Of a DNA stretch of 64,000 bases, positions 1-64,000 are shown piece by piece. A model generated the notes under the pieces. The model was not told the DNA's origin. It ran no database searches and worked only from the letters and a program-made list of their open reading frames with translations. Origin of the DNA: Nitrososphaeraceae archaeon (lineage in GTDB: Archaea > Thermoproteota > Nitrososphaeria > Nitrososphaerales > Nitrososphaeraceae); assembly GCA_040414675.1 (NCBI GenBank), contig JBEDUN010000164.1, positions 3-64,002 of the forward strand, in the 5' to 3' direction. Every line of letters starts with the position of its first letter. Position 1 is the stretch's first letter. Made by a program: the position numbers and the translations under genes.

Positions 1-1
1 T

Positions 2-334
2 GCACACAGATATCTACAGATAGCATTTGCAGAAGATCTCTATCTATACTGTCAAGCAAATAACATAAACTTTGCAGAACTACGAGATGCATTAAATACA
101 AAATGGAATGTTAATATCCTTGAGCCAAGAGATGGAATAGGTGGTCATTGTCTACCAAAAGATACTAAAATGTTCTTGCAATCATCCAAATCCATAAAAA
201 GTAAGATATTGGCATCAGCAATAGAAGTGGATGAGGATTACAGAAGGTATAGACAAACTAGAACTTTAGTTGTGAATAGCGATTCACGGCATTCTTACGA
301 AGAGGGTAAATCAGATCTTTATAAATCGAATTAA
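2..334 (+). CDS. UDP-glucose/GDP-mannose (UDP-sugar 6-) dehydrogenase family protein, C-terminal fragment; the 5' end lies outside the window
   Basis: My own translation of frame 2 (absent from the ORF track because there is no in-window start): ...LEPRDGIGGHCLPKDTKMFLQSSKSIKSKILASAIEVDEDYRRY... GGHCLPKD is the catalytic-Cys signature of this family. TAA stop at 332-334. Confidence 0.75.
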   Translation, partial: AHRYLQIAFAEDLYLYCQANNINFAELRDALNTKWNVNILEPRDGIGGHCLPKDTKMFLQSSKSIKSKILASAIEVDEDYRRYRQTRTLVVNSDSRHSYEEGKSDLYKSN

Positions 335-394
335 GCTCAATATAGTCAAAGTTGCTGACAGCATTCAAATAATCATGGTTATTAGGAAATCTTC

Positions 395-1033
395 ATGAAA
401 TCAAAAGAATCGATTCTTATATTCGGCGCCCATCCGGACGACATAGAAATCGGGATGGGTGGAACCGTAGCAAAGCTTGCTCAGAATAATTCATATGACA
501 TCCACCTTGTAATTGCGACACTGCCGAATTTCGTTAAAACAGATACTAAGGAGGGGCGTCAATCGGAAGCAATTATGTCTGCAAAAGTGATGGGTTGCAA
601 AGACCCAGAACTTCTTGACTTGTCACCAGAAGAAGTAATTTTCAATAGGAGATTAGTTGGAATCATTGACAAGATCATTAAGGAACGACAACCAGACGCA
701 GTATTCACTCAGTGGATTGGTGACTCGCACCAAGATCATCAAGCACTGACGAGAGCGGTCACGGCAGCATGCAGAGACCAGAATAATATTTTCATGTATG
801 AGACCACTATCCCGGGGGGTATTACTGAGTGTGCCTTTAGACCGCAGCTTTATGTTGACATTGCAGGAACTATAGAAATAAAGAAAGAAGCGTTGAATTG
901 TTTCGATTCGCAAAAGATTCGGTGCGGAGAATATTGGATAGATGCAATCATAGGCAGATGCAAGTACAGAGGGTATCAACTGAATTCGAAGTATGCTGAA
1001 GCATTTGAAGTTGTCAGAGTATCCAAGTGGTAA
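395..1033 (+). CDS. PIG-L/LmbE family N-acetylglucosaminyl deacetylase (MshB/BshB-type fold)
   Basis: 212 aa. The GAHPDDIEIGMGGT and HQDH motifs are the zinc-site signatures of PIG-L/LmbE deacetylases. The C-terminal YAEAFE is typical of the family. Confidence 0.85.
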   Translation: MKSKESILIFGAHPDDIEIGMGGTVAKLAQNNSYDIHLVIATLPNFVKTDTKEGRQSEAIMSAKVMGCKDPELLDLSPEEVIFNRRLVGIIDKIIKERQPDAVFTQWIGDSHQDHQALTRAVTAACRDQNNIFMYETTIPGGITECAFRPQLYVDIAGTIEIKKEALNCFDSQKIRCGEYWIDAIIGRCKYRGYQLNSKYAEAFEVVRVSKW

Positions 1034-1073
1034 ATCGTACAATCTAATCTTGATCTAATCTTTCTAAGTTCTC

Positions 1074-2153
1074 TTAAAAATAATTAGGGACGATAGAATT
1101 ACTTTCCTTCACTTTTCTTTGAGATGTAGTGTACAAATACGTATCGTAATCGACGTATACTTCGTTCCAGTATCTCATGCACAATAACCTCTTGTAGTTT
1201 CTTGCGCTACTCTGTTCATTCATGAATAAATTCCTCAAGATTATATCTGGTTCATTGATCCCTGCTACTGCTCGCATTGGACACGTTGCAGAAAATCTTG
1301 GATTTATCTCAAAAACCTTCACCTCGTCTCCCACCTGCATTGCTTGTACGTTGACAGGTCCACGAGCCCCGAGTTTTACAGCAACTTCTTCAGCAGGCTG
1401 GCGTATTTCATTGAAGTTATCAATTATTGCCTTGTAAGTTTGACCATGTTTGATTGTCTTTTGGATGGAAATAGATGATAATACTTTATCACCTTGTTTG
1501 TCAATAGTTACACCAGTTGTGTACTCGGTGCCATTTCCACCAATGTATTCCTGAAGCATAGGTTTCCATCCAGCTACTTCAATTTTCGAAATGTTATACT
1601 CTAGCTCGTTTTCATCCTTAACCACTGCAAAATATAGAGAACCATATCCTTCTCTCGGTTTCACCACGAGTGGAAAACTATAGCGAGAAATGAACTCGTA
1701 CTTGTCGTCTGGCAGGCATGATTCTGCCCTCGAAAAGTTATTACTTGTCAAGAATTCATAAGTTTTCCATTTGTCTCTGGCAAGTTCTAACACGGTCAAA
1801 GGATTTGAAATGATTTTTGCATTAGTCTCAGCTTCTATTCTGCTTTGGACTTTACCGAGAACCAACAGCTCTTCATCGGAGCCTACAAAAATTGCATTAA
1901 TGTCATTTTTTCTAGATATAGAAATTATATTATCAATATAATCTGGTGAGGATGAAGCTGGCACCAAGAATCCAATGCCGTTGCATCTATACAATCCCGC
2001 TGCTTGAGTATTCGCATCTGCAGCAAATATCCTATAAGTAATTGAATCTTCATTTGAATAAAGATTTGCCCAATTTAAGCATTTTATAATTCCTTCTCCT
2101 ATAATACCACCAGCTGCAGTAACAAGCACATTAAGCTGAATTGTATTGCTCAT
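1074..2153 (-). CDS. ATP-grasp ligase (CarB-like / PylC-like family), substrate unknown
   Basis: 359 aa. N-terminal VLVTAAGGIIG (Rossmann-like), VVKPREGYGS and FEINPRFSAT motifs are typical of ATP-grasp enzymes. Confidence 0.75.
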   Translation of the reverse strand: MSNTIQLNVLVTAAGGIIGEGIIKCLNWANLYSNEDSITYRIFAADANTQAAGLYRCNGIGFLVPASSSPDYIDNIISISRKNDINAIFVGSDEELLVLGKVQSRIEAETNAKIISNPLTVLELARDKWKTYEFLTSNNFSRAESCLPDDKYEFISRYSFPLVVKPREGYGSLYFAVVKDENELEYNISKIEVAGWKPMLQEYIGGNGTEYTTGVTIDKQGDKVLSSISIQKTIKHGQTYKAIIDNFNEIRQPAEEVAVKLGARGPVNVQAMQVGDEVKVFEINPRFSATCPMRAVAGINEPDIILRNLFMNEQSSARNYKRLLCMRYWNEVYVDYDTYLYTTSQRKVKESNSIVPNYF

Positions 2154-2198
2154 TATCCAATCGAATTTCAGTTATAGCATATTATTTTACTGATTTAT

Positions 2199-3899
2199 CT
2201 ACATAATCAAAGAGATTGGCGTAGCTAGATGATCATTAGTTATAAGACCATCTCTCCATTGAGCCTCTACGCCACACATGCCGAAGTTTACCGCATAGTC
2301 AATCATGCAAGGTTTCAAATTGATCGCCGACCTTGCTTTATTAGCAGTTTTAATAGTACGACGAAGTGTTCTCTGAGATTCCTTCAATGGAAATACCTTA
2401 TTTAAAATGTCATTTATAGATTGTCCAGACCTAATTCTCCTTGAACGTTCATTAATCAATGGGACTATCCGTTCAGCAAATCCAGAGTCCATTTCTTTCA
2501 ATCTATTCAGATAGGATTCTAGTTCAATTTCATTATTTACTCTTATATAGTTGAGTGCTTCTGATTGACCAATACCTGTATAGACATCAACTGAGGGCCA
2601 AACAGTGGTTAAAGGCATAGTGACATTCAGCTGCTTGAATGCCAGGCTGCTTACCAGCATGTAACCAAGACTTCCACCTGTTCCAGAAGCATAGCATTCA
2701 ATCCCGAGTTCCCTGGCAAGTAGTAATAAAATTGGAATAGCCCTAGGAGATATAGCATGTATCTTGTCGCCTGACAAATCAATATTACTCACTGAGCCAA
2801 TTTCAATTCTAAGATCATTTTTGCACGCTATACATTTTCCTGCTAGATATAGGTGCTGTGTCTTGGTTTCAACCAATTTGGCAGATCCCTTACTTCCACA
2901 TTTACAATGGAGCCATACCGGGGCATTAAGATAAGAGCTCGAACTAACACCAGTGTTGATTCCTTGGCTGGCAAAAATTCCCTCACTTTCATTTAGGGCT
3001 GCGGCATATTTTTTATAATTGGATATCAGGAATTTGAACCCGTCTTCGAAAACTTCTGGTATGTCAGATAATCGAACGAAAACTGTATCATACCCCCAAA
3101 TCTTATTTACAAGACGAGAAATTATAAATGAATTAAAATCTGCATAGGATTTACATCTTGAATAGGACTCTAGAACTTCATCCCAAAAATCGTCAAAATT
3201 CTTTAATAGCTGATATTTATTTTCTCTCTTAAACAAAGATGAATTCGCATTTCTGAGCCAATAAGATACTTGCTTACGCCAAAATTCTATCAAGGAACCT
3301 CTTGGAGCATTCATATTGTGCATCAATCGCCACCTATCGTGGGCTCTAATGGGAAACCTGAGCTCAAGAATACCATTCGCATTACGTACACTAGGCAGCT
3401 GAGCGTGTCGTATCCAAAACTCGTCCATGAAATCATGGTCGACTATTAGAAAGAGATTTACAAATTTTTTACTGCTATCTCTACATTCAGCTATCGATTT
3501 AAGGGATTGCAGCAGAATTATTTTCTTGTACACTCCAGCGAAAGCAAAGAGATTAGGCTGATGGATTGAAACCAATACTTCGGTCGAAGGCTTTTGTAAA
3601 GCTGCAAGAGATTCGTTGATTATGGAGTTGTTAGTGCCTGCCTGATGATGAAAATTGTCTATATACTTAACGAGCCTTGCTCTATTTGACATAATATTTT
3701 CAGCCATCATCGAGGATTGGTTTGTTCGAGAAAGAAGTTTATCAACGGCCTCGGAAAGGCTTTCAGGAAAAGAGGAGATGTAATCAGCTATTACCTGATT
3801 TCCGACTGTCCCAAATTTCGAAAATAGAGATCTGACGCTATGTCGTTGCCCTATTTCCGATGCAGCCATGTAATTGTTAACTAACATTAGAAATCCCAA
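2199..3899 (-). CDS. Divergent BshC-like protein (putative amide ligase) with an inserted Cys4 zinc-ribbon
   Basis: 566 aa. LQKPSTEVLVSIHQPNLFAFAGVYKKI...FLIVDHDFMDE matches, in order and spacing, the BshC pattern ...PSS..VVGGQQAGLLTGPLYTIHK...FWVAGEDHD as I recall it. A later CYASGTGGSLGYM resembles FIAGPGEINYW. CxC-N21-CxxC at residues 332-359. The ORF itself is solid; the family assignment is from memory only. Confidence 0.5.
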   Translation of the reverse strand: MGFLMLVNNYMAASEIGQRHSVRSLFSKFGTVGNQVIADYISSFPESLSEAVDKLLSRTNQSSMMAENIMSNRARLVKYIDNFHHQAGTNNSIINESLAALQKPSTEVLVSIHQPNLFAFAGVYKKIILLQSLKSIAECRDSSKKFVNLFLIVDHDFMDEFWIRHAQLPSVRNANGILELRFPIRAHDRWRLMHNMNAPRGSLIEFWRKQVSYWLRNANSSLFKRENKYQLLKNFDDFWDEVLESYSRCKSYADFNSFIISRLVNKIWGYDTVFVRLSDIPEVFEDGFKFLISNYKKYAAALNESEGIFASQGINTGVSSSSYLNAPVWLHCKCGSKGSAKLVETKTQHLYLAGKCIACKNDLRIEIGSVSNIDLSGDKIHAISPRAIPILLLLARELGIECYASGTGGSLGYMLVSSLAFKQLNVTMPLTTVWPSVDVYTGIGQSEALNYIRVNNEIELESYLNRLKEMDSGFAERIVPLINERSRRIRSGQSINDILNKVFPLKESQRTLRRTIKTANKARSAINLKPCMIDYAVNFGMCGVEAQWRDGLITNDHLATPISLIM

Positions 3900-4135
3900 C
3901 CATTATATAAATTTCCGTCCAAACGTTTGCAGTCGTCAACTATTTACTAGACGATTCTGAAAGCCAACTAATTTAAGGAGTTTTAATCAATATCATAGTA
4001 CAGAATTTCCTAAGATTATCACCTAAAGACTAGACGAAATAATATAATGGTAAATTGATTAAGAAAATTGTAAGATAAAACACTTCTATGTTCTCGGAAC
4101 AGTTGATTTACATAGCATAAAGTCTTTTTGAATTC

Positions 4136-4759
4136 TTACGGTAATTCTGCAGCAGCTATAAGGTCATTAATATCGTCAAAAGATCCTACAGATCCGAGAC
4201 TATGAGCATCGCTTCCCAAGTGGAATCTTACTCCCTTAGTCTTAAATGCAGTTATCCAATCCAACGGTGGTCTGCGGTACTTGGAATTAAGCTCGACCAC
4301 TTTTCGATTCTGCACTATTTCCTCTGCAATCAGACCAATTTCAGATTCGCTGACCTTCATACCGGGCTCTGGAGCTAGATGACCAATTACATCAACTGTC
4401 GGATCTCTGATAACTGTCCTTAGAGCATTTATCCAGATCTGTTTATTTCCAAAAACAGAATGAAAGCTCGCTATCACAAAATATTTGGTACGATATTCAC
4501 TCGGACAATCAATATCACCATTTTGGAGAATTTTTGCCTCGAATCCGGTTAGAATATCTAAAGAGGAGACTTTGGCACACATGTGTATTTCCTCCAGGTA
4601 TTTTGGGATCCAATCAGATGTTTTCCTGACATGTTCTGTGAATGCTATCTTCTTCAGTCCTTTACTTCTTGCAATTTGAATTACATTGTTTATAGTTAAA
4701 TCCGGATCAGAATGATCATTGTATGTCGAATGAATATGATAATCTGCTAGTTTGTCCAT
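4136..4759 (-). CDS. PHP-domain phosphoesterase (histidinol-phosphatase-like family)
   Basis: 207 aa. DYHIHSTYNDHS, AFTEH, ASFH, IGHL and GSDAH are the metal-binding His/Asp motifs of PHP phosphoesterases. Confidence 0.75.
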   Translation of the reverse strand: MDKLADYHIHSTYNDHSDPDLTINNVIQIARSKGLKKIAFTEHVRKTSDWIPKYLEEIHMCAKVSSLDILTGFEAKILQNGDIDCPSEYRTKYFVIASFHSVFGNKQIWINALRTVIRDPTVDVIGHLAPEPGMKVSESEIGLIAEEIVQNRKVVELNSKYRRPPLDWITAFKTKGVRFHLGSDAHSLGSVGSFDDINDLIAAAELP

Positions 4760-4876
4760 AGTGATATATTCTGCCTCTTGAACTGGTGTAATTGATAGCT
4801 GATTGTTAAATCAACCTGTTATATATATAAATATTTATTACATCGATCAATATACAATACTTCTTGGTAATGTCCG

Positions 4877-5878
4877 TTGGCTAGACCTGAAATTTCTGTA
4901 GTTCTTGTTCCAGGCGCAGCCGCACCATCGGGCATAAATGCAATCAAGTCTTTGAGAATGGGTGGATATAAAGGCAAGATTGTTGCGACAGATTCAAGCT
5001 ATCTTTCAGCTGGGTTTTTTATGTCCGATTTTAACGAGGTAATTCCAGAAGCTGATGATAAATCATTCCTTCAGAGGTTGTTGGAAATAATTAAAGGACA
5101 TAAGGTTCAAGTTCTTCTGCCCACGTCGGGCTATGATATATACCCTTACAGTGAGCATCGAAAATTGCTCCTAGATATGGGAGTACACGCAATAGTCAGC
5201 GACAGAAAGAGCCTTGAAATTTGTCGTGACAAGATGCAGACTTATCACTTTTTGCGGAATAATTATTCATTGCCTTATACTACGGATAATGCTAATAAAA
5301 TCAACCAATTCCCAATCATCGCCAAGCCAAGATTTGGAAAAGGTAGTCGTGGTATTATTAGGATAGACGATGAATCTGAGCTAAAATATATTTCATCAAA
5401 AATGGATGATTTAATCTATCAAGAGTTTCTTCCCGGAACAGAATACACGATTGATGTACTTTCTGATCTGAATGAGAAAGCTATGATTGCCGTGCCGCGG
5501 ATTAGAATTCAGACAAAGGCTGGAATCTCGACGAAAGGTAAAATTGTACGAGATCCTAAACTCGAAGACCAGTGTATGGAAATTGCCAATCGGATAAGGA
5601 TAAGAGGCCCTTGTTGTATTCAAATGAAAGAATCTGATGACGGCAGTCTGAAGCTTGTCGAAGTAAATCCTAGGATGGGAGGCGGCACAATTTTCGCAAC
5701 TTTAGCCGGTGTAAACTTCCCATCACTGTTGTTAGAACTCGTCGAAAATAAGAAAGTAGTTCTACCCAAGATAGATGAGGTTACGATTGTAAGGTATTTT
5801 GAGGAAATTGTAATTAGAAATGAGGAACACAAGAATATTGAAGCTGGTATTATGCCCAAACAAAATTATTTTGGGTAA
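4877..5878 (+). CDS. ATP-grasp ligase (CarB-like family), paralogous in type to 1074-2153
   Basis: 333 aa, TTG start. IIAKPRFGKGSRGI and VEVNPRMGGG motifs; domain order as in ATP-grasp enzymes. Confidence 0.75.
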   Translation: MARPEISVVLVPGAAAPSGINAIKSLRMGGYKGKIVATDSSYLSAGFFMSDFNEVIPEADDKSFLQRLLEIIKGHKVQVLLPTSGYDIYPYSEHRKLLLDMGVHAIVSDRKSLEICRDKMQTYHFLRNNYSLPYTTDNANKINQFPIIAKPRFGKGSRGIIRIDDESELKYISSKMDDLIYQEFLPGTEYTIDVLSDLNEKAMIAVPRIRIQTKAGISTKGKIVRDPKLEDQCMEIANRIRIRGPCCIQMKESDDGSLKLVEVNPRMGGGTIFATLAGVNFPSLLLELVENKKVVLPKIDEVTIVRYFEEIVIRNEEHKNIEAGIMPKQNYFG

Positions 5879-6164
5879 CTTCATTCCTTTTTACAATCCT
5901 GAAATTGTCCTCTAACGATCTTTTTAACTTACTATTCTGTTACTCCACCCCTTCCGGTATGATAACTGTCGAGAAATAGTTCACAGAATCTGTAGACCCT
6001 GATTTAACCTGAGTTATTCATATGATTAAATTTCCTAAATGCTGCCTTGCATTCTGTTGTTATATATGAGCGAAAAACTCAGAAAACACTTGTCCACAAT
6101 TCCTGAACATGCAGGTAGTTATAATCTGTTACTAGGAGGACAAAAAGCCACGACAGTTATATCT

Positions 6165-6190
6165 TACACATTGGTTTTTTCCAATGTGTA
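6165..6190. other. Perfect 10-bp stem / T6 loop hairpin followed by a T-rich tract
   Basis: TACACATTGG (6165-6174), tttttt, CCAATGTGTA (6181-6190), then GATTTTGTTG. Lies in a 1-kb non-coding spacer. Confidence 0.3.
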
Positions 6191-6438
6191 GATTTTGTTG
6201 TCTTCAATTGGCAGAACCTACGATAGGTGTGTGAACCACAATGTGGCCCAATGCAAAGACTACTCGAGCTTGTTTTGGAGTCTGTATCATCTACAAAAGA
6301 TGGCCAGACCATTGATCACTAGTTCAAATGTTTGCGAAGTAGTTTTGAGTGATAGCGACCAGAGCCTCAGCCTGTAAACATAAGTCTGTCTCTATCTCAA
6401 CCATGTGAATCTAGAGCCGGACGAATTATTAAAAACTC

Positions 6439-6668
6439 TGCTCTAGAGTCGCCGAAGCTTCGGAGATCTCTCGACTCTTCTTTCATTTGTTATTCGTTTA
6501 TTTTCTGATTTATCTGATTCGGTAATGTATTATAGAAAGCAGGAACGCGGAATGCAATAAATAAATCTTTTTTTCAAATCCAGAAGAATAAGATTCTTCG
6601 GAAAGAATAGCATGATAATGCTATGTAACGTCGAAAACCAGTTCAGCAGTTTACCTTGCTCTAGAGTC
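6439..6668. repeat. 12-nt direct repeat TGCTCTAGAGTC (6439-6450 and 6657-6668) bracketing about 200 nt with three perfect hairpins
   Basis: Read directly. Hairpins: AGAGTCG/CGACTCT (6445-6451 / 6472-6478) enclosing the palindrome CCGAAGCTTCGG (6452-6463); GAAGAAT-aag-ATTCTTC (6583-6599); ATAGCAT-gata-ATGCTAT (6607-6624). T7 run at about 6568-6574. Confidence 0.4.
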
Positions 6669-6881
6669 ATGAACAAACCTAGTTCCAGCAAACGATGCGA
6701 TCGAATGATGTTCACACTTAAAGTTTGAGGTGTATGCATGTTAAACCAAATGTTTGTAGATTGTAGCTGCATGATAAAACAATTGAATCCATGCTACTAG
6801 GCATCTTAGATGATTTCTGAGCGAGATTATTAGGTCTATAATTATTGAAGACTATGTATATGAGGAAAATGGAATAACCTT

Positions 6882-7700
6882 GTGCTGCCATTGGACCAAT
6901 CAGTAGGATGGCTTTCAATAATGATTGCTCTAACGGTTTTTGCATATAGGATTAATGCAATCGATGCTTACGGCGTCATTGCGGCAGTACCAGTAGGATT
7001 CATAACGTTAATTTTCGGGGGTGTCACGTGGTTTTTGGCATTGCTTTCTTTTTTTCTAATTGCTTCCTATTATACTCGACATAAATTTGAGCAAAAAGAA
7101 TTAGCTGGTTTTTCGGAGAAAAATCGGGGGGCTAGAAGTTGGACCAGTGTATTGGCTAATGGGGGATTGCCGGCTTTTTTTGCCATAATGTATCATTATT
7201 CTGGTAATAATAATTTGTATTTGCTCTTTTTTTCAGGCTCTCTGGCCTTCGCACTAGCTGACACGATCGCAACTGAGGTTGGATTACTGAGTAGATCTGC
7301 ACCCATATCTATCTTATCTGGCAAACCCATTCCAAGGGGCCATTCCGGTGGAGTCACTCTGAGGGGTGAGATGGCAGCGCTTGTAGGGACATTAGTTATT
7401 GGATCTATCTGTGGCTTATTTTTTTCAAATGATGCAGGTCAGTTTGCCATTATCTTAATTGCTTGCATAACATCGGGGATGTTGTCTACGAACCTGGATA
7501 GTGTATTAGGCGAAACTTGGCAATGCAAGTATAAATGTTCTGTGTGCAACAAATACTCTGAAATTAGAATAGTTCATTGTGATGTTATTACAATTCAACA
7601 TAGAGGATTCAGATTCGTAGACAATAATGTGGTGAATGCTATAAGCTCGTTATTCGGTGCCGCAATTTGCTCCATTTTTATTTTGGCTTTTAACACTTAG
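6882..7700 (+). CDS. DUF92/TMEM19-family (COG1836) integral membrane protein
   Basis: 272 aa, multiple TM helices. ALADTIATEVG and NLDSVLGETWQ motifs plus a small Cys-rich knuckle (CKYKCSVCN...HC) before the last helix. Confidence 0.7.
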   Translation: MLPLDQSVGWLSIMIALTVFAYRINAIDAYGVIAAVPVGFITLIFGGVTWFLALLSFFLIASYYTRHKFEQKELAGFSEKNRGARSWTSVLANGGLPAFFAIMYHYSGNNNLYLLFFSGSLAFALADTIATEVGLLSRSAPISILSGKPIPRGHSGGVTLRGEMAALVGTLVIGSICGLFFSNDAGQFAIILIACITSGMLSTNLDSVLGETWQCKYKCSVCNKYSEIRIVHCDVITIQHRGFRFVDNNVVNAISSLFGAAICSIFILAFNT

Positions 7701-7759
7701 GAATTAGCTGGAGCAACCCTTATGACCACTCCGTTCGATCGAATATAGATCGCACAGGC

Positions 7760-8695
7760 TTGTGTTATAACCAAGTTACTAAAATCTGTAGAGGGTGCTC
7801 AGTAATGCTTTTTAATGTATTCTTTGATATCGATCCCGGTAAATTCGTGAATTCTTTTAGAGTAGCAGTAGTACAGATGAAGTCATCACAACATAAGGCA
7901 GAAAATCTTAGTGTTGCCTTGGAATACACATCGTTTGCTGCAAATAAAGATGCGAATGCGGTTTTATTCCCTGAATTCCTTATGGCGTATTCCCCTGAAC
8001 ATCAAGATGCTAAAGAATTAGTTAGTATGGCAGAATCGGTAATCAACGGAAAGTTTGTTACAGCATTGCGAAGAGCAGCTAAAAAAAACAATATTACTAT
8101 TGTTGCGACCATATATGAAAAATCGGAAAAAAACAATCAACGGGTTTATGATACCGCGATAATAATTAATTCCACGGGAAAAATATCTTCAGTATATAGA
8201 AAACTTCATCTATACGATGCTTTGGGATTTAGAGAATCGCTTAAGTTTGTGGCAGGTGATAAAATTAACAAACCAGTTACGCTAGGAACCACAAAAGTAG
8301 GCATCATGATTTGTTATGATATTCGATTTCCTGAAATGTCTAGAATATTAGTAGGAAATGGAGCTAACACATTAGTTGCACCATCTGCTTGGGTCCATGG
8401 GATACTAAAGGAGGAGCATTGGTTGACTATGCTCAAGGCTAGGGCTATCGAGAACGGAGCATTCGTGATCGCTCCAGATCAAGTCGGAAATATCTACAGC
8501 GGACGGAGTCTAGTCGTAGACCCATTCGGTGTGGTTCTTTTGGATATGGGAAATAAGCAAGGTGTAGATATTGTAGATATTGATATGTCCAGAGTTAGGG
8601 GTGTTAGAGAGACTTTACCATTGCTCGAAAATCGTCGAACTGACGTATACATGAGAGATCTAGATATTTTTTGTAAGGATAGCAGTATGAGATAG
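7760..8695 (+). CDS. Carbon-nitrogen hydrolase (nitrilase superfamily)
   Basis: Catalytic E-K-C contexts are present: FPEF, YRKLHLYD, MICYDIRFPE. Family members usually begin near 'VAVVQM', so the true start is probably downstream (for example the Met at 7805). Confidence 0.8.
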   Translation: MCYNQVTKICRGCSVMLFNVFFDIDPGKFVNSFRVAVVQMKSSQHKAENLSVALEYTSFAANKDANAVLFPEFLMAYSPEHQDAKELVSMAESVINGKFVTALRRAAKKNNITIVATIYEKSEKNNQRVYDTAIIINSTGKISSVYRKLHLYDALGFRESLKFVAGDKINKPVTLGTTKVGIMICYDIRFPEMSRILVGNGANTLVAPSAWVHGILKEEHWLTMLKARAIENGAFVIAPDQVGNIYSGRSLVVDPFGVVLLDMGNKQGVDIVDIDMSRVRGVRETLPLLENRRTDVYMRDLDIFCKDSSMR

Positions 8696-8889
8696 CAATG
8701 TATGAACTGATCGAAATGGTTTCAATCTAACGGCCCAGTAGAGAAATAATTGTCATATAAACACAATAAAATAGATCAGCAGTCTATTCGGATTTCGTAT
8801 CTATAACTTCAATTAATGAAGGATCATAAATAACGTGCCTTAATACTGTTGTCTTTAACTTTTTATACCTAAAAGGAAATATTGCGAGT

Positions 8890-10050
8890 ATGACAAATAA
8901 GGTCTGTGTCCTAGGGGCGGGTAGTACCAGATATGGCAAGCTTAACGAGAGTATTATTGAACTGGCCTTGAATGCCTCGAGAGAAGCTATTATTTCTGCA
9001 GGTATCACTCCGAAGGATATCGGCGCCGGATACATATCCAATGTTTTTGGCGCGGCCGACAAACAAGTTCATATTGCACCTGTAATTATGAGCAACCTGG
9101 GAATTCCCTATGTTCCTGGCCTTACTATAGAATCTGCATGTGGTTCTGGATCAGTTATGCTTCGAGAGGCTTTTGCCAACGTCTATGCTGGGTTTTACGA
9201 ATGCGTACTGGCTGTTGGTGTAGAAAAAATTACACATACTGGAACGACCCAAAGTACGACTCTTTTCTCATACTGTTCTGACTTTTTTTATGAGGGTGGT
9301 AATGGCGCTTCTTTTCCAGGCTTATTCGCTTCCATTGCTAGGGCTTATCTTTCGAGCTATGAAGCCACTGAGGAGGATTTGGCAAATGTTGCAGTTAAAA
9401 ACCACGAGAATGGAATGCTCAATCCGAAGGCCCACGTCAAGAGAAGAATAACTGTAGACGAAGTGTTAAAATCTCCTGTCGTTGCTTCACCCTTGAAGCT
9501 ATATGATTGCTGCCCATTTTCAGATGGTGCATCAGCACTTATACTTTGTAGTGAAGATTTTGCGAAATCGGTTGGCCGACCATATGTTGAGATAATTGGT
9601 TCGGGTAGAGGAGCGTCCCCTGCTGCAATACAAGGACGAGAAGACATTACGACTATACCAAGTACAGTCAATGCTGCAAAACAGGCTTACAAAATGGCAG
9701 GTGTTACGCCCAAGGATATTGACTTTGCCGAGGTGCATGATTGCTTTACGATAGCTGAGATAATCGATACTGAGGATCTTGGATTTTTCGAGAAAGGTAA
9801 GGCTGCATCCTTTACTAGGGAGGGAGAGACTAAATTGACCGGAAGAATCCCCATAAATCCTTCTGGCGGATTAAAGTCTAAAGGTCACCCAATAGGTGCT
9901 ACTGGTATCGGACAAGTAGTAGAGGTCTACGAACAGTTTACGGGTAAGGCAGGTCAAAGAACGGTAAAGGATGCAGAAATTGCTCTGACTCACAACTTTG
10001 GTGCGACTGGTGCTAGCGCAGCAGTACATATCTTTAAGAAGGTAAAATAA
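8890..10050 (+). CDS. Archaeal-type thiolase (acetyl-CoA C-acetyltransferase)
   Basis: 386 aa. ESACGSGS (active-site Cys), GHPIGATG and NFGATGAS motifs. Confidence 0.9.
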   Translation: MTNKVCVLGAGSTRYGKLNESIIELALNASREAIISAGITPKDIGAGYISNVFGAADKQVHIAPVIMSNLGIPYVPGLTIESACGSGSVMLREAFANVYAGFYECVLAVGVEKITHTGTTQSTTLFSYCSDFFYEGGNGASFPGLFASIARAYLSSYEATEEDLANVAVKNHENGMLNPKAHVKRRITVDEVLKSPVVASPLKLYDCCPFSDGASALILCSEDFAKSVGRPYVEIIGSGRGASPAAIQGREDITTIPSTVNAAKQAYKMAGVTPKDIDFAEVHDCFTIAEIIDTEDLGFFEKGKAASFTREGETKLTGRIPINPSGGLKSKGHPIGATGIGQVVEVYEQFTGKAGQRTVKDAEIALTHNFGATGASAAVHIFKKVK

Positions 10051-10053
10051 CCT

Positions 10054-10452
10054 ATGCCCAATACAAGACAGGAAGAAGATCGTCACGGTGTTCGGGATAA
10101 ATTTGTTAAATCTGCAAATGAAGGAAAAATTCTCGCGAATAAATGCACTAATTGTGGTCATTATATGCTGGAAACTGTTTATTTCTGTGAAAAATGCGGC
10201 AAGAATACTTTTGATACTGAAGAAGTTGACGGAAAAGGCACAGTGGTTACATATACTATACTCGCAGTGGCGCCCGAGGGGTTTGAAGATGCAGGATCCT
10301 ATGCATGGGTCGTTTTCAAATTGAAAGATAAACCTTTTAGAGCGTCAGGATTTTTGAGTAATATTGCAAATCCAGCTGATTTGCCTATAGGCTCTAAAGT
10401 CACCGTGACTGGTTATGACGAAAAGCATGGTTTACTACTTAAATTAGATTAA
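10054..10452 (+). CDS. DUF35 Zn-ribbon/OB-fold protein (thiolase / HMG-CoA synthase scaffold family)
   Basis: 132 aa. CTNCGHYMLETVYFCEKCG rubredoxin-like ribbon followed by an OB-fold-like region. Starts 4 nt after the thiolase stop. Confidence 0.85.
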   Translation: MPNTRQEEDRHGVRDKFVKSANEGKILANKCTNCGHYMLETVYFCEKCGKNTFDTEEVDGKGTVVTYTILAVAPEGFEDAGSYAWVVFKLKDKPFRASGFLSNIANPADLPIGSKVTVTGYDEKHGLLLKLD

Positions 10453-10623
10453 CTGAACTATCTGACAATAGCAAAATTTACCACGTCATTGTTTAGGATC
10501 ATATCTCGGGAAAAACAAAAGCTGATGACTTCAATATCTGTTACTGACAAAGTCTCGATCACTTTAAAATGATTTAAAAGCTATAAAGTAGGTACAATAT
10601 ATCGACCCCATGTCCGTCAATCC

Positions 10624-11010
10624 TTAACCTAGCTTTTCAAATTTAGCGACCCAATTATCGTCTTTGGTTTCTAGGACTACATTGCCAATAAATGTACCAT
10701 TGCTATACACCTTTGCGTATTCTTGATTAATTCCAAAAAAAGCTTGGAAGAGGTTTCCCTTCTTGTGATATCCTGCCTCTATAACCTTTGCCCCAACTTT
10801 ACTACTCGCGCGGACGACAACCTGCCTCGCAAATGACCATTCGCCTTTCCACGATATCATTTCAAATTCTCCAAAATTTCTTGTTGTGAGAAATTTGCTA
10901 CTTGCTATGGCCTCAAATTTTTTGTTGTGTTTCTTAGAGTAAGTATTCATCCAGTCTACACATCTATTGGACTTAGACCTTTCAACTGCAAAATTATTGG
11001 CTCCAGCCAA
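10624..11010 (-). CDS. Hypothetical protein
   Basis: 128-aa ORF with a non-ATG start, no competing ORF and no recognisable motif. Confidence 0.45.
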   Translation of the reverse strand: MAGANNFAVERSKSNRCVDWMNTYSKKHNKKFEAIASSKFLTTRNFGEFEMISWKGEWSFARQVVVRASSKVGAKVIEAGYHKKGNLFQAFFGINQEYAKVYSNGTFIGNVVLETKDDNWVAKFEKLG

Positions 11011-11186
11011 TTCAAGCTACTACATATCGATTGAGTATTTGTGCATTTTTTCTTTATCTCCTGTTTTGCCTGCCCCAGTCCAACACAAAAGTCTGGTCGA
11101 GTCCACCACGAGACTAAATTTCCAATTTGAAAGTAGTGATACGCTGGAGTAAGATTCAGTATTGGTTCCTACTTGTTAGTTCTATA

Positions 11187-11327
11187 TTAAGGAATAAGGT
11201 ATACCAAAAAGCTCCCAAGAATGATTCCAGCAACAATTAGACAAGTCACTATGATTCCTTTTTTTGTAGTCCTACGTTTGGTTTTGTTTACCTCGTTACC
11301 ATATCCTTCTTCCAATAGTGTACTCAT
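11187..11327 (-). CDS. Possible small single-TM protein (46 aa)
   Basis: My own translation: MSTLLEEGYGNEVNKTKRRTTKKGIIVTCLIVAGIILGSFLVYLIP*. Basic stretch followed by one hydrophobic helix. Below the ORF-track size cut-off. Confidence 0.25.
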   Translation of the reverse strand: MSTLLEEGYGNEVNKTKRRTTKKGIIVTCLIVAGIILGSFLVYLIP

Positions 11328-11874
11328 TTCGGTATCATCTCTTATATATTTCACTCCGTATAATTTTGGAGAAACAATCTCAAGAATATGATAAAACTGA
11401 AATATGTTACTATTGTAATCGTTCGTTCTAATGGAAATATTGCGTGGTGAAATACATCGAGAATTTCAATCGAATTCGATCAGGAGAACAATGTTATCTA
11501 CTTGATCATGTTGGTATGCACCTTAGTCAGCTTACCTGTGACAATAAATTTAACCCACACTGTATTTTACTACATCTTCATTTTTCCTAGGCACGCATAT
11601 TGGTTCTACTTACTGATTTGACCGATTGATCACTAATCTTGCTCTTAGTAGTTAGATTAAGAACTTGTACTAATGGCCACACAATGGTTAGAACTCAAAG
11701 TCATTAGAATTTGGGACGACATATATCTAATGCGAAAATCGCAAAGTACTCAAAGATATATATTGTGCCAACTAAACTATATTAGGTATGACATTGCAAA
11801 ACGAAACTGTAGGAGCGATGTTTTGAAGTATAAGGGTAGTTTCTATTCAAACATGAGAGTGACCGCTATAGAAT

Positions 11875-12378
11875 ATGGAAAGGGAAATTAATAATTCATC
11901 CAAACTCCAATGCCTATATAGCAGATATAAAGATATAATATTTTTCAACAAGAATATTATTTTGTCTGGATTGGCATCTTTAATAGTGGGCAGTATAATT
12001 ACTCAGGTTTATGCGTTACACTATGGATATACGAACAATTTTGCGAATTCTGTTGTATCCCTAGCCGCGGAATACTCTGTTTTCTTTCCACTTTTTGCTT
12101 TCTTGTACTATCGTGATAATAAATTTAGATACGTAGATTCAGCTACTGGGAAAAGAAAAGGTGATATAATTAAGACCGACGTCAAAAAATTGATTGCAAC
12201 TTTTTCTGTGTCGGAAATGATTTACTCGTCATCTAAAGTCATAATAGGATACCAAATGCTTCAAATGGCATTGTTAGCGCCGTACCAAGCTGCCGTTGCC
12301 AGTACTATGATGTCCTGGATTTTGTCAGCAACTTCAATAAATGTTATGATAAAGGTACTTAAGCTTTTTAAAAGATAG
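11875..12378 (+). CDS. Small 4-TM membrane protein, function unknown
   Basis: 167 aa with four hydrophobic segments and a basic central loop (RDNKFRYVDSATGKRKGDIIK). Confidence 0.55.
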   Translation: MEREINNSSKLQCLYSRYKDIIFFNKNIILSGLASLIVGSIITQVYALHYGYTNNFANSVVSLAAEYSVFFPLFAFLYYRDNKFRYVDSATGKRKGDIIKTDVKKLIATFSVSEMIYSSSKVIIGYQMLQMALLAPYQAAVASTMMSWILSATSINVMIKVLKLFKR

Positions 12379-13040
12379 TTGCTTGAATGTGTTAGTGTTA
12401 TCAATATTCTAAGCTAGCCTTACTCGTGTTGAATAGCGTAATAAATGTAGAGAGAATCTAGATTAATCGATATTTCCCAAGTGTAAGCAATAAGCTTGTT
12501 AACCAAAGATTATTCTAAGTAAATCTCTTCGTGTAAACTAGTCCTTTTTAACATTATTGACAAATAAAAATATCTTTTAATCATTTTGACATAGAAAATC
12601 GTAACTTCGATAATATTGTATATCTATGAATTTATGCAATCCATAATCTTAGCAAGCAATACCAAATTGAAAACAAGGATCTGACAAGCAGCCACTTAAT
12701 ACTCGTGCTAGTTTCAACCTCACTATTAGTTCCAAGGATGTCATCTACATGTCATATTAGATCTATAATTTTGAACTTCAGATCCCCCGAGGGCACAGAT
12801 TCTATAAAGCTAACTGACCCAAATTTAAAAGAATTAAATTGAGACTAGGATTCCTGCGTGGCAAGAATGAGATAATGCACATTCACGTTAATTAACAAGA
12901 AGATACTTACTAGGGACAAAAATAAAATTTATTCTATTTAGGGTATGAAACTAGAATGGTGGTTCTGGTCAAGAGAAGGAATACTTAAATTGTCTCCTCA
13001 ATCCCCTATATTATCTCATTCCATGAGGTCTAAGAAATAG

Positions 13041-13706
13041 ATGGAAATTGATCATTGCTCATTTCCAGAGGATGTGCTTTACGATCCGGATAATTTTGTG
13101 TGGGCGAAGTTTGAAGGTGAAAGATTGGTTCGAGTTGGTATTACTTCTGTTCTTTCCTCATTAGCTGGTAGATTGATCAATGTTTCTCTAAAGAAAATAA
13201 ATTTGAACATCGCAATGGGGAGGAGTCTGGGCACCATAGAAAGCGGTAGATATTTTGGGGTAGTGAGATCTCCTGTTACGGGAAGTATAGTCGAAATTAA
13301 TAATGCAGTAGTGAATAATCCTAAGATAATAAATGAATTTCCTTATACTGATGGGTGGATCTCAGTTATTAAGAACGAAAATCTGAACTCGGAAATCAAA
13401 TATCTCAGTACAATTCAAAGTTGTCGTGATTTCATAAGATCTCAGATACACCGACTGCATACCAGATGCTTTGTGGCATTTCCAGACCACGAAATGTATG
13501 AGATGGGAATAGAATGCTCCTCAACTCTTGCGAAATTAGATGACTTGATGAAGCGAGTTAATATAGGTGACGTAATTCACGTAGTTTCAGATGACGTAAC
13601 CGCCGATCTGGAGATGATGAGATGGTCGGAGCTTCGTTCTCAACCCATACTCGAGATGAGACAAGAGAAGAATCTCTTCCATATCCTAGTAAAAAAGTCC
13701 TCCTGA
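13041..13706 (+). CDS. Fusion protein: GcvH-like domain lacking the lipoyl-lysine, plus a TusA/SirA-like domain
   Basis: The N-terminal half aligns to the glycine-cleavage H pattern (VRVGITS...GTIESGRYFGVVRSPVTGSIVEINNAV..NP..IN..PYTDGW), but ESVK is replaced by ESGR. The C-terminal PDHEMYEMGIECSSTLAKL...GDVIHVVSDD...ILVKK parallels TusA PDHTLDALGLRCPEPVMMV...GETLLIIADD...YLIRKG. Confidence 0.65.
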   Translation: MEIDHCSFPEDVLYDPDNFVWAKFEGERLVRVGITSVLSSLAGRLINVSLKKINLNIAMGRSLGTIESGRYFGVVRSPVTGSIVEINNAVVNNPKIINEFPYTDGWISVIKNENLNSEIKYLSTIQSCRDFIRSQIHRLHTRCFVAFPDHEMYEMGIECSSTLAKLDDLMKRVNIGDVIHVVSDDVTADLEMMRWSELRSQPILEMRQEKNLFHILVKKSS

Positions 13707-13856
13707 TTCATTCTGATTTTTAATATAAAAGTATTTAGTTCTAATGTCCGATGTTTGTTGCAGTTTGGGATTCGTGTCGGACATATTATTGTCGTTCATT
13801 TGATCTAGTATGGGTAAACTACGAAGTTCCTCACTTCAAAAGTCATAATAATCTAA

Positions 13857-14027
13857 CTATTCTGAGCTCATTCCATGAATATTCGATCTATTTCCATCTC
13901 GAAAATGTAAACTTGTTGGTGAGGGTATAGGTAATATGGTACTAGAAGGATTAACTGCGATCAGCGTGGCACTTAAGCCAATTATTACGATACTTATCAA
14001 AATAATTAGAACTATTTTCTTATTCAT
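13857..14027 (-). CDS. Possible small signal-anchored protein (56 aa)
   Basis: My own translation: MNKKIVLIILISIVIIGLSATLIAVNPSSTILPIPSPTSLHFRDGNRSNIHGMSSE*. Confidence 0.25.
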   Translation of the reverse strand: MNKKIVLIILISIVIIGLSATLIAVNPSSTILPIPSPTSLHFRDGNRSNIHGMSSE

Positions 14028-14215
14028 TGATTGAAAAGTGAGCTTATTATTTAAAATAAATGCTTCGAGAGGGCTTTTTCAAAATCCAGACAATAGTAGG
14101 TATCAATTAGGGGCTCATTCATAATCCCTAATATATTTCGGGTAAATGTCCTAGTCAGATTTTGATTCTGGACCAAGCAGTTGCTTTGGAGCAAAGAATA
14201 GATCTATCTTGACGC

Positions 14216-15349
14216 CTAATCAAATGGAATTGGGAGCTTTGGCATTAGAGCATTTTGATCGAACCCTTTCTTCACCTCATCGATAATTTTATTGGACAAA
14301 TCGTCCACTCTGTTACCAATGTTGTTTACGGTATTTTGAGGAGAAGAGGCCTTGAATGTTGCGCTTATCGTTTTATCCTTATAACCAACTGCCGAAATCT
14401 TTGAGTAGATGTTGTATGTAGATTCAGAATTTCCTTCATCTGTCATTTTCCATGATTTCGATATTTTCCCGTCCGGACCTGTAAAGCCCACGAATTGTCT
14501 TTCTAGAATCGATGACGATGTTGGTTGAACATCAGTTGTTACCTTTGCACCGGCTATCTTGGCATTAGTTGTGCCATCTGACACGATAACCTTGATTGTT
14601 TGCTTTTGACCAGGTGTGATGGGATCTTTGCCAACATCTAAGAATGCAACAAGTGTACGCGGAATATTCACACTAGCATTTGTTTTAGATACAATGTTGG
14701 TAGGCTGAATGGGTTTATAAGTTGACGCAGTAAATTGTATCGGGCTTGTCTTGCTTGAATTCGCTTGTAATAGGCTAGTCTTGGATTGATTCTGAACATT
14801 GAGAACCGGTATCTTTGCGGTCGAATGGCTAGGCTCGGCTAATTTGTCCGACGTACCTGTAATATTAATACTATACCATTTGGAAATTCCAGTGGGCTGG
14901 TTTGGATTATTACAGGTCAGCTTTGATGTAATTTTATTTAGCCCAGCCTTAATTGAACCATTTTTGTCATTGATATTATACTTCCATGAGGAGAAATTTT
15001 CCCCTCCGGAAGTACTTTTCCCAGTTGGTATGGTTTTTTGGTAAGGCTTCATGTCATTTAACAACAACGATACCTGGCAGTCAGTACTGGGATTATCAGA
15101 GGATACACCAGAAACAGTTAGGTTGCCACCAGTCGGGACTTGCTGACCACGTGGCGGTGAAACTATTTTTATTATTAGTCCGTTTAGTTGCGGTGACTTT
15201 GATAAGGATGCACTGGAGTTCTGCAGATGAGGTCCAGTCAATGTCCTACTTGAAGTAATAGCTACAACAGGATTAGCCTTAAGACTAATCGACAGAATTC
15301 CAACAAATAACATCACAATGACAATTAATGTGAGATATGAAGTGACCAA
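14216..15349 (-). CDS. Secreted/surface protein, S/T/N/Q-rich, N-terminal signal anchor
   Basis: 377 aa. The N-terminal hydrophobic helix (LTLIVIVMLFVGILSISL) is followed by beta-rich, low-complexity extracellular-type sequence. Confidence 0.7.
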   Translation of the reverse strand: MVTSYLTLIVIVMLFVGILSISLKANPVVAITSSRTLTGPHLQNSSASLSKSPQLNGLIIKIVSPPRGQQVPTGGNLTVSGVSSDNPSTDCQVSLLLNDMKPYQKTIPTGKSTSGGENFSSWKYNINDKNGSIKAGLNKITSKLTCNNPNQPTGISKWYSINITGTSDKLAEPSHSTAKIPVLNVQNQSKTSLLQANSSKTSPIQFTASTYKPIQPTNIVSKTNASVNIPRTLVAFLDVGKDPITPGQKQTIKVIVSDGTTNAKIAGAKVTTDVQPTSSSILERQFVGFTGPDGKISKSWKMTDEGNSESTYNIYSKISAVGYKDKTISATFKASSPQNTVNNIGNRVDDLSNKIIDEVKKGFDQNALMPKLPIPFD

Positions 15350-15740
15350 GATGTCCCAGTCTATTACTCAATACCATTATATTTAGAATCCAAAGCCAAG
15401 TTATATTCACAAAAGATAGAAGTTTCATTCAGGGTTTTCTAGGATTTCTTCTACTAGAAGAAACTTATACTCTTGAAGAAATAATAAGGGTATCTTGTTA
15501 CAAACTAATTTATTGTATCTTGATATTGACACAAGCGTTGTTGGGATGCAGTAGGAAAATCAATACCCTAGTTTAGCGTCACATTTGTCATGATCATGGT
15601 GGCAGTGTATGTATACGTTTACCATGTTAATTTAGTGAGAGTCAGGTTCTAGTTTATCAAACCTGATAACATTTTTATTCAGTTCTCCTAGTAGACCTGT
15701 TATTGATGATTCTCTAAATGATATTGCATCAGAAGTAAGA

Positions 15741-16253
15741 ATGTGTGGTAGCTGTGCACTATTTAAGACTAGAACAAATGCCGTGCCAGGTAATGGTTCA
15801 TCGGTTCTGAAAGTAATGCTGGTAGGCGAAGCTCCTGGAAGGAACGAGGATCAAATTGGAACACCGTTCGTAGGAAAAGCTGGAAAAATTTTAGACAATG
15901 TCCTACGAGTGACTGGAATCGATCGATCCCAAATCTATATTACTAATATCGTGAAATGTAGGCCCCCACACAACAGAAAGCCAAAATCAGTCGAGGTAAT
16001 GACCTGCAGAATGTATTTGAATAGGGAAATTGCGGTTCTTAAGCCGAGGATTATTTGCTTGCTAGGCAGGACAGCATACTCGACTCTAATCGGCGGAAAT
16101 GGATTTCGGGCAACCCGAGGTCAAATTTTAGAAAAAAATGGACAGGCCTATTTTATTACATTTCACCCTGCGGCTGCGATATACAACAAGGCTATCGTGG
16201 AGTCATTGAGAATTGACTTTACTAAATTGTCATTTGAACTCGGACTGAAATGA
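15741..16253 (+). CDS. Uracil-DNA glycosylase, family 4
   Basis: CGSCALFKTRTNAVPGNG, GEAPGRNEDQIGTPFVGKAGKIL and HPAA motifs. Confidence 0.85.
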   Translation: MCGSCALFKTRTNAVPGNGSSVLKVMLVGEAPGRNEDQIGTPFVGKAGKILDNVLRVTGIDRSQIYITNIVKCRPPHNRKPKSVEVMTCRMYLNREIAVLKPRIICLLGRTAYSTLIGGNGFRATRGQILEKNGQAYFITFHPAAAIYNKAIVESLRIDFTKLSFELGLK

Positions 16254-16262
16254 AATAAAATA

Positions 16263-16287
16263 CAAACCCTATTTTTGTCCGGGTTTG
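16263..16287 (+). terminator. Hairpin with a T5 tract just downstream of the UDG gene
   Basis: CAAACCC (16263-16269) / GGGTTTG (16281-16287) with the loop tatttttgtcc, starting 10 nt after the stop codon. Confidence 0.25.
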
Positions 16288-16500
16288 GGTGAGGGTCGGG
16301 GGACTTTGTACGTAAAGATGTCTGATTTTTTCTAATTTAATATGATAGAGTTAGAGATCATAATTGCCTCATTTCTTTGCGCCAGTCTACTTCAAACGAA
16401 AACGATACACAATGAAGTGTCGACCGTAATGTGCGTTCTAATCGATCAAGAGTAGTTGGAAAGTTTTTAACGAGGGTGGAATTCTTAAAATCAGTATAAT

Positions 16501-16725
16501 ATGTCGTCGAATTCTGAACTTGGACTTGCTAGCATGTATAGAGTAATCAAAAAATCTGGTGCTGAGAGAGTAAGTGATGAAGCTGCCGATGAACTCAGGA
16601 AGATTTTAGAGGAAATAGCACAGCGAATAGCGACTCAAGCGCTTGATCTCTCAGTTCATGCCGGGCGCAAAACCATAAAATCCGATGACATTAGATTAGC
16701 AGCAAAGAATATCTTGAAACTATAG
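16501..16725 (+). CDS. Archaeal histone (HMf/CBF-NFY histone fold)
   Basis: 74 aa. GAERVSDEAADELRKILEEIAQRIATQALDLSVHAGRKTIKSDDIRLAAK is a canonical histone fold. Confidence 0.9.
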   Translation: MSSNSELGLASMYRVIKKSGAERVSDEAADELRKILEEIAQRIATQALDLSVHAGRKTIKSDDIRLAAKNILKL

Positions 16726-16882
16726 TAAAAAGGGAGTCTATGCAGATATTAAATATATTGAAGTAACAGGATCTTTTTTCTGTTATATAGTTTATCTTAC
16801 TTTATCATTTAGATTTCCTAAAATATCGATTTTTCGGACTCTATAAGTTAAATAAAAAGAAATAGTTTATTTCATATATTAT

Positions 16883-17665
16883 TTGAAAGATGGGAATTTG
16901 GCGTTTGACGCACACATTCATCTGACTGATAACGAATATTCTGGATATCTTCAATATCTGCTTAGCACATTAAGGAGTCTAAGAATTAATTCATGCTCAG
17001 TCACTGTAAACTTAGAGACTTGCATGCGAAGTCTTAGCCTGTTTAACAGTGGAAATAAGGATATTGTAACACAGTTTATAGGTATACATCCAGAATTTGC
17101 TAACGACGACATTGAAGAATTTAAAGAGCTACTGAACCAGAATGAATTGATGGTAGATGGCATTGGAGAAGTAGGATTGGATCCATTGTACGAGTCAAAA
17201 AATCATGTTTTATACGATCAACAGAAATCTGTTTTTAATACAATGCTAAGCTGTGCCGAAAAGTACGGCAAACCAGTATCCATCCATAGTCGTAATTCTG
17301 TAAATGAGATTTTGGATATTATCAGTACATATCGGCTAAATGGGGTGCTTCTTCACTGGTTTTCTGGAACATCTGAACAGTTGAAACGTGCTATGGATCA
17401 GGGCCTCTATGTTTCGTACGGACCGTCTTTGGTATATTCTAAAGTTATGAAGGAATCCTTCTTAAGAGCTGATTTAGAAAGGATTTTGGTAGAAACCGAT
17501 GGACCAGTAAGGTACTATAAGTGCTTTGACAATCTTATTTCACTATCTTCCTCATTCTTGATTAGCGTGATTAATTCAGCATCTTATTTGTTGAAAGTTC
17601 CCTTTCCAATGTTAGCTGAGAAGCTTCTCACAAATTCCAAGCAATTTCTAGGAAGGGGCATATGA
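16883..17665 (+). CDS. TatD-family metal-dependent hydrolase/DNase
   Basis: TTG start. DAHIHL, GEVGLD, SIHSR, LHWFSG and ETDGP motifs. Confidence 0.85.
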   Translation: MKDGNLAFDAHIHLTDNEYSGYLQYLLSTLRSLRINSCSVTVNLETCMRSLSLFNSGNKDIVTQFIGIHPEFANDDIEEFKELLNQNELMVDGIGEVGLDPLYESKNHVLYDQQKSVFNTMLSCAEKYGKPVSIHSRNSVNEILDIISTYRLNGVLLHWFSGTSEQLKRAMDQGLYVSYGPSLVYSKVMKESFLRADLERILVETDGPVRYYKCFDNLISLSSSFLISVINSASYLLKVPFPMLAEKLLTNSKQFLGRGI

Positions 17666-17690
17666 ACTTCAAAATTTGGATTGTGGATCG

Positions 17691-18419
17691 CTATCTTGTG
17701 TGAGTAAATATTTCGTCCAACGTTACAGTGAATGGTCTTGTACCGGTCAACTTGAACTTGGTCGAGTTTCCTTTACTTCCGATCTTTTGTATATAACCGA
17801 GTTTGCGGAATATATCCAATGCAATTTTCCCACGTTGTCTGTTGTTACCACAAGCGATTCTGTCCTTATCTTGTAGATTTTGAAGTATGAAACTTCCGTC
17901 AACTGACTCTGCAGAAACATTTACTGCGGCTATCCATAACCTTGAGATGTATGAGTCAGAATCATTTAGGGAACCCATCATGATCGTCTTAGCATTTCCC
18001 ATAGGCTTAGCCAGCAATTGCACTGCAAAATTAAGACTGTCTGTCTTTTTGACGTAGAATCGATAGATATTCTGTCCTCTGAAATATCGTTCATTTTCTG
18101 TGTTGTCGAACCAATAAACATAACCATCCGGCTCTGCCATATATGGTTGAATAATCTCGAGCTCCCGATCAGTTACGGAATTTAGCATTTGTTGGGCTAC
18201 ATCTAGTTTGTCAAAATTCACCACATATCTGCGCTCATGATTCGACTCCAAGGACATAATTATTCCTCTGTCCATCAAGGAACGAATAGCATATTCGAGG
18301 TTCATTTCATAATGACGGCCAGACTCCAGGCGAATTTGATTTTCGGAAAGGACGTTGTGTATGCCATTTCCGATTAGCTGCCTCAATGTCCATTTACGCC
18401 ATTCTTCAACAGACTTCAA
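17691..18419 (-). CDS. Hypothetical protein with probable winged-helix modules at both ends
   Basis: 242-aa ORF. The N-terminal (...YAIRSLMDRGIIMSLESNHERRYV) and C-terminal (...ALDIFRKLGYIQKIGSKGNSTKFKLT) segments look wHTH-like. No family recognised. Confidence 0.55.
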   Translation of the reverse strand: MKSVEEWRKWTLRQLIGNGIHNVLSENQIRLESGRHYEMNLEYAIRSLMDRGIIMSLESNHERRYVVNFDKLDVAQQMLNSVTDRELEIIQPYMAEPDGYVYWFDNTENERYFRGQNIYRFYVKKTDSLNFAVQLLAKPMGNAKTIMMGSLNDSDSYISRLWIAAVNVSAESVDGSFILQNLQDKDRIACGNNRQRGKIALDIFRKLGYIQKIGSKGNSTKFKLTGTRPFTVTLDEIFTHTR

Positions 18420-18433
18420 ATACTGTTTAAAGA

Positions 18434-18910
18434 ATGCTTATCGACGAATATTTAAATCTGCGGCAAAAGCAACTTGCACGACTGATTGGGCAAGCCTTAA
18501 CTCATGTTTTTATAATCCTACTGACAATAAGAGGATCAGTGATTCAGAAATACTCTACCGCGGACCAGGATTTTACCAAAAATCGGCCACTTGAGAAAGT
18601 TTTTGGAAACTGCAATTCAAGAGTTTTAGACTTTTTCGTTATCAATCGGGGGTTGGATTATACTGCAGCTGAAATAAGTACTATTACTCACCTTCCCATC
18701 AAAAGTATTCAAAAATCACTTATCCACCTTATGAAGTGTGGACTTATTAAGGAGCTTAAAGTGGGAAATTCGAGTATGTATGTACTTGACGAAAGTTCAG
18801 AATTAGCACTAGCGTTGACTCAATACGTCGATACATCTTTAAATGCAGAGGTTAAAAATGCAAATATTTCCTTTCCGATTCAATATTCTAAAGATGTGCT
18901 TTCTTTATAA
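18434..18910 (+). CDS. Winged-helix transcriptional regulator; start codon uncertain, probably downstream of 18434
   Basis: LEKVFGNCNSRVLDFFVINRGLDYTAAEISTITHLPIKSIQKSLIHLMKCGLIKELKVGNSSMYVL is a typical archaeal wHTH. The annotated start lies only 14 nt from the divergent gene, leaving no room for a promoter. Confidence 0.55.
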   Translation: MLIDEYLNLRQKQLARLIGQALTHVFIILLTIRGSVIQKYSTADQDFTKNRPLEKVFGNCNSRVLDFFVINRGLDYTAAEISTITHLPIKSIQKSLIHLMKCGLIKELKVGNSSMYVLDESSELALALTQYVDTSLNAEVKNANISFPIQYSKDVLSL

Positions 18911-19022
18911 AGTGCCTAGACAATCTTCTCTGTAGTTTAGTGCCACTTTGTAACTGATAGCGTTCATATTTAACATCGAAACAATAAAGATAAAATATCG
19001 CACCTTTGCCAAATCTACCTAA

Positions 19023-19256
19023 ATGGATCGAGTTAGGCGTATCTCAAGCGATTTATTACAGCAATATCCTGAAAGATTTACTACCGACTTTAACGAAAAT
19101 AAAAAAATAGTACAAGAACTTGCAAAAGTAAAATCAAAAGTTTTAAGAAATAAGATTGCAGGATATATTACATCATATCTCCATAGGAGTTCTGAGAAGG
19201 AGATGCCAATATCTGAAGATGAGGAAGATCTTCAATTAGCAGAACGCAGGGATTGA
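19023..19256 (+). CDS. rps17e: 30S ribosomal protein S17e (eS17)
   Basis: RFTTDFNENKKIVQELAKVKSKVLRNKIAGYITSY matches the eS17 signature (..FT.DF..NKK.V......S K.LRNKIAGYIT). Confidence 0.9.
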   Translation: MDRVRRISSDLLQQYPERFTTDFNENKKIVQELAKVKSKVLRNKIAGYITSYLHRSSEKEMPISEDEEDLQLAERRD

Positions 19257-19268
19257 TTTCATTTCTGA

Positions 19269-19529
19269 TTGATAACTGTGAATTTGCTAGGAGGTGCTAG
19301 AAAAGCACTTGGTAAATCAGAAATTTCGCTTGAAAGTGGCGAAACATCGGTCAGCGGTATTTTAGACTTTCTGAAAATGAATGCCATCGAAAAAGGAATA
19401 ATCGAAAACAACAATCTACTAATTGTTATCAATGGTAAAGACACTTCAGTATTGGATGGATACGATACCATCGTTAGAACCGGAGACGTCATAAAGATAG
19501 TTACTATCGTACATGGTGGAATCCGGTAG
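19269..19529 (+). CDS. MoaD/ThiS-family ubiquitin-like small protein, with two residues (IR) after the GG
   Basis: 86 aa, TTG start. Beta-grasp pattern ...LIVINGKDTSVLDGYDTIVRTGDVIKIVTIVHGG-IR*. Confidence 0.7.
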   Translation: MITVNLLGGARKALGKSEISLESGETSVSGILDFLKMNAIEKGIIENNNLLIVINGKDTSVLDGYDTIVRTGDVIKIVTIVHGGIR

Positions 19530-19538
19530 GGACTCGAT

Positions 19539-20087
19539 TTGACTGAAGTCAAAGTGAGTGATACTTCAGTGCAAATTTCTGGAATATTTGTTTCAATAAT
19601 TTTAATCCGTTTGTCAGACGAACAGAACATCCAAAATATCTTAACTGATGTCAGGTGCGAGCTAAGTTCAAAAGTTGTGTTTCAGATAATCAACCCTAGC
19701 GTTATTTATGGATTGGAGCATCTTCTGCGTACCGTGACTATTACATTTGAAGCAAAAAAGAGAGGGAATATTTTTGTTCATAACGAAGTGATTGACCTAT
19801 TGCTAAGATTTTCCTATTCTAGGCAAGTCTCTGATGCTATTCTTTTCGCCGGATCGTCCAAACGTGGAAGCGCTTGCTTGCTTCTTTATTCGAGGAGCAA
19901 GAATGCTCTGAGTTCAGCAAAAAAAATCTTATACAGAAAATTTGACTGTATAGGAGAGAAATTGTTGCAAACAGATCTTGTGAAGAAAGCCAAGATCTCA
20001 GCGAAATTAGGTATTGACCACAATTTTTTTGATGATGCTAATTTTTTGAAGTACTTGATTGAACGCTCCGCGTTACTCGTTAGATAG
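19539..20087 (+). CDS. cgi121: KEOPS complex subunit Cgi121
   Basis: FQIINPSVIYGLEHLLRTV...EVIDLLLRFSYSRQVSDAILFAG...GSACLLLY parallels archaeal Cgi121 (FQILNADVVATKKHVLHAI...MEILVRASGQRQIHEAIKIIG...NVCLI) as I recall it. TTG start. Confidence 0.65.
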   Translation: MTEVKVSDTSVQISGIFVSIILIRLSDEQNIQNILTDVRCELSSKVVFQIINPSVIYGLEHLLRTVTITFEAKKRGNIFVHNEVIDLLLRFSYSRQVSDAILFAGSSKRGSACLLLYSRSKNALSSAKKILYRKFDCIGEKLLQTDLVKKAKISAKLGIDHNFFDDANFLKYLIERSALLVR

Positions 20088-20607
20088 CATTACTGCGCTT
20101 TTCTAAAACTGAACTAAATATGTGATCAGGCCTCAGTACTGATATGCCGGCTATGTCGCCAACTATTTCGATCAGAACGATCCAATCTGGTTGCTTAAGT
20201 GAGACTTTGTTGGCAAATATACTGGCTACTTTTGTTAAGATGGTGGAGGAAGACATGGATGTATGTCTTTTTTCTATCGTAATTCTGAATGATTCACTGT
20301 CTTTTATTTTATGTCTTAATTTGTTCGATGCATTCAAGATATTCTCTAAAGTAGCTGGTGATGTAATTTCTAGAGGTAACACTCTTAGAATGTAATGAAT
20401 CTTCCAGGGCTCACTTCTAACAAGATTTCTTAGTTTAAAAATAACTTCAAGTGGATCTATTGTGGAGTGTGCAAATACAATTCCTGAGATTTTGGTTAGA
20501 AAGCATTCTGGATCTGGATCTCCAAAGTCTCTCAGTATCTCATCAATTTCATCTCTAGCATCCTCTTCCCCATGTCGAAAAGTTGAAACTATGAGGTTAG
20601 CAATCAT
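20080..20607 (-). CDS. Stand-alone THUMP-domain protein (predicted tRNA-binding)
   Basis: 175 aa with the layout of archaeal stand-alone THUMP proteins (N-terminal ferredoxin-like part, then ...FRITIEKRHTSMSS...IVLIEIVGDIAGISVL). Starts 1 nt after the sua5 stop. Confidence 0.65.
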   Translation of the reverse strand: MIANLIVSTFRHGEEDARDEIDEILRDFGDPDPECFLTKISGIVFAHSTIDPLEVIFKLRNLVRSEPWKIHYILRVLPLEITSPATLENILNASNKLRHKIKDSESFRITIEKRHTSMSSSTILTKVASIFANKVSLKQPDWIVLIEIVGDIAGISVLRPDHIFSSVLEKRSNAI

Positions 20608-20608
20608 T

Positions 20609-21277
20609 TTAATTCTTTGGTCTTAAGTCTATCTTTAGTACCGTAGATATAACTTGATAGATTTTGTCAGATTGAATTGCACCATGTCGAAGAATTCTCA
20701 TGTCCGAGTCGAGCACCTCTACGATGGTTGATTCTCTCCCTTTTACAAGAACACCACCATCCAACAAGGCGTCATAACCTGATATGCCAGAACTTAGGAT
20801 ATCCGAAGAACTTAAGAATGGTTCTTTGCCTGAGAGGTTCGCACTTGTTCCTACTAGGAATTTGCCACCACTGATTAAATCTCGAGTGCATTTGTTATCA
20901 GGGATCCTAACTGCAAGCTTGTCACCTCCCGCGATGACTTGCTTCGATATATTGTCATCGATGCACGGTGAGACGATAGTTAAAGCACCTGGCCAAAAAT
21001 GCTGAGCAAGTGTTTTTGCGATAATATTCATTTGAACCAATCTTTCGATATCACCAATATCTGATCCTAGTATTGGTAATGCTTTCTTCTGGTCACGACC
21101 TTTGATCTTAAAGATTCTCTCTACCGATTTATCAAAATATGGATTACAACCTATCCCATAGACAGTGTCTGTGGGATAAATGATGACACCTCCATCACTG
21201 AGAATTGAAGTACATCTTGCTATGTCTGTGCTACTAGAACATTCAAACATTTTGATGGCCAATTCTAAAACCACCAC
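20609..21277 (-). CDS. sua5: L-threonylcarbamoyladenylate synthase (Sua5/YrdC/TsaC family)
   Basis: GGVIIYPTDTVYGIGCNP, KIKGRDQKKALPIL, LAVRIP and GTSANLSG motifs. Confidence 0.9.
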   Translation of the reverse strand: MVVLELAIKMFECSSSTDIARCTSILSDGGVIIYPTDTVYGIGCNPYFDKSVERIFKIKGRDQKKALPILGSDIGDIERLVQMNIIAKTLAQHFWPGALTIVSPCIDDNISKQVIAGGDKLAVRIPDNKCTRDLISGGKFLVGTSANLSGKEPFLSSSDILSSGISGYDALLDGGVLVKGRESTIVEVLDSDMRILRHGAIQSDKIYQVISTVLKIDLRPKN

Positions 21278-21693
21278 TCACTACATAACTTAGAATTTGA
21301 AATACTTGAATTATTCATCGATAAGATATTGATAAAGTTACTTAAATCCATACTAATCATCATCGATTGACTTATTGCTTGCATCAATACTTTATAATTA
21401 TTTGAGCTATAGGAGCATTTGTGTCTATTTATTCGTCAAATGTTTTATAGAATATGGCCGAAACGCCAGATATGTTATATTATGATTAATTATTCCTTTT
21501 TTTGTCAAATGCGTTGGGGAGAACAAGTCGTTTCTATTTCAAACATCGAATGATAAGTTGATTCAACCTATTACGTCTCAATCTTAGGAGTCATAATTAG
21601 CCAATCTTTAAGATATAAGATTATATTAATAGTTCAGATTCCAATACAATGAACCTTGTATCTTCGAAAAACACGATTCAAACATATACTAAA

Positions 21694-22107
21694 CTATCTC
21701 AAATCCTCGAGCTCTTTTTCATCTCTATAATATTCAGGATTCAATCTAAATCCGGATGTGGATTCGTACGGTATGTCACTCAACTTTAGATGATATTCAA
21801 GTCTACGCCTTTTTAATTGTCTACCAAACCAAAGGACGAATTGCTGCTCTATCATGCTACCTTCTTCTTTCATTATTTCCGGGTGTACATCAAGCAAGCT
21901 CTCGACAAAGTAGGGATCAAAGTAAAGTTGAAAGAAATCCCATCCCATCGCCTTGCCAGTAGAGGAGCATTCGCACTGGCTTTTTGCATGTATTCCCCAC
22001 TCCAACTCCCCTATGAACTCCATTATCCTTTGTCTTTCCCTGTCAAAATTTATGCAAGACCCAGATACTATTATCGATGGCGGCTTTTCAGCAAATTTTC
22101 TGTTCAA
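21694..22107 (-). CDS. Hypothetical protein
   Basis: 137-aa ORF with no recognisable motif. The overlapping plus-strand ORFs look like shadows. Confidence 0.45.
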   Translation of the reverse strand: MNRKFAEKPPSIIVSGSCINFDRERQRIMEFIGELEWGIHAKSQCECSSTGKAMGWDFFQLYFDPYFVESLLDVHPEIMKEEGSMIEQQFVLWFGRQLKRRRLEYHLKLSDIPYESTSGFRLNPEYYRDEKELEDLR

Positions 22108-22178
22108 GCTTGTAATATATACTTACGATATCATGGTATTTAAAAGTCAGCAGTGCTGTATTCTCAAATGAGTCTGAT

Positions 22179-23804
22179 TCAAAGGTATGACTGGACTAAA
22201 TTACACGTCCTTTCTATGCCAAGATCAAGTACATAGTTGCCGATTCTAGGTCCTTTGTCTGCCCCTACTAATATTCTATATAGTAGGGTAAAGAATTCTT
22301 TGATTCCGATTCCATTTCTTCTGGAAATATCAAAGATCATTGACTGTAGATTTCTAGGAGACTCGTCAAACCCTTCCTTTCCCTTAAAATCTTCTAAGCC
22401 TCGGATTAATTCCATCAATGCTGTTCTATCCCTGATGGTAAGATCTAATTCAGACTTACTATCATTTCTTAGGCCATGGTCATCGGCCCAGTTTGCGGCT
22501 AATCTAATCTTCTTTGTTAGAACTGCCTCCGCCTTAGCAATAATGCCGTACTTTGTCAGTCTTCCATAAACTTTTTCTACCCTTTGATCGTCATCTGAGA
22601 AGAGTAATGCTTGCTGTACTAATAGTCTATATGGAACATGTTTTGTGGGATTGGAAGGCGGTTTTAAGTGATTTATGTATTCATAAATGCCCTTAAGCTT
22701 GGCAAGTTTTGTTTGATTTTCTTCCAAAATTATTCCAAAATATAGATCCTCATAATAATCATACTCATCCATCAAAGAAGGTATATCGTCTAAGGAAACG
22801 TGTCTTGTTCCTGTTACTCGCTTGTATAACAATAACAATAGTGATTCAGGTGTTCCATAACGTAACCACATTTGAGGCGTTAAAACATTGCCCTTTGATT
22901 TGCTAATTTTCTGTCCTATCTTATCGAGAAACATCTCGTATCTAAGATGTAATGGATGGGAGTAGCCTAATACGTCATTGGATACCCAGTCATTTATTCT
23001 CACTGAGTCCATGATATCCTTTCCATAAGCTTCAAACTTGACATTAAATGCTTGCCATCTAGCTGCGAATTCTACTTTCCAAGCTAGCTTGCCATTTCCA
23101 TCATTAATGCTTGATTCACCATAATATCCACATCCCCTCACTATTTGATTTCCAATTCTGGTGTCTGAACATGAATACGAGACCTTCTTCTCCTCAGGGA
23201 TATATCTCTCTGCTTTTGCAACATACAGTCTGCCACAATTTCGACAAATAGGGAAATATGGAAGCGTCTGATTATATTTGTCCTGACCTATCATAGCTTG
23301 AATTCCTACCCCAAGACGTTCACTATTTCGTAGAATAGTATCAATTTGCGCTGACAAAATATTCTTCTTGTATGCTTCAGTACCACTTTGAAATTTGTAA
23401 CGAACTCCAACTCTATCGAGCCCTTCCAGAAGCAAACCGCTCATATGAGCGCCATATGATGTATGACAATCACCAAATGGATCTGAAATCTCTGAAACCG
23501 GCTTCGCGATCTCGTTTTTTAAATATTCAGGTAATCCATGAGGTATCTTCCGCAGACCGTCCATATCATCTGAATAGGTTATAAGCTCACTTTTGAAACC
23601 AAGGCTCTGAAGTGCAAGAGTAACACCATAAGCTCTAACCGCATCGCCCATACTACCTATATGAGGAATACCGGATGCTCCCAAACCACTTTCCACCCGT
23701 ATGAGATCCGTATCTCTACCCAATTTCCGCTCCCTTGATAGAAGATCATGGGCAATCTTATCTATCCAAGTACCTTTGCCGAGGATCTCCCCAATGAATT
23801 TCAT
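22179..23804 (-). CDS. lysK: Lysyl-tRNA synthetase, class I
   Basis: 541 aa. GASGIPHIGSMGD (HIGH-type) and KISKSKGN (KMSKS-type) motifs in the class I LysRS arrangement. Confidence 0.95.
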   Translation of the reverse strand: MKFIGEILGKGTWIDKIAHDLLSRERKLGRDTDLIRVESGLGASGIPHIGSMGDAVRAYGVTLALQSLGFKSELITYSDDMDGLRKIPHGLPEYLKNEIAKPVSEISDPFGDCHTSYGAHMSGLLLEGLDRVGVRYKFQSGTEAYKKNILSAQIDTILRNSERLGVGIQAMIGQDKYNQTLPYFPICRNCGRLYVAKAERYIPEEKKVSYSCSDTRIGNQIVRGCGYYGESSINDGNGKLAWKVEFAARWQAFNVKFEAYGKDIMDSVRINDWVSNDVLGYSHPLHLRYEMFLDKIGQKISKSKGNVLTPQMWLRYGTPESLLLLLYKRVTGTRHVSLDDIPSLMDEYDYYEDLYFGIILEENQTKLAKLKGIYEYINHLKPPSNPTKHVPYRLLVQQALLFSDDDQRVEKVYGRLTKYGIIAKAEAVLTKKIRLAANWADDHGLRNDSKSELDLTIRDRTALMELIRGLEDFKGKEGFDESPRNLQSMIFDISRRNGIGIKEFFTLLYRILVGADKGPRIGNYVLDLGIERTCNLVQSYL

Positions 23805-25462
23805 ACTTGGTTCAGCACCTTAGTGACATAAGGCCCATTTTGATCATAGCCAAACTTTCGATAGTATCTCCTCGTTCCAACTGCGCTGATCACTGACAAT
23901 TTTTTCAGCCCAAATTCATTTTTGACTATGCGTTCAGCTTCGTTTAACATTCCGACCCCCAATCCTTTATGCTGATACTTTCCGGATTCTTTTTTTTGTC
24001 CGATTTCGACTGTCCTGCCGTAGACATGCAATTCTCTAACTATGGCCGCTCCATTCTCATCTGATGTTTTCAAGTATTTTATTACAGGGTTATTGGTATA
24101 ACGCAAGCGCAAGAAACCCAGTATAATTGCGTTATCTTTACTTTCATATGAAAGAAACACCTCGTGACCATTGGATGCATCATAATCCAATCTATTCAAA
24201 ATCATTTCATCCACTTGTAAATTTGAATTCCCATTCTGATGACCGATTTCTCTGCATCTAATACAATTACATCTCAGCCCTGACTTATTCAATTCATTAA
24301 TAGCTAGTTGTCTTAAGTTTCCACGTTTTGGTCCGTCTATGATATCTTTAGATTCTATTTCTCTTTGCACACGCATGATTCTAACCCAAGGAGGAACTAT
24401 TTTTTTTATTTCAGCTAGGACTCTTAGCATATCATCATCACTGTATGCCTTGTATTTGCCGTTTTTATACAAGTTGAACAAGCCAGTGTTCGCTAAGACA
24501 AGTGTCGGGTAGATTTTTACCATATCCGGCTTATAAAATGGGTGATAAAACAAGGTTTTGAAATCGGCAACATCTTTTTCGAAAGTTGTTCCAGGTAATC
24601 CTGGCATCATATGTGCGACGATCTTACAACCAGCATCTCGAGCAACTTTGAATGACTCGATTACTTCTCTAAGAGTATGTCCACGATTAACAATTCGGTA
24701 TACGCTCTCCTGTAATGACTGTACACCAATTTCTACTCTCGTAACACCTAACTCTAGCATTAACTCTATGTGTTTCTGTCTACAATAATCGGGTTTTGTT
24801 TCAATCGTCAATCCCACGCATCTCGATCTGCTAGTTTCGTTATTTTTTTTCGCGTCCATAAGGTTAGTTGATAGACTTTGGCTCCCCTTGTACGTATTCA
24901 AGGCATTAAAACATCCTTTTACGAAATCTCTTTGATAATCCTTAGGCATGAAGGGAAACGTTCCCCCGACTATTACCAATTCTATCTTAGATATATTGTG
25001 GCCGCGTGTCTCCAACTGACATAACTTACTCGTTACCTGCTCAAATGAATCGAATTTTGATCTTTGAGCTATTTTCGAGGATGGTTCAGATCCGGTATAA
25101 CTTAGCGGTGTGTTATGCTCAATTCCGCCCGGACAGTAAATACACCTGCCATGTGGACATTCGTATGGTTTTGGCATCACGGTAACTATGGCAACTCCAG
25201 AGGCGGTTTGAATAGGTCTTACCATAAGGATTTTCCGATAGTTGCTGTCAAAGGGTAAGAATTGGATTATGTTCTCGTTTTTTGGTAGAGACTTCAGATG
25301 AAATGAAGCAGATACCTCGCGCAGAATTTTGAATATTTCAGCTTTGGTCATATCAGATTTTGTCGATAGTATTTCTGCAATTGCATTGCAGGCCTCGAGA
25401 AAAACATTATGCGAGTTTAAATATACTTCTGTAGAATTGTTTGTGGTACACTTTTCTTCCAA
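23801..25462 (-). CDS. elp3: Elp3 homolog (radical SAM plus GNAT; tRNA wobble-uridine modification)
   Basis: 553 aa. CPHGRCIYCPGG radical-SAM cluster motif and a C-terminal GNAT motif (YQHKGLGVGMLNEAE). Confidence 0.95.
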   Translation of the reverse strand: MEEKCTTNNSTEVYLNSHNVFLEACNAIAEILSTKSDMTKAEIFKILREVSASFHLKSLPKNENIIQFLPFDSNYRKILMVRPIQTASGVAIVTVMPKPYECPHGRCIYCPGGIEHNTPLSYTGSEPSSKIAQRSKFDSFEQVTSKLCQLETRGHNISKIELVIVGGTFPFMPKDYQRDFVKGCFNALNTYKGSQSLSTNLMDAKKNNETSRSRCVGLTIETKPDYCRQKHIELMLELGVTRVEIGVQSLQESVYRIVNRGHTLREVIESFKVARDAGCKIVAHMMPGLPGTTFEKDVADFKTLFYHPFYKPDMVKIYPTLVLANTGLFNLYKNGKYKAYSDDDMLRVLAEIKKIVPPWVRIMRVQREIESKDIIDGPKRGNLRQLAINELNKSGLRCNCIRCREIGHQNGNSNLQVDEMILNRLDYDASNGHEVFLSYESKDNAIILGFLRLRYTNNPVIKYLKTSDENGAAIVRELHVYGRTVEIGQKKESGKYQHKGLGVGMLNEAERIVKNEFGLKKLSVISAVGTRRYYRKFGYDQNGPYVTKVLNQV

Positions 25463-26932
25463 TTATGCAGAAATACTTTCAGACAATTAATATTAATTTT
25501 CCTTCTTTTATGGTGTCAAAGTTTCAAATATGAGTCTAATTTAAAGACCATTTCAATGCCATAAAACCCCAAGATTATTACTAGATGACTTGATTCATAT
25601 GTGTAATTTTAGCTGATTTAATTAAGCCTTTCTCAAAATACTTTAAAAAATCATAAATATCTCACAAGTACAGTTATTGATATCTCGAAGTAAAACTACT
25701 ATTGCTATTTGACCTGATTTTGATCTGGATGTAAAATTGGATTCCCCATGTCCATAACACAATTAATAACTTGATTACGCAATTTGCTATCTAATTACAA
25801 AAAGAGTAGCGAGTTACCAAAGATGTACAAAACAAGAATTCAAGCCTAAAGCGAAATTATATCAAACTATATTCTTTGTATTTTTTGAATGATATTAAGA
25901 TCATAATCGAATCACGGCATTCAATTCTATCAGTATTTGTAGACAGATATTCTGTAATACATTTCTTGGTAATGATTGAATCCATATATGCTAGGCTAAG
26001 CTAGGTCACATTTAGTAACTGCTAGTTCATTGAATTGGAGCCTGACTAGCGAGCATCAAATTTGAAATTAATTTAGTTAAGATGTCTCTTCGTACATCGC
26101 AGTCTGAGACTTTTGTGATCTAGTCTATGTAACGTTGAAGATGAAGATGGTCATAAGCTCAAGTTATCATGACTAAAATTGAAAAATGAAATCTAGTGTA
26201 AGTGTCGTAGATGTCTTATTGGACAGTTCTAAATCCAATAGACATTGAAAATGAATTCTCGGGGTAAAAAATAACTTCAAGAGTCAATGATAGCCTGCTA
26301 GCCTGCATAGATACCGCCGGTGATCTTGTGTTTATCTATTCCTTTATTATGCAACGTTAAGGAACGACGACTTATACTGTGCAAATTCTATCCATAATGT
26401 TAGCCGATCTATAACGACAACATGCAAGTCTTCGAGAAAGAAACTTTGCATATTTCGCTGTTTGGCAGTCTGGCGGTTAATTCATCCACTTACAACTACG
26501 ACTACCTTTTTTCGTAGTGTTTTGCTCATTATGAATGATAATTCATGTTGCAAGTTGCAGATCTCTGAAAATGCAATTGATTAAAGTGATATCCTCTGTA
26601 GACTAGGCTTGAAGTCAAGAGATTAACATCAATATAAAGCAAGATTCTTATGTTCAATAGTTGACGACTGACTGTCTAATTGCTAGCTTGCTTGTTTGGA
26701 GCAATTCAAAATACTCCCATAGTTGTAGCTAGAGATTAGTGAAACCCTTGTATGTTAGTTCTGTTGATACTGTGTCAGGATTACAAGATCAATAAAAATG
26801 ACTACAGTTATGGTTATTATACGAGTTTTGTTCTTAATGTATCAATGCTATTTGTGGATACTCTAGCAGTTGCAATTCATATCGTGACTGCCGAGAAATT
26901 CAGTAAATGCGTTTGTCACCTAGGAGACAATT

Positions 26933-27364
26933 ATGATTAAAGTATTATTAATACTATTTGCAGTAATAGTAGTAAGCATGGTAGTTTTTTCAACGGCTAG
27001 AGTAAAGCCGATACCTAGTTCAAATTATACAATAGCAGGATTGAATAATAAAACCGTCAATATAGCAGTCCGTAACCAAGACCGTCTTCTTAATATGGCT
27101 AGATTATATAATGCTTCATCAACTAAGGTTAAAGGTTTAGACGCCGCAGGAGGAGTACTTGCATGCCTCGGTGCAAATATTTATTTCCATACGATAAGCT
27201 CTAGTAATTTTTGGTATTCAGTTACTAAACAAATATTAGATAATTGCGACGACTATGTTATGACCCAGTTTTCTAATAAAACGTCTGCGCTTTATGGCGA
27301 AGGCTCTAATGCGACAGTTGTCAATATCGCCCATGATTACTTGAAGTCACGTGGTATTCAGTAG
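26933..27364 (+). CDS. Small secreted/anchored hypothetical protein
   Basis: 143 aa with an N-terminal hydrophobic helix (VLLILFAVIVVSMVVF). It is the only credible ORF in a 3.2-kb stretch. Confidence 0.45.
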   Translation: MIKVLLILFAVIVVSMVVFSTARVKPIPSSNYTIAGLNNKTVNIAVRNQDRLLNMARLYNASSTKVKGLDAAGGVLACLGANIYFHTISSSNFWYSVTKQILDNCDDYVMTQFSNKTSALYGEGSNATVVNIAHDYLKSRGIQ

Positions 27365-28642
27365 TTGCTGGTTGTATTGAGATAGCGATAAAAGAGTTCA
27401 TTCATTAATCTAATTCTAAATTGGACTGTCACCAGAGGATTAGCAGACTTATATGATAGAATTTCAAAATGTCTTCAAATCCGAAATTAAACGATTTGAA
27501 GCCTACATGATGAGGGGTCATTTATGCAAGACTTTACGGATATAAGATAGTTGTGAAGCGTTCCTTCCAAGATCGTGTATTTGATTATCTTATTATTATC
27601 CGTAATCAACACATCATTTCTCTACACATTCTATCCTACAGTGTATTAAGACATTAAAAGAGCCTCTCGAAACTAATATACGATACACATTGGTAGTAGG
27701 GATTGATTCTACCTGTTTATGCGCAATCTCATGTTCCGTTTCATAATATTAGTAATGGTCTAAATATTTGCGTATTGTATCCCTCAGTTTTGTCCAATAG
27801 GCTGAAATATATTATGTCCTCAGGCTCGGTTCGAAATCGGTTTGTCTTAATCCCCCTTTAGCCGTCGAAGTAAAATCCATGTAGTTCAAATCACAACTTG
27901 CTCTTCCAAATCTCGTCTGACTTTTTACTAAATTCACTTGTTTAAATAACTGATATCTTATCACAACACCATTTGTTGCCACTAGAATCTTGATCTTTAT
28001 AGCGAATTAGTTCAAATATTGAAATTACTAAGTGAATTACCTCTGCTTATTAAGCGGTCCAATGAATATTGTAATATTATAATGCTCTTCGAAATTTCTA
28101 TTCTTTGTGATCAAAGCATTTATAATTGTCTAATCAGTTTCACCAAAATCTACTGCAAGTTATATTGGTATTTGGTACTCCCTTCACTACACTTTACTTG
28201 TAATATCTTGATTTCCATAGCATAAATATATTTCAAAATCTGCGGTATCATCGTGATATCGTCCCCAATACTGCTTACCCCGACCTAACTTTACAAGGAA
28301 GATCCTCAATTTGTGCAAGACCGCCATTCATAGATATGATTGTTGCTTGATGAAAGACGTGAGATCACATACATCGTCTTGAACTAGCTAATTTGTAACT
28401 TTCAATTACATGTTCAGAACAGGTACAGCTAAAGACTCTGAAGCCAACCTTCATAAATTAGACTTGGATCCACACAAATTGGATATAGAATATGAGTTTA
28501 GATATTCTAATGAAATGAAATTAGATAGCAATATTCAGAATGGTCGAAAGTGAAATCTAAATGACTATTCACTTTAGTTAAGGATAGGGTTATGATAATT
28601 TCATAAAAGACTCGAGAATATTTAACAGAAATTATTGTAATT

Positions 28643-29710
28643 TTACAAAGTAAAAGTCCTTCCTTCAGCTTTAATTTGTACGTTTCCGCTGCCAGGGCCA
28701 GTTATGCTTCCAATACAACTACAGGACATCCCATATCTTTGAATCGTGTCAAGAGCAATATCTACTCTTGATCGAGGAATTACTACACAAAAACCAATGC
28801 CCATGTTAAAGGTTTTGTACATTTCCTTGATGTGAATGTGACCTTCCTTTTGAATGAGCTTGAATATGTCCGTAGGTACTGGAAGGCTATTAAGCCTATA
28901 ATTCACTGTGCTGTTAAGACGAGAAAATTTAGTAAAGGAACCACCTGTCACATGTAACAATCCGTGTACAGGGATACTGTCATTTTCTAATAACTTGACA
29001 ATAGGGCGAACATATATTCGAGTGGGTGCTAGCATCATATCACCAATGGTTTGATTGGTTTCGCCCACGAAATCACTCAGCGAATGTTTCGGAAGAAGAA
29101 CTTTTCGTGCCAGAGTGTATCCATTTGAATGGAGACCGTTACTTGCAACTCCGATGATGATGTCTCCCCTCTTAATCTTGTTTCCCATAATTAGTTTATT
29201 TTTTTCTGGTACAATTCCAAATGCCATACCTACTAAATCGAAAGCCTTCATTTGAATTTCCTTCGAAAGGAGTTCGGGTATTATTGCTGTCTCTCCTCCT
29301 ATAATAGGTACACTTGCATCTTTAGCTCCACAGACCAGTCCCTTGACTATATCTCTAAGTATAATAGGATCTGGATCGGTTATTGCAATATAATCGATAA
29401 ATCCGACTGGTTTAGCACCGACGCAAATTACGTCGTTCACATTCATAGCAACACAGTCTATGCCGATTGTATCAAAACGATTCATCATTTGGGAAACGAT
29501 AATCTTGGTTCCTACACCATCTGTGTGCAAGGCAAAAATTTTGCCATCGATTTCGATAAGTCCAGCGTAGTGGCCAAATCCAGACAATACCGTGCCATGA
29601 GTAAGGAACGATCTAGAGGTTGAAATTATCTTTCCGATGGTATTCTGAGCTTTAATTATCTTCTTTATATCTATTCCAGTGCTTTTGTACGTTACTCTTT
29701 TTGACCTCAA
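28643..29710 (-). CDS. purM: Phosphoribosylformylglycinamidine cyclo-ligase (AIR synthetase)
   Basis: 355 aa, TTG start. YKSTGIDI, GHYAGL, HTDGVGTK and NGLHSNGY motifs. Confidence 0.9.
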   Translation of the reverse strand: MRSKRVTYKSTGIDIKKIIKAQNTIGKIISTSRSFLTHGTVLSGFGHYAGLIEIDGKIFALHTDGVGTKIIVSQMMNRFDTIGIDCVAMNVNDVICVGAKPVGFIDYIAITDPDPIILRDIVKGLVCGAKDASVPIIGGETAIIPELLSKEIQMKAFDLVGMAFGIVPEKNKLIMGNKIKRGDIIIGVASNGLHSNGYTLARKVLLPKHSLSDFVGETNQTIGDMMLAPTRIYVRPIVKLLENDSIPVHGLLHVTGGSFTKFSRLNSTVNYRLNSLPVPTDIFKLIQKEGHIHIKEMYKTFNMGIGFCVVIPRSRVDIALDTIQRYGMSCSCIGSITGPGSGNVQIKAEGRTFTL

Positions 29711-30081
29711 GTAAAATTATTATTAATTTAGCTTACATATTACCCTTTAATATGTCTCTAAATGTAATAGCAAGTAAAGATTCGCCACTATATCTCGAAA
29801 TTATTGTGTTCTAGTATTTATCCAGATGATTGATAGATATTAACATTATATTTCTGTAATTTGTTGATACTATATACATTTTGAATTCATATTTTCTAAA
29901 TTATATTAATTTGGATACTAAAGAACTCTCAATTCCTGTTTTAATTGGATTTAAAAGTTGTATTATTAAATCGATGTACAGATATACCTATGCGTACATA
30001 AGTATAACAATGTTATAGCGATGCGTTTCATAATAAAGTTAATAAAATATCGCCGATTACTTAGCAATACTATAGACATTT

Positions 30082-30558
30082 ATGACAACTCCTAACAAGA
30101 TCGATGGAAATAAGGATGAAGTAGAAGTACTGTATATTGGAACGGCTGAATCAGAGCACATCGAAATGTATTTGAAGGCAATTTGGTACTTGAGAGAAAA
30201 AGGCGATACAGTTAAAGTGAGTTCTGTAGCTAAGCTGCTCAATGTAACCCAACCATCAGTAGTGCAGATGTTGCATCGACTAGACAATGCTGGTCTAGTG
30301 AGTTATAAAAAAGGTAACCTTGTGGAAATTACTTTGAAAGGAGAGAGGATAGGAAAACAAATGATCCGAAATACAAGATTACTCGAAGTCATGATGAGAG
30401 ATGCGCTTAAAATTGAAATCGACGAAGAGATGGTTTGCGGGATAGAACATCATATGAAAAAGATATTTACTGATGCTCTGTGCACGCTATTGAATCATCC
30501 TAGAATATGTCCGCACGGACTAGATATCCCTTTAGGAAAATGTTGTAAAAAATTGTAA
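30082..30558 (+). CDS. DtxR/MntR-family metal-dependent transcriptional repressor
   Basis: EMYLKAIWYL...VSSVAKLLNVTQPSVVQMLHRLDNAGLV (wHTH), then a dimerisation/metal-binding region with HH and CPHG. Confidence 0.85.
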   Translation: MTTPNKIDGNKDEVEVLYIGTAESEHIEMYLKAIWYLREKGDTVKVSSVAKLLNVTQPSVVQMLHRLDNAGLVSYKKGNLVEITLKGERIGKQMIRNTRLLEVMMRDALKIEIDEEMVCGIEHHMKKIFTDALCTLLNHPRICPHGLDIPLGKCCKKL

Positions 30559-30891
30559 TTTCCAAATTAATTGTGATGATATCTTCTTTGATATTATTGA
30601 CCATTTATCTGAAATCCACATAAAATTAAATCCAAAATATTCAATCAGATAGTGATTGATAGGCCATGTATATAAAAGTAAATTCTACATTCTGGTTCCA
30701 TTATTCAGTCAATTTATACTTCAAAGAGTATTGTTAGTTAATTTGCTGACTACAACTGTCTATTATAGAAAATTATCGATTATTACGACATGATTAAAAA
30801 TATATGGAAAAAGACATTTACTTTTGACTAGATTTAATTAGGTAAAGGAGAGCACAAATTGAAAAGATGGGTCCCCGAAAATTTCGATTAA

Positions 30892-31170
30892 AAGGGGCTG
30901 CATTTTCTACAGAGCGTTTTTGGGGTGTTGGAGAAGCATCTTTACAATTTTGTGGTATAAGGAAAACTGAAAGTGAATCTTATGGAGGTTGGACAGAAGA
31001 CCCTCCGACAAGTATACGCAGCTAAGACAGGCAAGGCAATGGCATTTGACTTATTGTGCAATCTAACAAGATTTACCTTATGATGGCTCACTTATCGAAT
31101 TCTGTACGATCCAAGATCCTACAGCTAAGAATAACCAAGACCCAGACATGGGTTCCCGATATGACTCGTG
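30892..31170 (+). pseudogene. Possible decayed molybdate/tungstate solute-binding protein gene (modA/wtpA-like relic)
   Basis: A single reading phase gives KGLHFLQSVFGVLEKHLYNFVV*GKLKVNLMEVGQKTLRQVYAAKTGKAMAFDLLCNLTRFTL*WLTYRILYDPRSYS*E*PRPRHGFPI*. This loosely follows the ModA/WtpA N-terminal pattern (AGSL...F..FEKKHP.V.V..E..GS....R.V...G.KADV..SAD...W.....N.IVLAY...RPDV.FG). It has multiple in-frame stops and sits exactly where the binding-protein gene is expected. Confidence 0.3.
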
Positions 31171-31400
31171 TATTAAGTATCATACTTCATAACAGAGTGT
31201 CCTAGGTGCACAATCCGGGGCTAAGATTCAAAATTCACCCACACAAGTAAATGCTCAAGCCTGGTTGATAATAGAAGACCTGTGATACATTTGGTTCATC
31301 TAAGACTCAGTGATTAACCTATTGAATGCCATGTACAACGAATACTGTGTTTAATCGATACACATAACTTGAAGCTAGAGTAGAGCATCAACAATTTCAA

Positions 31401-32201
31401 ATGGATGTTAAGAATCATGGATTTAATATTGCAGTGTTGGGTTTGTCTCTAATAACTGTAGCTTACCTCGCTTTTCCACTTACCGCGATCTTTATTTTTA
31501 TTACTTTAACATCGATTCCAACTTTATTAAGTAGACCCGAAGTTGTCAATGCTTTCGTACTTAGTGCAAGTACTGCGACAGTTTCCACAATGATATTGGC
31601 GGTATTTGGAATCCCGGTAGGATATTTGTTAGCTCGATTTGGACATCTCCCTGGAGTTTCAATCCTAAGACTGTTGGTTTTCTTACCACTAGTATTGCCT
31701 CCTTTGGCAAGTGGCGCGTTACTATTGGGAGCTCTGGGTCCTATCTCCCCAATAATGAGAATGTTTCCTATGATTGATCTTACTCAATCGGTCTCAGGAA
31801 TAATAATCGCGCAGACATATGTAGCCTCTCCGTTTATGATCTTTGCTGCAGAGATTGCATTCGAATCATATGATGAATCACTTGAGCGGGTTTCTCGTTT
31901 ATTAGGTAAGTCTAGATTTCAGACTTTTATGAAGGTATCAATCCCGTTAGCCAAGAATGGTTTAATCATTGGATCAATTATGTCATGGGTCAGGGCAGTC
32001 GGAGAGTTAGGAGCAACAATGATGTTAGCATACAATCCCCATACGATTTCAATTCAAATATTTGAAGATAATGCTATAGGGGGATTGGCTAGAGCCATTC
32101 CAGATATCTTTCTAAGTATAATATTGTCAATTACAGCTTTAACTGTGTTTTGGCTCTATTCGGCTAAATTTACAAAAGGGAGCTTTATATTGATGAAGTA
32201 A
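31401..32201 (+). CDS. ABC transporter permease, ModB/WtpB (CysTW) type
   Basis: 266 aa, six TM segments, with the EAA-type loop region (SLERVSRLLGKSRFQTFMKVSIPLAKNGL). Confidence 0.85.
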   Translation: MDVKNHGFNIAVLGLSLITVAYLAFPLTAIFIFITLTSIPTLLSRPEVVNAFVLSASTATVSTMILAVFGIPVGYLLARFGHLPGVSILRLLVFLPLVLPPLASGALLLGALGPISPIMRMFPMIDLTQSVSGIIIAQTYVASPFMIFAAEIAFESYDESLERVSRLLGKSRFQTFMKVSIPLAKNGLIIGSIMSWVRAVGELGATMMLAYNPHTISIQIFEDNAIGGLARAIPDIFLSIILSITALTVFWLYSAKFTKGSFILMK

Positions 32202-32205
32202 CATC

Positions 32206-33297
32206 ATGACTGGACTAGAACTAGTGAATGTAGTAAAGAAATTTCCTGGTTTTACGCTTGGGCCTATCAATTTGAAAATTGAATCCGAAGTGACGGTCAT
32301 TCTAGGACCAACCGGTAGTGGAAAGACTACGATCCTAAACCTCATCTCCGGGTTATCGAGACCAGATATCGGATCTATAATGTTAAACGATGTCAATATC
32401 ACGAATCAGCCACTCGAAATCAGAAAAATCGGGTATTTATTCCAAAAACCATTGTTGTTTCCTCACTTGGGAGTATATGACAATATTACTTTTGGTAAGA
32501 GAAAAGATGAGTCGATCGGCGATTCTGAAATCATTGCCTTACTTAAAGACCTTGGTATATGGCATTTGTGTGATCGAAAAATGGGAGGACTGAGCGGTGG
32601 GGAGATGCAAAAGGTTTCTTTAGCAAGAATGCTTGTTACCAAACCAAAAGTAATTCTGATGGATGAACCACTTTCTAACTTAGACGAGTTATCCAAAAGG
32701 AACTTGAGAAAGGAATTACGAATGGTGCTAAAGGAAAGGAATGTCCCAACTATTTATGTGACACATTTTGAACATGATGTATATGCCTTGGCAGACAATG
32801 TTTCGATTCTGAGTGATGGTAAAGTAGTATATAGTGATACCTTGGATGGTTGTCTTAAAGTACAGACGCAGTCTTCTATTCCATATTATTTCGACTTATT
32901 TAGTGCTGAGGGTAATTATATAGAAGGTATAGTTATTCAAAGCAGAAGTGGTATTGCTAAATTCAGATATGGCGCGCAAATGATAGAAATTCTTGGAGAA
33001 TATCCAATAGGATCAAAAGTAGGCATTTTGATTCGACCTGAGGATATTATTTTATCTAAACAATCTCTAAAAACCAGTGCACGCAATGTTTTGCTAGTAA
33101 AAATAATAAATATAAAAAAGCCAGTTGAATCTATTGGAACGATAAACGTGTATATGATGCTTGAACAAAGACTGCGTTTGGTAGCTAAAATCACTGAGGA
33201 AGCAAGACTGGAAATCGATATTAGAATAGGAGACGAATTATTTATAATTTTTAAAGCATCTGCACCAACAATCGTACGTGAAGAATCTCTAAACTGA
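32206..33297 (+). CDS. ABC transporter ATPase, ModC/WtpC type, with a C-terminal TOBE/Mop-like domain
   Basis: Walker A GPTGSGKTT, signature LSGGEMQKVSLARML, Walker B ILMDEP, and a roughly 120-aa beta-rich C-terminal extension. Confidence 0.9.
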   Translation: MTGLELVNVVKKFPGFTLGPINLKIESEVTVILGPTGSGKTTILNLISGLSRPDIGSIMLNDVNITNQPLEIRKIGYLFQKPLLFPHLGVYDNITFGKRKDESIGDSEIIALLKDLGIWHLCDRKMGGLSGGEMQKVSLARMLVTKPKVILMDEPLSNLDELSKRNLRKELRMVLKERNVPTIYVTHFEHDVYALADNVSILSDGKVVYSDTLDGCLKVQTQSSIPYYFDLFSAEGNYIEGIVIQSRSGIAKFRYGAQMIEILGEYPIGSKVGILIRPEDIILSKQSLKTSARNVLLVKIINIKKPVESIGTINVYMMLEQRLRLVAKITEEARLEIDIRIGDELFIIFKASAPTIVREESLN

Positions 33298-33558
33298 ATT
33301 ACTTTCTCAACAAGCTGTCAGGAAGATAACAGATATCTCAATGCTACATAATTTCAGTTTCATGTTTATATCGGGACATACTTAAGCTATCTATTTGTCT
33401 AGTTGCCAAAATAGTAAGAACACTATCGAGCTAAAACTAATTCAACTCCTACTATGTTAACGTAATGAAACTATTCATTGTTTCTTAAATTTGGTCCTAT
33501 GTAAGTGATGTAATCAAACGTTCAAACATAATTCCCATTCCACTTATTTTCGTTGTCA

Positions 33559-33885
33559 TTACTCTTCAATTGCATTTGTCAATTCTGTATTTTTATCCAG
33601 TCCAAAGTCCTCAATAAGGTTCATCAATTCTCTGTATTGCTTCAAGAATGTGCGTCCCTTACTCGTTATAGATAGCATTCCACTGTTCTCGCATCTGAGG
33701 ATCATATCTTTACGCCTCAGGTCGCCGAAAATCAACGTCATTTTATCGTATGATAATCTTGAGTATTGTTGGACATGAGTCGGCTTAGCAACTTGAGCAC
33801 CTTCGTTATGATGTATCTCATGCTCAATCGCAGTAAGGATATCATGAAACAGCTGTAGTTTATGCCTCTTGTATTGTTTCATCAC
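33559..33885 (-). CDS. Small winged-helix DNA-binding protein
   Basis: 108 aa. ...LFHDILTAIE...YSRLSYDKMTLIFGDLRRKDMILRCENSGMLSITSKGRTFLKQY fits the small archaeal wHTH regulators. Confidence 0.55.
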   Translation of the reverse strand: MMKQYKRHKLQLFHDILTAIEHEIHHNEGAQVAKPTHVQQYSRLSYDKMTLIFGDLRRKDMILRCENSGMLSITSKGRTFLKQYRELMNLIEDFGLDKNTELTNAIEE

Positions 33886-34695
33886 TATTCTTTAAATTTC
33901 ATGTTTCAATATTGAAAATCGACCGATAAAAAAAGGCTCTAAGCGAGACCATTCGAATATACTACATGTATCCAATTGGATAAATAATCTCCCTGATGCC
34001 CGATAGAAATACAAATCAGATATCTCTAGTCAATTTGGTTGACATTTGTTTTTCTGCTAACCCATGGTTAATTTGTTTGGCGGGAAATCCTTCGTAGAAA
34101 TGTATTAGATTTTCTGATGAGAATCCTAGACAAACTGAGATTAGACTAGGATTGAACAGGTAACAACCATTTGATACCTCATAATAAATATTTCAACTCT
34201 TAATTTTTATCAAAATTGACAAATAAGATCAAATCCACTATATTCATCCCACAAGTTACGATTTAAAACTGATGTCCACATTGTAATACAAAGTTTTACA
34301 TAAACAATATTTCTAGTTGATCTTGAGATATTGAAAACCACGATTCAGATTGACTGTACTATTTTATGCCAAAGCTCAGATTCTGGCTATTCTTAATGAT
34401 TTAGGCTGTCTTAAATCATTTGCGTTCCAATCCCAGTATCATCAACTAATATTGGGGACGTGGTATGTCAAAATCACGTATCATTCGGATATTAACCCTA
34501 AGTCTAGACAAATGATTTTTTGAGCCATTCAGCTTGGTGTTTATTCTCGCATACGTAAGACTGTGATATTTCATATAGTCGTACATAGAATTAGTATATC
34601 TTTATCAAACATCTAAACTTCCTATACCACAAGTTTGTTGTTTAGAATAGGTTGTTTATTCGGAATGCCAAAGTACCAATGATATCAAAATATTG

Positions 34696-36384
34696 TTAGG
34701 TCAGATTAGGTATAGTCATTTTCATAACCCTTTGCCTAAGTACGATAGCTAGCCCAATTGATATAATGGATACAATAACTGCTGTCAAGAATATCAAGTT
34801 AAAAGCAGAAAAGGATGGGATGTAACGTATTGTGTCATTCGCGTTAATTGCCATTTGATGTGTCTGCATGTACATTCCTGCGAGTGCTGGACCAATTGCA
34901 CTGCCAATTATTCTAAGCAGCGTAGTCATCCCAAGAGATATCCCGCTAAATTGTTTTGGGGTAGCAAGTATGATAACATTCATCGCACCCACGCTCGTAA
35001 GAGACAACCCAGTTGATAAAACTGCTAAGCTTATTGAAATTAAGAGTTCTGTAGAATGTAGGGCCAGCAATCCAACGAAACTTGCAGTAGTGATGATAGT
35101 TCCAAATATAATGGGTTTTAAAGATCCAAGTTTCGAAACTATATATCCAGAGGTAGGACCGAAGACTAGAAGAATAATTGCAAAAGGTAGTTGAACCTTG
35201 CCTGTGCTTATGGCATCTTCATTAAATCCAACTGGCTCTGGATTTGTTACTAGAATAGGTATCGTTTGAAATATCATAAACATTGAAAATCCCACCAAAA
35301 CTATAATCAAATTGGCGGGAAGTATTGCCTTGTTGAGCATAAGTTTGAAATCTACTAACGGAAATCTCGAACGCTTCTCGACTATAATAAATGAACAAAA
35401 TGAGATAATTCCCAGGATAATAAAGGGTAATACCTGACCAGATGAGTTATTCGTAGAATGTGTATTCTGGCTACTAGGTGGATAGCTAGCAGAAGCCGTT
35501 ATGCTATTAGTTCCAGATGTTTCAAGTAACGTCAGAACCAACAATAACGATATAATAGTTATAGCCAACGCAATTGCACCTACAAAGTCAATCTTGTTGG
35601 TAGAATCACTAGAAAGTGATACATCAGATTCTGTTTTGAGTTCAGGCTTGTACTTCAGATTTATCCCACCTTGTTTTGTTTGAATATATTTCGTATCTTT
35701 CTTATGCCAGTCGCTTTTCTCTTCTATATGTATAAAAAATCGGATTATTACTAAAAGTCCTATTGCCACAGGGATTATTGTAAAGAATGTAGTTCGCCAT
35801 CCATAATTCTCGACAATAATTCCACCTACTGTCAAGCCTATTACTGCACCAGAAGCAAACATGGATGTTATGATCCCTTGCCCTATTGACATTTTCTCCC
35901 TAGGAAATTGATCCCTTACGATACTAAATGCAATTGGAAACATCGACATTCCAACTCCCTGTATAGCACGGGCAATAAGCAAGAATGTTATGTTTGAGGC
36001 AAATCCTGACAGAGAAACTCCTATTGCATAAATACCCATTATTATTAGCAAGATTTTCTTCCTGCCATAGATATCTGACAACTTGCCTGCAATTGGGGTC
36101 ATTACCGCCCCAGTAACAAGATATGCGGTAAGTATCCATGATGACATGCTGTACGAAACGTGGAAGTCAGCTATGAGATCAGGAATAGCTGGGATTAGCA
36201 TGGTTTCTGCGTACATTATCATCGTCGCTATACAACTTAGTACTATGACTACTTTCCAAGCATACGCCGAAATTCTTGCTGGCTCGCCAGAATGAGAACT
36301 AGGCAAATGAGTATGAGCCGATCCAATATCACCTATGCCCTCACTTTCGTGTCCTTTTTTATCACCGCAGTATGGTTTTTTCAA
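34696..36384 (-). CDS. MFS transporter, DHA2 (14-TM, EmrB/QacA-like) type
   Basis: 562 aa. The GKLSDIYGRKK motif lies between TM2 and TM3. About 14 hydrophobic segments, with an S/T/N-rich loop insert. Confidence 0.9.
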   Translation of the reverse strand: MKKPYCGDKKGHESEGIGDIGSAHTHLPSSHSGEPARISAYAWKVVIVLSCIATMIMYAETMLIPAIPDLIADFHVSYSMSSWILTAYLVTGAVMTPIAGKLSDIYGRKKILLIIMGIYAIGVSLSGFASNITFLLIARAIQGVGMSMFPIAFSIVRDQFPREKMSIGQGIITSMFASGAVIGLTVGGIIVENYGWRTTFFTIIPVAIGLLVIIRFFIHIEEKSDWHKKDTKYIQTKQGGINLKYKPELKTESDVSLSSDSTNKIDFVGAIALAITIISLLLVLTLLETSGTNSITASASYPPSSQNTHSTNNSSGQVLPFIILGIISFCSFIIVEKRSRFPLVDFKLMLNKAILPANLIIVLVGFSMFMIFQTIPILVTNPEPVGFNEDAISTGKVQLPFAIILLVFGPTSGYIVSKLGSLKPIIFGTIITTASFVGLLALHSTELLISISLAVLSTGLSLTSVGAMNVIILATPKQFSGISLGMTTLLRIIGSAIGPALAGMYMQTHQMAINANDTIRYIPSFSAFNLIFLTAVIVSIISIGLAIVLRQRVMKMTIPNLT

Positions 36385-36602
36385 TTTAAAGAAGGGGCTA
36401 AAATTTCGTCAAGACTCATAGTCTCTTTATGAAGAACATTTAGTAATAGTATGTTGTGCAAAGACCTAGTTATAGTTGAGTTAGCTATAATTGTATTCTT
36501 GTGAGGTTTGAGTTTGTTCATTACTAATTCAAGCCTGAAGTTTTTTTCGAATTTTTTCAAAATGATTCTTGTGATCTCAAGTTTATACTCAAAATTTTTC
36601 AA
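36381..36602 (-). CDS. Small ORF upstream of the MFS gene, overlapping it by 4 nt; doubtful
   Basis: 73 aa with no motif. The only support is the ATGA-type overlap with the MFS start. Confidence 0.25.
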   Translation of the reverse strand: MKNFEYKLEITRIILKKFEKNFRLELVMNKLKPHKNTIIANSTITRSLHNILLLNVLHKETMSLDEILAPSLN

Positions 36603-36953
36603 TAATTATCTAACCCCAGCATAATTCCTGAATTCTCGTTTCGAATGTAGGTTTGCTAAATTGTATCCTCAAGTTCAAATCTGATACCTTTATAAATGCA
36701 TTAACATTAGCTCTTATGGTAATTTTAGTCCCAATCATAAAATCATAAAAACACATAATCTTCTAATAGATTGTACGCCATTTAATACTATATATGCATT
36801 TGAAGTGCTGCCTATCAGTATCGAAGGTTCGCTCATATCGTAACTTGAGGGTAGGTGGCATATTCAAGAATTTTAATGATAACATAATTTGATTTCTTGA
36901 TTTTATCCTCAACACGGTAAGTTGAATCCAAAGAGTCATTTAATTTCAAGTGA

Positions 36954-37970
36954 TTAACCCCCAATTCTGTGCATAAGGTTCATTGATGGTCTCAACGATT
37001 TACTACGTATTAGCTTTATAATACCTTCTGGCTTGTGTTCTATGGAATTTAAGATACTTAATTTAATAGCTTCGTCAGATTTTCCACTTCTCAACAGACC
37101 TTTCAGATCAGTTCCTGGTTTTTCATATAGACAAGTCAGCAATCTACCATCTGATGTTAGTCTTATCCTGTCGCAGTTGGTGCAAAATGGCTCAGATATA
37201 GACGGAATAAATCCCAAACTACCTTTATTGTCATTAAAAGTAAATAGCCTAGCAGGTTCGGAAAAATCGTTGGATACGGGAAAAATTTCTATCCCCTCGC
37301 CATCTAACTTTTTGATTATTTCAGCCTTGGTTACTACTAGGTGATTATTCCACATGCTAGTTCCATCCAATGGCATAAATTCTATAAAGCGGACAGTGAA
37401 ATTAGTCTTTCTTGACAACGCTGTAAATTCTATGACCTCGTCATCATTCCATCCTCTGATGACGACAACATTTAATTTCACACGAAGTCCAACGTCATTA
37501 GCTACTTGTATACCTTCAAGTACCTTGTCGAGTCCATTTACACCGTTAATTGCCTTAAATCGATTCTCTTTTAGTGTATCTAAACTAACATTCACGCTAT
37601 GTAATCCTGCATTCTTGAGCTTAAGTGCATTAGCCTGGAGTCCTATGCCATTTGTAGTCATGCCTATGTGCACTATCTTGGGTATTTGAGAAATTAGCTT
37701 GATTAGGGTAGGGACATTTGGTCTAACTAAAGGCTCTCCACCAGTCAGTCTCACTTTGACAATGCCTAAATCTGCTAAGATCCTAACAACTCTATTGATC
37801 TCATGAAAATTCAGTATATTTTCCTGTTCAAACCAATCGACGTTATTGCTAGGCATACAATAGACGCATCGCATATTGCACCTGTCAGTGACTGAAATAC
37901 GTAATTTCTTAGCGGTTCTACCGAATCCGTCCATTAATTTGTTATTCTGGTGCACAAGAGTGGTCAACAT
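36954..37970 (-). CDS. moaA: GTP 3',8-cyclase (molybdenum cofactor biosynthesis protein A)
   Basis: RISVTDRCNMRCVYCMP radical-SAM motif, GGEPL, and a C-terminal CxxC...C cluster (CTNCDRIRLTSDGRLLTC). Confidence 0.95.
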   Translation of the reverse strand: MLTTLVHQNNKLMDGFGRTAKKLRISVTDRCNMRCVYCMPSNNVDWFEQENILNFHEINRVVRILADLGIVKVRLTGGEPLVRPNVPTLIKLISQIPKIVHIGMTTNGIGLQANALKLKNAGLHSVNVSLDTLKENRFKAINGVNGLDKVLEGIQVANDVGLRVKLNVVVIRGWNDDEVIEFTALSRKTNFTVRFIEFMPLDGTSMWNNHLVVTKAEIIKKLDGEGIEIFPVSNDFSEPARLFTFNDNKGSLGFIPSISEPFCTNCDRIRLTSDGRLLTCLYEKPGTDLKGLLRSGKSDEAIKLSILNSIEHKPEGIIKLIRSKSLRPSMNLMHRIGG

Positions 37971-38156
37971 ACCAACCTTATTAGATACTGATTATCGAAT
38001 CTTATTAAAATAACCTTTGTGCTGGCTAGATTGAATTTTGGATCATCTATTTGAACGAAAAGATTGAGCTCGTTTATACATCTATTCTGATAAAGTAGTC
38101 TCATTATTCAGATATTGTTGGAATATGCAGTAGATCAAATATGGAAAATCATTGAA

Positions 38157-38696
38157 CTATAAGTCACCAAACATGTTATAATATTCATTCGCAATCTTAT
38201 CTGAAAAACTATATTTATATTTGGAAAGAACGTCAGAGACGAGTTGAACATTAAAAATTCTATATAGCTGTAACTCCTGACCATGAACTATTGAAATAAT
38301 TCCGCTTTCCGATAACCTCTTTAGATGCCATGAAATTGTAGATGGTGCTTTTTTCATGTGTTCTAAGATCTCACCGAATGTGCATAGATCATGTTCGAGT
38401 ATGAAGAGCACGATTTGCCTCGAGGACTTGTTCCTAATCTGGCCCATTATACATGTCTCTTCCAATTGCATGTCCAAGGGAAAGTACTTTGGCCTTCTAC
38501 CGTGTAGCCTATCAACCTTAATTGCCTGCGTTTTTTCTAGAATTTTTATGTGGTACTCTAGCGCACCGTTTGTCAACCCACTAAGTCTGAGCAGTTCTCT
38601 ATATCTTATCCCCGGGCTACGTTTGATATAATCCAATATCAAAGTTTTAAGATCGATAGGTCCAATATTGCATTGATTAGGGTGGGTAGTAGACAA
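38157..38696 (-). CDS. Transcriptional regulator with two ArsR-like winged-helix domains
   Basis: ILDYIKRSPGIRYRELLRLSGLTNGALEYHIKILEK and RQIVLFILEHDLCTFGEILEHMKKAPSTISWHLKRLSESGII. Begins 4 nt after the upstream membrane-protein gene. Confidence 0.75.
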   Translation of the reverse strand: MSTTHPNQCNIGPIDLKTLILDYIKRSPGIRYRELLRLSGLTNGALEYHIKILEKTQAIKVDRLHGRRPKYFPLDMQLEETCIMGQIRNKSSRQIVLFILEHDLCTFGEILEHMKKAPSTISWHLKRLSESGIISIVHGQELQLYRIFNVQLVSDVLSKYKYSFSDKIANEYYNMFGDL

Positions 38697-38700
38697 TTTC

Positions 38701-39183
38701 CTATTTTTCCACCTTTAGTACACCCAAACCGAATAACGTTAGCATAAGCAACAACAACATGTGAGGCAATCCCACATATATTCCGCGCTGCATAGCGGGA
38801 CTAGTTCCTGGTATAACTTCTAGCAAAAATAATATTTCAACAATCAAAAGAGATGAGAATCCCACAGTGGTATACAAGATCTTAGTGCTTCTAATTCTCC
38901 GATATGCCAGCAGTGAAGCTGCAATCAAAAATGTAGATATAGAAATGCTCGCGACGTGCATTGATATGAAATAAATCAAATGAGGTCTGTGAATATGTGG
39001 AATTATTAGTGGGACAAAAATAATGAGTGTTACAATTGAAATTAGTGCCAACAATTTAGGTTTACTATTTACGATCTCAGTAAGATGGTATCGCAGAGCT
39101 GCATAACAACCAACGAGCCTAATTTCCAAGTTGTGATATATTGGTTGGAGCTTCATAAATAGATGACTCGATTCGTTAGTCAC
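38701..39183 (-). CDS. 4-TM membrane protein, co-transcribed with the dual-wHTH regulator
   Basis: 160 aa, GTG start, four hydrophobic helices. A TATA-like AAAGTAAATAAT (minus strand) lies about 23-35 nt upstream of the start. Confidence 0.6.
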   Translation of the reverse strand: MTNESSHLFMKLQPIYHNLEIRLVGCYAALRYHLTEIVNSKPKLLALISIVTLIIFVPLIIPHIHRPHLIYFISMHVASISISTFLIAASLLAYRRIRSTKILYTTVGFSSLLIVEILFLLEVIPGTSPAMQRGIYVGLPHMLLLLMLTLFGLGVLKVEK

Positions 39184-39224
39184 ACATAATTAATATCAAT
39201 AGAGCATTATTTACTTTTCATAGT

Positions 39225-39241
39225 GCATTCGTCGAATGTAC
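39225..39241. promoter_or_regulatory. Palindromic operator-like site GCATTCG-T-CGAATGTAC (copy 1)
   Basis: CATTCGTCGAATGTAC (39226-39241) is identical to 43672-43687. It is an inverted repeat with a single central T, immediately upstream of the TATA-like box of the 38701-39183 / 38157-38696 operon. Confidence 0.5.
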
Positions 39242-39375
39242 AACAATGGTACTTCATGTTGATGAGATGATAGCTTATGCAAAATCTATTGGGATTCTAG
39301 GTGTCCATACCGACATTATTATTCAATGCTATATTCAAAACAAAAGCTCGTCAAGGCAATATTTTCTAGTGCTTT

Positions 39376-48472: not shown

Positions 48473-48960
48473 ATTTCAAAATACTTTAACTAGGTCTAAC
48501 TATATATGATTCGGTTCCTTTCTCGTCCTTTATCTTATTGTCGATTCTTCTATTCGAGAGACGGTGTAAGATCAACAAACTATATCGTTGAATGTGACAT
48601 ATTCGACAATCTTGCTAGTGGGTGACTGAATTGATTCAATATTTCAATCAAGCTTTACGAACTATGGCTGAGTTTTACAGAATATTGAGTACGGAAGGTC
48701 CCTCGAAATAACAAGTACTACTGGTCTGGTATTTTTTAACAAGAATGCTACCTCATCATGCATGAACAATATCCACAACTAGAATCAATGATTTTAGTCC
48801 TATCTATAGCATAACTAATAGTGTGCACAAAGAAAAGGTTCCAATGCAATTCTGTGCACAAATCTTCATGGAATTTAATATTCAGATAGTCTGAGCTTAT
48901 TCCAAGCAGGCACTATCATTATATCATGATTATTCTCTTATTGTAAATATAGAACTAAAG

Positions 48961-49488
48961 ATGACAATTATCGGAAATAGTTATAGATGGCTCCATGGAA
49001 GATTTGCCAATAGGCCTACTAATTTCAGTTGGATAATTAGTTCCAAGCTAGCAGGGAGTGGCATCCCGATGAGTACGGCTCAACTTGATTGGGTTATCAA
49101 GAGTGGGATAAACGTGATTGTAACGGTCAGAGAAGTTCCTCTACCATCAAGATGGCTCGATCATATTAGAGCCAATTCTGTTACCTATCTGCACGTTAAC
49201 GTAAAGGACTATGGTGCTCCTTCCTTAGACGAACTAGATAAAACCGAGAAATATATCAGTCTCCAGATAGAAAATGGAAAATCAGTTATGGTTCATTGCG
49301 CAGCGGGTAAAGGCAGGACAGGTACTATACTCGCATCTTATTTACTTAAGGCGGATCCGGATATGACAGCTCATCAAGCAATTACGAAAATACGAAAACT
49401 GAGACCAGGTTCCGTGCAGTCTGAAACCCAGGAACAGGCAGTGGAAATGTATGAGAAATATTTGAAGAGTAGACGTGATTCTGACTAA
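48961..49488 (+). CDS. Dual-specificity (Cys-based) protein phosphatase
   Basis: VHCAAGKGRTG is the HCx5R P-loop. An upstream D (DYGAPS) serves as the general-acid loop. Confidence 0.85.
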   Translation: MTIIGNSYRWLHGRFANRPTNFSWIISSKLAGSGIPMSTAQLDWVIKSGINVIVTVREVPLPSRWLDHIRANSVTYLHVNVKDYGAPSLDELDKTEKYISLQIENGKSVMVHCAAGKGRTGTILASYLLKADPDMTAHQAITKIRKLRPGSVQSETQEQAVEMYEKYLKSRRDSD

Positions 49489-49691
49489 ATTCTATAAGTA
49501 TTGCAAATTCCTACCAAAGACTGTAACATTCTAAATGAATCCTGTGCACTGGGCAAGTACAATTTCGAACTTTATGATCACCCATGGATGCGCCAGAGGA
49601 ATACAAGATATATATCAACGGACAGATGGGTTCCTCTAAGCCCTAGACGTACTTTTTTATACCCATCGTTTCATATTCCAATTACAGAATT

Positions 49692-51047
49692 ATGGCTACC
49701 CAAGTTACGTCAGCCAAAAGAGGGGTCGTGACTCCTGAGATGATCCAGGTCGCAAAAGATGAAGACTTAAGTATAAATCTTCTAAAAAATGGGATATGCA
49801 ACGGCTCTATCATAATTCCACATAATACGGATAGACAGCAAAATGAAGTAAAGTATGTTGGAATAGGCCATGGTCTAAGGACAAAAGTCAATGTGAACAT
49901 TGGGACTTCGACTTTGTATCAAAACTTGGATGAAGAAATCTCTAAAGCAAAAGTAGCTGTAAAATATGGCGGGGACACGATTATGGATCTCTCAGACGGA
50001 GGAAATCTAGATTTGATTAGAGAAAAATTGCTCGAAGCTGCTCCTATCACTTTTGGCACAGTCCCAGTATACCAGGCTTATGCCCATGGAGTAGAAAAAT
50101 ACAAGAATCCACTTAATATCACTGCAGATGATTTCTTACGTGCATTTGAAAAACATGTTAAGGATGGCGTAGATTATACAACTATTCATTCTGGTATTAC
50201 GAAGGAATTAGCACAACGAGTGCTTAAGGTTGGAAGACATGGAGGAATAGTTTCAAAGGGAGGAACCATTACAGCGGCGTGGATGTTGAAATACGACAAA
50301 GAGAACCCATATTTTGAACATTTTGATTATATGTGTGAAATAGCAAGAAAATATGATGTAACCTTTAGTCTAGGAGATGCACTAAGACCAGGCTCGATAT
50401 TAGATTCTCATGACGAGCTGCAAGTTGCAGAGATGATCAATGTAGCAAGGTTGGCAAAGCGGGCTAAAGAATATGATGTTCAAGTGATGATCGAAGGTCC
50501 TGGACACGTACCGTTGAATGAAGTTGCAGCTAATGTGAGACTCGCAAAATCATTACTCGGTAACATTCCATATTATGTTTTAGGACCATTAGTCACGGAT
50601 ATAGCAGCAGGTTATGATCATATCGCAAGTGCAATAGGCGCTGCAATTTCTGCAGCTGAAGGAGTTGATCTTTTATGTTATTTGACCCCCTCCGAACATT
50701 TGGCTCTGCCAACGGCTGAAGAGGTTAAGGAAGGTCTGATTGCATATAGAATCGCGGGGCATGCGGGAGATTTGGTAAAGATTAGAGACAAGGCCATCAA
50801 ATGGGATATGGCAATCACCGAATCTAGGCGTACGCTAAATTGGGAAAAACAAATAGCTTTATCCATAAACCCTGAAGAAGCAGAAAGGATTCATACGAGA
50901 AGACAAGGCCAACATGAAGGGAATAATGTTCCTTGTACAATGTGCGGCTCCGCGTGTGTTTACATTATGTTGCCTCAACAAAGAAAGGAAATGCATCCTC
51001 GTCAAGATTCTGAGAAACCCGAAAATCCTAACGTAATCAAAATGTAA
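49692..51047 (+). CDS. thiC: Phosphomethylpyrimidine synthase
   Basis: 451 aa. Conserved blocks VNVNIGTS, GGDTIMDLS, TIHSG, VSKGG, MIEGPGH and CTMCGSAC. Confidence 0.95.
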   Translation: MATQVTSAKRGVVTPEMIQVAKDEDLSINLLKNGICNGSIIIPHNTDRQQNEVKYVGIGHGLRTKVNVNIGTSTLYQNLDEEISKAKVAVKYGGDTIMDLSDGGNLDLIREKLLEAAPITFGTVPVYQAYAHGVEKYKNPLNITADDFLRAFEKHVKDGVDYTTIHSGITKELAQRVLKVGRHGGIVSKGGTITAAWMLKYDKENPYFEHFDYMCEIARKYDVTFSLGDALRPGSILDSHDELQVAEMINVARLAKRAKEYDVQVMIEGPGHVPLNEVAANVRLAKSLLGNIPYYVLGPLVTDIAAGYDHIASAIGAAISAAEGVDLLCYLTPSEHLALPTAEEVKEGLIAYRIAGHAGDLVKIRDKAIKWDMAITESRRTLNWEKQIALSINPEEAERIHTRRQGQHEGNNVPCTMCGSACVYIMLPQQRKEMHPRQDSEKPENPNVIKM

Positions 51048-51392
51048 TTGAATCCCACTATCCAAGAGATTATTGCATTTAGTAGTTAAGTTGTAATACC
51101 AGAAAAGGGTATTGAAACAATAAACATATTCGATTTGATAATTTTTCAGTTATTGTTTATGTGTTATGAATTAGATTATAAGAATCGTAGATCATGTTGT
51201 AAACACGATCCTGATAGATGAATTGGACACATGTTTTACCTTATCTCCGTTTCAACTGAACTTTTAGGTCTCATTGCATTGCTTTTACAATACTTCTTTT
51301 CACGTTCTGAAGTGAAATTTCGACCTTGAATGATCGTATACCTCATCTAGTCCCACTCAGGTTGGCTTATATGTCAGTATGCAGTATTTATA

Positions 51393-51731
51393 GTGATATT
51401 TTTGGTTCAGAATAGTTTTCCCATGAAGGAATGGCATGTTTTACATATGGAAAAAACCGTTGTAAAGTTTGTACGTGGATTATCAGAAAATGCATCACTT
51501 TGGGAGAAAAGACAGCATAAGAGATATGGGACTGTTGCAAACTGCTGTCGCCAAATCGATTATGATATGAAACATGGCGTTACGCATGAACAGGTGTTAT
51601 CATTGCTTAATAAATTGCGACACCATGATTCCTATTCTGAAATTAGGGAAGTTGACGGCTTTTTAGAGAGACTAAATGAAATTGAAAAGCATTTTAGCCC
51701 TCAGAAAGAGAAAATCAATATATGGCACTGA
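51393..51731 (+). CDS. Hypothetical protein
   Basis: 112-aa ORF with no motif. The start is uncertain (an internal Met at MEKTVVKF is possible). Confidence 0.4.
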   Translation: MIFLVQNSFPMKEWHVLHMEKTVVKFVRGLSENASLWEKRQHKRYGTVANCCRQIDYDMKHGVTHEQVLSLLNKLRHHDSYSEIREVDGFLERLNEIEKHFSPQKEKINIWH

Positions 51732-51838
51732 ACCAAGGCTCATTAGCTCAGTAGCATAAGCTATTGTATCTAGATACTATTATTATATCTGATCTGTAAA
51801 TAAACTTCTTTCAGAAGAATACTCTAATCTACGGCATT

Positions 51839-52096
51839 TCAAGATCTAGATTTGCTTCTCGCAAACCAAAGTTGGGTATGGCAGTTGTGAGTACTCATCT
51901 GCACTAGTATCATACCTGTGATTTTCTTTATCTTCTGCAAAGCTTTCATATCCGCAAAAAAATCATTTGTGTTAAATATCAAAAATTCTTTGTTAGTATC
52001 TGAAATGTATTCGAAACCACAATCTTTTGTACAATCTAATATGTGCCATATCCACTCTTCACATTCATCTATTGCCAGCATTCTAGCTGCACACAT
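51839..52096 (-). CDS. Hypothetical small Cys-rich protein
   Basis: 85-aa ORF, competing with an antisense 64-aa ORF. No motif. Confidence 0.3.
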   Translation of the reverse strand: MCAARMLAIDECEEWIWHILDCTKDCGFEYISDTNKEFLIFNTNDFFADMKALQKIKKITGMILVQMSTHNCHTQLWFARSKSRS

Positions 52097-52337
52097 CCTA
52101 GCCAGTACTTAACTAAGTTTATAACTAATAAGGTTATTCTATTTCACAGATTGTTGCGAATTCCTCGGCTAAATCTAACTTGTTGAACTCGTACTGTGCA
52201 CAGAATTGCGCCTTCTTGCGAATCAAATTGATAGAACTAAATGGAAACTAGATGGTTTGACTAAAAGAGCCTGAACTAGTAGTATCATTAGTCGTTGTTA
52301 ATCCTTTGCTATGAAAAACCTGAAATGACAAAAGTAT

Positions 52338-53132
52338 ATGTATAATATTCGTTTTCTCCTCTCATATTTGTTGGAACAAATTGCTGAAATCATACAGAAT
52401 TTTTTCACTCATGAAATACAAAAGAGAAGGGCAACTGGGGTTGTTATTGGTGTAAGTGGAGGTGTAGATTCATCAGTTGTTGCTGCATTGGCCGTAAAGG
52501 CTCTTAGCTCTACCTCAGTTATGGGAATTATCCTGCCAGAAGAAGGCGTAACACCGAAGGAAGACCTGGAAGATGCATTGGATCTCGCTAATCAATTAGC
52601 TTTGCCATACAAACTCATCGATATAAGCAAAATAAAACAGGAAATGACAAGGTATTTACCTTTAGATCAAATGGCACAGGGGAACCTCGCTGCGAGAATT
52701 CGAATGTGTATTCTATACTTTTTTGCATCCAACAAAAAAATGCTTGTAGCAGGTACCACAGATAAGAGCGAATTGAAACTTGGCTACTACACTAAGTATG
52801 GGGATGGATCAGCTGATATCCTACCCATCGCGGATTTGTATAAAACTCAAGTGCGGGAAATGGCTCAATATTTAGCCATTCCTGACAGAATAATTAACAA
52901 GGTCAGCAGACCAGGATTATGGATCAAGCATACCGCGGAAGGAGAAATTGGTTTATCTTTTGCAGTGGTAGATGGCATTCTTAAGGATTTAGAAAATGAA
53001 AATTTCGATAGAAGTAAGTATCTTAACAAGGATGTTAAAAGAATTCACGAACTGATGCAGAAAAATAAACATAAATCGGAAATGCCTACAATTTGCAAGA
53101 TCGAAAGTAGGTTCAATCTTTCAGTAAAGTGA
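52338..53132 (+). CDS. nadE: NH3-dependent NAD+ synthetase
   Basis: GVSGGVDSSV PP-loop, then GTTDKSELKLGYYTKYGDG. Confidence 0.9.
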   Translation: MYNIRFLLSYLLEQIAEIIQNFFTHEIQKRRATGVVIGVSGGVDSSVVAALAVKALSSTSVMGIILPEEGVTPKEDLEDALDLANQLALPYKLIDISKIKQEMTRYLPLDQMAQGNLAARIRMCILYFFASNKKMLVAGTTDKSELKLGYYTKYGDGSADILPIADLYKTQVREMAQYLAIPDRIINKVSRPGLWIKHTAEGEIGLSFAVVDGILKDLENENFDRSKYLNKDVKRIHELMQKNKHKSEMPTICKIESRFNLSVK

Positions 53133-53146
53133 AGGGGAGTAAATTT

Positions 53147-53866
53147 TTACTGTTGAGTTGTTGTATTTCGAGTTTGATTGTCTTCCTCTGGACTAATAGT
53201 ACTGAGCCCAATTACTATACTACTTGTATTGAGAAGTATTTGCTTAATGTTAGTGGGATTGTATAATACGATATCGGTAACTACTTTCGTTGAATTACTA
53301 TTCAAAGTCTGCCCAGCCCCGGAATTCGGAGGTATGTCAAGATAATAAAGGCACATGTAGCCTGGCTTTGACATTTCTTTTAAGACTTGTAGCGATGACG
53401 GTCTGAGTACAGGGATCTTGCCTGTGTATATCTTAAGCGTGGGTTTGGATTCTGTATCACATGGAAGCTTTGCAGTAATATGTCCCCTTGTGATTTTGTA
53501 GGGCATACTATCATAAATATGGATATAATCTTTGGGTGGCAAGACTTGATTCGAAAGTAGGATGGTGTTCGAATCTCCGATTAAATTCTTTTCATTTTGG
53601 GTACTATTTTGTTTAGTACCTCCAGCAGTACTATTGTTATTTTTAACTTCACCAAACACAGATGCCATCAATGATTTTGGTGATACATACGAATCCAGAG
53701 TTGATTGACTCAACTTATTGTTCAATTCACCAATCGGTCCTTTTGACAAATCATTTGTCTGGCCTTGAGCTGCGGCGCTAAACATGATATGAGAAAGTAT
53801 TATAAGAAACACGATTTGAATACTGAAAGAGATTTTCAAATAGTTGAATTTGCCCCATGTATTCAT
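53147..53866 (-). CDS. Secreted hypothetical protein (signal peptide, N/S/T-rich)
   Basis: 239 aa. N-terminal IVFLIILSHIMFSAAAQG signal-like segment. Confidence 0.6.
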   Translation of the reverse strand: MNTWGKFNYLKISFSIQIVFLIILSHIMFSAAAQGQTNDLSKGPIGELNNKLSQSTLDSYVSPKSLMASVFGEVKNNNSTAGGTKQNSTQNEKNLIGDSNTILLSNQVLPPKDYIHIYDSMPYKITRGHITAKLPCDTESKPTLKIYTGKIPVLRPSSLQVLKEMSKPGYMCLYYLDIPPNSGAGQTLNSNSTKVVTDIVLYNPTNIKQILLNTSSIVIGLSTISPEEDNQTRNTTTQQ

Positions 53867-54071
53867 CTCAATTGATGATCGTGAATCCTTTAAAAAAATA
53901 ATGAGTTATTTTTTATTGATATTTATCTCATATACTTTAAGTTATTGCAATGTCTACATACACGACTGATACCCGTCGTCCAATGGTGAATTTTTGATTC
54001 AAAGCCTTATTTTAAAACATCCTATACCAGAGGAAAAGTGTTCTAGATCGATGGTCAGTAAATTTAGCTAC

Positions 54072-54683
54072 TCACTTTAATTCGTAAAGAGCTACAGATA
54101 ATTTCAAAACCATTTTTTCGTCTGTGTTTTCCGCTATAGGAACCAAATATTTCAGTGTCTCCTCCTTGTATCTATTCATCTGGTATTTGTGAAATGTACT
54201 TTTAAGTGATCTGATGTTATCTAGACGATCAGCTAGTTTTATATATCTGACAGATTTTGAACCTTTTGCAATTTCTTGGAAATACTTCCCCAAAATGTCT
54301 CCTTTATCTTGATCAGTGTCGTGAAGTATGGGCCTAGTGACTGTGGATACTGTATTATAAACATCATCGCCGAATTCTGATCTTATTATTTCTTTACTGT
54401 CCACCTGTCTGCTCAATTTTTTTTCCAGTATGTCATGGAGGAGTGCAGCACAAATCAAATCCACGTCAAAAAGCTTAAGTTCTTCTGTCAGAATAAGTGC
54501 AACTCTCAAGGAATGATTGATATGCGGCTCGATTTTTCCACTATTTCGATATTGTCCAGCATGAGCTTTCATGGCTAGACTGAATGCTTTGGTTATCTTT
54601 GTCAAATCGAAGATTGTATTTTCATACGGTTTGAGTAGGGTAGAAAATCCTGATTTTGTAAACTCGTTTATATTCCATTTCAT
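54072..54683 (-). CDS. HD-domain hydrolase of the RelA/SpoT (Mesh1/SAH-like) type
   Basis: AFSLAMKAHAGQYRNSGKIEPHINHSLRVALILTEELKLFDVDLICAALLHDILE follows the SpoT-hydrolase pattern (A...AH.GQ.R..G.PYI.H...VA.IL.....D......AALLHD..ED). Later KLADRLDN also fits. Confidence 0.7.
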   Translation of the reverse strand: MKWNINEFTKSGFSTLLKPYENTIFDLTKITKAFSLAMKAHAGQYRNSGKIEPHINHSLRVALILTEELKLFDVDLICAALLHDILEKKLSRQVDSKEIIRSEFGDDVYNTVSTVTRPILHDTDQDKGDILGKYFQEIAKGSKSVRYIKLADRLDNIRSLKSTFHKYQMNRYKEETLKYLVPIAENTDEKMVLKLSVALYELK

Positions 54684-54799
54684 TCTGGTCTAAGCGTAAA
54701 TAGTGGTCCTTGATATTATTCGTTATTGGACCTATTTGCACTTGCGTTCCTCCAAAAGTTTCGTGTAGATATAGAAGCATTATTCTAGATTTTGAAATG

Positions 54800-55567
54800 T
54801 TATTCTGGCTTATTGTAACTTCGGCTTTGATTAATTATTTCCTTATAACCGTCATCAAATTCATTCTTGACAATCTTGAAGGATTTAAAAAATTGCTGAT
54901 CGCTAGTCAGCATCTTGTTCAATAACCTGAAATTTTGAGTATTATTAGATGAGGTATTCGGAGTTGTTTGTACAGATTCTTCATGTTTGAATTCTCCTTT
55001 ATTCGACGACAATGCTATCCTCACTAACATTATTTTTGATTGCCAGTCCAATTCGTATTCCAGCATTTTTTTTAAATCTTCAGAAAATGGAGCATTGGAA
55101 TTTTTTGAACTCTTTAATAAATTAAATACATTTCTACAGCATATTCTAAGATATTGAGTGATATCGGCAGACAACATGGGAAAATATTCTCTAATACTAT
55201 TGGGATCAAAATATGAATACAGAAGGATTCTTAAAAGTGGATTCTCTTGATATCTTAGCAAAAGTAGATTAGAATAGTTCTGCATATTTATGAAGATATA
55301 CAACAAGCAGCAAGTTGTCAATTCGTATGAGGTCCCATCACGCAGTAGGTTTTCGTTTTTCTTCTCAATGAGCCCATTTTTAATTAATTTCATTAAAAGA
55401 GGACCCTCATCGAAATCAAATTTGTCACGTTTAAGTTTGAAATATGAGGATATTTTTTTCTTAGAATATGATGATTTGATCACCTTGATTAGAACCACTT
55501 TTTCTCTTTCTGATAATTCGATAGTATCACATTTACTTAAGTCGTCCAAGAACGTGGTGATGTCCAT
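54800..55567 (-). CDS. Hypothetical protein (possible N-terminal wHTH)
   Basis: 255-aa ORF with no family recognised. The antisense ORFs are K/F-rich shadows. Confidence 0.55.
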   Translation of the reverse strand: MDITTFLDDLSKCDTIELSEREKVVLIKVIKSSYSKKKISSYFKLKRDKFDFDEGPLLMKLIKNGLIEKKNENLLRDGTSYELTTCCLLYIFINMQNYSNLLLLRYQENPLLRILLYSYFDPNSIREYFPMLSADITQYLRICCRNVFNLLKSSKNSNAPFSEDLKKMLEYELDWQSKIMLVRIALSSNKGEFKHEESVQTTPNTSSNNTQNFRLLNKMLTSDQQFFKSFKIVKNEFDDGYKEIINQSRSYNKPE

Positions 55568-55874
55568 GGTTTGTTTCCTTAAGTAATCTTAAGACAAAGA
55601 TGTTAATATTAACCACTCAGGTCCTAACAGCGTCGACAAGCTATCTATATGTTATAAGATGAATTCAATTCACGGAAGTGATCTCGAAGTAACTATACCG
55701 AAAATCTAATTATTAGAGATAACGCATCCAGAAGACCAAAATATCTCTTTATAAACTACCAAACTGAATCTGGTAGACTCACTACTAGATGTATATACAT
55801 TCCTTGTTCCGGTTCGATTCAATCCTAATTAGAATTTTCGTAGCCGCCTTTGTGCAACATCCTATACAGTATAA

Positions 55875-56564
55875 ATGAAGGGTTTGTTAATATGCTGGTC
55901 TATGAAGTTAAGGGAGTACAAGGTAAATCCCGCCTTGATCGTGATCGACGTTCAGAATGGCTTTGTTAGCAAGGGTGGATCATACGATCTACTAAAGATG
56001 GATACCAGTAATTACAGGAACGTTATTCCCACTATCCGCAAGCTAATAGAGGCATGTAGGTCATATCGTCTTCCGATATTCTATACTCAAGCAGTTCGCG
56101 AGTCATCCGGGATAGATTTACTTACAAAAACCCATAAAATATTGCCTAGGTCTAGAGAAGAAAGAATAAAAAAGCGACCTATCTGTGTCAGAGGTAGTTG
56201 GGATGCGGAAATAGTTGATGAAATTAGACCTTCGCAAGCAGATCATATTGTGTTGAAAAGAAGAGATTCTGCATTTCACGACACAGAGATAGCTGTTTGG
56301 CTGAGGAGTTTGAGCGTTAATACAATCATCTTTTGCGGTATCGATACATCGATTTGTGTTGAGACCTCGCTTAGAGATGCATTTAATTTAGGATATGATG
56401 TGGTCCTAATCTCAGATGCAACTGCTTCAAGTAACGAAAAGCACTATGAATCAACATTAGAAAATGTTAAAGGATACTACGGGCTAGTCATGGATCTCGC
56501 AGAACTCATCAGTCACCTGGATTCAAGCAATTCTAATTCGACCAACAATAAAAAGAGAATCTAA
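55875..56564 (+). CDS. Isochorismatase-family cysteine hydrolase
   Basis: ALIVIDVQNGF (Asp), LKRRDSAF (Lys context) and GIDTSICVETS (Cys) form the catalytic triad contexts. The true start is likely the Met at MKLREYK. Confidence 0.85.
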   Translation: MKGLLICWSMKLREYKVNPALIVIDVQNGFVSKGGSYDLLKMDTSNYRNVIPTIRKLIEACRSYRLPIFYTQAVRESSGIDLLTKTHKILPRSREERIKKRPICVRGSWDAEIVDEIRPSQADHIVLKRRDSAFHDTEIAVWLRSLSVNTIIFCGIDTSICVETSLRDAFNLGYDVVLISDATASSNEKHYESTLENVKGYYGLVMDLAELISHLDSSNSNSTNNKKRI

Positions 56565-56588
56565 GACAACCTTACAGGTCGTTTGTAA

Positions 56589-57710
56589 TTATATCACACC
56601 TGCCTCTCGAAGTTTTTGGGGTAGGTAATTCTCTGCCAGATAGCGGAATCCATGTTTGAAAAATGCATCCAATTCGCATTTTTCTTTTCGTTGGATAAAG
56701 AGATTCAGTTCCTTCTGCCATTGCCTATCTTTAAGCCATGGCTTCTTTTTCATATCATTAGCTCGATTAAGATCCTCTTCTGAAGCGGCCAGTCTTGCCA
56801 CCTCTGGAATATTATAGTCATAAATGTCTGAAAACATCATTCCTAACACCTTCGCATCCGGTGTAACTAACCGCTCGCTATCATAGCTCAATGATTCACT
56901 TCCAATCTTGTATCTCAACGCAATTCCTAGACCCCACGGGTCAGCGTCTGCAAATATAACTACAGGTTTTTTCCATTCTTGATTCAGTGCTCTCACCATC
57001 ATTCTGGTTGCACGGTCAGGTTCTCCTGATCCAGTCATCAATATTGCATTATATTTTTGTATAAATCCAGATTTTCGGATATTGTTAAGTACTGTATCTT
57101 TTTCAACAACCATAACAAAGTCAGCCTGAACATTAACTATTTCCAAATCTCGAATATTAGTAGGGACAAGCTGTGAAGTTGCTCTACTTCCCAGATTGCA
57201 ATCAATGAGGTCCCCTCCAACACGTAAGGTGATAGGTCCAGAAATCATTCCCTTTGGTTTGGATGTAACTGAAAATTCTTCTCTGGGAACTCCAGTTATC
57301 AATTCGATGGCCTTGATGGCATCATCTGAATTATCTTGTGTGTTCCAAAATTTTTGCTTATTTTTTTCATCTCCGACAGTGCTAAGTGTGGCGTAGTACA
57401 TTCCTCTAATAGTGCTCTCCATCTCTTCATCTAAGAGTTTCCTTACTGCGTTTGCCATCACGATATATTGTGAGAACGTTGGAATCTTCTTAGTATTCTC
57501 TGGACTAATCTGTACAGTTTTATTACCAATGGTAAGCATCCTTTTCTCATCAGACCAAATTGTATTATCATATCCGACTTTTGCTATATCTAAGACAGGC
57601 AGGGCCTTATCAGAAATGATATTCCTACTTACATCCGACATCATTAATTTAATCCTCTTAATTACTTCCTGATGCCGTTTATCTCTAGTGGGCATATTTA
57701 GATTCAGCAC
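56589..57710 (-). CDS. top6A: DNA topoisomerase VI subunit A (Spo11 homolog)
   Basis: IRGMYYA (catalytic Tyr region), VVEKD, TGSGEPDRATR and ADADPWG (Toprim) motifs. Confidence 0.95.
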   Translation of the reverse strand: MLNLNMPTRDKRHQEVIKRIKLMMSDVSRNIISDKALPVLDIAKVGYDNTIWSDEKRMLTIGNKTVQISPENTKKIPTFSQYIVMANAVRKLLDEEMESTIRGMYYATLSTVGDEKNKQKFWNTQDNSDDAIKAIELITGVPREEFSVTSKPKGMISGPITLRVGGDLIDCNLGSRATSQLVPTNIRDLEIVNVQADFVMVVEKDTVLNNIRKSGFIQKYNAILMTGSGEPDRATRMMVRALNQEWKKPVVIFADADPWGLGIALRYKIGSESLSYDSERLVTPDAKVLGMMFSDIYDYNIPEVARLAASEEDLNRANDMKKKPWLKDRQWQKELNLFIQRKEKCELDAFFKHGFRYLAENYLPQKLREAGVI

Positions 57711-57767
57711 TCCTGAATTGTACGTTACTCAAGTTGTATAGCCTTTCCGATACTGAGTGATATGTAA

Positions 57768-59660
57768 TTATCGCTCCTTCACTCTCCGAGTCTTACTTCC
57801 AGTCTGTTTTGAAACTCTGTTATCCGTTAGTTTGAGATGGTCAACTAGGTTTTTTTCTGACTCTATTTCTCCTTGCCTACTTTCCGACACATTCTTCGTC
57901 TTAATGATGTGCATAGGGTTGGATCGTACTGCATCTGTTTCTCCTATCCTATTTTCTACCAGTTTTAGGAACGCATCAGAAAGTTTTTTTGCGTCTATTT
58001 TGATCGACTCTGAAATCGCGTCAACTATTAGTGGAATATAGTGCTTGTAAAGTCGAAGCCTGTTTTCAGCCTCCTTAATCCTAATTTCTTTGCGTATCTG
58101 TGCACTCACTTTTTTGTAAAGATCACCCAAACACAATCTCATGTATTTTTTTAGGCTTCCTTCTGACGCGATACTCTCCTTTCCTGCAGTTTTGTAAGGA
58201 ATCTTTGTGGAACATATGTGAAAGAAAATATGAATTGGAAGAAGATCAATGGCGCGGTCAGATTTTACATCTGGGTTGAAGAATTGCTCTTTAACATCCT
58301 TCTTGGTAATGCCCATCTTATTAATTTCTACCTCAGATACCACTTCACGGGCTACGTCAGAACCCTCGTCATATAGTAACGGTATTTTGTTCGCAAATCT
58401 GTATAGCCTGAAAGAATTTATATTTCCGCCATATGCTATGCCACATTCAACTATTGTTGCTCGATTGTTGATAATGCAAGTTTTTGAAGAATACGCGGTG
58501 AGTGCAGGTTTTAGCACTCTGACTGATAGTTGCGAACTGGGAGTTTCAAAGCTATTGTTCTCTCTTTTAGTTACGATAGTGTATTCTTCCATCATACCCG
58601 CAGTCAATATCTGCTCGCCAACCGGGCTAAGGTGATCGGTATTCGGAGACTGAAATTTGGTTTGCCTACAAGCGTTTACTATTTTTATCAATTCATGCTC
58701 GTCATACTTTGTGGCATTTTTCAATTCTACTCCAGCCCTCGATAGTATTTCCTTTGCCTTTTCGTTTGACATCTTTTGGAATGAATTACACAATATTCCC
58801 TGAATCGTAGTCTTTTGGTTAGTAAAGGTAAAAATGGCCCTTTTCAATGTTTTAAGGTCCATGTCTGATGGATGTGGCAAAACCTCACTCGAGGGTTCAG
58901 GCATTTTATTAGTACGCCGTTCGAACACAACGCTGCCTTCGTCTGTGGTAAAAGTTATAATGGCATAAGGGTTAACTATACTAGTTTGACTAATGTAATC
59001 ATAAATTTTGCTTTTTGTGATCGGAGATAGCCTGGCACGCAACATGGCCTCTATTTTGAAACCCGATTTTGAATTAACAGAATTTCCATATTTTTTAATG
59101 TCCTTTGACAAAACAATCGGCTTATTAGTTCCAATATCTGTTCTAAGTTCAAAATAGAATTCGTCAGTTCCTTCAAGAGTCTTAGTCCAGACCTTAAGAG
59201 GGTGATCCGTATCCTTGGTAGAAAATGCCGCGATCATTTTGAGCCCGACCCCAAATAAACCCCGTTGTTGCTTTTCAACATACTTGCCTGAAGTTAAAAA
59301 GGAGCACACCGCGACTGGCACCTTGTCAGGAGGAATGCCTACCCCATTATCTTCACATGTAATAATCCACATGTCATTTAGTGAATCATATGTTTTTAAA
59401 GACAAGGAAATACTTGGTAATATGTGATCTACTTCGCAAGAGTCAAGGGCATTTTCTATTAATTCCCTAACTGCCATGTATAAGATGCGCTCGCCTGTAA
59501 AACCCGCCAAAGCTGAATTATCAACAAAAAATTCGGATTCGGCTTTTCTATCATAACGTACTTTACCGTTATTAGGTAAAACTCCAGCTTGGGTTCTCCT
59601 AATTTGAGTAGTAATCTCTGTACTTGTACGTTGTTTCAATCGACTCTTGTATTCAGACAA
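57768..59660 (-). CDS. top6B: DNA topoisomerase VI subunit B (GHKL ATPase)
   Basis: RELIENALDS, EDNGVGIP and GLFGVGLK Bergerat-fold motifs. Located upstream of top6A on the same strand. Confidence 0.95.
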   Translation of the reverse strand: MSEYKSRLKQRTSTEITTQIRRTQAGVLPNNGKVRYDRKAESEFFVDNSALAGFTGERILYMAVRELIENALDSCEVDHILPSISLSLKTYDSLNDMWIITCEDNGVGIPPDKVPVAVCSFLTSGKYVEKQQRGLFGVGLKMIAAFSTKDTDHPLKVWTKTLEGTDEFYFELRTDIGTNKPIVLSKDIKKYGNSVNSKSGFKIEAMLRARLSPITKSKIYDYISQTSIVNPYAIITFTTDEGSVVFERRTNKMPEPSSEVLPHPSDMDLKTLKRAIFTFTNQKTTIQGILCNSFQKMSNEKAKEILSRAGVELKNATKYDEHELIKIVNACRQTKFQSPNTDHLSPVGEQILTAGMMEEYTIVTKRENNSFETPSSQLSVRVLKPALTAYSSKTCIINNRATIVECGIAYGGNINSFRLYRFANKIPLLYDEGSDVAREVVSEVEINKMGITKKDVKEQFFNPDVKSDRAIDLLPIHIFFHICSTKIPYKTAGKESIASEGSLKKYMRLCLGDLYKKVSAQIRKEIRIKEAENRLRLYKHYIPLIVDAISESIKIDAKKLSDAFLKLVENRIGETDAVRSNPMHIIKTKNVSESRQGEIESEKNLVDHLKLTDNRVSKQTGSKTRRVKER

Positions 59661-59701
59661 CTTAATTTAACTTTTTATAAGTAAAGTATAGCACTTTAAG
59701 G

Positions 59702-59860
59702 CTAAAAATCAGACCAGTATGGAGTAACCGAGTTCCTCAATTCGTGTATTCTAAAACTAGCAACATGGACAAAGAACCTTTTTTTTGATTTTTCTACTAC
59801 AATATAGTCTGATCCGCATCCAACTATATTACCTCTCATCAAGTCCTTCAACGTCTTCAT
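59702..59860 (-). CDS. Possible small protein (52 aa) 41 nt upstream of top6B
   Basis: My own translation: MKTLKDLMRGNIVGCGSDYIVVEKSKKRFFVHVASFRIHELRNSVTPYWSDF*. Non-repetitive, globular-looking composition. Below the ORF-track cut-off. Confidence 0.25.
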   Translation of the reverse strand: MKTLKDLMRGNIVGCGSDYIVVEKSKKRFFVHVASFRIHELRNSVTPYWSDF

Positions 59861-60378
59861 GGAGTACAAAATCTATGTTAGGCATTATTAAATATATATT
59901 CATTCACAGAATGACAATATCCAAAATTAAAAAAGACACATGACGTTGTGTAGTTGTATGGCTTATCAAAAGAATAAGAACAAATAGAATATTTTAGGTA
60001 TTGTCTCTTTTTGCTAGATTCTCTGACTTTCAGTATTATACGATTAAAATCCAGAATGCAATTGGGTAATGATTGAGACTCGATTATTCATGTTGTGACT
60101 TTTGAATAGACAGAAGGTTTTCCTATTTTGGTATGTACCTGCGTATTGTATGTTTTTATCCTCTATAATGTGGAAAAAAATTCTTTATTTAAAATTGGCA
60201 ACCATGATTTTACAAACCTCAAACTTTTAGGGATAATTTATATTTGAAAAATCTTGAGATATACAATATCGGAAGTTGCAGTCGTAAAACCCCAAATCGT
60301 TTTATCACAAACATTACAGTAGATCGGACCATATCTTTGGTGCTAACCTATGATTTCTTGCTCTAGTATAGCAATATA

Positions 60379-61845
60379 TTGCGCTTTCGATACTCAAATT
60401 TCCGATCGATTTCTTTGGTTCCTCTTGTAATTGCTAAATTTGGTGGTAGCGTCCTTGGATTAGATGGTGCGGGTATAGATAACACGATCGACAGAATCAA
60501 ACAAATCTGTGAAAAATCTAAAGTAGTAGCTGTTTTCTCAGCTCCGCTCACTACATATGCAGATAAGATTAGCTCAATGACTGATGTATCTATTAGTATT
60601 GGCCGGAGTTACGCAGCTTCTGCTCCCTTAGATCTCGAAACCGTTTCACAGGTATATCAGAAAATTGCTAAAAAATATCTTAATGAGATTTTTTATGATG
60701 ACTTTCAAGGTCATTTTGACAAATTTAATCATAGAATTATAATTTCTTTGAAGCAGGCAGCAGAGAATAGAAGATTTGTCGATTTGATACGATCAAGAAC
60801 TTTGGCATATGCGGGAGAGATTACGATGTCCTACTTGATGGATTTCATAATGAAGTCGAATGGAATTAAATCTAGTCACGTGGATATAGATAATTGGCCA
60901 ATTATTACAGATGACAATTTTGAGGCAGCTAATTTCATACTAGAAGAATCTAAACGTCACTTGAATCATCTGATTGATTTGATAGAGAGAAATGATGTCG
61001 TATCGATAGGGGGTTTCATAGGCAAGACCATTGATGGTCTGGAAACAACGTATGAACGAGGTGGCTCTGATAGAACTGCTGCAGATCTAGCGATACTATT
61101 GCAGTCCAAATATGATGTGAGCATGGATTTCGCCAAAGATAGTGCAGTACTAAGTGCCGATCCAAAAATAGTCTTTCATAACCTTGAGTTTGTTAAATAT
61201 CTTTCATATAATGAAGCTAGGTTAGCTGGTATGTTTGGGATGAAAATCCTTGATCCTATTGCTATTAAAGAGATTAATGATAACAAACTTGATATCCCAG
61301 TCGTAATTACTAATCTTAATGATCCAACAATAAAGACTACAATTCGTAAGGACGTCCCTGTTACAGAAAATGAGAATTTTGTGAAAATTATAACAGGCAA
61401 AAAGAACTGTGCAATAGTGAGAATGAACAGCGAATCGGCTAATCACCTAATAGCATCACTGGAAAAAGAAAAATTGTATCATGATTTCATTAAGCTGTCC
61501 CCTTATGTACAGGATGAGATAGAGATCACGCGATTGTTATTCCTAGATGCAGACTACCTTAGAAGACATGAACGTATTGTAAGGGCATACGATTCTAACA
61601 CACAGATTGTATACGGAAGAGGTGCAGTAACACTAATCGGGGATAAGATGTGGAAAATCCCAGGAATCGTATCTACAGTTAGTAGTACTGTAGGAGATCA
61701 TAATATCAACATATTAAACCTAGATGCACAAGAAGAGACTTCCAGAATTTTAATCGTTGTAGAGGATAGAAATACTACAGTAGGGGATACTGTGAAAGCC
61801 ATTCATGAACATCGAAACCAAATACTCAATGGAGTCAATCAATGA
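60379..61845 (+). CDS. Aspartate kinase (amino-acid kinase domain plus ACT domains)
   Basis: VIAKFGGSVLG, ERGGSDRTAADLA, and a C-terminal ACT-like region (VTLIGDKMWKIPGIVSTV...NINILNLDAQEETSRILIVV). The true start may be downstream of 60379. Confidence 0.85.
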   Translation: MRFRYSNFRSISLVPLVIAKFGGSVLGLDGAGIDNTIDRIKQICEKSKVVAVFSAPLTTYADKISSMTDVSISIGRSYAASAPLDLETVSQVYQKIAKKYLNEIFYDDFQGHFDKFNHRIIISLKQAAENRRFVDLIRSRTLAYAGEITMSYLMDFIMKSNGIKSSHVDIDNWPIITDDNFEAANFILEESKRHLNHLIDLIERNDVVSIGGFIGKTIDGLETTYERGGSDRTAADLAILLQSKYDVSMDFAKDSAVLSADPKIVFHNLEFVKYLSYNEARLAGMFGMKILDPIAIKEINDNKLDIPVVITNLNDPTIKTTIRKDVPVTENENFVKIITGKKNCAIVRMNSESANHLIASLEKEKLYHDFIKLSPYVQDEIEITRLLFLDADYLRRHERIVRAYDSNTQIVYGRGAVTLIGDKMWKIPGIVSTVSSTVGDHNINILNLDAQEETSRILIVVEDRNTTVGDTVKAIHEHRNQILNGVNQ

Positions 61846-62753
61846 CAAGAAAAATTTGGATGGATGGTACCATTGTAGATTGGGATGACGCGAAAATTCA
61901 TATACTAACACATAGTCTTCATTATGGCACCGCAGTTTTTGAAGGTATTCGCTGTTATAACACCACCCAAGGTCTAACAATTTTCAGATTAGATGATCAT
62001 ATTCAGAGATTAATAGATAGCTGCAAGATTTACTACATGAATTTGACGTACTCTGCCGAACATATAAAGAAAGCTGTACTCGAAACGGTAAAGACAAACG
62101 GATCCGAAAATTACTATGTGCGTCCTATTGTTTATTATGGCTACGGGAAGATGGGTGTGAATCCCCTTCCCAACAAAGTTTGTATGGCAGTCGCTGCTTG
62201 GATATGGGACGAATCAATCTATATGCATCCTGGTGATGGTATCAGGGCAATGGTCTCAACTTGGACGAGGATTGACAGCAGATCTCTTCCAGTTTTGGCA
62301 AAAGCGACCGCAAACTATGCAAACTCTGTTTTGGCAAGAATTGAGGCAATAAATCAAGGATACGATGAGGCCATTTTATTAAACTCCTATGGCAGAGTGG
62401 CAGAAGCTACTACCGAGAATGTTTTCATAGTAAAAGAACATCGTTTGATAACGCCGCCACTGACTGCAGGAGCTTTGCGTGGTATCACGAGGGACAGTAT
62501 TCTCACTTTAGCGAGAGAGATGGGATTAGAGTCTTCAATTTCAGATTTTGGGAGGGAAGATCTTTATTTAGCTGATGAAATTTTTTTGTGCGGTACAGCA
62601 GCTGGTATAAAGCCGGTGACCGAAATCGACCATAGAATAGTTGGTGGGGGCAAAGTCGGGGAATTTACGAGAAGACTTACTAACAAATATCAGGATGTGC
62701 TTGCGGGGAAGGATAGTAAGTACAGTAAGATTTGGCTTACATCAGTTAGATAA
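61842..62753 (+). CDS. ilvE: Branched-chain amino acid aminotransferase
   Basis: KIWMDGTIVDWDDAKIHILTHSLHYGTAVFEGIRCY, KATANY (PLP Lys context) and ENVFIVK, GITRDS motifs. ATGA overlap with the aspartate kinase gene. Confidence 0.95.
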   Translation: MTRKIWMDGTIVDWDDAKIHILTHSLHYGTAVFEGIRCYNTTQGLTIFRLDDHIQRLIDSCKIYYMNLTYSAEHIKKAVLETVKTNGSENYYVRPIVYYGYGKMGVNPLPNKVCMAVAAWIWDESIYMHPGDGIRAMVSTWTRIDSRSLPVLAKATANYANSVLARIEAINQGYDEAILLNSYGRVAEATTENVFIVKEHRLITPPLTAGALRGITRDSILTLAREMGLESSISDFGREDLYLADEIFLCGTAAGIKPVTEIDHRIVGGGKVGEFTRRLTNKYQDVLAGKDSKYSKIWLTSVR

Positions 62754-62799
62754 CAGTGTTTATGAGGTAGAATTATAGAAATGGCTACTAAATGTCCTT

Positions 62800-63507
62800 A
62801 TGGTTATATTAAGGGGATTTATACATTCTATTGAATTAGACTTGTCATTTTTTACCAAGGAACTGACGGATCTGAGATCCGATGCTAATCCAAAACGGTG
62901 GATCTCCCCTTATCGTAACACGTCACTATTGCACCTTTTTCTAATGGTTCTGTATTATCATGCAATTGGAGTGTTACTAATGCTAGGTGGGTCATATGCA
63001 GTTCAGCTATCGATGAATGACCACAGTCCTTCAAGTATTCCTAGATACCTCGTGCCTGTTTTAGGTGCTGGTCCTATTGAAGAATCGATCTTCTTTGGAA
63101 TTCCTTACTATGCCACAGGAAACATTGTTGTTGTGATAGTTTCTGGTGCTGCTTGGGTGATGCTTCATATCTTTAATACTAAGTCTCTCGACGCGGCAAG
63201 TCTCTCATATTCAAACTGGCTCTTTGTGATGCCTTCTTTTTTTTATAGTCTGAGAACGTGGATAAGTGGGAAAGGATGGTTTGCAATACTTGCTCACTCG
63301 TCATGGAATGGGATATTTTTCGTATTGGGTTGCGCTTACAATGAATATAGATGCTCCCTGATTCCGTCTTCCGGAGCATCACCTCTTATCCAGGTCATGG
63401 AAATAGTACTATCAATTGCCCTGGTCACTGCCCTAACATATTTCTTGTATCGAAGGCGAGTCAGGATTAGAGCTGAATCAGGCACTAACAAAAAATCCTT
63501 CTATTAA
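62800..63507 (+). CDS. CPBP-family (CAAX-type) intramembrane glutamic endopeptidase
   Basis: Multi-TM protein with EESIFFGIPY (EExxFxG motif), LHIFN and AHSSWNG (HxxxN motif). Confidence 0.7.
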   Translation: MVILRGFIHSIELDLSFFTKELTDLRSDANPKRWISPYRNTSLLHLFLMVLYYHAIGVLLMLGGSYAVQLSMNDHSPSSIPRYLVPVLGAGPIEESIFFGIPYYATGNIVVVIVSGAAWVMLHIFNTKSLDAASLSYSNWLFVMPSFFYSLRTWISGKGWFAILAHSSWNGIFFVLGCAYNEYRCSLIPSSGASPLIQVMEIVLSIALVTALTYFLYRRRVRIRAESGTNKKSFY

Positions 63508-64000
63508 GGAGTCAGTATGAATGTCTTATGGTAAGTATGATATGAATTGGGAATGTTCTTAGATATCTGCAAATAAACTTGATAGCTATTAATCTGTTAT
63601 AGTATTATATTCATGTTTTCTAACCGAACTGTTCCGTTTTATGTGGTAGCTGTTAACAGAAAGTATTGCTTACTAAATATAGTTGATTCCAGGTCAATCT
63701 ATCGAGATTTGACATTAGCGGTTTCATATAAAGGTGCTTTCTGTACCACCGCTATTTAGAAATTAATTACAAGAACTATCTTTACAATCAGACGGCATCA
63801 TTTTAACTTAGTTTCATAACACCGAGTTTAAATGTTCCTCAAAGGGATTTATTCAAAGGGGCTTAGCTAAAGAGATTGATTAATATCGAATCCCCATTGG
63901 GTCGTGGAGACAAAGGCAAGGGAAAACATGCAGCCTCTACAGAAAACAGAAGAATGGTTTGGGAGAGGGTTGTGTGGCCTTTAGTACTAGATCTAAACAG

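Follow-up and report, generated by a model that had tools for sequence, protein, structure and literature searches.

A 64,000-nucleotide stretch of DNA from a Nitrososphaeraceae archaeon, hereafter the window, carries at its left end six genes that a first-pass annotation had interpreted as an aminosugar-conjugate cluster resembling low-molecular-weight-thiol biosynthesis. Translation of the window and family assignments confirm all six genes, with their coordinates and strands (Table 1). The spacers along the locus measure 60, 40, 45, 248, and 117 bp. The PHP, BshC-like, and AG1 genes form one unit on the minus strand, with PHP first and AG1 last, and AG2 is transcribed divergently from it; the AT-rich region between PHP and AG2 presumably acts as a promoter in both directions. 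The 248-bp spacer carries, immediately before the BshC-like gene, a BRE/TATA-like element (ggaaa-tttatata, at ~3915–3904), probably an internal promoter as judged by resemblance to the archaeal promoter consensus only, so that the locus would comprise at least three transcription units. The BshC-like reading frame, first delimited as 2199–3899, is real and does extend to TTG 3899, but its start is most likely ATG 3887, which gives a 562-aa protein in agreement with database proteins. All six proteins are predicted to be soluble.

Table 1. Genes and intergenic features of the cluster, with the evidence for each assignment.
Feature	Position	Strand	Evidence
NDP-sugar-dehydrogenase-like gene, 3' end, 110 codons + stop	2..334	+	PF00984
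PIG-L/LmbE-family zinc N-deacetylase, 212 aa	395..1033	+	PF02585
ATP-grasp ligase AG1, 359 aa	1074..2153	-	ATP-grasp_3, ATPgrasp_Ter, PylC-like_N
BshC-like class-I-aaRS-fold ligase, 562 aa	2199..3887	-	weak PF10079, AF2 fold match
Spacer with BRE/TATA-like element	3888..4135	-	sequence reading
PHP-family metal-dependent phosphoesterase, 207 aa	4136..4759	-	PF02811
AT-rich divergent intergenic region, PHP gene/AG2	4760..4876	.	sequence reading
ATP-grasp ligase AG2, 333 aa	4877..5878	+	ATPgrasp_Ter, ATP-grasp_3

The first gene begins before the window, which holds only its 3' end. This fragment, first called a UDP-sugar 6-dehydrogenase, matches the central domain of NDP-sugar dehydrogenases (PF00984, E 1e-13) and displays the GGHCLPKD catalytic motif, but the family lacks the UDP-binding domain. 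Indeed, full-length orthologues (306–401 aa) consist of the N-terminal and central domains, as in the 381-aa orthologue at locus L008 (PF03721 and PF00984 only), and the UDP-binding C-terminal domain PF03720 is absent from all 120 best homologues. Because of this absence, the enzyme probably acts on a glycoside and not on a UDP-sugar. Its best NCBIfam models are TIGR03026 and UDP-ManNAc dehydrogenase, and its orthologues score nearer to the latter than to UDP-glucose dehydrogenase. The PIG-L protein (PF02585, 73.5 bits, E 3e-20) has visible AHPDD and HQDH catalytic motifs and no transmembrane segment. Among NCBIfam models it matches BshB1 best (99 bits, cut-off 182.5), whereas the MshB model gives 17.8 bits against 224; in the PDB it neighbours BcZBP/BshB1 and archaeal diacetylchitobiose deacetylases. 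AG1 and AG2 are paralogues (25% identical), both with an E-x-NPR motif. AG1 passes the NF009402 model, named 'carbamoyl phosphate synthase-like protein' (299 bits, cut-off 218), and is closest in the PDB to 2PN1, a protein of unknown function; AG2 matches ATPgrasp_Ter (90.9 bits) and ATP-grasp_3. The PHP protein (PF02811, E 2e-8) shows HIH/GSDAH motifs and also matches PRK08392 (93 bits) and YcdX-like proteins. The locus fits no characterised agl cluster, the AglM model reaching 16–27 bits against a cut-off of 670, in line with the first-pass annotation.

The 562-aa protein has no NCBIfam match and no PDB match by sequence, and the Pfam BshC model PF10079 gives 24 bits, under its 27-bit cut-off. 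The best Foldseek match of its AF2 model (pLDDT 76, pTM 0.78) is 4WBD, the BshC of B. subtilis (E 3e-13, TM 0.55/0.57, 13% identity), followed by class I LysRS; MshC is a weak neighbour (E about 0.06). Family alignments reveal an invariant HQPN, DHDF, a CxCG...CxxC zinc ribbon, and SPRA...GTGG, and the motif patterns are common to this protein and BshC. On its predicted structure, the protein is a remote BshC homologue at the fold level, which upholds the proposed relationship; the BshC-like proteins are nevertheless a separate family, marked by the invariant HQPN motif and the zinc ribbon.

That the genes belong together is borne out by 67 species-level loci of relatives. A core of AG2 (52 of 53 loci), PHP (56/58), the BshC-like gene, and AG1 (61/62) is almost always intact, and its four genes are adjacent in more than 95% of the 67 genomes, down to 37% identity. 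PIG-L occupies its conserved position in 24 of 37 loci, with roughly one genome in three lacking it in the cluster, and the dehydrogenase in 13 of 24. The arrangement is far beyond chance, because it recurs in dozens of species-level genomes at protein identities as low as 37–40%; the full arrangement lies on both sides of the root of the family tree. A glycosyltransferase had been suspected upstream of position 1, but wrongly: the closest long relative has there the rest of the dehydrogenase gene, followed by an archaetidylinositol-phosphate-synthase-like gene (NF040950, 151.6 bits, cut-off 180), NAD kinase, and CTP synthase. This synthase-like gene adjoins the dehydrogenase or the cluster from Nitrosocosmicus through the clade of the window.

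Where a glycosyltransferase accompanies the cluster, it lies beyond AG2. It is a membrane PgaC/NodC-like GT2, present in 24 of 45 loci (about half of the related lineages), with transmembrane segments at the N- and C-terminus and the motif QQIRW. The models that it matches best are PgaC/IcaA (120–138 bits) and NodC (about 100 bits), but its scores are far under the cut-offs of PgaC and NodC. The lineage of the window itself has neither a glycosyltransferase nor a flippase or exporter within 64 kb. The genus Nitrososphaera harbors a paralogous PIG-L and BshC-like pair, which has an epimerase, a PelG-like exporter, and PelF (153 bits, cut-off 100) as neighbours; this PelF-passing protein is the only GT4 found, and it scores 89 bits with BshA against a cut-off of 273.7. 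Among 58 metagenomic loci of distant relatives, searched with a set of neighbour queries that did not include CDP-alcohol transferase, PIG-L lies at most 2.5 kb from the BshC-like gene in 52, usually on the same strand and directly upstream, which strongly backs the proposed logic of deacetylation followed by ligation. Other neighbours are GT2 (46 loci), GFO oxidoreductase (32), GT4 (25), and DegT (23), and these distant loci are glycan (polysaccharide) operons. Outside Nitrososphaeraceae, the BshC-like gene seldom has ATP-grasp and PHP partners, whose roles are therefore assigned by analogy only. One distant locus, L087, follows the same logic and combines a PgaC-like GT2 (196 bits), PIG-L, an ATP-grasp protein 35% identical to AG2, the BshC-like gene, a sugar-1-phosphate nucleotidyltransferase, and an unrelated phosphatase.

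On balance, we think it somewhat probable that the cluster makes a hexosamine or hexosaminuronate unit that bears amino acids and forms part of a glycoconjugate of the cell envelope, which could be an exopolysaccharide, an oligosaccharide, or a glycan precursor. Whereas the gene identities, their co-conservation, the fold kinship with BshC, the pairing of PIG-L with the BshC-like gene, and the glycan-operon setting are observed, we infer the individual chemical steps, their order, which amino acids they use, and what the final product is. PIG-L would strip the N-acetyl group from a GlcNAc-type residue, the BshC-like ligase would re-acylate the exposed amine at C2 by adding an amino acid, and the short dehydrogenase would oxidise C6 to a carboxylate. 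Additional amide bonds would come from AG1 and AG2, which would either convert the uronate to an amide or lengthen the amino-acid substituent, and the PHP enzyme would remove phosphate from a phosphorylated intermediate or amine donor. Since all six proteins are predicted to be soluble, they could not reach a polymer once a synthase had exported it, and modification would therefore take place at the precursor or nascent-chain stage. This constraint, the 64 kb without glycosyltransferase, flippase, or exporter, the frequent absence of PIG-L, the low GT2 scores, and the rarity of ATP-grasp and PHP partners in other lineages speak against a glycoconjugate.

Published precedents exist for such chemistry, by analogy. 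The Wbp/Vim pathway of Porphyromonas gingivalis and Tannerella forsythia makes a 2-N-seryl/glycyl-3-N-acetyl-glucuronamide/mannuronic acid linking sugar, the 2-N-seryl-3-N-acetylglucuronamide form arising via a deacetylase, an aminoacyl transferase, and an amidotransferase (PMC7468200). Both routes would lead to a uronic-acid amino sugar that bears an amino acid instead of its original 2-N-acetyl group and is optionally amidated at C6, and the distant BshC-like loci carry WbpB-like (GFO) and WbpE-like (DegT) genes. By contrast, the Nitrososphaeraceae cluster has neither GFO nor DegT, and it employs PIG-L instead of the CE4 deacetylase VimE, a BshC-like ligase instead of the FemAB/GNAT-like VimA, and ATP-grasp ligases instead of the AsnB-like WbpS. 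In the HS:2 capsule pathway of C. jejuni, the ATP-grasp enzyme Cj1438C amidates GlcA with serinol-phosphate or ethanolamine-phosphate, and the phosphatase Cj1435 then takes off the phosphate (PMC11800379). The archaeal cluster would likewise combine a uronic acid with an ATP-grasp amidoligase and with a phosphatase for the amine-donor phosphate, but in C. jejuni the ATP-grasp (Cj1438C) is TupA-like and fused to a GT2 and the phosphatase (Cj1435) belongs to the HAD type, whereas the archaeal enzymes are of the PylC-N/ATPgrasp_Ter and PHP types. The proposed pathway would thus parallel both systems using unrelated enzymes.

The thiol headline of the first-pass annotation fares less well than the alternative it also named, decoration of a uronic-acid-containing glycan. 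In a bacillithiol- or mycothiol-like route to a soluble GlcN conjugate, a GlcNAc glycoside would be dephosphorylated by PHP, deacetylated by PIG-L, cysteinylated by the BshC-like protein, and extended by ATP-grasp ligases. As in bacillithiol synthesis, a PIG-L protein nearest to BshB1/BcZBP is paired with a BshC-fold protein, the implied chemistry exposes the amine at C2 of a GlcNAc glycoside and adds an amino acid, and soluble proteins without an exporter in the window would suit such a product; reconstitution of the BshC reaction itself has yet to be achieved (PMC5790435). Mycothiol synthesis (MshA, phosphatase, MshB, MshC, MshD) likewise involves a glycoside, an LmbE-family deacetylase, a class-I-aaRS-like ligase, and a phosphatase step that is still unassigned there (PMC7278568). 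Bacillithiol has never been detected in archaea (PMC7278568). No BshA, MshA, or MshD equivalent was seen in the archaeal cluster, the BshB1, BshC, MshB, and MshC models all remain under threshold, the associated glycosyltransferase is a multi-TM synthase-type GT2, and the distant relatives lie in operons with several GT2, GT4, DegT, and GFO genes. No known thiol pathway has a place for the dehydrogenase or for the two additional ligases, and we regard this route as quite improbable.

Tailoring of a membrane glycolipid head group, e.g. glucosaminyl-archaetidylinositol or a GPI-like lipid, is unlikely. Here, GT2 would add GlcNAc to a lipid, PIG-L, a member of the GlcNAc-PI de-N-acetylase family, would deacetylate it as in GPI synthesis, and the ligases would attach amino acids at the inner leaflet, within reach of soluble cytoplasmic enzymes. 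QxxRW-type GT2 enzymes include non-processive lipid glycosyltransferases, and glucosaminyl-hopanoids are made by HpnI (GT2) and HpnK (PIG-L family). The archaetidylinositol-phosphate-synthase-like gene stays adjacent even at two loci devoid of PIG-L and dehydrogenase (L035, L047), but this may be plain synteny, because the same conserved block carries NAD kinase and CTP synthase; moreover, polymer synthases are the best GT2 models and the distant relatives lie in multi-glycosyltransferase polysaccharide operons. The GT2 could instead make short cytoplasmic chito-oligosaccharides, as for a secreted Nod factor, accessible to cytoplasmic tailoring enzymes. PIG-L, which also resembles diacetylchitobiose deacetylases, would act on the non-reducing end like NodB, and the BshC-like protein would N-acylate it with an amino acid where NodA uses a fatty acid. 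The NodC-like TM layout and score fit, but the GT2 scores higher with PgaC, no NodIJ-type ABC exporter was seen in the cluster, and the dehydrogenase, PHP, and second ligase are left without a role; this analogy-based route is very unlikely. NodB and NodA do provide a precedent for deacetylating and then N-acylating, and the PgaC/NodC-like multi-TM GT2, or PelF/PelG in the paralogous cluster, is associated with a de-N-acetylase, as in the PNAG (PgaC/IcaA), Pel (PelF/PelG), and NodABC systems. Unlike synthase-dependent HexNAc polymers, however, the archaeal system deacetylates with a cytoplasmic PIG-L in place of a CE4 enzyme outside the cell, an ATP-dependent aaRS-like ligase would carry out the re-acylation, and the GT2, lacking from the window, falls short of the equivalog cut-offs. 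That unrelated neighbours are held together by chance or general synteny is barely credible: ThrRS, NAD kinase, and AIP synthase also remain near the cluster in many genomes and the transcription units occupy both strands, but the core stays adjacent across divergent genomes, ORFs overlap or abut in Nitrosocosmicus, and the PIG-L/BshC-like pair and the GT2/ATP-grasp/phosphatase set recur independently in very distant lineages.

The original interpretation is thus partly supported. The six genes are part of an ancient Nitrososphaeraceae cluster, which includes a membrane GT2 in many relatives and is conserved, though uncharacterised so far, in soil ammonia-oxidising archaea, where its most likely role is in decorating a surface sugar polymer and not in producing an antioxidant akin to bacillithiol.

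The ORF calls place the six genes exactly where the first-pass annotation had them, in a window of about 37-39% G+C whose remainder consists of housekeeping genes, and family scans agree with its PIG-L, PHP phosphoesterase and two ATP-grasp assignments. The two ATP-grasp proteins (AG1 and AG2) share 25% identity, no membrane segment is predicted in any of the six window proteins, and in databases the cluster proteins are annotated as hypothetical or only generically. The start of the BshC-like protein was placed at the ATG at 3887, on the basis of database copies of 562 amino acids and of a BRE/TATA-like element (ggaaa tttatata) at 3904-3915, about 20 nt upstream. Given this proximity, transcription may start very close to, or even after, that ATG; translation could alternatively begin at the next in-frame ATG, at 3869.

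Genes of the cluster, with their presence at homologous loci that have enough flanking DNA
Gene	Position	Strand	Features	Presence (loci)
NDP-sugar-dehydrogenase-like gene, 3' end only	2-334	+	PF00984 central domain; catalytic GGHCLPKD (catalytic Cys motif)	13/24
PIG-L deacetylase	395-1033	+	AHPDD and HQDH motifs intact	24/37
AG1	1074-2153	-	ATP-grasp_3 / ATPgrasp_Ter / PylC-like_N type	61/62
BshC-like protein, 562-566 aa	2199-3899	-	sole family match: sub-threshold Pfam BshC, 24 bits against 27	
PHP phosphoesterase	4136-4759	-	family scan	56/58
AG2	4877-5878	+	ATP-grasp_3 / ATPgrasp_Ter / PylC-like_N type	52/53

Homologues of the BshC-like protein are numerous. All of the 120 listed are annotated 'hypothetical protein' and nearly all of the named ones come from Nitrososphaeraceae, with two carrying bacterial MAG labels (Candidatus Eisenbacteria and Candidatus Acidoferrum). 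With one genome scanned for each GTDB species, 116 relatives were found, of which 80 were kept; nearly all are labelled Nitrososphaeraceae or Nitrososphaerales, including Nitrososphaera, Nitrosopolaris and Nitrosocosmicus, and a few bear broader or inconsistent labels only (Thermoproteota, Nitrosopumilales, Nitrosopumilus). ORFs were called in all loci and searched with the window proteins. The proposal that the genes are conserved as a unit holds: gene order is constant, with AG2 on one strand, PHP, BshC-like and AG1 on the other, and PIG-L and the dehydrogenase converging on them, and the core is present in more than 95% of loci with sufficient flank. These conservation data exclude chance adjacency as the explanation of the core linkage. 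The window's own clade and Nitrosocosmicus, whose BshC-like protein is 37-41% identical to that of the window, both have the complete arrangement; as the midpoint root of a neighbour-joining tree of the BshC-like family falls between the two, the arrangement is ancestral. One MAG carries an IS481-type transposase between AG1 and PIG-L (L082:11592-12548, L-numbers denoting homologous loci in other genomes or metagenomes), and in several long-read MAGs (L008, L030, L056) cluster genes are broken into two ORFs, maybe by frameshifts or assembly errors.

A glycosyltransferase had been suspected upstream of position 1. At L008, the closest relative with long flanks (74% identity, gene order as in the window), that side holds the rest of the dehydrogenase, a divergent archaetidylinositol-phosphate (AIP)-synthase-like gene, a NAD kinase and a CTP synthase, and no glycosyltransferase; in many lineages, the enzyme sits on the other side of the cluster. 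It is a membrane glycosyltransferase, GT2, of about 490 aa, which adjoins AG2 or lies within the cluster in 24 of 45 loci; its membrane segments number two at the N terminus and two or more at the C terminus, and it carries the motif QQIRW. The highest-scoring models for it are PgaC/IcaA (TIGR03937, 120-138 bits, cut-off 422) and NodC (TIGR04242, 98-100 bits, cut-off 550), so that the GT2 of these relatives reaches the equivalog level of neither. In the window's clade, its position is occupied by DUF92 and CN-hydrolase genes, and the window contains neither a GT2 gene nor a decayed remnant of one, including in the gap at 5879-6881. This ORF-free 1-kb stretch between AG2 and the DUF92 gene shares some 70-74% identity with the closest relatives and is non-coding DNA that diverges in the ordinary way; scanned against Rfam, positions 1-9000 yielded only a sub-threshold C/D-box snoRNA-like match (6454-6532, 22 bits against 88, E 0.36).

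The AIP-synthase-like gene adjoins the cluster across the whole family (NF040950, 151.6 bits, cut-off 180), as at L008:12893-13489 and in L003, L050, L059, L076, L082, L083, L035 and L047, usually with the NAD kinase beyond. This neighbour raised the possibility that PHP is the missing archaetidylinositol-phosphate phosphatase, which was not retained as the main reading, since PHP shares an operon with the BshC-like gene and not with the AIP-synthase-like gene. Elsewhere in the window, an ORF of 1164 aa (39376-42870, minus strand) shows only a weak C-terminal TMEM154-like Pfam stretch and may encode a large surface protein, and an ORF of 221 aa (13041-13706) combines a glycine-cleavage H-protein domain with a following sub-threshold TusA-like sulfurtransferase domain (26.1 against 28.6 bits).

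The central protein of the cluster is the BshC-like one. By sequence, neither the single protein nor a 15-sequence profile retrieved anything meaningful from the PDB, NCBIfam gave no match, and the PF10079 match (24.0 bits, cut-off 27) covers the N-terminal part only; some family members do pass this cut-off (P0144, 28.6 bits; P0160, 38.6; P0171, 32.3). An AlphaFold model built from a 15-sequence alignment (pLDDT 76, pTM 0.78) has Bacillus subtilis BshC (4WBD) as its first Foldseek match (E 3e-13, TM 0.55/0.57, 13% identity), in an alignment that spans the full length over 568 columns. Class I lysyl-tRNA synthetase (LysRS) comes second, followed by weak matches to MetRS, CysRS and MshC, the MshC structures 3c8z and 8hfm having E values of 0.06-0.13. 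The window itself carries a class I LysRS gene (22179-23804), which overlaps an Elp3-like radical-SAM gene (23801-25462) by 4 nt. Invariant in the family, even among members less than 30% identical, are HQPN after the first strand, a CxCG...CxxC zinc ribbon and GG..Y. Full-length fold similarity of the model to BshC, together with conserved motifs resembling a nucleotide site, places the protein in the BshC superfamily, which has a Rossmann fold of the class I aminoacyl-tRNA-synthetase type and a helical C-terminal domain, and we judge it to be a remote homologue and not an orthologue of BshC. The BshC relationship originally proposed for 2199-3899 thus stands at the level of the predicted fold, but not at that of the family models. 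Searched with a profile, 1.84 billion representative proteins yielded only 455 clusters, judged too few to hold the bacterial BshC family; the BshC-like family therefore looks separate from BshC proper.

Distant representatives place this family in glycan operons. PIG-L adjoins the BshC-like gene in every such locus with flanking genes, amid glycan genes encoding GT2, GT4, DegT, GFO/IDH/MocA, epimerases and DUF354, as well as FemAB-like and VimE-like proteins, a WecA/MraY-type transferase, a sugar-1-phosphate nucleotidyltransferase and an exosortase-family protein. When metagenomes were scanned with an alignment of such distant members, 401 relatives came up; 80 were fetched, 58 of them with 3 kb of flank or more. 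Among these 58, PIG-L lies within 2.5 kb in 52, usually directly upstream on the same strand, so that PIG-L and BshC-like form a conserved two-gene module of glycan operons; GT2 is present in 46, a GFO-type oxidoreductase in 32, GT4 in 25 and DegT in 23. One locus, L087, mirrors the Nitrososphaeraceae cluster, with a PgaC-like GT2 (196 bits), PIG-L, an ATP-grasp protein 35% identical to AG2, BshC-like and a nucleotidyltransferase, and it also carries a histidine-phosphatase-family enzyme unrelated to PHP. Neighbouring SAMP2, DUF1616 and HTH_45 genes give no more than a hint that the distant relatives are archaeal. At L084, L089, L090 and L154, the PIG-L/BshC-like pair lies near FemAB-like (VimA-like), VimE-like and exosortase/archaeosortase-family genes, a context reminiscent of the published association of aminoacylated linking sugars with sortase-type anchoring of proteins.

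The genus Nitrososphaera has, in addition, a paralogous BshC-like gene directly after a second, divergent PIG-L gene. This pair stands beside PelF (153 bits, cut-off 100), a PelG-like exporter and an epimerase, together with a conserved 219-aa protein of no named family and an AG1-like ATP-grasp protein (L038, L040, L042, L043 at 1033-9599, L048, L051, L058, L075, L081), and one MAG has both BshC-like versions (L012 and L081). The paralogous locus looks like an archaeal Pel-like exopolysaccharide locus.

The name UDP-sugar 6-dehydrogenase, given to the first gene, is only partly right: the NAD-binding and central domains and the catalytic Cys motif are there, but the UDP-binding domain is missing. 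Full-length orthologues of 306-401 aa (e.g. L008:11529-12674) contain PF03721 and PF00984 only, with a variable low-complexity insert that in many is Ser/Asn/Gly-rich. As judged by Pfam domain content, PF03720 is found in none of the best 120 database homologues, and some of these have a C-terminal HTH_45 winged-helix domain in its place. The model TIGR03026 gives 134.5 bits (cut-off 189.8), and the orthologues are closer by score to UDP-ManNAc than to UDP-glucose dehydrogenase, below the subfamily cut-off. The AlphaFold model of the full-length protein (17-sequence alignment) has a pLDDT of 38. Judging by its domain content, the enzyme may act on a sugar that has no UDP carrier.

For the cluster as a whole, linkage, gene content, context and fold are established, and we infer a series of chemical steps in which PIG-L would free the C2 amine of a GlcNAc-type residue, the BshC-like ligase would join an amino acid to it, the dehydrogenase would make a C6 carboxylate, the ATP-grasp ligases would form further amide bonds, and PHP would take off a phosphate. 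As all six proteins are soluble, the target of the modification would have to be a precursor, a lipid of the inner leaflet or a chain still being made. Each part of such chemistry has a precedent in surface glycans, in two published systems. The Wbp/Vim pathway, whose genes are associated with exosortase systems, leads to 2-N-seryl-3-N-acetylglucuronamide via a deacetylase, an aminoacyl transferase and an amidotransferase (PMC7468200), and in Campylobacter jejuni the ATP-grasp enzyme Cj1438C amidates glucuronate with serinol phosphate or ethanolamine phosphate, after which the phosphatase Cj1435 strips the phosphate (PMC11800379). The window enzymes are not homologous to those of either system, which makes this a functional parallel and not family membership: VimE (CE4 deacetylase), VimA (FemAB-like) and WbpS (AsnB-like) families are found in none of the six window proteins, and VimE-like or FemAB-like genes only in some distant BshC-like loci (L084, L089). 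The view that no characterised archaeal pathway has this gene set is borne out by the agl models, which lie far below their cut-offs (AglM, 16-27 bits against 670; AglG, about 34 against 440; AglJ, 25 against 325). AglU/MMP1084 is the threonine-adding enzyme of Methanococcus. The logic of deacetylating and then aminoacylating is already known; the enzyme family and the gene combination are undescribed in the literature searched.

The resemblance to low-molecular-weight-thiol biosynthesis, on which the first-pass annotation had centred, keeps some support: the closest resemblance of PIG-L is to BshB1, the predicted fold of the ligase is that of BshC, and a soluble set of six proteins would suit a bacillithiol- or mycothiol-like conjugate. 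Against this, every thiol-pathway model falls below its threshold. For bacillithiol, the window PIG-L scores 99 bits with TIGR04001 (cut-off 182.5) and 43.8 with TIGR04000 (cut-off 195), below the equivalog level of BshB; the scanned window ORFs include no GT4, the family of the malate glycosyltransferase BshA, and the GT4 of the paralogous Nitrososphaera cluster is PelF, with a BshA score of 89 bits against 273.7. For mycothiol, genes for which were reportedly proposed in genome papers on ammonia-oxidising archaea, the MshB model TIGR03445 gives 17.8 bits against 224, no MshA-type enzyme is present, and MshC, a CysRS paralogue, is only a weak fold neighbour. Moreover, the glycosyltransferase associated with the cluster in relatives is a membrane synthase-type GT2, the wider BshC-like family sits in glycan operons, no known thiol pathway has a use for three of the cluster genes, and archaea have never been found to contain bacillithiol (PMC7278568).

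Decoration of an amino sugar of a surface glycan with amino acids is the reading we moderately favour. Two rival readings are less likely: a glycolipid head group, kept alive by the persistent AIP-synthase-like neighbour gene, and a Nod-factor-like oligosaccharide. The most far-reaching proposal, to which we give a small chance, is that Nitrososphaeraceae make a hitherto unrecognised peptide-bearing amino-sugar polymer, with a synthase-made HexNAc/hexosaminuronate backbone and short amide-linked amino-acid side chains added by one aminoacyl-tRNA-synthetase-like and two ATP-grasp ligases.

The family itself defines a distinct branch of the BshC superfamily, marked by the HQPN motif and the zinc ribbon, paired with PIG-L in glycan operons and spread over hundreds of uncultured lineages. 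It points to a new enzymatic route for the N-aminoacylation of amino sugars, unlike the FemAB-like route of VimA. The BshC reaction has never been reconstituted (PMC5790435), and the conserved linked partners, PHP upstream and ATP-grasp downstream, are candidates for the source of its missing activated substrate or for a helper protein. Archaeal 'BshC' database matches have been taken as hints of bacillithiol synthesis (PMC7278568); if that protein set is the one described here, such matches should not be taken as evidence for bacillithiol.

If a peptide-bearing polymer is indeed made, a wall material like peptidoglycan or teichuronopeptide would have been arrived at independently for a third time. 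In many soils, ammonia oxidisers are predominantly Nitrososphaeraceae, whose envelope chemistry bears on ammonium capture, aggregation and biofilm formation; to our knowledge, none of their surface glycan pathways has been characterised. The cluster is at its most complete in Nitrosocosmicus, a genus with a reportedly thick, S-layer-free envelope (PMC11559005), and such a polymer, if it exists, could be that envelope.
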